In this document: in pieces, positions 1 through 29,134 of the stretch | How positions within the stretch are numbered: the first letter of the stretch is position 1 | How the letters are laid out: each line of letters starts with the position of its first letter | Virus record (IMG/VR): IMGVR_UViG_3300048576_000580 | Coordinates: 1-29,134 of that record | Strand: one strand, 5' to 3' | Source: a virus | Taxonomy: Duplodnaviria; Caudoviricetes | DNA length: 29,134 bases | Notes under the pieces: model-generated | What the model saw: the letters and a program-made list of their open reading frames with translations, nothing else | Told to the model about the DNA's origin: nothing | Database searches by the model: none | Position numbers and translations under genes: made by a program

Positions 1-381
1 TTAATCCTTTTTTCGCCGGCCCTTTTTACTGATTTCTACGGCTTGAGTGAGGATTGTAATCTGGCTAAGCTTACCACGCAAAAGTCTATTTTCCTCCTCA
101 AGCCGGTCAATTTCGGCCTGCTTGTTATTGATAACCGGCGGACTTGAATCTTGCGCAGAATCTTCTTCAGATAGTAACCAATCAATACTACATCCAACTT
201 CTTTTAGCTTCTTAAAGAAAGCTCTACCGGGTTCTACTGGGCCATTTATATATCTCGATAAATTTGGCTGTGACATACCTAAAGCCTCAGCTAATTTAGA
301 TACACCTCCAAATTTAGTATTTGCAAAATATTTTAACTTTTCTCCAAAAGTCAATGATAGCCCTTGAAAAAAATATTTCAT
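1..381 (-). CDS. XRE-family HTH prophage repressor with C-terminal coiled coil; no S24 autocleavage domain
   Basis: LAEALGMSQPNLSRYING...SIDWLL motif; divergent from Cro-like gene. Confidence 0.85.
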   Translation of the reverse strand: MKYFFQGLSLTFGEKLKYFANTKFGGVSKLAEALGMSQPNLSRYINGPVEPGRAFFKKLKEVGCSIDWLLSEEDSAQDSSPPVINNKQAEIDRLEEENRLLRGKLSQITILTQAVEISKKGRRKKD

Positions 382-425
382 AAATGGAATATTTTACTTG
401 ACAACATATTCCATATATGATATAT
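373..425. promoter_or_regulatory. Two 20-bp palindromic operators
   Basis: ATATTTCAT-aa-ATGGAATAT (373-392) and ATATTCCAT-at-ATGATATAT (406-425), overlapping the repressor start and the early promoter. Confidence 0.7.
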
Positions 426-426
426 T
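398..426 (+). promoter_or_regulatory. sigma70-type early promoter
   Basis: TTGACA (398-403), 17-bp spacer, TATATT (421-426). Confidence 0.8.
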
Positions 427-432
427 TGAGTT

Positions 433-645
433 ATGAAATTATTACCATTTTTTAACAAAAAAAACGTGTCTATGGAAAACACATTAAAAAAGATTGATAA
501 AAAAATGATCAATCAGTCAGAAATTGCACGCCGGCTCGGCATAAGCCAGGCGTATGTAAATTTAATCCTAAGCGGCCAAAAGAAAAGCAAAAAGTATCTT
601 AAGCTTATTGCTATGGAAATCAATAAAATTAAGAACGTAGCCTAA
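433..645 (+). CDS. Cro/Ner-like HTH regulator (start 433 or 472)
   Basis: NQSEIARRLGISQAYVNLILSG HTH; first gene of the early operon. Confidence 0.8.
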   Translation: MKLLPFFNKKNVSMENTLKKIDKKMINQSEIARRLGISQAYVNLILSGQKKSKKYLKLIAMEINKIKNVA

Positions 646-722
646 AAGGATTTTATGTACACCCGCAATATAAACATCAAACCCCAATTAATCCATTAAA
701 ATTTTTAAGGCAAATTTTAACT

Positions 723-1199
723 ATGAAAAACAGCACTCTTAAAACCTTGCTTTATACAACCATTCACAGAAACAAGAAATCGGTTGCACAGATTGCAGAT
801 GAAACCGGAATCAGCTCAAACTATCTATACCGTGCAGGCTTACCGCTGGACGAATCAGGAGTAAAATTTCCGGTAGATTATCTGCTTCCTTTGATGAATT
901 CCACTAAAGATTTTTCAGTCTTAAAACACCTGGCAAATTTAAGCGGTTTTGTTCTGATAAAGATACCAAGACTTTGCAGAAATAAAGCTGAAGAAATTGA
1001 ACTTGTTGACGAATATCAGCAGGTAACAATTAACGCAGTAAGGCTGCTTAAAGAATTCCTTAATACTCCTAATTCACTCAACTATCAAAAGGCATCGGAT
1101 GCGCTTATGGAAGTAATGACCAAAAGCGCTTATGCTAAAAAAGTGGCCGATAAAACAGTAATCGGACAGCTTGAACTTGACCTTGATATGGAGCAATAA
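723..1199 (+). CDS. Phage regulatory CII-family protein
   Basis: IADETGISSNYLYR...FP...LLPLM..TKDFSVLKHLA pattern resembling 186/HP1 CII-like proteins. Confidence 0.65.
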   Translation: MKNSTLKTLLYTTIHRNKKSVAQIADETGISSNYLYRAGLPLDESGVKFPVDYLLPLMNSTKDFSVLKHLANLSGFVLIKIPRLCRNKAEEIELVDEYQQVTINAVRLLKEFLNTPNSLNYQKASDALMEVMTKSAYAKKVADKTVIGQLELDLDMEQ

Positions 1200-1200
1200 A

Positions 1201-3087
1201 ATGCTATCACTTGATGAATATGTATTAAGCAATAATATAAGCAGAGCAACTGCTTACAGGAATTTCCAAAAGAACAACATTCCAACGGTTAATATTAACG
1301 GCAGAACCTTTATTGTACAGCCGGAAAACTTCACTTCAATCCTTGCAGATCCGCGGCAGTTGAAAGCCCTAATAAGCAACATTAAGAAAGAGCTTAATAC
1401 ACTTATTGCAAAGGCCCAAAATAATGAATCTGCCAGGGCAGATGCAATTGAGCTAATCCAAAAGGAAATTGAACGCTGGGCTTCACGCGGAGTTAAGATA
1501 ACCGGCTATTCCGCAAAGTCTGTTTACCGGAAAATAAACAAGGGTAAAGAAGCCTTTCAACGTAAGACCCGCAATGATAAGCACTGCTATAAAAACAATA
1601 TCCTTAAAGATACGCTTGAAAATAAAATTCTCCCTTTGGCAGCTCATATATACATTACCAAGGCAATTCACAATATCAATTTGGTTTGTGACGAAGTACT
1701 AATGTATGCCAAAACAGATGAAGACTATTGGGAAGTTGCGGCCGTTCCGAAAGCTACTCTTTACAGAGCTTTAAGGACAGAGTTTTTTGAACGCGGGTTA
1801 GCTGAAAAGCATAAATACTTAAACCATTATAACCTGTGGAAAAATCAGCGGGCATATACAACCGGCGCTTTTACTTCTTCTATTAAATTTATGGACTACA
1901 TCTTTGGTGATGACCATAAAAAGGATATAGCCGGGGCCCTGGTATGGAATGAAAAGCTTGGAAAGTTTGAAACCCTGCAAGTAAACAGTTGGTTCTGGAT
2001 TGAAGCTAAAACGCAGGAAGTTTTAAGCTATGTAATAAAATCAGGTTCGCTTACGGCTGACGATGTAATTACTTCTTTAATGGCTGCGCTGCGCAAATCA
2101 GGCGCGCCCAACACCGGTATAATTGTAGATAACGGAATTGGCGCCAGTGAAGAAGTTAAAGAGTTCTGCCGGCGTTTGGAAATAGAACTTATTCTCGGCC
2201 GTCCATATACTCCAACGGATAAGGCCACAATTGAACGCTGTTTTCAGTACATCAAAACGGAACACGATGTTGAACTTGCAAACTTTGTGGGCAGTAAGCA
2301 TAATACTGAAGGCAGGCACACCGGCCTTTCAATGAGTCCTGAGCAAACCACAATTTTATTTGAAGAATATACAAAGCGCCTTTCCTCATACATAAATGGG
2401 ATGTACCGCACCCGCCCGCGCCAGAGGGTAACAGACGGCCAGGCGCAGACAATTTCCATAGGTGATTATTATGACCGGTATATGACAAATTATAATATAG
2501 ACCGAATTTCAGACCGTCAATTGAGATATGCATATGCGCACGAAAAGGATGTTTTATTTGTAAACAAGATTTCCTTCAAGCACAAAGGCGTATTACATAC
2601 CTTTATTCCTGCAACGGCTTTAGGGGTTGTGTATAACAACCGCAGATATATAATTATGTGGAACCCAAATGACCTGAAAGAAATTGATGTTTATTGCAAA
2701 GATGAAATCCTAAACCGTTATACCGGGGAAATACACGAAAAAGGCAGTTACTTAACAACAATGTATAACATTGCTCTAAGCCCTTCCAAACAGTTAATGG
2801 TTGCAAATTATAACAAGGAATGTGAGAAAGCAGTACGTGAGCTTGCTTTTGCAATGGTAGATAAAGACGTAACAAATACAATTAACAATTCCGGCAATAT
2901 AGTCAATGTCCGCAAAGATATGATTAAAGAAACCGTTAACATTATTAAACAGGAACTGCCTGTTGAAAAAATTAAAATTGCACAAGACAAAATTCAAAAG
3001 GGAGAGGAAATATATTCAGAGCTTACTTTTACACAGGATGCAGAAACTGAAGAAGAAAGCTCATTAACCTTTGAAGACGAAGCTTAA
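1201..3087 (+). CDS. MuA-like DDE transposase
   Basis: N-terminal HTH; S.KSVYR..RKTRND DNA-binding region; catalytic FGDDH / IVDNG / KATIERCF; GGAG RBS before ATG 1201. Confidence 0.9.
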   Translation: MLSLDEYVLSNNISRATAYRNFQKNNIPTVNINGRTFIVQPENFTSILADPRQLKALISNIKKELNTLIAKAQNNESARADAIELIQKEIERWASRGVKITGYSAKSVYRKINKGKEAFQRKTRNDKHCYKNNILKDTLENKILPLAAHIYITKAIHNINLVCDEVLMYAKTDEDYWEVAAVPKATLYRALRTEFFERGLAEKHKYLNHYNLWKNQRAYTTGAFTSSIKFMDYIFGDDHKKDIAGALVWNEKLGKFETLQVNSWFWIEAKTQEVLSYVIKSGSLTADDVITSLMAALRKSGAPNTGIIVDNGIGASEEVKEFCRRLEIELILGRPYTPTDKATIERCFQYIKTEHDVELANFVGSKHNTEGRHTGLSMSPEQTTILFEEYTKRLSSYINGMYRTRPRQRVTDGQAQTISIGDYYDRYMTNYNIDRISDRQLRYAYAHEKDVLFVNKISFKHKGVLHTFIPATALGVVYNNRRYIIMWNPNDLKEIDVYCKDEILNRYTGEIHEKGSYLTTMYNIALSPSKQLMVANYNKECEKAVRELAFAMVDKDVTNTINNSGNIVNVRKDMIKETVNIIKQELPVEKIKIAQDKIQKGEEIYSELTFTQDAETEEESSLTFEDEA

Positions 3088-3121
3088 ATAAATGTTCAAT
3101 TATAAAAATAAGGAGTTAACT

Positions 3122-3478
3122 ATGGCAACTAATGAAGCTCTATCAGACGTTTTAATTTATCCAACAGTTAAAACAATCAAGAACAAAAGTGACAGAGATA
3201 TTATCCTAACTGAAATCCGTTCCTCTCAAATGCAGATTTCACAGATAATAGACTCAGAACGCCTGGCAAAAGATGAAATAAAAAAAATAAATAATCTGAT
3301 AAAAGCCAGCAAAGAAGCAAAAAAAATGAAAGAACTTAAAGTGCAGATTAAGAAGAACCGCATTCTTGTTGACCAGCTTCTTAATGAACGTACCGGGATG
3401 CTTAAATTAGCTAAGAAGCTAAATATTGACGTTACTGAAGACGTTAAAAACATTAGACAGATTGAAGCTAATGTATAA
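3122..3478 (+). CDS. Coiled-coil hypothetical protein in the usual MuB position
   Basis: AAGGAG RBS before ATG 3122; Lys-rich helical; no Walker A. Confidence 0.7.
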   Translation: MATNEALSDVLIYPTVKTIKNKSDRDIILTEIRSSQMQISQIIDSERLAKDEIKKINNLIKASKEAKKMKELKVQIKKNRILVDQLLNERTGMLKLAKKLNIDVTEDVKNIRQIEANV

Positions 3479-3998
3479 AGGATTTAAGACATACCGCCAT
3501 TACATAAATGCCCGGTTACATACCTATTCCCGGGGTATAACCGGAGATGATACTGCATTGCGGGAAAACGTTGCAGGAATACTTAAAGAACGCGGTGTTG
3601 AAGGTAACTCAGTAAAATTATTAACAGATAAAGAAGCTGAGTTGCTGTTAAAAGAGTTTGGCCGCATAATGCAGAAAATTTATAAAAATCAGGAAGTAAT
3701 TGATAAAATAATTGGCACTGAAAAAATGATGACCCCACGTCAGAAAGCGGCAATACTTAAGATAGCGAAATATATTTTCAAGTGGGCAGCGCCGGCTACT
3801 TTTTCATTTATCCTTGAAACTTTTCCCAAATACCGTGAAAAACTTTCTCCTTGGGAAATAAAAAATAGCAAGCTTCGCAAATTGTACACTCTGTTAACTT
3901 GCGAGGATGCAGACCTAATAATAAAGAAGCTCGATAAAATACAGGAACGTAACAAAAGCAAATTAAAAGAAAGGCTTACAAATGAGTCTGAAAGTTAA
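3471..3998 (+). CDS. GemA/DUF1018 (Mu gp16)-like protein
   Basis: DDTALRE...SVKLLTDKEA, TPRQKAAI and LTCEDADLIIKKL resemble GemA motifs; start overlaps upstream stop. Confidence 0.55.
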   Translation: MYKGFKTYRHYINARLHTYSRGITGDDTALRENVAGILKERGVEGNSVKLLTDKEAELLLKEFGRIMQKIYKNQEVIDKIIGTEKMMTPRQKAAILKIAKYIFKWAAPATFSFILETFPKYREKLSPWEIKNSKLRKLYTLLTCEDADLIIKKLDKIQERNKSKLKERLTNESES

Positions 3999-4350
3999 CC
4001 TTATTCCGACAACTGAATATACTGAAGTCAGTACACCGGCAATAGCTCTTATACATTCTGATAGTCTTAGACTTATTAGGAAAAATATTTATCAGTGTAA
4101 TTTCACAGACGGTACACTTGCAAATATAGCAAGCTGTTACGCTGCCGCAACTGATGAAAAAACCCGGTTGGAATTGAGCAGCAAATTAGTGACTAAAGAC
4201 TGTGATAGGTGCTTCCAAGTCCAGACCCATTCCGGGCAGGTTGTAATTGACCGGATAATGGATCTTGCAAGGGCCGGTGCTTTAATCTGTTGCGAAATTG
4301 AACGTCTTCAGGGCGTTTATTTATCATCAAATGATAAAGACAATGGCTAA
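3982..4350 (+). CDS. Conserved phage hypothetical protein
   Basis: GTLANIASCYA and DLARAGALICCEIERL match a common phage family pattern (LA.AAACYA / LVKAGALI.AEIERL). Confidence 0.65.
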   Translation: MSLKVNLIPTTEYTEVSTPAIALIHSDSLRLIRKNIYQCNFTDGTLANIASCYAAATDEKTRLELSSKLVTKDCDRCFQVQTHSGQVVIDRIMDLARAGALICCEIERLQGVYLSSNDKDNG

Positions 4351-4582
4351 ACCGAAAACACAAAATAAAGAAGTATGGCTTGATGCTGTTGTAGATGAAG
4401 CAAGAGCCGCATATCCCGGATACAATACAGAAACCTGCTGCCGGATGTATTACACAATAGTAAAGGCCATTTATTCAGCAGGGCGCAGGCCGGAGGATTA
4501 CTACAAACTTATGCTTTTAAGTTTATTTCTGCCTGAAGAACAAAGGGAAAAAGAGATTAAACAGGTAATAACACTTAATTAA
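4343..4582 (+). CDS. Hypothetical protein
   Basis: ORF coupled to upstream stop; ATG 4343. Confidence 0.6.
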   Translation: MAKPKTQNKEVWLDAVVDEARAAYPGYNTETCCRMYYTIVKAIYSAGRRPEDYYKLMLLSLFLPEEQREKEIKQVITLN

Positions 4583-4588
4583 ATAACG

Positions 4589-4608
4589 GGGCCGGTTAAG
4601 CCCGGCCC
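4589..4608. other. GC-rich intergenic hairpin
   Basis: GGGCCGG-ttaagc-CCGGCCC; no U-tract on the + strand. Confidence 0.6.
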
Positions 4609-4637
4609 AAAACTTACAATATCAAAAGGAGTAACTA

Positions 4638-5119
4638 ATGGTTAAAAGTTATGAAGACGCTAACCAGGCATTAATGGAAATGATTGATGCCAAAACAGTA
4701 ATTAAAAAGCACGAAACCATTCTGAATAAAGTAATTACTGCCGCACGTAACAAATTTGAGAAAAATACTTCTGAAGCTCAAAAGCAGATTAAACGGCTTG
4801 AAGAAGACGTTGCTGATTTCTGTAAATTGAACAAAATTGACTTTGAGCAGGTAAGGTCTAAAAAACTTACATTTGGTACAATCGGTTACAGAAAAGGAAC
4901 GGCAAATTTGTTCTGCTTAAAAAGATAACCTGGAAGGATGTTCTTAAAAATATTAAAGAGTCATTCCCGGGTAAATTTATTCGTGAAAAAGTTGAAGTTG
5001 ACAAAGATGCTCTTATGACTTCATTTGAAAAAGAAGAAGTAAGCAAAGGGCAGCTTACAAACCTGGGTGTTAGTGTTGAAAAAGAAGACCAGTTCTATAT
5101 TGACCTAAACGAATCATAA
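4638..5119 (+). pseudogene. gam: Mu Gam-like host-nuclease inhibitor, split by a -1 frameshift near 4900
   Basis: RSKKLTFGTIGYRKG, then in the -1 frame GKFVLLKKITWKDVL...IREKVEVDKDAL...LGVSVEKEDQFYID to TAA 5119; about 160 aa joined. Confidence 0.85.
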
Positions 5120-5178
5120 TCACTAAACAACTAACCGGTGCACCGGGTAAAGGTGCACCAATATTTATGGAGGCAACA

Positions 5179-5409
5179 ATGGATAATCCAGCTAAAGAAG
5201 AACTATTACAGGATAAACGCATAGTATTTAATGCCATTAAAAAACTTGAGGTTTGTACTGACAGCGAAGTAAGCAATGAAACCGGATTTGAAAAGACAAG
5301 AGTTCACCAGATTGTAAAAAGAATAAACCGCGAAGGTTATTTTATTGATGTAAAGAAAATATTCACTAAGGGCCGGGTGGTTTATAATTATTACACAGTT
5401 AAACATTAA
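5179..5409 (+). CDS. Winged-helix DNA-binding protein
   Basis: GGAGG RBS; VFNAIKK...TDSEVSNETGFEKTRVHQIVKRI.REGY plus beta wing. Confidence 0.7.
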   Translation: MDNPAKEELLQDKRIVFNAIKKLEVCTDSEVSNETGFEKTRVHQIVKRINREGYFIDVKKIFTKGRVVYNYYTVKH

Positions 5410-5437
5410 CAATATATAATAGCAAAGGAGAAATGAA

Positions 5438-5824
5438 ATGATTAGAGTAATATTTTTCTGTGACCCTATAAATGATGATTTTGATAATTTGGATTCAATT
5501 AAAAATGAATTTGAGAAAATGGCAATAACATTTAATAGTTTCAGTTTTAAGCAAGTTGAATTACCTCCCAATGTTCAAGATTATGATATATTGTTATTTG
5601 ATGGGGGTGGTTCTTCAATGGGCAATTCTTTTATGTGGGATTACTGCAATGATATTATTGATATGGCTAGGGATAACCCAAGCAAGATATTTATTATGCA
5701 AAGTGCATTTACCTCGCAAGCAATGCAGGACTGCTTAGACAGTCTAAACAGAGAAATTGACCCTAAGCCTATAAATATTTTTCTTACTATACAAGATGCT
5801 AAACAACAAATTGAATCGTTATAA
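5438..5824 (+). CDS. Receiver (REC)-like alpha/beta protein
   Basis: RVIFFCD, YDILLFD and IFIMQSAF spaced like REC strands 1, 3 and 4; AT-rich. Confidence 0.5.
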   Translation: MIRVIFFCDPINDDFDNLDSIKNEFEKMAITFNSFSFKQVELPPNVQDYDILLFDGGGSSMGNSFMWDYCNDIIDMARDNPSKIFIMQSAFTSQAMQDCLDSLNREIDPKPINIFLTIQDAKQQIESL

Positions 5825-5869
5825 ATAAACAATCAAATAATTAACATTTACTACTAACATTCTTACATT

Positions 5870-6172
5870 ATGAAAAACAAAGACGTAGCAAAAATAATAG
5901 GTAAAAGCCCGGCGTATGTATCAATGGCCGTTTCAGGTAAATTAGATCCAGGCGAAGGTATGCTTGAACGGATAAGCGGCTTAGTAGGATTTGAAGATAA
6001 TTTAACCGAGTTGTTTACCACACCGGAATTTCTTGAAATGTGCGATGTGGCTATAAATAAAGCCAGAGCCGGGAAGATCCGCGAGTTTGCAAGTATCTGC
6101 AAACATACTTCAGTTATCCTGCAAAAAAAGATAGTTAAAAAAGAGTACGAAAAAGAAGCAGCTAATAATTAA
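5870..6172 (+). CDS. HTH protein, possible truncated MuB relic
   Basis: KDVAKIIGKSPAYVSMAVSGK HTH followed by LFTTPEF...; no intact P-loop. Confidence 0.6.
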   Translation: MKNKDVAKIIGKSPAYVSMAVSGKLDPGEGMLERISGLVGFEDNLTELFTTPEFLEMCDVAINKARAGKIREFASICKHTSVILQKKIVKKEYEKEAANN

Positions 6173-6185
6173 GGAGGGTTAAGAA

Positions 6186-6401
6186 ATGATTTGCCCATAT
6201 TGCAAAACAGAATCACCAACCTTTACCGGCGAAAAAATACAGCAGGTAATAAAAACCATAATTCATAAAACCTGCCGTATCAGATACATATACTGTAAAG
6301 AATGTAAACAAGTATTCAGTACAAATGAAACCTTGTACGAGTACAACCGGGATATAGATATAAATATCAAGACCCCGGATTTATTTGACGATGCAAATTA
6401 A
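6186..6401 (+). CDS. Zinc-ribbon protein (Ogr/Delta- or NrdR-N-like)
   Basis: CPYC...CKEC..FSTNE; AAGGAGG RBS. Confidence 0.7.
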   Translation: MICPYCKTESPTFTGEKIQQVIKTIIHKTCRIRYIYCKECKQVFSTNETLYEYNRDIDINIKTPDLFDDAN

Positions 6402-7828
6402 TATCTTGAAGGCCTTTGAGCCGTCCCGAAGGCCTCTTCTCCCTCCGCGCTGTACAGCAAAGGTTTAGTATTCCACAAGGCATAATCCCCGGCATCGCTT
6501 AAGTGAGTTCTGTCTCCCTTGCTCTTATCAACAAAAAAGCCGTCCGCTCCTTTTTTCCAAATAACAAGTTCACGGTCTTTTATGCTTTCCTTACATTCAG
6601 TTGAAATTAGAAAGCATCCCTTTTCAAACTGCTTGTTTACATAATTGACCCTGTCTCTAACAGCCGGGTTTTCAGTTGGAAGGCAAAAGCAATAAGGTAT
6701 GTTGCAGTCCAGGAACAAATCACGGATAATATCATAATCAGATTGTGCGCTGCGTGTATCCCGTCTTTTACCTGAAGCATCGCCGGTAATAATAATGCTT
6801 TTACCAAAATTGTATTTATCAATATAGCTGTTTATGTAAACAGCTGCCAACTGTGCAACCTCGGCAGTATTGGAGTTGTGCACCTTAAAATCTTTTATTT
6901 CAGTATATACCAAGCCCTTCAAGCCGATTAAGACCGCACACATCGGATCAACGTTAAAATCAAAGCTCAATATAAGCTCACTAAAGCCCATATCAATACT
7001 TAAGCTTTCGGCCTTGCAGTTATCATCAAACCTGTGATATAATTTAGTGCCGGTTAAAATTCGATATTTACCCTTCATATATACTTCACGGGTTGCAGCA
7101 TCAAACTTGTTTTCAAGGTCGCGGATAAATGCTTTAGGGAGGTAAGTATTATCATAAGTACTTAAGGTTGTGGTAAACAAATCCTTAGTATTAGAATCTT
7201 TTTCAAAATATTCCTCTCCCCATTCCATTGTTTCGGGTTCCGGGGTTCCAGACCAAAAGAACTGCTGACGCGCAGCTCTGGGCTCCCTTATACGGGATAT
7301 TACAACATCGTGGGCCTCACTACTTTGAACAAAGGGTTCGTCCATTCCGGCGGCTGCCACTGTCGGGCCCTTAAGATATTTAGGCTTGTCACTTCCCCTA
7401 ATCCATATCCGGGCAATATCCTTTTGCGAAGTACCGAATACAAGCCGGAATAGACCCTTGCTTTCAACCCAGTCATATTCAATATTGTTCTCATCGCAAA
7501 GAAGCATAAGCTTTTCAACTACAGTATCCACTGCATTATCAAAACTTTGCGATACCGATAAAACCGGATGCGGACGGTTGATAAAAGCCATATGTATTGC
7601 CTCTGCTGCATAAGCATAGGTCTTACCGCTGCCGTACCCGCCCTTTAGACCTTTTTCACGCGCCTGGCTGTTGTGGAAGGCTTTCTGGTTATCATTAGGC
7701 TTATAGTTGGGCAGCAGTGTATTTAAGCTTATAAGTAAGCTTTTGCCCGTTAGTTTTTTGGACTGAAGGAACTTTTCTTTCCTTTCCTCAATCAGTGCCT
7801 GTTCCAAAAGTGTCAGTTTCTTTCTCAT
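6398..7828 (-). CDS. terL: Terminase large subunit
   Basis: Walker A GGYGSGKT, Walker B AAGMDE, motif III SGTPE, nuclease LSFDFNVDPM and HLSDAGDY. Confidence 0.92.
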   Translation of the reverse strand: MRKKLTLLEQALIEERKEKFLQSKKLTGKSLLISLNTLLPNYKPNDNQKAFHNSQAREKGLKGGYGSGKTYAYAAEAIHMAFINRPHPVLSVSQSFDNAVDTVVEKLMLLCDENNIEYDWVESKGLFRLVFGTSQKDIARIWIRGSDKPKYLKGPTVAAAGMDEPFVQSSEAHDVVISRIREPRAARQQFFWSGTPEPETMEWGEEYFEKDSNTKDLFTTTLSTYDNTYLPKAFIRDLENKFDAATREVYMKGKYRILTGTKLYHRFDDNCKAESLSIDMGFSELILSFDFNVDPMCAVLIGLKGLVYTEIKDFKVHNSNTAEVAQLAAVYINSYIDKYNFGKSIIITGDASGKRRDTRSAQSDYDIIRDLFLDCNIPYCFCLPTENPAVRDRVNYVNKQFEKGCFLISTECKESIKDRELVIWKKGADGFFVDKSKGDRTHLSDAGDYALWNTKPLLYSAEGEEAFGTAQRPSRY

Positions 7829-8640
7829 TCTTCAACCGTCGTATGTTTTTTAATTAAAGAAACAAGTTCGCTTGTAGTAATGGCCGGCTTAAGTTCACGT
7901 ACAATTTTTTGAAGCACTTTGAAATCGGCAGAGGTTTCAACATCAACCTTCATTCTGTCGTGCATACGTGTTAAAGCTTCACACGCCTTCAGATCCCCGG
8001 ACTCCTTGGCCAATGAAATTTGTTTTTCCATTAGCTGAAGTATCATATGTTCCCGCAACTCGTCACGGTCGAGAGACAATTTATTATTATTTGAAAACTG
8101 TTCCCGGTTGTACGCGTTGGATATTATCATAATAATATCATTTATATCCTCTTTATTCACGGTAAATGAGAAATTATTATATTTTAATTTAATTCCCTTG
8201 TCAGGTGCAATTAAATCATATTCAAAAAATTGTTCCAGGAATTCCCGGATGTTTTTACCGAAAACAGATTTAACATTATCAGTAACAGGCGCAGCTTTAA
8301 CCTTATCAATAATCTTAGTTATTTTGCGCCCGGATACTTTTTTGCCGGTCTTTGCCATTAGTACCTCTTTTGTTTTTTTTATATTATGGCCAGCTGAAAG
8401 CAGTTCGCCGGCAATGGCCAGTTCTTTGGCCTTAACCGGTGTTTTATCCTTACCCTGGTCTTTGCGTGTTTTACGCAGGCCCGGAACCCGTTTACACATA
8501 TCACGGTAAACGGTCTTTTCAGAAACACTATGTTCGTTGCAAACGGTTATCATAAAAGCTTTGTAGGCGGCTTTATCCCTAATTTTTAAGCTCTTTAATT
8601 TTTTGATATCCAACTCATATTGATTACCGCGATATTTCAT
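7825..8640 (-). CDS. Putative terminase small subunit / DNA-binding protein with transposase-like N-terminal domain
   Basis: Overlaps terL start by 4 bp; SEKTVYR...RKTRKD and HNI...EVLMAKT match the transposase; helical C-terminus. Confidence 0.6.
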   Translation of the reverse strand: MKYRGNQYELDIKKLKSLKIRDKAAYKAFMITVCNEHSVSEKTVYRDMCKRVPGLRKTRKDQGKDKTPVKAKELAIAGELLSAGHNIKKTKEVLMAKTGKKVSGRKITKIIDKVKAAPVTDNVKSVFGKNIREFLEQFFEYDLIAPDKGIKLKYNNFSFTVNKEDINDIIMIISNAYNREQFSNNNKLSLDRDELREHMILQLMEKQISLAKESGDLKACEALTRMHDRMKVDVETSADFKVLQKIVRELKPAITTSELVSLIKKHTTVEE

Positions 8641-9137
8641 TGATTTATCCTTTCAATAATATTTTGCAGGTCTTCAGGCGGTATAACCATAAACGGCCTT
8701 GCAGGAATAACAATAACGTAAGGCTTGACAGCTTTTTCAAAAGTCTTTTTATGTTTTCTGCCGGCAAAAACTGTTCTTACACTGCCGTCCTTGTAGTGCT
8801 TAGACCTAAAGCGGATATTCCGCCCGGGCATATTGATTGTAGCGCCTTCCTGCTGCGCCCTGGCATAAGCTGAAGATTTAGGACTTGTGAAAAGTGTTAC
8901 CAGCAGTTTATCATCATCAATAGTAGAAGAAATTTCAGATAGTGCACCAGTTACAACAAGGGTTTTTGTTCCGCGCAGTTTCCCCTTCTTTTTGGAAGGT
9001 ATCCACTTTGGCCGGCCGCCTTCTTCAAAATTGCGTTGTATGCTTCTTTTTGCTTCAGCTTCTACAATTCTAAGCTTTTTAACCAAAAGGCTGTTAATCT
9101 GCTGTAACAGCAGATTTTTTACGTCTTGTTCCGTCAT
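8637..9137 (-). CDS. Phage virion morphogenesis protein (Mu gpG / tail completion family)
   Basis: RNFEEGGRPKW, KTLVVTGAL, YARAQQEG, IPARPFM; AAAGGAG RBS before ATG 9137. Confidence 0.88.
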   Translation of the reverse strand: MTEQDVKNLLLQQINSLLVKKLRIVEAEAKRSIQRNFEEGGRPKWIPSKKKGKLRGTKTLVVTGALSEISSTIDDDKLLVTLFTSPKSSAYARAQQEGATINMPGRNIRFRSKHYKDGSVRTVFAGRKHKKTFEKAVKPYVIVIPARPFMVIPPEDLQNIIERINQ

Positions 9138-10683
9138 ATAAAAATACTCCTTTCCGTAAACTGTCAAGCTCTGCATAACCGGCCTTAGACTTATCCCCGG
9201 TAAGGCCGTCAATTGCAGTTACACCGTCAAGGTTAAAAAATATTTTTGTAATAATAATTTCCCCGGATGTAAAATTCTTAAAGCCCCAGGTTTCGTTTGG
9301 GTCATTTGCTTTGCGTGAAAATTTTCTTATATTTGCATCAGGATTAAGTAGGTTGCCGCCAACGGTGGAGTGTTTCCCTGGGGTCTCGGCGAAGGCTACC
9401 AGGGCCGAAGCAGAAAAGTGTAACACTTCATCTTCCTTAATCCCATTCATTATTTTTTGAATTCTCCGCCTGTGACAGCTTGCAATATTTATTATATTCC
9501 CTTTATCATAACCAACACTCATAAATATAATATCATCTCCTTCAGTCTTAAAACTGCGGAAAAACAAAAGCGCGCCCTTGCTGTCTTTTATTATTATTGC
9601 CGGGTCTTCAAGAGTAGGTTTCATTGCACCAAAGTAATTAGCCCTGCCGTCTTCTTTCAAAAGCATCTTTTCATACTGGCTTAAATATTCTCTTGTAGCA
9701 ACAAGTTTTCCTTTACCAAAAGGAGTATTAACTTCATTATTGGGAAACTCATTTTCCCAGTTTTCCGGCGTCAATTCCTTTTCAGGCAATTTAATGGAAT
9801 TGCTTTCAAGTATCTTATCAATCAATCCTTTACTTTGATAAGCGTTTACGCTATATGCGTAATTAAAAGTATTCTTAAACTCCTTATAATAATCAGCAAT
9901 ATTGAACTGCTGTTTAATCCATTTACCCCAGATGCTTTTTGCTTCTCCGCTGTTGCGCTGAAAATCCTTGGCAATGATACCGCGTTTTAACAGTGCATCA
10001 ACTGAAGCATCATCAAGTGAATGTATTTGTTCCGGGTTAATTGCTTTCAGCTCTTCAGCTGAAAGAGGTTTAATATAACAACGGCAATTCCAATCATTAG
10101 GCGGCCATATAACAAGCCAGACAGGGTCACTTGCATAATATACAGAGCCGTCAAGCAGGGCGTGAGCTTCACGCACCCGGTTATCCCGGCGCGTACAATA
10201 CATATAAGCCGGGTAAATGTCCTGGAGCTTTTGCAGCTTTATCCATTCCGCAGCGTGATAAGCTGAAGTTGCAGCAGTCCTTAAGTTGGTCTTAAGGTCT
10301 GAAGGAGACGGCATATTCTGTACGGGTATATAATCAGCCAGAATATTATAGGCTTCGTCTTGAAACAATGAGTATCTATCGCTTTCCGGGTTATCAATTA
10401 GATATTTGTGTTTGCCGGAAAGTATTTCAAGAGCCAGGGCTTTCAGCTTTTCTTCAAGCTCATAACTTTTAACAGACGCAACGGTAAAGGCTTCAACCTG
10501 AAAGTTCTTTAATACTTCGTTATCTATGCCGGTATAACTGCGGTCAAATAGAGGATTAGGTTCACTAAAGCCGAGAATGTTTTTTTTGTTATGCTTTATA
10601 ACTGCATCCTGCCCTTTAATATAGCCCTTTACGATTTCCGCATAGAGCTTAGAACCTATATATTTATACAGGAACAAATTCAA
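9094..10683 (-). CDS. MuF (gpF/SPP1 gp7) minor head protein with C-terminal PBECR-like nuclease extension
   Basis: DNRVREAHALLDG...WPPNDWNCRC; C-terminal ELTPENW...YFGAMKPTLEDP...LLFFRSF. Confidence 0.85.
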   Translation of the reverse strand: MNLFLYKYIGSKLYAEIVKGYIKGQDAVIKHNKKNILGFSEPNPLFDRSYTGIDNEVLKNFQVEAFTVASVKSYELEEKLKALALEILSGKHKYLIDNPESDRYSLFQDEAYNILADYIPVQNMPSPSDLKTNLRTAATSAYHAAEWIKLQKLQDIYPAYMYCTRRDNRVREAHALLDGSVYYASDPVWLVIWPPNDWNCRCYIKPLSAEELKAINPEQIHSLDDASVDALLKRGIIAKDFQRNSGEAKSIWGKWIKQQFNIADYYKEFKNTFNYAYSVNAYQSKGLIDKILESNSIKLPEKELTPENWENEFPNNEVNTPFGKGKLVATREYLSQYEKMLLKEDGRANYFGAMKPTLEDPAIIIKDSKGALLFFRSFKTEGDDIIFMSVGYDKGNIINIASCHRRRIQKIMNGIKEDEVLHFSASALVAFAETPGKHSTVGGNLLNPDANIRKFSRKANDPNETWGFKNFTSGEIIITKIFFNLDGVTAIDGLTGDKSKAGYAELDSLRKGVFLYDGTRRKKSAVTAD

Positions 10684-11072
10684 AATACACCTCTGTCAAA
10701 AAGGCATCCGTCACTGCCGTATTGTATTTGTCCTTCAGCCTGTTCTGCCTGTACACCGTCAATAATTACCTTACCGGCTGCAACATCTTTAAGATAATTT
10801 AGAGCTGCATCATATTTATCCCGGATACGTTCCGGGATGTCCTTGTACTGGATTCTGTCGTGAAGGTGGAAAACTGCAATATCATAGGAGACCTGTTTAA
10901 GTATATCCGGCACCGGTGTAAGGGGTAACTTAACGGCCGAGCCGATATAACCGTTTATTAAACTGTCAGCTGAAGAAATGGCGCTATTAAGGTTGTCATC
11001 AACACTATTAGTTAAAGTGTTTAATGTTTCCAGGTCAATCTTAGTAAGAAAATATTCTTTATTGCTGTACAT
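10680..11072 (-). CDS. Mu gp36-like (DUF1320) head-tail connector
   Basis: ADSLINGY...LPLTPVPDILK...DIA...YDAALNYLKDVAAGK. Confidence 0.88.
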   Translation of the reverse strand: MYSNKEYFLTKIDLETLNTLTNSVDDNLNSAISSADSLINGYIGSAVKLPLTPVPDILKQVSYDIAVFHLHDRIQYKDIPERIRDKYDAALNYLKDVAAGKVIIDGVQAEQAEGQIQYGSDGCLFDRGVF

Positions 11073-12489
11073 CTTCTACCTCCTTGAATATTTCAGCCAG
11101 GTAAGGATCTATTTCGGATTCAGGAACAAACTCACCGGTTGAAGAATCAGTGAACTTCTTATCCTTAAGGTAAGCGGCCAGGGCATTTTTAATAGTTGCC
11201 TTGGTATCGGTAATTTTAACAAGCTTCATCTTTGCCAGGCTTTCAAGTTCTTCTTGTTCCGGCTCATACCCCAGCTCTTTAAGGCAGATAAGAATTTTAC
11301 ATTTTATAAGCAGGTTATTGTCATCAACCTCTTCCTCATATACAATACCCGGATAATCTTCAAGATTATCATAATTTAGGTCAAGAAGCTTTTTAATAAG
11401 CGTGTTTACACTTTCTTTAACAAGTAGCATATCTGCAAGAGCAAAGTCGGCCCGTACCATATCGCCAACTTTCGCCTTGGCAAAACTTCCCGCCTGGCCT
11501 TGCTTGGTGGTCATATCCTGACCAAGCACCCTGACACTAATAGCGCTGTCAAGGTAATCAATGAAAGTTTTGAACAACTGGCTTGAATCTCCTTTTGCCT
11601 GATCGCCGGGGAATTCAATCTCCGCGCTATTTGGGATAATGGCAAAGAAGTTTTTACCAAAGTTTTTGACAGCGTTAAATAGTGTATTCCGGTCTTGCGG
11701 ATTCATTAACGGGTCATACTTTCCCAACACTGACGGGCTTGCAAATTTTTCCACATAAGAAGCAAAATCTTTAACACCATAGTTTTTGAAAAGGTATGCC
11801 CAAATAAGGCCGTCAATTGCTCCGTTCAAAAAGCCGTTTTGCTCATTGCCGTCAAAGCTGTGTACTTCCAGTAATTTATTCTCCTGGTCAAGTTCGATTA
11901 ATGGAAGCCGGGATAAATCAACTCTGTCCTGATTAGATGCGCTGCTTGCAGTCCTAAGTGTAAATGCACCTGCCTGGGCAATATCAAGAAATTTATATAT
12001 GTCCTGTTGGTCGTCATAACAAACTAAGTGATTCGGAATAAGCCGGACATCTTTTAATTCCAGTTTATCGCCAACAACTTTATATATTATTTCAAACAAA
12101 CTAACGCCCTGCAATTGTGCTTCTATGCAGTCGGTTAATAAGTTTGTAAAGTGTATATTCTTCAGATTCTTTTTAACAAAAGCAATAATCTCTTTTTGCT
12201 GTGCTTCAGGTACAGGTGAGTCTTCTTCGAATTTTATGGAATAGCTCTTACCGCAGATGCTGATTTTACGCGTTAAGCATACCCCGCCAATATGCAGATC
12301 GCGGCGTTTGATTTCTTCAAAGAGTAGTGACTTCCAGAAGTTAAGCCCTTTTCTGGCAGCTTCAAAATAGTTTTTTACCTGGCTGCTTTCCAGATTTGAA
12401 AAATCATCGGTATAAAGATTGTAAAGCTCGCGCGGATTTGACACCTTTATGGTCTTACTTTCAAAATATTCCGGCTCTTTTTTCTTCAT
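11059..12489 (-). CDS. Portal protein, Mu gp29/DUF935 family
   Basis: LFEEIKRRDLHIGG, EKFASPSVLGKY, ISVRVLGQDMTT; ATG 12489 with AGGA RBS. Confidence 0.9.
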   Translation of the reverse strand: MKKKEPEYFESKTIKVSNPRELYNLYTDDFSNLESSQVKNYFEAARKGLNFWKSLLFEEIKRRDLHIGGVCLTRKISICGKSYSIKFEEDSPVPEAQQKEIIAFVKKNLKNIHFTNLLTDCIEAQLQGVSLFEIIYKVVGDKLELKDVRLIPNHLVCYDDQQDIYKFLDIAQAGAFTLRTASSASNQDRVDLSRLPLIELDQENKLLEVHSFDGNEQNGFLNGAIDGLIWAYLFKNYGVKDFASYVEKFASPSVLGKYDPLMNPQDRNTLFNAVKNFGKNFFAIIPNSAEIEFPGDQAKGDSSQLFKTFIDYLDSAISVRVLGQDMTTKQGQAGSFAKAKVGDMVRADFALADMLLVKESVNTLIKKLLDLNYDNLEDYPGIVYEEEVDDNNLLIKCKILICLKELGYEPEQEELESLAKMKLVKITDTKATIKNALAAYLKDKKFTDSSTGEFVPESEIDPYLAEIFKEVEDVQQ

Positions 12490-12666
12490 TTTGTTATTTC
12501 CTGATTTACTTTTTATGAAAAACTTTTTTTTACAAAAAATATGCTGTTTTTTACGCTTTAATTTCCTTATCCGGGGTAAAGCAGGTAAAAGCATCACATA
12601 TTACAAACCAAAAACCTCCATAAATCGCTTATACGGGCATTTCTCACGAGGCAACGAGTAAATAGT

Positions 12667-12707
12667 AGTCAAAAAAATAGTTGAACGGATTTAACTTTTT
12701 TTTGACT
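12667..12707. repeat. Long imperfect inverted repeat
   Basis: AGTCAAAAAAA-t-AGTTGAA-cgga-TTTAACT-TTTTTTTGACT. Confidence 0.75.
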
Positions 12708-12727
12708 TTTCTCAAATAGCGTGAAAA
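12707..12727 (+). repeat. Internal copy of the right-end motif
   Basis: TTTTCTCAAATAGCGTGAAAA, identical to 26570-26590. Confidence 0.95.
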
Positions 12728-12867
12728 TATTTGCCGATTTTAGATTACTAAGTTGTTATTTATAAACCGTTTAACTTATATCAAATCAGTAAATTTTATT
12801 AAATCCATTCAACTTACTTATTTTTAATAAGTTACGGCTTGAAAAAAAGCTATTTTTTAATAGGTCA

Positions 12868-12891
12868 TTAAATAAGTAGCAACTTATTTAA
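12868..12891. repeat. Perfect 10-4-10 palindrome
   Basis: TTAAATAAGT-agca-ACTTATTTAA. Confidence 0.8.
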
Positions 12892-13077
12892 CGGATTTAA
12901 TTTTTTATAGCTAAAAAGAGGGCTTTTTGAATTTATTTTTCAGAAAATTTTACGAAATATTTGTAATTCAGCTCAAAAAACCACTATTTTGAAAAAACCG
13001 TGTCAAAAAAAGTGTACAAAAAAAGAAAACAAGGTGTTTTTTGCTTTCCTTTTTTCGTGCATTGCAAAAACACTTTT

Positions 13078-13479
13078 TTACATACCTATTTTAAGCGTAA
13101 CGCTGTATATTTCCACTCCGCCCGGTGCATATCCGTAAGGAGCAATAACCACATTCTGTATATCTACGGTCTGTAGTACATTTAACGGTATCTGATAACC
13201 GTTAAGAGTGTTGAAAATACTTTCGCACAAATCAACACATTCAAGCTCTTCAGTACTTTTGGTGCCTACAAGAAACTCAATGGCCCCGGAATATTTTAGT
13301 ATGGAACCGGATGTAGTAGCTTCACTGCTGCCAAATTTGGATAATCTGTAAAAGCAGGAAGGGAAAACCGGATTCCATTCACCTTCAGGTTCAAACTCTC
13401 CCTTGTATGATTTTATAACCAATTCAGGCGAATAAGTTTTTACCCGGTTTACAATATTTGTTATTATTTCTTTTAACAC
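13078..13479 (-). CDS. Mu gp37-like (DUF1834) tail terminator/neck protein
   Basis: IKSYKGEFE....PVFPSCF pattern; GTG 13479 preceded by TAAGGTG. Confidence 0.65.
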   Translation of the reverse strand: MLKEIITNIVNRVKTYSPELVIKSYKGEFEPEGEWNPVFPSCFYRLSKFGSSEATTSGSILKYSGAIEFLVGTKSTEELECVDLCESIFNTLNGYQIPLNVLQTVDIQNVVIAPYGYAPGGVEIYSVTLKIGM

Positions 13480-13633
13480 AATACACCTTAAAAAGTTGCT
13501 ATACAAATATACTTTTTCCTATCTATTTTAATATTGCTAAATAGTTGTTTTGCTCAATTCCAACAACTTTATTGTTGCTTTAATTTCCATTGCACAGTAA
13601 TTTTGAAGCGTATATAAACTAAAATTTATTTGT

Positions 13634-14608
13634 ATGAACGAGAAATTTTATAAGGTCTTTACGGCCGGCAGATACCCACAGGGAAACATAAGTGTTGAAG
13701 ACTTGCAGGAAGTTGTAAAAAACTATGACCCTGCATATTTTGAAGCACCATTAACATTAGACCACGCCGAGACCGGCCCGGTGTATGGCGCTGTAAACAA
13801 AGTTATGCTTCAGGGAAAAGATTTGCTTTGTTCCTTCACAAATCTGACACAGGATATTCTTGAACTAAACCGGGAAGGTAAATACAAAAAACCTTCGGTT
13901 GAAATAACCGAGTATGAAGACAAAGGAATGTATTTGCGGGCGGTTTCACTGGTTCCATTCCCGGCGGTTAAGAACTTACCGGCTATCCAGTTTTCTGAGA
14001 GAAACTCAACTTTCTTCTTCAATGAAGAAATTAATATAAATTTCAACAAACCTATTTATGAGGATAATAAAATGGATGTAAAAACATTCGCGGAAAAAAT
14101 CGGCATTAACATAGCTGATTTTTCAAGTGACCAGGATATTTTGGAAAACGCATTGACCATAGTAACACAGCTTAAAGCTGATATGGCTGCGCAGACTGAT
14201 AAAATTCAGTCTCTTAACATTTCACTGGCAAAATACTCTGAAATGGAAACAGCTGTAGAAGAACTAAAGAAAGAACGTAATGAGCTGCTTCTTTCCGATG
14301 CGGTAGCCGCCGGCAAGATTTCTAAAGACCAGGCAATTGAATTAAAGAAATTTGCTGAAGCTGATTTCGGGGCCTGCAAAAAGTTTATTGAATCACAGGC
14401 TGCACCAGCTGCTGCTGCTCCAAAATTTAAGCCGGAACTTACCCAGGCGGTTATAAAACCAATTATACCTGAGACCGGCAACAAGTTCTTTGATGATAAC
14501 GGTAAGAAAATTACCTACAAAGATGTTCTAGACAACCCAGCCCTGGCCAACAAATTTTCTGATACCGACATAGAAAGGATGCGCCAGGAATCAGAGATTT
14601 TTAATTAA
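13634..14608 (+). CDS. Prohead protease/scaffold (Mu gpI-like)
   Basis: NYDPAYFEAPLTLDH, GKYKKPSVE, YLRAVSLVPFPAVKNL; coiled-coil C-terminal half. Confidence 0.85.
   Translation: MNEKFYKVFTAGRYPQGNISVEDLQEVVKNYDPAYFEAPLTLDHAETGPVYGAVNKVMLQGKDLLCSFTNLTQDILELNREGKYKKPSVEITEYEDKGMYLRAVSLVPFPAVKNLPAIQFSERNSTFFFNEEININFNKPIYEDNKMDVKTFAEKIGINIADFSSDQDILENALTIVTQLKADMAAQTDKIQSLNISLAKYSEMETAVEELKKERNELLLSDAVAAGKISKDQAIELKKFAEADFGACKKFIESQAAPAAAAPKFKPELTQAVIKPIIPETGNKFFDDNGKKITYKDVLDNPALANKFSDTDIERMRQESEIFN
14072..14608 (+). CDS. Nested in-frame scaffold (Mu gpZ-like)
   Basis: GAGGA at 14060-14064 before in-frame ATG 14072, at the domain boundary. Confidence 0.55.
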   Translation: MDVKTFAEKIGINIADFSSDQDILENALTIVTQLKADMAAQTDKIQSLNISLAKYSEMETAVEELKKERNELLLSDAVAAGKISKDQAIELKKFAEADFGACKKFIESQAAPAAAAPKFKPELTQAVIKPIIPETGNKFFDDNGKKITYKDVLDNPALANKFSDTDIERMRQESEIFN

Positions 14609-14641
14609 TTATTTCCCATTAAACGTTAAATGGAGTGACAA

Positions 14642-15445
14642 ATGCCCTATTCAAAAAAACTCGTAGCAGATGCCGTTATTGCGGCGCTGACTGAAGGACT
14701 TGGTATTTACAACCTTTGCAACCGGTCTTATGACGGACTGGTAAAAGAAGACGCATCAAGTGTTGATATACCCGCCCTTCCAGATTTGGTGGTAAAGACT
14801 GCCGGCAGTGCCGGTGACTCTGCCGATCGTAAAGGTGTAAAAGGCGATACCTCAATGGTAAACGTTCCGCTTGATAAAGCAAGCGTGCCAATCAAAGATG
14901 AAATTCTTGCACAGTTTGAAACAAACGGAAAGCTATTGAAGGATTTCATTTCTGGTGCAAACAATTCTTTCATTCAGCACTTTGACACCAAGGTGCTTGA
15001 AACAGCAGTAGCCACTGACCAGGTTCTTCAGTGGAAAGGTGCAACATTAGCCTGGAAAGACATCACAGCGCTAAACAAAAAATTCAACACCAACAAGGTG
15101 CCGCGCAAAGGCCGTATAATTGTTATACCGTCTGCCCTTGAAGATGAATTTTATGATATTGATGTTGTAAAACAGGCAGTTGCTTATAACCGTGACCTGT
15201 TGGAAAACGGTATCGTAAAAGTACAGGGAATGACCTTCTTTGTTTCAGGCCTTTTACCGCAGGTTGGCGGCAAGGATGCCATTGTTGGTATTTACGGCCC
15301 TGGTCTTGCTTTTATTCTCTCAAGATTCTGTGAATTAAAACAGGCCTGGGACGGTGTAAACCTTCAGGACAACATTGATGTACTGAGTCATTTCGGTTAC
15401 AAATTATTGAACACAAAGTTTGCTGTAGTAAACGCAGCAGCGTAA
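14642..15445 (+). CDS. Major capsid protein (HK97 fold, P22-coat-like)
   Basis: Follows scaffold; NRSYDG, VPRKGRIIVIP, DVLSHFGYKLL motifs; GGAG RBS. Confidence 0.8.
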   Translation: MPYSKKLVADAVIAALTEGLGIYNLCNRSYDGLVKEDASSVDIPALPDLVVKTAGSAGDSADRKGVKGDTSMVNVPLDKASVPIKDEILAQFETNGKLLKDFISGANNSFIQHFDTKVLETAVATDQVLQWKGATLAWKDITALNKKFNTNKVPRKGRIIVIPSALEDEFYDIDVVKQAVAYNRDLLENGIVKVQGMTFFVSGLLPQVGGKDAIVGIYGPGLAFILSRFCELKQAWDGVNLQDNIDVLSHFGYKLLNTKFAVVNAAA

Positions 15446-15467
15446 TAAAAACAACCCCCATAGATAA

Positions 15468-15503
15468 CTGCCGGCTGTTTTATATCCGGGAAACGGCCGG
15501 CAG
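15468..15503 (+). terminator. Hairpin after the capsid gene (attenuator or mRNA stabiliser)
   Basis: CTGCCGGCTGTTT-10 nt-AAACGGCCGGCAG; no U-tract. Confidence 0.55.
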
Positions 15504-15515
15504 ATAATAACGAAT

Positions 15516-15986
15516 ATGAATAATACATTAAAATTTTTGATAATACATTGCACAGCCACTAAAGAGGGGCTTGATGTAAGCGCTAAGGCGATTGTTGATT
15601 ATCACACTAAACCTGTAAGCCAGGGCGGGCGCGGTTGGTCACGGCCCGGTTACAGTGAACTTTGCCTGCTTGACGGTACAATGGTTAATTTAAGGCCTTA
15701 TGATGAAGATAACCTTGTTTCCCCGGCAGAACTTACTAACGGCGCTGTTGGATACAACTATTGCAGCAGGCATATATGTTATGTCGGCGGCCTTGATGAA
15801 AACGGAAAGCCGAAAGATACCAGAACAGAAAAACAAAAAGAAGCCCTGGCCGATTACGTTAAAATGTTTCACGCATTGCACCCGGCAGCGGTAATATTAG
15901 GCCATAGGGATTTACCCGGCGTTTGCAAAGCCTGCCCAAGTTTTGACGTTAAAAATTGGCTAAAAGAAATAGGAATAAAGCAGTGA
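15516..15986 (+). CDS. Endolysin, N-acetylmuramoyl-L-alanine amidase (T7 lysozyme-like)
   Basis: IIHCTAT, ICYVGG, DTRT..QK, GHRD, KACPSFDV. Confidence 0.93.
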   Translation: MNNTLKFLIIHCTATKEGLDVSAKAIVDYHTKPVSQGGRGWSRPGYSELCLLDGTMVNLRPYDEDNLVSPAELTNGAVGYNYCSRHICYVGGLDENGKPKDTRTEKQKEALADYVKMFHALHPAAVILGHRDLPGVCKACPSFDVKNWLKEIGIKQ

Positions 15987-16231
15987 TAAAATGGCTAATC
16001 AGGCATAAAAATGTAGTAACTAATTACTGCGGTTTATTGGGCGGTATTGGAACTGCTTTTTTACTTACCATACATACTTTTGGTTTGTCGGTTCCGCAAT
16101 GGGTAAATATCCTGTCACTTATTTGTACAGCTGTCAGCATAGGTTTAATCGGTTGGTATTCAGGTAAAAATCCAGCTGATATGTTCCCGGTAAATTTACC
16201 GCTAAAAAACAACAATGAACAATTTGATTAA
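15983..16231 (+). CDS. Holin-like 2-TM protein
   Basis: Two hydrophobic segments; GTG overlaps the endolysin stop. Confidence 0.65.
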   Translation: MIKWLIRHKNVVTNYCGLLGGIGTAFLLTIHTFGLSVPQWVNILSLICTAVSIGLIGWYSGKNPADMFPVNLPLKNNNEQFD

Positions 16232-16244
16232 AGGAAATAATATT

Positions 16245-16733
16245 ATGAATTTTATTAATGGTTACAAGCGAAGTGCTATACTATTTATACTTATGATATT
16301 TTTATCAGTGTGTTTTTGGGGATGTGGCTCAACCCCGCAGAACTTAGTAAGAGACAGGGCCGTAACTGTTACAACGCCGGGTATTCACGATACACTTTAT
16401 GGAAAGGTAGATACTAATACCAACATATTGGGTTTAGCTGATACAAATAATATTATTGAATTGCCCTGGACTGCTTATCGTATAACAGATAAGGGAGATA
16501 CTTCAGCTAAAGCAACAGTTTATCCTAAACTAAGAAAAATTGCCCTGGACACAAAGCCACTTGCACAAATTATAACTATCAGAGATACTGTGCCGGTTCC
16601 AAAACCCGCTATTAAGGAAATAATAAAACCTTATCCAATATTGAGTAAGATTGGATTAATCGGAATTGGGGCCGGTACGGGCGTAATGCTTGCTATCCTT
16701 GGCAGGATGTATTTCAAAAAACCATTCGTTTAA
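16245..16733 (+). CDS. Lipoprotein with C-terminal TM helix, candidate unimolecular spanin
   Basis: Signal peptide ending FWG|C; T/V/D-rich middle; IGLIGIGAGTGVMLAILG followed by a basic tail. Confidence 0.65.
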   Translation: MNFINGYKRSAILFILMIFLSVCFWGCGSTPQNLVRDRAVTVTTPGIHDTLYGKVDTNTNILGLADTNNIIELPWTAYRITDKGDTSAKATVYPKLRKIALDTKPLAQIITIRDTVPVPKPAIKEIIKPYPILSKIGLIGIGAGTGVMLAILGRMYFKKPFV

Positions 16734-16772
16734 TTAATTACTAAATACTAATTACTATTTACTGGTTGAATT

Positions 16773-17159
16773 ATGGACTTATTTATATTTTTTGTGTTGA
16801 TGCTGATATTTACAACGCTGGAAAACTGGTTCCGGGAAGTTGAAAGATTTAATCCCGGTTTGTTAAATGGCCGGGCCGGCGCATACTGGCATCTTTCACA
16901 GCTTGCAGCTCTAATAATAACATTTTTCTATGTTGTATATACCAGGTATGGTATAGAAGCCGTAAAAACTTATACAACGCTTCTTTTACTTGGCTCGGTT
17001 TGGTTTGTATGTTATGACGGCTTATTAAATATCCTGCGCGGATTAAACTTTTTCCGCGTAAGCACGCAAAGCTCAGACCCTTTTCAGAAATTCGGGAAAC
17101 CGATTATAAAAATAATATTAATATCCGGTGCTTTTTTTATTTATTATTTTCTCAAATAG
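16773..17159 (+). CDS. Multi-pass membrane protein
   Basis: About four hydrophobic segments. Confidence 0.65.
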   Translation: MDLFIFFVLMLIFTTLENWFREVERFNPGLLNGRAGAYWHLSQLAALIITFFYVVYTRYGIEAVKTYTTLLLLGSVWFVCYDGLLNILRGLNFFRVSTQSSDPFQKFGKPIIKIILISGAFFIYYFLK

Positions 17160-17160
17160 T

Positions 17161-17349
17161 ATGAATAACTTTAAAAATATAGCTGATATTGTTTTAATGT
17201 GGTGTTTAAGCCTTACCGCCGTTTTTGGAGAGCTGGAAGGGCTGTTGCCGGTAACAGAACAGGTATTAAAGATACTTGCATTACTGGGCTCATTGATCTA
17301 TACATTTATTAAAATAAAAAAAGCTCTTAGCAAGGAGAAGACTAAATGA
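17161..17349 (+). CDS. Small holin-like membrane protein
   Basis: Two hydrophobic segments and a basic tail (EQVLKILALLGSLIYTFIKIKK). Confidence 0.55.
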   Translation: MNNFKNIADIVLMWCLSLTAVFGELEGLLPVTEQVLKILALLGSLIYTFIKIKKALSKEKTK

Positions 17350-18677
17350 ATGTTGATTTGTTTTTAAGCAAAGTTGCCGATGTACAAAGCGCTATGTTAA
17401 ATAAAATAACGCAGAACGGCACATTAATAATAAATAAAAGGATGTTGGACAGCCTTTATAAGGATGCCTGCAACCATACAGCCCGGCACTGTAAGAATGC
17501 AGCCGGCAATTATATGTTTACGGCCGACAGCTTCTTTGCAACCCTTGAAACCAATGTTAAAGCGTTAAAGAAGAACCCGGATACAAATATGCGTGCCCGG
17601 AAAGCTGGCATTGCCGCACTTGTTACAGATGTAGTTACTATTGACACGGATATTACCACTGAAATACTTGGCAGTTCCAGAGTCATACACTGTTATCCTG
17701 GTATGGACTTAAAGACTGTAATTGACGGAATAACAGACGCAAGCGCAGATAAAGTTTATACAGTTATATGTTACCCGGGATTGACGATAAGCGAAGGGCT
17801 GACAATTAATCAATACATTAAGTTAATGACTATAAACAAAGCATTTGATGGGAAGTATATAGTTGGCGCACAACCCGATGATATAGATTTCTCATATTGT
17901 GATATAAGTGGTGCTATTTTCGCGAATGAAGAACTTTACGGATTTATTGGTAATGAAGCATTTACACTGGTTAATACAAACAACGATAAATTAGGACTTT
18001 CAGATATTGGCTTGGATATGGCTGTTATAGTTAGAGATAGAGCTAAAGCATATAAACTAAGGGAAATTGGGGGAGAAGCTAATGAAAGTAGCTGGCTGGA
18101 ATATCCTGAAAACAGAGCCCGAGGAGCTAAATTTATTAAGAATAAAATTTTTTCAAATATGTTTATTGCATGCGATTTAGAGGCCTCAATATTTGAGTGT
18201 TCGTCAATCAATGCATATTTTTATGGCTGTAAATTAGGAGCAGGAAATTTCCAGAATGTGACCATGAATGGTAGTTCATTTGTCGGCTGTGTTTTATCAA
18301 ACGCTAATTTTAGTAATTCGTGCTTAGCATTCACTTCTTTTGAGTCCATAGAAGGAGCAGGTACCCAGTTCTTGGGAGCTAAAATCATGTTTGGTGGATT
18401 CCCGGAAGCAAATTTAACATCTTCAAGCTTTGATTGTTTAGATTCATACGTAGTAGCGTTTAATAGCGCAATCCTTGATAGTGCGAGTTTCCGCTATGCT
18501 ATATTAAAAGAAGCTGATTTTAGTAATGCAAGCCTTGCTGGTGCTAATTTTGTAGGCGCTAATCTAACTGGTGCAAAATTTAGCATATCAAAAGCCGAGT
18601 TCAAAGCCGCTGTCGGTGCAAATGGTTATAACCCTGTTACGACTATTTGGACTGACGGCCAGCCCATTGGAGCATAA
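17346..18677 (+). CDS. Pentapeptide-repeat protein, possible tail spike/fibre
   Basis: ADFSNASLAGANFVGANLTGAKF repeats; IDGITDASADKVYTVICYPG cap motif. Confidence 0.75.
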   Translation: MNVDLFLSKVADVQSAMLNKITQNGTLIINKRMLDSLYKDACNHTARHCKNAAGNYMFTADSFFATLETNVKALKKNPDTNMRARKAGIAALVTDVVTIDTDITTEILGSSRVIHCYPGMDLKTVIDGITDASADKVYTVICYPGLTISEGLTINQYIKLMTINKAFDGKYIVGAQPDDIDFSYCDISGAIFANEELYGFIGNEAFTLVNTNNDKLGLSDIGLDMAVIVRDRAKAYKLREIGGEANESSWLEYPENRARGAKFIKNKIFSNMFIACDLEASIFECSSINAYFYGCKLGAGNFQNVTMNGSSFVGCVLSNANFSNSCLAFTSFESIEGAGTQFLGAKIMFGGFPEANLTSSSFDCLDSYVVAFNSAILDSASFRYAILKEADFSNASLAGANFVGANLTGAKFSISKAEFKAAVGANGYNPVTTIWTDGQPIGA

Positions 18678-18680
18678 AAA

Positions 18681-19766
18681 ATGATAAGAATTGTTATTAG
18701 CGATGATACCGGCAATCCAGGCGCCCACGGGCTTGCGATAAAAAATGCAATAGTACAAACGTATGGCGCCGGCATTGAAGACCAGATTGTAATTATAAAC
18801 GGCTATAATAACGCTAAGGCGTATATTAATAACAACCCCGATGTTATCGCTTTAATAAGAAGTTATGCCGGCGTTGCAGACTTTATTAACGATGCTAAGG
18901 CTGTTTATCCAAAGGTATTGTATTTCTTGCCAATGGGCGCGAACAGTTTTACGGAGCTAAACATATTTCAGTCTGAAGAACCCCCTCTGATTGTTACATC
19001 CGGGGCCGGTGATTTGGAGCTGCAAAACCACACCGCGTATGGCAAGGGATTAGAATTTTGGGATTCAGATCTATCCGATGACCTTGGTACTGACGATATG
19101 TCCAGTTACAGCAACGGTGTTGTTTTAGGCAAACTTCTTAAAATTAAGGACTCGCTTAATTGTCCTTGGTGGGAAGCCCGTTTTAGGGCCAGAATGACAA
19201 CTGCCCGGGCAGAACCAAATAGAACAACATCGCCTTGGGATATAAAAAACGGATACGGACGGATAAATGTTCCGGCTGCCATAGCATATAAAGGTCTTAT
19301 CCCGGCTGACCCTTACAGCCCGGTAGTCACAATAGGAAATGATGAAGTGGCTTATACATTAAATCCGCCGGCTGGTTATTCCGGTACGCCTGTAACAGCT
19401 ACTGTTGCAGCAAATACCTTTTACGCCGCAAGTAAAGAACTTGCAAATTATATTGCTCTTAAAAAAGCAATTGACCAGGCCGCAGAAGAAGAAAATGATT
19501 TTGCTTATATACATATAATGGGCCTGAAAGGAAATTTCACTACTATCTACGGGCCGGCTAAAGCGGCAGTTATCAACAGGGCGGAATTTGTCAATAATAA
19601 AATTAAGTTTACTGTTGATCTGCATATTGACGAGTTTACCTTGTCAAAAAGTTGTATAGATGTAAATGTTGAAAGCATTGAAGCCGGTGCGGAAATAATA
19701 AATAATTTATATAAAGAGCTGCTAAAAACAGCATATTATTCAGATTCACAAACAATAGAGGTATAA
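18681..19766 (+). CDS. Divergent subtilisin (S8)-like protein with a DUF5977-like segment
   Basis: IVISDDTG, GAHG, MSSYSNGVVLG, GYGRINV.AA; GYSGTPVTATVAANTF...SKELAN. Confidence 0.55.
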   Translation: MIRIVISDDTGNPGAHGLAIKNAIVQTYGAGIEDQIVIINGYNNAKAYINNNPDVIALIRSYAGVADFINDAKAVYPKVLYFLPMGANSFTELNIFQSEEPPLIVTSGAGDLELQNHTAYGKGLEFWDSDLSDDLGTDDMSSYSNGVVLGKLLKIKDSLNCPWWEARFRARMTTARAEPNRTTSPWDIKNGYGRINVPAAIAYKGLIPADPYSPVVTIGNDEVAYTLNPPAGYSGTPVTATVAANTFYAASKELANYIALKKAIDQAAEEENDFAYIHIMGLKGNFTTIYGPAKAAVINRAEFVNNKIKFTVDLHIDEFTLSKSCIDVNVESIEAGAEIINNLYKELLKTAYYSDSQTIEV

Positions 19767-19767
19767 A

Positions 19768-20280
19768 ATGGGTGTTTTCAATACTCAAAATGCATTTGTC
19801 GCAATCGTAACAGATGATATGGATGCGGTCTATGCTAATCCAGCACAGCAAATAGCCCCTGACAAACTAAAGCTCATAGGCATCTGCAAAAGTGATTCCG
19901 GTTTTAAGATAACCGAAAACGAAGTTGTAACAAGTACCGATAATGAAAATACTGTTCTCAGCTACAAATCCGAAGTTGATCTTAAACTTCTTACAAAGCT
20001 TAACCCGGCTGTAAAAAACATTTTTGAAAGTCAAAAGGTCGATCTTGTCTTTCTTGATCCAAAATTTTGGAATATTAGCCAGGATGATTTGATTGACAAT
20101 ATTGACCTGACCCTTGCTCACAATAGGGTTTCGCCTTTTAGTCACGTTATCCTTGCACCTCAGAAAATCAGAATAGAAGACGAATACAAATTTGGTTCCG
20201 GGAAAGTAACAGAATTAACTCTGAAAAATACCTTGATAGCAGAAACCAAAGCAGAGTTGTTCAAAGAATTATCTGTTTAA
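19768..20280 (+). CDS. Putative tail tube-like protein
   Basis: Beta-rich 170-aa protein upstream of the tail chaperone; LIGICKSDSG.KITENE pattern. Confidence 0.5.
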   Translation: MGVFNTQNAFVAIVTDDMDAVYANPAQQIAPDKLKLIGICKSDSGFKITENEVVTSTDNENTVLSYKSEVDLKLLTKLNPAVKNIFESQKVDLVFLDPKFWNISQDDLIDNIDLTLAHNRVSPFSHVILAPQKIRIEDEYKFGSGKVTELTLKNTLIAETKAELFKELSV

Positions 20281-20313
20281 CATTTCATTTTTATTATAGC
20301 GGAGAGAAAACAA

Positions 20314-20625
20314 ATGGCAACTACAACTGAAACTATTGCTACAAAGCAGAACGCAATTGAAACTGCGTTTGCTGAATACCAGGCTTTAAAAGCAGAGTCT
20401 GAGGCAATTGATGAATTTAATGATGATTATGCTGCCAGAGCACTAAATTCATTAAAAATAACTAAAGTAACTTACACTGTAGTAGAAAATTCTACTCTAA
20501 AAACAAAACAGATAGAATTTAGTTCACTGGACAGTGCGGCTCTTATTGGATCTATAAACACAATTGCAACTACCCGCGCAGCAGATCTGGCCACAAAGGT
20601 AGCTTCACCTATTAACATAGCATAA
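20314..20625 (+). CDS. Hypothetical structural protein
   Basis: GGAG RBS; Ala/Thr-rich. Confidence 0.65.
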   Translation: MATTTETIATKQNAIETAFAEYQALKAESEAIDEFNDDYAARALNSLKITKVTYTVVENSTLKTKQIEFSSLDSAALIGSINTIATTRAADLATKVASPINIA

Positions 20626-20634
20626 GAGGTAAAG

Positions 20635-21066
20635 ATGAACCAACCAGGGCGTGTTTGCATTAGAAGGTGCCGGTGCTCAATTGCATATAAGATAAATGGT
20701 GTACCATACCAGATTGATTTTAATTCAGTTAACGAAGTTAAAATAACACTTCAGCCAATTATAACCGGCCGTGACTCATTTGGGTGTAGTATTATTGCCG
20801 GGTATGATGTTAAAGGTGAATTTAACTCATTACCTTCAGACAATGAAGCTTATCAGGAATATGTTAATATGTCTATAAGAGCCAGAGATGATATTAAAAC
20901 ATCTTTAACGATTATAGACAAGGCCGGCAACGATATTTGGTTTAGTAGTGTTAAGCCAATTACCAGCGGCGATTTAAGCGGCGATGGCAAAGAAAACAAA
21001 AGCAAAATAACCTGGGACTGCATCTTGAGTGTAGATGAAGCGGCTCCTTTATTTCCAATTCAATAA
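20635..21066 (+). CDS. Hypothetical tail protein (possible second tube-fold protein)
   Basis: Alternating beta pattern KITLQPI...IAGYDVKGEFNSL; directly upstream of the chaperone. Confidence 0.45.
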   Translation: MNQPGRVCIRRCRCSIAYKINGVPYQIDFNSVNEVKITLQPIITGRDSFGCSIIAGYDVKGEFNSLPSDNEAYQEYVNMSIRARDDIKTSLTIIDKAGNDIWFSSVKPITSGDLSGDGKENKSKITWDCILSVDEAAPLFPIQ

Positions 21067-21076
21067 AAGGTAAAAA

Positions 21077-21502
21077 ATGAAAGAATATATTATTAAAGAT
21101 AAGACGTTTGTGTTTGATGAACTTACCTGTGAGCAAATGGAGCTTGTAAGCGAAGCTCTTAAAGATACAAGAAAAAAGCTATTTGAAGAAGCTGTCGAAT
21201 GGGATATGAAGCAGGCTTCAAAAATTGTACAAAGCGTATCCGAAATGTTAAATCATATAAGGTCTGAAGGGAAGCTGGCAACACTTATCAGCTGTCTTCT
21301 TGTAGAAAAAGGTAAAGAATTCTCAAAAACTGAAGCTGACAATAATATGCCGCTTTTTAAGCAAATGCCTTATACGATGGCTGAAGATGTCTTTTGTTTT
21401 TTTTTAACGTCCGGGACTCTCTCGAAAGTGCTTATCCCCAGCTTTTTGATTCCAGCTCAGGATCCAGCGGCTTCGCCGCAATCTGTACCGACAATTACAT
21501 AA
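21077..21502 (+). CDS. Tail assembly chaperone (lambda gpG-like)
   Basis: Helical protein containing a T9 slippery run at 21397-21405. Confidence 0.65.
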   Translation: MKEYIIKDKTFVFDELTCEQMELVSEALKDTRKKLFEEAVEWDMKQASKIVQSVSEMLNHIRSEGKLATLISCLLVEKGKEFSKTEADNNMPLFKQMPYTMAEDVFCFFLTSGTLSKVLIPSFLIPAQDPAASPQSVPTIT

Positions 21503-21630
21503 GACCGATACTTTTTGAATTAAGTGACCAAAAGTTCTTTAACTTAACCACAGTGCGAAAGATGAAATATGCTGATGCGCTGTGGTTTTTGTATATAAAA
21601 TCCCAACAGGCAAAAAAAGATGACATTTAA
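21394..21630 (+). CDS. -1 frameshift extension of the tail chaperone (gpGT-like)
   Basis: Open -1 frame begins at the T TTT TTA site and ends overlapping the next start; no RBS of its own. Confidence 0.65.
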   Translation: MFFFNVRDSLESAYPQLFDSSSGSSGFAAICTDNYIRPILFELSDQKFFNLTTVRKMKYADALWFLYIKSQQAKKDDI

Positions 21631-22012
21631 TATAAGCACTAATAGTAAAGCCTTTGCCCTGCGCCCTTCCAAATGGAAAATTTACAGGCGTTATAAAACT
21701 ACCAAATACGAAGGAGTAAACGGGCAGGAGGATGTTAAAATAAAGGGTTATTTGCTGTGCTGTGATTTATCGTGGCAGGTTATAAGCAAACCCGAATATA
21801 CAAACGTCCTTTCCTTATTGACGAGTCTTCAGAAAGGTGAGGCCGCAACTCTGGTTAGTATTACTAATAATGCCGGCACAGATGAAGGCGTTATTACTTC
21901 TTCATATCAGTTTTTTGTTGACACTGAAGATATTACACTGAATGAAGGTGAGTTCTTACCCAATACTCCAATGGAATTTACAATAATATCAAAGGGCATC
22001 TTCAATGATTAA
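21620..22012 (+). CDS. Putative distal tail (Dit-like) protein
   Basis: KYEGVNG...IKGYLL..DLSWQVISKPEY..V pattern; position. Confidence 0.5.
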   Translation: MTFNISTNSKAFALRPSKWKIYRRYKTTKYEGVNGQEDVKIKGYLLCCDLSWQVISKPEYTNVLSLLTSLQKGEAATLVSITNNAGTDEGVITSSYQFFVDTEDITLNEGEFLPNTPMEFTIISKGIFND

Positions 22013-23567
22013 ATTAATCCTAAGCGTTGAAGAAATTATTTACGAAATAACGGATGTACGGCTTTTATCTGCGGATGTTGTTACAAAGAAAGTTGAAAGC
22101 GATAAAAAAGGACAGCCGGGTCTTATAGTTTATGACTCAATGCCTATTGAACTGGTAATAAAAGACGAACCTCTTTTATCCACACTAAATGAGACAAACA
22201 TTTCACGTATCGAGGGCACGGCAGCGCCAAATAAATATATTTTAGGAACTGTACAAATAAATATAAGCGGCACTTGGGCCCCTTTGTTTTCCGGGATTGT
22301 TGACTTTGAAAGCATTGAGTTCACTGACGCAGAAACTGTAATATGTGATCTTGTTGATAAAATAAGCGCATTAAAGTTGATGGAAAACAGACTGGCAAGA
22401 ACTCGTATTTCAGTTAAGAATGGGCGCAATGGCGTAATACTTCCTAATCTGCCGCCTTTGAACTATGCCGACAGTGAATACTACCAAATTACTATACAGC
22501 TTAACAGCGGGAATTTTGCGATAGTTGTAAAACGTTATGTAAGAGTTGGTGAGTTCCTTCAGTGGCAGCACGTTAACTTTGGGAGCACTCCTTTATTTAC
22601 AACAGGGCAGATTTTAGAAGTATATGACGGCGCCGATTATAGAAAACTGGCTTTCATAACACGAACTTATATGGCTGAAAATCCTGAATATCCTGGTGAA
22701 TATGACACATGGGGCCAATACGCAGGTTTATCAGATGATGTATCCGGTTCATATTATATTGACGGGAATACTGAAGCATATTTATCAACCGCGACAGCTA
22801 AAAAATTGTATTATTACAAAGACGAATTTTACGGGCCGAATCCAATTACTTATAAGGAAAATGGCGTTGTTAAGTCATTCAATGCAATATCGTTGATTAA
22901 AAACCTTATTACGAATTACTGGCCTGATATTGTCTTTCAGTCATATACAAACCTGTTTCAAATTCCCCTGGATTACTGGGTTAAGCTGATTGACGATATG
23001 CCAATGGAAAAGCACCCACTTGATGTATTAAAGTACCTTGCAAATACTATGCAGTGCTATCTGTATATTGACAGCGCAGGGGTATTTTGTATTAAAAGTA
23101 AAAGCCTTCTATATGAGTCTAATGTTCCTTCAACAAGAATACTTAGTGAAGGCGATTTACAAAAGCACTCAATAAATTATTATTGGGATAAAATAATTGA
23201 TGCTGTTACTGTAACCGTCCTTACTCCTTATGATTATAAGGGCAGCTATGAAAAAATAAAAGACGGACTTAAAATAAAGCCTACAAATGCGATTGAAGTT
23301 GAAGTCTTTACGGATGCAAGTCATATCACACAAGAAGAATGTGATGCCCTTGCTGAAGAAATAGCAAATTCATATATGAATTTCTACGGCAAAAGGCGGT
23401 CTGTCCTAAATACAACAAACAGGTTAAGTGCAATAACTATAAATTACAATTTAACAAACAACCTGATATTCCGGGGAAAGCAATATTTTATTGCATCGGC
23501 AAAGATAAATATAAAAAATGAGTTAATGGATGTTGAAGCCGTTAACATTGATGATCTTAAAAATTAA
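22005..23567 (+). CDS. Putative tail tip/hub (Tal-like) protein
   Basis: LFSGIVD...ICDLVDKISALK; LDVLKYLANTMQCYLYIDSAGVF. Confidence 0.6.
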   Translation: MIKLILSVEEIIYEITDVRLLSADVVTKKVESDKKGQPGLIVYDSMPIELVIKDEPLLSTLNETNISRIEGTAAPNKYILGTVQINISGTWAPLFSGIVDFESIEFTDAETVICDLVDKISALKLMENRLARTRISVKNGRNGVILPNLPPLNYADSEYYQITIQLNSGNFAIVVKRYVRVGEFLQWQHVNFGSTPLFTTGQILEVYDGADYRKLAFITRTYMAENPEYPGEYDTWGQYAGLSDDVSGSYYIDGNTEAYLSTATAKKLYYYKDEFYGPNPITYKENGVVKSFNAISLIKNLITNYWPDIVFQSYTNLFQIPLDYWVKLIDDMPMEKHPLDVLKYLANTMQCYLYIDSAGVFCIKSKSLLYESNVPSTRILSEGDLQKHSINYYWDKIIDAVTVTVLTPYDYKGSYEKIKDGLKIKPTNAIEVEVFTDASHITQEECDALAEEIANSYMNFYGKRRSVLNTTNRLSAITINYNLTNNLIFRGKQYFIASAKINIKNELMDVEAVNIDDLKN

Positions 23568-23578
23568 ATAATAATATT

Positions 23579-26563
23579 ATGGAACCTATAATACTACCAA
23601 TCCAAATTGATAATACTTCAGGGCTTGCATCCTTAAAACTTACTAATGCGGGCATAGCAGAGATTATCGCAGCTGTCAATCAATTAAAAACAACTACTCA
23701 AAACCTTCCGGGTACGTTGCCGATTAATGATGCAGTACAGAAACTGTCAGCTGAATTATTGTCGCTTGATAATGCTACTTCCACAGCTACAAGTTCCGTT
23801 ATGGAGTTTATCAGCACAAATAACCTGTCTGAAAAACAGATAAATGAAGTAGTGAACGCTCTTAGCCGGCAAAAGTCAACTCTGGCGATAAGCGGCGCGG
23901 AATATAAGCAGGTAAGTTCTGCAATCGGCAATATGAATTCCGCCGTTAAAATGATGGGTATGCAGCAAAACCAGGCAGCAGCCGGCAGCGGCAGCCTGAA
24001 TATGGCCATGACACAGTTAGGTTACGGAATCGGCGATGCTTCGATGTTTGCTGTTGACTTCAGAATGGGATTATTAAGTATCGGTAATAATATTCCTGTT
24101 GTTATTAACGGTTTAATGCAGGCCTCGAGCACTGCGAAGGCGCTTGGTCAGGACTTCAAAACGCAGCTCGTAGGCTCAATTATGGGGCCTTCAGGCGTTT
24201 TGATTGCTATAAATTTACTCTTGGCTGTAGTTCAATATTTTTCTATGCGGAAAGTAAACAGTGAAATTGATACTACTGCTGAGAAAGCCCGGCAGGCCGC
24301 AAAGGATATTCGTGATTTGCAGGCGGCCATAAATATATTTGATTTCAAAGATGTAAATACGGCAAAAGATTCACTCGCTGACTATATGTCTAAAAGCTCT
24401 GAAGAAATTGATAAGCAGAAGGAGAAGGTCGCAGAACTTAAGGGTTGGTTAGATATGAATGCTTATAAAGTTGGGGCCAATGGGTTCCCCAATGATAATA
24501 GGACAAGTATAAATTATAAGAAAAAGCAGCAAGAGTATCAAGACGAAGTAAAACACTTAAATGACCTACAAACGGCACAGTTTAATTATAAAACCACGGC
24601 AGAAAAATCTATTGGCGTAGTTGAGACGCTCACTAAAAAATACAACGCCCAAAATATTACATTAGCGCAGGCCAAGTCTATTGTAAAAGACCTAATACCT
24701 GGCGAAGCTGAAGCATTCAAACAGTATCTTACTTATCAGCAAAAAATGCTTCCTGTCGGTAGTGCCGGATACAAAAAATATGAAAAGTCTATAAAAAATA
24801 TGGACGAGGCCTTGTCTCCTTCAGATAAAAAGAAAAAAGATCCGTCTGAAGAAGAAGCCATTGCAAAGAGTATGGGCTTTAAAGATTATGATAAAATTAT
24901 TAAGGCCGGTACCGAAAGCGAAACACAATATTCTAATATTGTCAAGCTGCTTGAAAGTAAAGTAAAAGACCGGGAAAAAATAAAAAAAGTTATTGATGAC
25001 CTTAAAAGCAAACTGGAAGGTGATCTGTCCAATACCAAAATTAGCCAGGACGAAAAAAACACTAAACTTAATATCTTTACTTCGCTTCAGAATCTTGATT
25101 TGCAGTATTCCGGCGGCGAATATTTAACCCGGTTAAAAGCCCAAATATCCAACAATGAAGAGCAGCTAAAATATGCCACGACACTTGAAGCTTCAGTAAA
25201 AATACAAAAGGAAATTAACGGCCTAAAAAAACAACTGGAAAGCGCTGAAAAGGAGATTGAAGAAAAGGCTGACCAAGATGTTAAAGTCTTAAAAGACCTT
25301 GATTATCAAACTAAGATGATGAAGGCCAAAGGCAGCAGTGATTTAGATATTTTGCTCTACAAAAAGAAGGTCTATACAACACAGCTTCAGGACACGAAAA
25401 ATCAGGCTGAATTGTTGAAAAACCTTGATGTAGATATAGTGAAAGAAACGCGTGAGAAAAACGAAAAAACAAAAGAAAATTCGGCAAAGATAAACGAAAA
25501 TCAGATAGAACTGGACAAGCAGCTTGTTCTGTCAAAAGAAAACAGTAAAGCCAAAAAACTTGCTGCGGAAAGAGATTATTATGTTAAGCTGAAAGAAGAG
25601 CTTGAAAGGCAGATTTCCTTAATTACCGGTAATTCTGAAAAAGAAGTATTAAACAAACAAGAGCTTCAGAAAAGGCTTAATGATGTTAATAAAGAAATTA
25701 CTGAGGACAATAAACAGATTGCGCGCCAATGGACAACGGATCTTTCAGATATGGCCGAGTATATGGATAAGACCTTTAACCAAATGGCGGGTAATCTTAG
25801 CAAAGCCGCCGGCTCCTTCTACAAAATAGCCCAGGACAAGGCCAAAAAAGAATTGTCAGTTGAAAAAGAGAAAAGGAAAAAGCAGCTTGACACTGAAGAA
25901 GACGAAAGGCTCTCCAGGGCATTTACTGAAGAACAAAAGGACAGAATAAAAAAAGAATATGCCACAAAGCAAGAAAACTTAGATAATGAAATTCAGGAAA
26001 AGCAAAAACAGGCGGGTATAGGTGAATTTAAGTTCAAGCAGGCAATGGATGTAGGACAGGCCATAATGAATACGGCCACAGGTGTAACGAACGCGCTAAA
26101 AGTTGAACCGCCCTGGGTAGGAATTGCCTTGGCCGGCACTGTAGGCTTGATGGGTGCAGGTGAGGTGGCCGCAATAAAAGCGCAGGAAGTGCAGGGGTAT
26201 TTCGGCGGTGGAAAAATCCCCGGGGATCAACAGATTATTAAGGTGAATGAACTCGGAGAAGAGTTCATTGTTAATGCCGAGAGTACCAAAAAATATTTAC
26301 CGATATTAGAGGCCATAAATACCAACAGATTTAAGACCGAATTATACACGGAAAGATCACTTTCCTATAACTATAAAAATACTGATATTAGTAATAATAA
26401 TTTGCTGATAAAAGAGATAGTTTTATTGCGCCAGGAAGTAAGAAAAAGCGGCGCAAAGAATGCCGAAATAATGAAGCAGGATAAGAACGTATTTATTGGC
26501 AAAACTGCTACTAAAGCAATAGTTGCAGGTGGCGATTATGAACTAAAAAGGGAGTTTCTATAA
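23579..26563 (+). CDS. Tail tape measure protein
   Basis: 994 aa, long coiled coil, hydrophobic segments, C-terminal GYFGGG...GEEFIVNAEST..YLPILEAIN. Confidence 0.88.
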   Translation: MEPIILPIQIDNTSGLASLKLTNAGIAEIIAAVNQLKTTTQNLPGTLPINDAVQKLSAELLSLDNATSTATSSVMEFISTNNLSEKQINEVVNALSRQKSTLAISGAEYKQVSSAIGNMNSAVKMMGMQQNQAAAGSGSLNMAMTQLGYGIGDASMFAVDFRMGLLSIGNNIPVVINGLMQASSTAKALGQDFKTQLVGSIMGPSGVLIAINLLLAVVQYFSMRKVNSEIDTTAEKARQAAKDIRDLQAAINIFDFKDVNTAKDSLADYMSKSSEEIDKQKEKVAELKGWLDMNAYKVGANGFPNDNRTSINYKKKQQEYQDEVKHLNDLQTAQFNYKTTAEKSIGVVETLTKKYNAQNITLAQAKSIVKDLIPGEAEAFKQYLTYQQKMLPVGSAGYKKYEKSIKNMDEALSPSDKKKKDPSEEEAIAKSMGFKDYDKIIKAGTESETQYSNIVKLLESKVKDREKIKKVIDDLKSKLEGDLSNTKISQDEKNTKLNIFTSLQNLDLQYSGGEYLTRLKAQISNNEEQLKYATTLEASVKIQKEINGLKKQLESAEKEIEEKADQDVKVLKDLDYQTKMMKAKGSSDLDILLYKKKVYTTQLQDTKNQAELLKNLDVDIVKETREKNEKTKENSAKINENQIELDKQLVLSKENSKAKKLAAERDYYVKLKEELERQISLITGNSEKEVLNKQELQKRLNDVNKEITEDNKQIARQWTTDLSDMAEYMDKTFNQMAGNLSKAAGSFYKIAQDKAKKELSVEKEKRKKQLDTEEDERLSRAFTEEQKDRIKKEYATKQENLDNEIQEKQKQAGIGEFKFKQAMDVGQAIMNTATGVTNALKVEPPWVGIALAGTVGLMGAGEVAAIKAQEVQGYFGGGKIPGDQQIIKVNELGEEFIVNAESTKKYLPILEAINTNRFKTELYTERSLSYNYKNTDISNNNLLIKEIVLLRQEVRKSGAKNAEIMKQDKNVFIGKTATKAIVAGGDYELKREFL

Positions 26564-26573
26564 CTCCCATTTT
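26550..26573 (+). terminator. Intrinsic terminator overlapping the TMP stop
   Basis: GGGAGTT-tctat-AACTCCC followed by ATTTT. Confidence 0.6.
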
Positions 26574-26619
26574 CTCAAATAGCGTGAAAAAAAATTCTCA
26601 AATAGCGTGACGAGTTACT
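26570..26619 (+). repeat. Prophage right end with two tandem putative transposase-binding sites
   Basis: TTCTCAAATAGCGTGA at 26572-26587 and 26595-26610 (23-bp period), then CGAGTTACT. Confidence 0.8.
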
Positions 26620-26664
26620 TTATACTTTCTCATTATTCCGCAAATACTCATAATTTCCATTACT

Positions 26665-27165
26665 TCATTTTGGCTTTGTAACATGTTTCAGAATTCTGAA
26701 TTGAGACCTTTCAGCATTTGGGTCATCTGATATTTTGTAATATACTAATCCAGCAATATTTATTGTTTTTTTGTCTTGTGAAACCTCAACTGATACAGTA
26801 TCAGATTCTATAACTTTAATTTTTTTTCTTATTAATTTTCCGCTAGATGAGCACCAAGAATTATAATCAGCATCTCCTCCGAATGTAACTTTTTGATTAA
26901 TATACTCACTCGTTTCTTCGACTTCAAAAATAATACACTTTGAATCAATCTTATATTTGCCCATTATAGAACTGAAGCAAGAATTATAGTTAAATTCACC
27001 AAAATCAAAAATAAACGTCCCATCAGAATAAAAGCGGTAAACATCTTTCATTCCTGCTGCAATCAATGTGTCCATAGATTGCCAAGTCCCCTCGAATGGT
27101 GACTTCTGGGGATACAGTATACTAGAAGAAACTATGATAATGAATACAATAAATCTAATAGCCAT
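26665..27165 (-). CDS. Exported protein, probable immunity protein of the RHS toxin
   Basis: Signal peptide; GTW...YRFYSDGTF beta-barrel pattern; starts 2 bp after the toxin stop. Confidence 0.7.
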   Translation of the reverse strand: MAIRFIVFIIIVSSSILYPQKSPFEGTWQSMDTLIAAGMKDVYRFYSDGTFIFDFGEFNYNSCFSSIMGKYKIDSKCIIFEVEETSEYINQKVTFGGDADYNSWCSSSGKLIRKKIKVIESDTVSVEVSQDKKTINIAGLVYYKISDDPNAERSQFRILKHVTKPK

Positions 27166-27166
27166 T

Positions 27167-28095
27167 TCATCTCCTTAAAATATAATACTGAATTTGAGCT
27201 TTAGAACTATAAACACCTTTACCCCTAGGACCATGTAAATTCATAAAACCGTTGTGGGCACCAATATTTGCAACCTCTCCTTTAGCAATATTTTGGCCTA
27301 CTGAAAAGGTACCAACATGGCCATGTCCATTTTTATTATAGTAGGAATGAATAGACAAACCACCATTCTCCGCATAAGCTTTGGCAGTAGAATAATCAAC
27401 CTCTGAATAGGCCTGAGATTTACTAAATTTATTTTGCATCTCATTTGCCATCCCTGTAATTAATACTCCAGTGAATAAATGCGTTGATTCCACTGTTTTC
27501 ATTATATTCTGAGTCGCAAAATTACAATATGTAATTCCATTATTAGGAACGAGAGCCGGATTGGAAGCATTTAGATTTTGAGCTTCTTGAACCACAGTAG
27601 TTAAATTAATATTTGCACTTCCCTCCAAAGTAGGGTCAAATCCTACAAATTCAAAATGCTTTGCAGTACCCTTACCAGTTTCAACAAATCTTGCATCGGA
27701 ACCATCATTTATTATTTTTTCGTTTCCGTCTTTATCTACAAAACTTGTCGTTGCCATTCCATCCGGATCAACCAAACCCAACGGGTTATTCATGCAATAG
27801 TTGTATGGAGACCAGCCCCGCCATAGGCGGGTAAACTTACTATTTAGCTGATAGTGGATCAACGGACAGCCACTCCCGAAGGGACAGGCTTCCTATTTCA
27901 CTATCATAATACCTTGCGCCTGGCGTAAGCCATCCGATTCAGGAGAAATAATCCAGTCCGCTTTCCTTGTCACGTTCCTTGCCTGTAAATTTGTATTTAT
28001 CATTCACTCCACCATTTACACTTGTCCCTTTGGGATAGCTCCTAATCTCCTCACCGAAAGGATTGTAATCCTGTGCAGAAAGGATGTTGTTCCTA
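27167..28095 (-). pseudogene. rhs: Orphan RHS core plus C-terminal toxin (Cys-His amidase-like), core disrupted
   Basis: QDYNPFG...YKFTGKERDKESGLDYF/GARYYDSEIG/WLSVDPL/GWSPYNYCMNNPLGLVDPDG interrupted by three insertions; toxin has TYCN and HGHVG. Confidence 0.88.
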
Positions 28096-28248
28096 GCTCT
28101 TAAAGTCATATGAATGCAGCCGGAATAAATAAACAAATGTTTGTGTAAATTACCTGATTTTTGATTACAAGTTAGGTTTTATATATTAAATTGTCAAATA
28201 AATAGTCTGAACCTTGATTCGGTTCTCCTGCCAAAGGCTGGCTTTTGT

Positions 28249-28399
28249 AAATCCTGAAAGGATGGCATAATAGTAGAAAAACAGATTGCAGCATTTTCAA
28301 AATCCCGAAGGAATGACATTATAGTTATAGTGTCATCCGAAATCGGATTTTTAGTTATACTATAATAATTATCTACTATAGTTACACCCCTTCAGGGTT
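28249..28399. repeat. REP-like short palindromes
   Basis: ATCCTGAAAGGGATGGCATAATAG, ATCCCGAAGGAATGACATTATAG and an inverted relative GTTACACCCCTTCAGGGTT. Confidence 0.55.
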
Positions 28400-28418
28400 A
28401 ATTTCCCACCGCCCTAAA

Positions 28419-28760
28419 GCAAATTAGTGTAAATTGCCACGGTGCTTTAGCCCGTGGATAACAGAGCTAAGATACGCACGGTCGGGCTTTAGCCATTTTT
28501 TAATCAAGGTAATCCCCCAATCAGGTAAATCATGGTTCAGACAATAATTCTTTTCAATGGCTAAAGCCTGAGGGGGTTGGGGTGGTTCCATTTCCCACCG
28601 CTCTAAAGAACGGTGCTAATTAACCCAATATTAACGCAAATTAGTGTAAATTGCCACGGTGCATCAGCCCGTGGATAACAGAGTACCAACAAACACGGGC
28701 AGGCATTAGCCATTTTTTAATCAAGGTAATACTTTTACGAAACCACATAGTTCAGACAAT
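28419..28760 (+). repeat. Two about 125-bp direct repeats containing REP-like palindromes
   Basis: 28419-28545 and 28636-28760 share GCAAATTAGTGTAAATTGCCACGGTGC..AGCCCGTGGATAACAGAG, TTAGCCATTTTTTAATCAAGGTAAT and GTTCAGACAAT. Confidence 0.88.
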
Positions 28761-28792
28761 TTTCATTATTGTTCGATTATTTGCAAGGCTTT

Positions 28793-28829
28793 AAAACAAA
28801 AAAGCCTCTAATTCTTGCGAAAAAGAGGC
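28793..28829 (-). terminator. Intrinsic terminator after the tRNA fragment
   Basis: GCCTCT...AGAGGC followed by TTTTTTGTTTT on the minus strand. Confidence 0.75.
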
Positions 28830-28836
28830 ATTTAGA

Positions 28837-28882
28837 GAGCTGGAAATGGGACTTCCCGACCCGTCGGGACGACCTGCTGATT
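28837..28882 (-). pseudogene. 3' half of a tRNA (probably Thr-UGU) with altered T arm
   Basis: AATCAGCAGGTCGT[CCCGACGGGTCGGG]AAGTCCCATTTCCAGCTC; anticodon and 5' half absent, isotype inferred from the stems. Confidence 0.75.
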
Positions 28883-29134
28883 TCATTTCTTTTGTAATTT
28901 TACTAAATACTCTATTGCTTTCCTGGAGTTCTTTAAACTCTTAAGATAGCTCTCGAGCTTGACTGCTGCACTCCTTGATTCGACTTGTAAAAATACAATG
29001 ATTTCCCATGGACCTTTATTCTTTGTGCTGGTTACTAAGCCTGAGTTATGACTCTCTAACCTCTTTTCAAGATTTTCAGTCTGGCCTATATAATGCCTGC
29101 CTTCTCTGTTTTGCAATATATAAACAAAATTCAT
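28883..29134 (-). CDS. Small GIY-YIG nuclease (UPF0213/SLX1-like)
   Basis: FVYILQ...HYIGQTENLEKRLESHNSG...TK.KGPW...SRSAA.KLE.YLK. Confidence 0.92.
   Translation of the reverse strand: MNFVYILQNREGRHYIGQTENLEKRLESHNSGLVTSTKNKGPWEIIVFLQVESRSAAVKLESYLKSLKNSRKAIEYLVKLQKK

Follow-up and report, generated by a model that had tools for sequence, protein, structure and literature searches.

Three short hairpins that interrupt the core of an RHS gene exemplify a phenomenon that is real, polymorphic and site-selective, the micro-insertion of ultra-small mobile palindromes with a candidate mover. The inserts are very probably mobile micro-elements that carry no genes and consist of a short fixed tag and one or two G+C hairpins, 15-36 nt in all. 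They were found in the window, the whole stretch of 29,134 nucleotides analyzed here (IMG/VR virus record IMGVR_UViG_3300048576_000580). Up to about position 26,600 the window is a Mu-like prophage, with a transposase-like rve domain, a terminase, a Mu portal and a Mu protease; the host-like DNA from there on holds a probable immunity gene, an RHS tip, a broken core, REP-like repeats, a tRNA-like scar and a GIY-YIG gene (Table 1). Shared repeats and the similarity of the core suggest an Ignavibacteriales-like host. The structural genes of the prophage form two divergent blocks, and a 17-nt motif that stands at 26571 and again at about 26594 has a further copy at 12708, between these blocks; it may serve as an end site to which the transposase binds. 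Among the prophage genes, a Mu F-like head morphogenesis protein (9094-10683, minus strand) has a weak C-terminal match to PBECR2 (a Barnase/EndoU/colicin/RelE-like nuclease), resembling a MuF-toxin fusion, while a pentapeptide-repeat protein (17346-18677) and a protease-like ORF (18681-19766, called a protease by eye) lie on the plus strand among the tail genes.

Table 1. Features of the host-like end of the window.
Feature	Position	Strand	Basis or detail
Probable immunity gene, 166-aa ORF directly behind the RHS tip	26665..27165	-	inferred from position
Intact C-terminal RHS tip after DPDG, 196 aa	27167..27757	-	56% relative, L001
Broken orphan RHS-associated core, target of all three inserts	27758..28109	-	translation and weak TIGR03696 matches
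Insert 3, AGTTTA-tagged hairpin (family A), K-Y/P, net +19	27817..27840	-	hairpin 27817-27831
Insert 2, CCTG-tagged hairpin (family B), inside the Arg codon of G-R-W	27874..27888	-	15 nt
Insert 1, divergent member of double-hairpin family C, Phe/Gly junction	27921..27944	-	24 nt
REP-like palindromic repeats	28298..28730		99-nt copies 28415-28513 and 28632-28730; long palindrome 28298-28402
Probable dead tRNA 3' fragment, Thr-like; family-D hairpin 28854-28869 replaces the T arm	28834..28883	-	
83-aa single-domain GIY-YIG nuclease, tRNA-associated type, candidate enzyme	28883..29134	-	PF01541

The short core, the DPxG boundary, the variable tip and the immunity-like gene downstream are all those of an orphan RHS module, whose toxin and immunity roles are presumed. 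The tip has no Pfam match, and its weak similarity to CHAP/Tae4-like amidases (scores below 0.9) serves as a lead only, while two pieces of the broken core match TIGR03696 weakly, under its cut-off. A short palindrome of the REP-like repeats is also present in the RHS arrays of genome G226. The dead tRNA fragment matches the tRNA-Thr of locus L380 at 13 of 14 nt, the remainder being judged by eye; neither ARAGORN nor Rfam called it, and Rfam gave chance-level matches only.

All three inserts lie on the minus strand where the first-pass annotation had placed them. As it had also described, insert 1 separates the Phe and Gly codons and adds a stop, and insert 2 lies inside the Arg codon; the stop is an in-frame TGA, and insert 2 keeps the reading frame. 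Both interrupt an otherwise normal core, the flanking pieces of which translate as GLDYF, GARYYDSEIG, WLSVDPLSAK and WSPYNYCMNNPLGLVDPDG. Insert 3 had been read as a micro-insertion of net +19 nt with a frameshift and a stop; the net gain of 19 nt, the frameshift and the stops (two) are present, but 4-5 target bases are lost, making it a replacement rather than a pure insertion. The description of each insert as ending in a GC hairpin agrees with the sequence, with insert 1 refined to a double hairpin. At least two family motifs occurred in 0 of 20,000 shuffles of the 136-nt segment, in which three are observed, a figure that overstates the significance because the motif patterns were written after the inserts had been seen. 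The 26.6-kb prophage part of the window contains none of the family motifs. Uniqueness, local duplication and known IS scars had been named at the outset as grounds against the reading; the inserts are not unique in kind, local duplication was rejected as their source for want of a matching sequence within the window, and no IS scar was matched.

Contigs from another sample (X1) indicate that the inserts are polymorphic. A 1,640-nt contig carries a 95% identical allele, with 57 differences over 26635-27814, and aligns through insert 1; it has 67 letters against 101 in the window (27815-27915), and as the 34 missing letters equal 15+19, inserts 2 and 3 are taken from length to be absent there. 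Two further contigs carry an insert-3-like hairpin at the insert-3 site, and in a contig of 155 nt only the second of the two insert-1 hairpins is present. Insert 2 recurs exactly in two of 151 genomes, and a 16-mer of insert 1, with one mismatch, in ten of 151, in contexts that look like chance; the exact window inserts do not form repeated families. A DNA search of five genomes with the broken core gave no match. Viral contigs yielded 119 matches to the insert-1 motif, of which the 32 low-GC loci viewed look like chance, and nine matches to that of insert 3.

At the level of tag and hairpin, each insert belongs to a wider family. Family A, the type of insert 3, is defined by AGTTTA followed by a CCCGC...GCGGG hairpin, and its pattern is estimated from 2 of 64 parts to occur in about 4,200 GTDB stretches, chance matches included. 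The 80 titled loci are mostly from metagenome-assembled Bacteroidota/Ignavibacteria, Planctomycetota, Verrucomicrobiota and Patescibacteria. Among 123 family-A loci, one lies in an RHS core and four lie near GIY-YIG genes, the others including REP-like repeats; some (L246, L247 and L262) lie in sequences resembling domain V of group II introns and a gene for RNase P RNA. Comparison of the filled locus L029 with its empty twin L020 revealed four replaced target bases and a net gain of 19 nt, as in the window. The family-A hairpin also forms the core of CGTC-type repeats in L450 and L453.

Family B, the type of insert 2, consists of CCTG or CTTG and a hairpin, and its pattern, searched in 151 genomes from the G003 class, has 299 matches spread over 71 of them; a reversed control had 22. 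At the 70 loci examined, family B has inserted cleanly into tRNA fragments, REP-like repeats and, once, an RHS core, apart from some chance matches in G+C-rich genomes. No flanking duplication of 2 nt or more accompanies 61 of 71 copies, and matches are mostly single, with a highest load of 25 per genome. A polysaccharide locus full of toxin-antitoxin cassettes (L540, G323:C42:447000-466000) has CGTC-type repeats between the cassettes, with inserts of families B and C.

The type of insert 1, family C, is a two-fold symmetric double hairpin of 21-22 nt; in 201 genomes from the G001 order its pattern matches 203 times, in 84 of them, where a control yields about 90 matches. Its flanks follow TTY/RAA, with the insertion point at the slash, so that the target is itself two-fold symmetric, and 62 of 63 copies lack a flanking duplication of at least 2 nt. 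The loop of the first hairpin is purine-rich in 57/63 copies and that of the second begins with T in 54/63, copies within a genome not being independent; by sequence, these are the same loops on opposite strands, a DNA-level design. Copies occupy exact palindrome centers, tRNA T loops in both orientations, CGTC-type repeats and, as in-frame 21-nt forms, genes. In L528, L533 and L537 such 21-nt forms stand in long open frames of 577-940 codons and are read through as seven extra residues. Family C is also mostly single, with at most 12 matches per genome, and G365 has a 14-nt half-element form. The first-pass annotation had proposed an undescribed process that writes tiny hairpins into conserved multicopy sequence: the recurrence, the conserved repeated targets and the lack of target duplication hold for these families, but the inserts are stereotyped family copies rather than freshly written strings.

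RHS cores are repeated targets. The Phe/Gly site of insert 1 is filled in six other genomes of the order Ignavibacteriales. A codon pattern for Phe/Gly that is blind to inserts had six matches in four of 301 genomes, against none for the control, and all six had hairpins at Phe/Gly, while a search for family C that is blind to RHS placed 4 of 69 copies in RHS cores, in two more genomes and all at Phe/Gly. Unlike hairpins occupy this same site. Over 63 flank bases, the filled cores of G226 and G282, and one from G365, share 97-100% identity with empty cores in the genome that carries them and 75-83% with the filled cores in other genomes, which points to independent insertions. Among the loci compared, G424, G203, G315 and the window have no near-identical empty twin, and G365 and G424 share one Phe/Gly variant, with flanks 89% identical; some cases may therefore be inherited.

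Other codons are hit as well, namely G-R/W in G226, E/R in G202 and G203 (on the opposite strand), K-Y-K/F in G051 and A-D/K in three cores of G231. The core of L029, a locus chosen by tip similarity alone, is hit at E-R/D, K-Y-K/F and R-F/Y, giving three inserts in one core, as in the window. At the insert-2 site (G-R/W-L), 206 genomes yielded no further insert with a pattern that misses the G226 case; at the insert-3 site, one of 206 genomes gave a match, and none fell exactly at K-Y/P. Most cores are clean, with a motif in 0 of the 30 best-scoring core loci. In RHS arrays that were partly selected for core inserts, 17 tagged hairpins were counted in 14.6 kb of core, three doubtful ones in 100.5 kb of ORF and two doubtful ones in 22.7 kb of intergenic DNA (15/5/2 by script, with two "ORF" matches reassigned to core at a locus end). 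One insert is common to two or three cores within the arrays of G203, G282, G202, G231 and L029, which fits gene conversion. Six intact RHS cores folded as DNA have no consistent hairpin at Phe/Gly, so that structure does not explain the hot spot. Attraction of inserts by native D-P-L-A codons that resemble the hairpin was considered and rejected: one case fits (G231, with the insert at the hairpin foot), but the window core lacks the mimic. Between the orphan RHS cassettes in the arrays of G081, G202 and G226 (L345, L476, L483, L487, L490, L473 and L498), one conserved palindrome stands per cassette; these palindromes are reminiscent of cassette boundary sites.

Hairpins of a further type, family D, stand in place of arms in dead tRNA copies that lie behind small GIY-YIG genes. 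There are 824 matches to the GIY-YIG family in 151 genomes, UvrC included. The small genes occur in tandem tRNA cassettes, the layout in relatives being a tRNA, the GIY-YIG gene and a hairpin-bearing tRNA copy, and the flanking repeats of several subfamilies carry inserts. The window gene lies about 1 kb from the three inserts and has one hairpin in the tRNA-like scar 14 nt behind its stop, its upstream side being beyond the contig end. Its closest solved structures are UPF0213 and SLX1, and viral contigs contain no relative of it. In L616 (G107:C2:365054-368832), thirteen units of tRNA fragment and GIY-YIG gene follow in tandem with a period of about 298 bp, with shorter arrays in L617-L620, and in L442 and L461 hairpins are nested several deep in dead tRNA copies. 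Another single-domain GIY-YIG subfamily (L433-L439 and L622) has its own repeats, of the CCCTGAGC...GAAGGG type, and is neither Ssn-like nor tRNA-linked.

Blunt insertion, fixed polarity, the preference for hairpin loops and the strand-opposed loops suggest a process at the level of DNA, probably of single strands. Removal at the RNA level, raised in the first-pass annotation, is unlikely, since family members stand in both orientations in tRNA copies, including T loops, and in RHS cores; judged by DNA orientation alone, the inserts do not keep the fixed orientation to the transcript that is expected of introns. The explanation as a whole, with independent landing at fixed RHS codons and movement as single-stranded DNA by small GIY-YIG nucleases with host repair, has in our judgment a little short of an even chance. 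An Ssn-like nuclease would bind the tag and hairpin in single-stranded DNA and cut beside them, and the short piece would then be ligated or copied into a nick in transiently single-stranded or extruded DNA. Candidate exposed targets are the hairpin loops of repeats, tRNA gene copies and RHS cores, the last of which may become single-stranded during the recombination that exchanges tips. Gene conversion would subsequently spread an insert along an array, and survival would be expected mainly where inserts are tolerated, in orphan cores, dead tRNA copies and repeats, or in frame.

The small single-domain GIY-YIG nucleases are put forward only tentatively as the movers. GIY-YIG enzymes hydrolyze DNA and do not join strands, so that a clean blunt insertion would need extra steps. 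The first-pass annotation had named GIY-YIG or HUH enzymes as possible drivers, and genome-level counts fit GIY-YIG and Y1 about equally: family-B counts correlate with Y1 counts at a rho of 0.33 and with GIY-YIG counts at 0.29 (partial 0.24 and 0.17, uncorrected for kinship and completeness). Of 30 GIY-YIG loci, 13 have a motif no farther than 500 bp away, compared with four of the 30 Y1 loci (p 0.02); with families A, B, C and E alone the numbers fall to 6/30 and 2/30 (p 0.25), and the proximity to GIY-YIG therefore rests on family D in dead tRNA copies. The draft genome G027 has 15 family-B copies and one GIY-YIG match. The closest biochemical precedent for the proposed mover is, by analogy, SsnA, a GIY-YIG enzyme of 94 aa, which binds a tagged hairpin when the DNA is single-stranded and cleaves a few bases upstream of it (PMC11893778). 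The fuller proposal, that in an as yet undescribed kind of transposition GIY-YIG enzymes of 80-90 residues in tRNA-gene cassettes move tagged hairpins of 15-25 nt as single-stranded DNA, bluntly and site-selectively, into recombining repeats, and thereby silence or retune RHS toxin-tip arrays through their conserved core, is more doubtful.

Strand joining is better explained if HUH/Y1 transposases of the TnpA-IS200 or RAYT type cut and join minimal REP-like units, the tag being the guide tetranucleotide at the hairpin foot and the insertion going into single-stranded DNA without duplication. HUH enzymes bind hairpins of 20-25 nt, rely on a tetranucleotide that lies 5' of the foot, and can ligate as well as cut (PMC6006769); CCTG, a hairpin and a clean insertion fit this scheme, and Y1 genes are present in 117 of 151 genomes, with a correlation slightly better than that of GIY-YIG. 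However, no motif of families A, B or C lies within 500 bp of the 30 best Y1 loci among 430 matches, the drafts G008 and G027 have 8 and 15 copies without a Y1 match, and the tags differ from GTAG. In addition, one study in Pseudomonas observed no excision of REP singlets (PMC3116915). On balance, this alternative ranks a short way behind the GIY-YIG mover and is likewise less probable than not.

The remaining explanations are less probable still. With no dedicated enzyme, replication or repair polymerases might switch template onto an existing hairpin copy where forks stall or DNA breaks, using 1-4 bases of microhomology as a guide, and such switching would accommodate the variable loops and lengths, the 14-nt half element of G365, the nested stacks, the replaced tRNA arms and the weak enzyme correlations. 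It is nonetheless improbable, given the sharp constant ends, the fixed tags, the fixed orientation to the TTY side, the symmetric target and the same families in distant phyla. A slightly smaller probability is assigned to untargeted insertion, in which a few old events were inherited, spread by gene conversion or RHS cassette transfer and noticed only in conserved targets. The inserts common to neighboring cores, the variant held in common by G365 and G424 and the partial choice of arrays on core inserts agree with such a history, whereas the pairing of filled cores with empty cores of their own genomes, the unlike hairpins at one site and the near absence of tagged hairpins from intergenic array DNA speak against it. 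All cases come from metagenome-derived records, in line with an assembly or library artefact at repeats, but the stereotyped make-up of the families, whose stems show compensatory changes across many assemblies, inserts on multi-megabase contigs (G051, G207 and G199) and the independent X1 contigs make this source highly improbable. Independent landing with a GIY-YIG mover remains the preferred reading, at the strength given above.

Several known systems resemble the inserts in part, the REPs, the Nostoc SDRs and the Ssn/SRM system most closely. The REP and REPIN elements linked to RAYT enzymes also have a foot tag on a G+C hairpin, are dispersed without coding capacity and sometimes stand in frame (PMC3733652, PMC3116915, PMC6006769), and the inserts are likewise dispersed, non-coding short palindromes with an unpaired foot. 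They differ from REPs as singlets of 15-24 nt with a handful of copies per genome and no flanking RAYT gene, and in place of the end tetranucleotide GTAG/CGTC they have CCTG/CTTG, AGTTTA or a second hairpin. No Y1 gene flanked by the repeat was found among the 30 best Y1 loci of 430 matches, and at the loads given above copy number is not high and most copies stand singly, not as inverted doublets; the inserts enter REPs, tRNA copies and RHS cores and do not form doublets of the REP type. The Ssn nucleases with their NTS/SRM repeats (Chenal et al. 2025, PMC11893778) are alike in being small single-domain GIY-YIG proteins beside tagged hairpins, and the first step proposed here is modeled on the way they recognize tag and hairpin in single-stranded DNA. 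Over 65 residues the window protein shares 31% identity with an Ssn-type protein, and it lacks the Ssn-type sorting motif; with UPF0213 as its nearest structure, it probably belongs to a sister subfamily of Ssn rather than to the Ssn clade (cd10448) itself. The Ssn paper makes no mention of tRNA and demonstrates cutting only, not insertion (PMC11893778).

Like the inserts, IS200/IS605 elements are single-strand, hairpin-ended and free of target duplication (PMC6006769). Compared with these elements, with IS91 and with their derivatives, the inserts are 10-100 times shorter, and families A and B have no separate left and right ends. IS91 elements also move as single strands, end in hairpins and make no target duplication. 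No IS91-type arrangement of a Y2 transposase with matching ends was found for the inserts, and the IS91 transposase was rejected as mover, being present in five of 151 genomes with no motif at four of its loci. Classical MITEs have terminal inverted repeats and a target-site duplication, and the copies of families B and C described above mostly lack such a duplication. The double-hairpin elements and GC clusters of fungal mitochondria are short G+C double hairpins with preferred sites, sometimes in frame; the inserts differ in being bacterial, smaller and two-fold symmetric with strand-opposed loops. The SDR repeats of Nostoc, treated by Elhai et al. in 2008, reportedly insert without duplication, and to our knowledge they have no known enzyme, nor do we know of a report of GIY-YIG cassettes or RHS hot spots for them. 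They belong to another phylum, and the likeness is one of description. At about 20 bp, they may be mobile (PMC2884548, PMC3116915).

Searches of the open-licence PMC and bioRxiv literature yielded no description of these families, the tRNA cassette or the targeting of RHS cores; the supplements of the Ssn paper list SRM variants and may include these hairpins (PMC11893778). The spread of very short palindromic repeats has long been a puzzle, and for CGTC-type REPs no transposase is known (PMC3733652). The RHS core offers an unusually clean test bed for it, with a conserved coding target, filled and empty twins, base-exact junctions, three junction rules and a recurrently hit site, and the question of the enzyme becomes testable with short oligonucleotides. 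If a small single-strand nuclease moves them, the hairpins would rank with the smallest mobile DNAs on record. A tiny enzyme able to insert a 22-nt cassette with no duplication would, if true, be useful as a tool. For the bacteria that carry them, these inserts add a decay route for polymorphic-toxin arrays, and they account for a class of frameshifts that, in genomes from uncultured bacteria, would otherwise pass for assembly errors.
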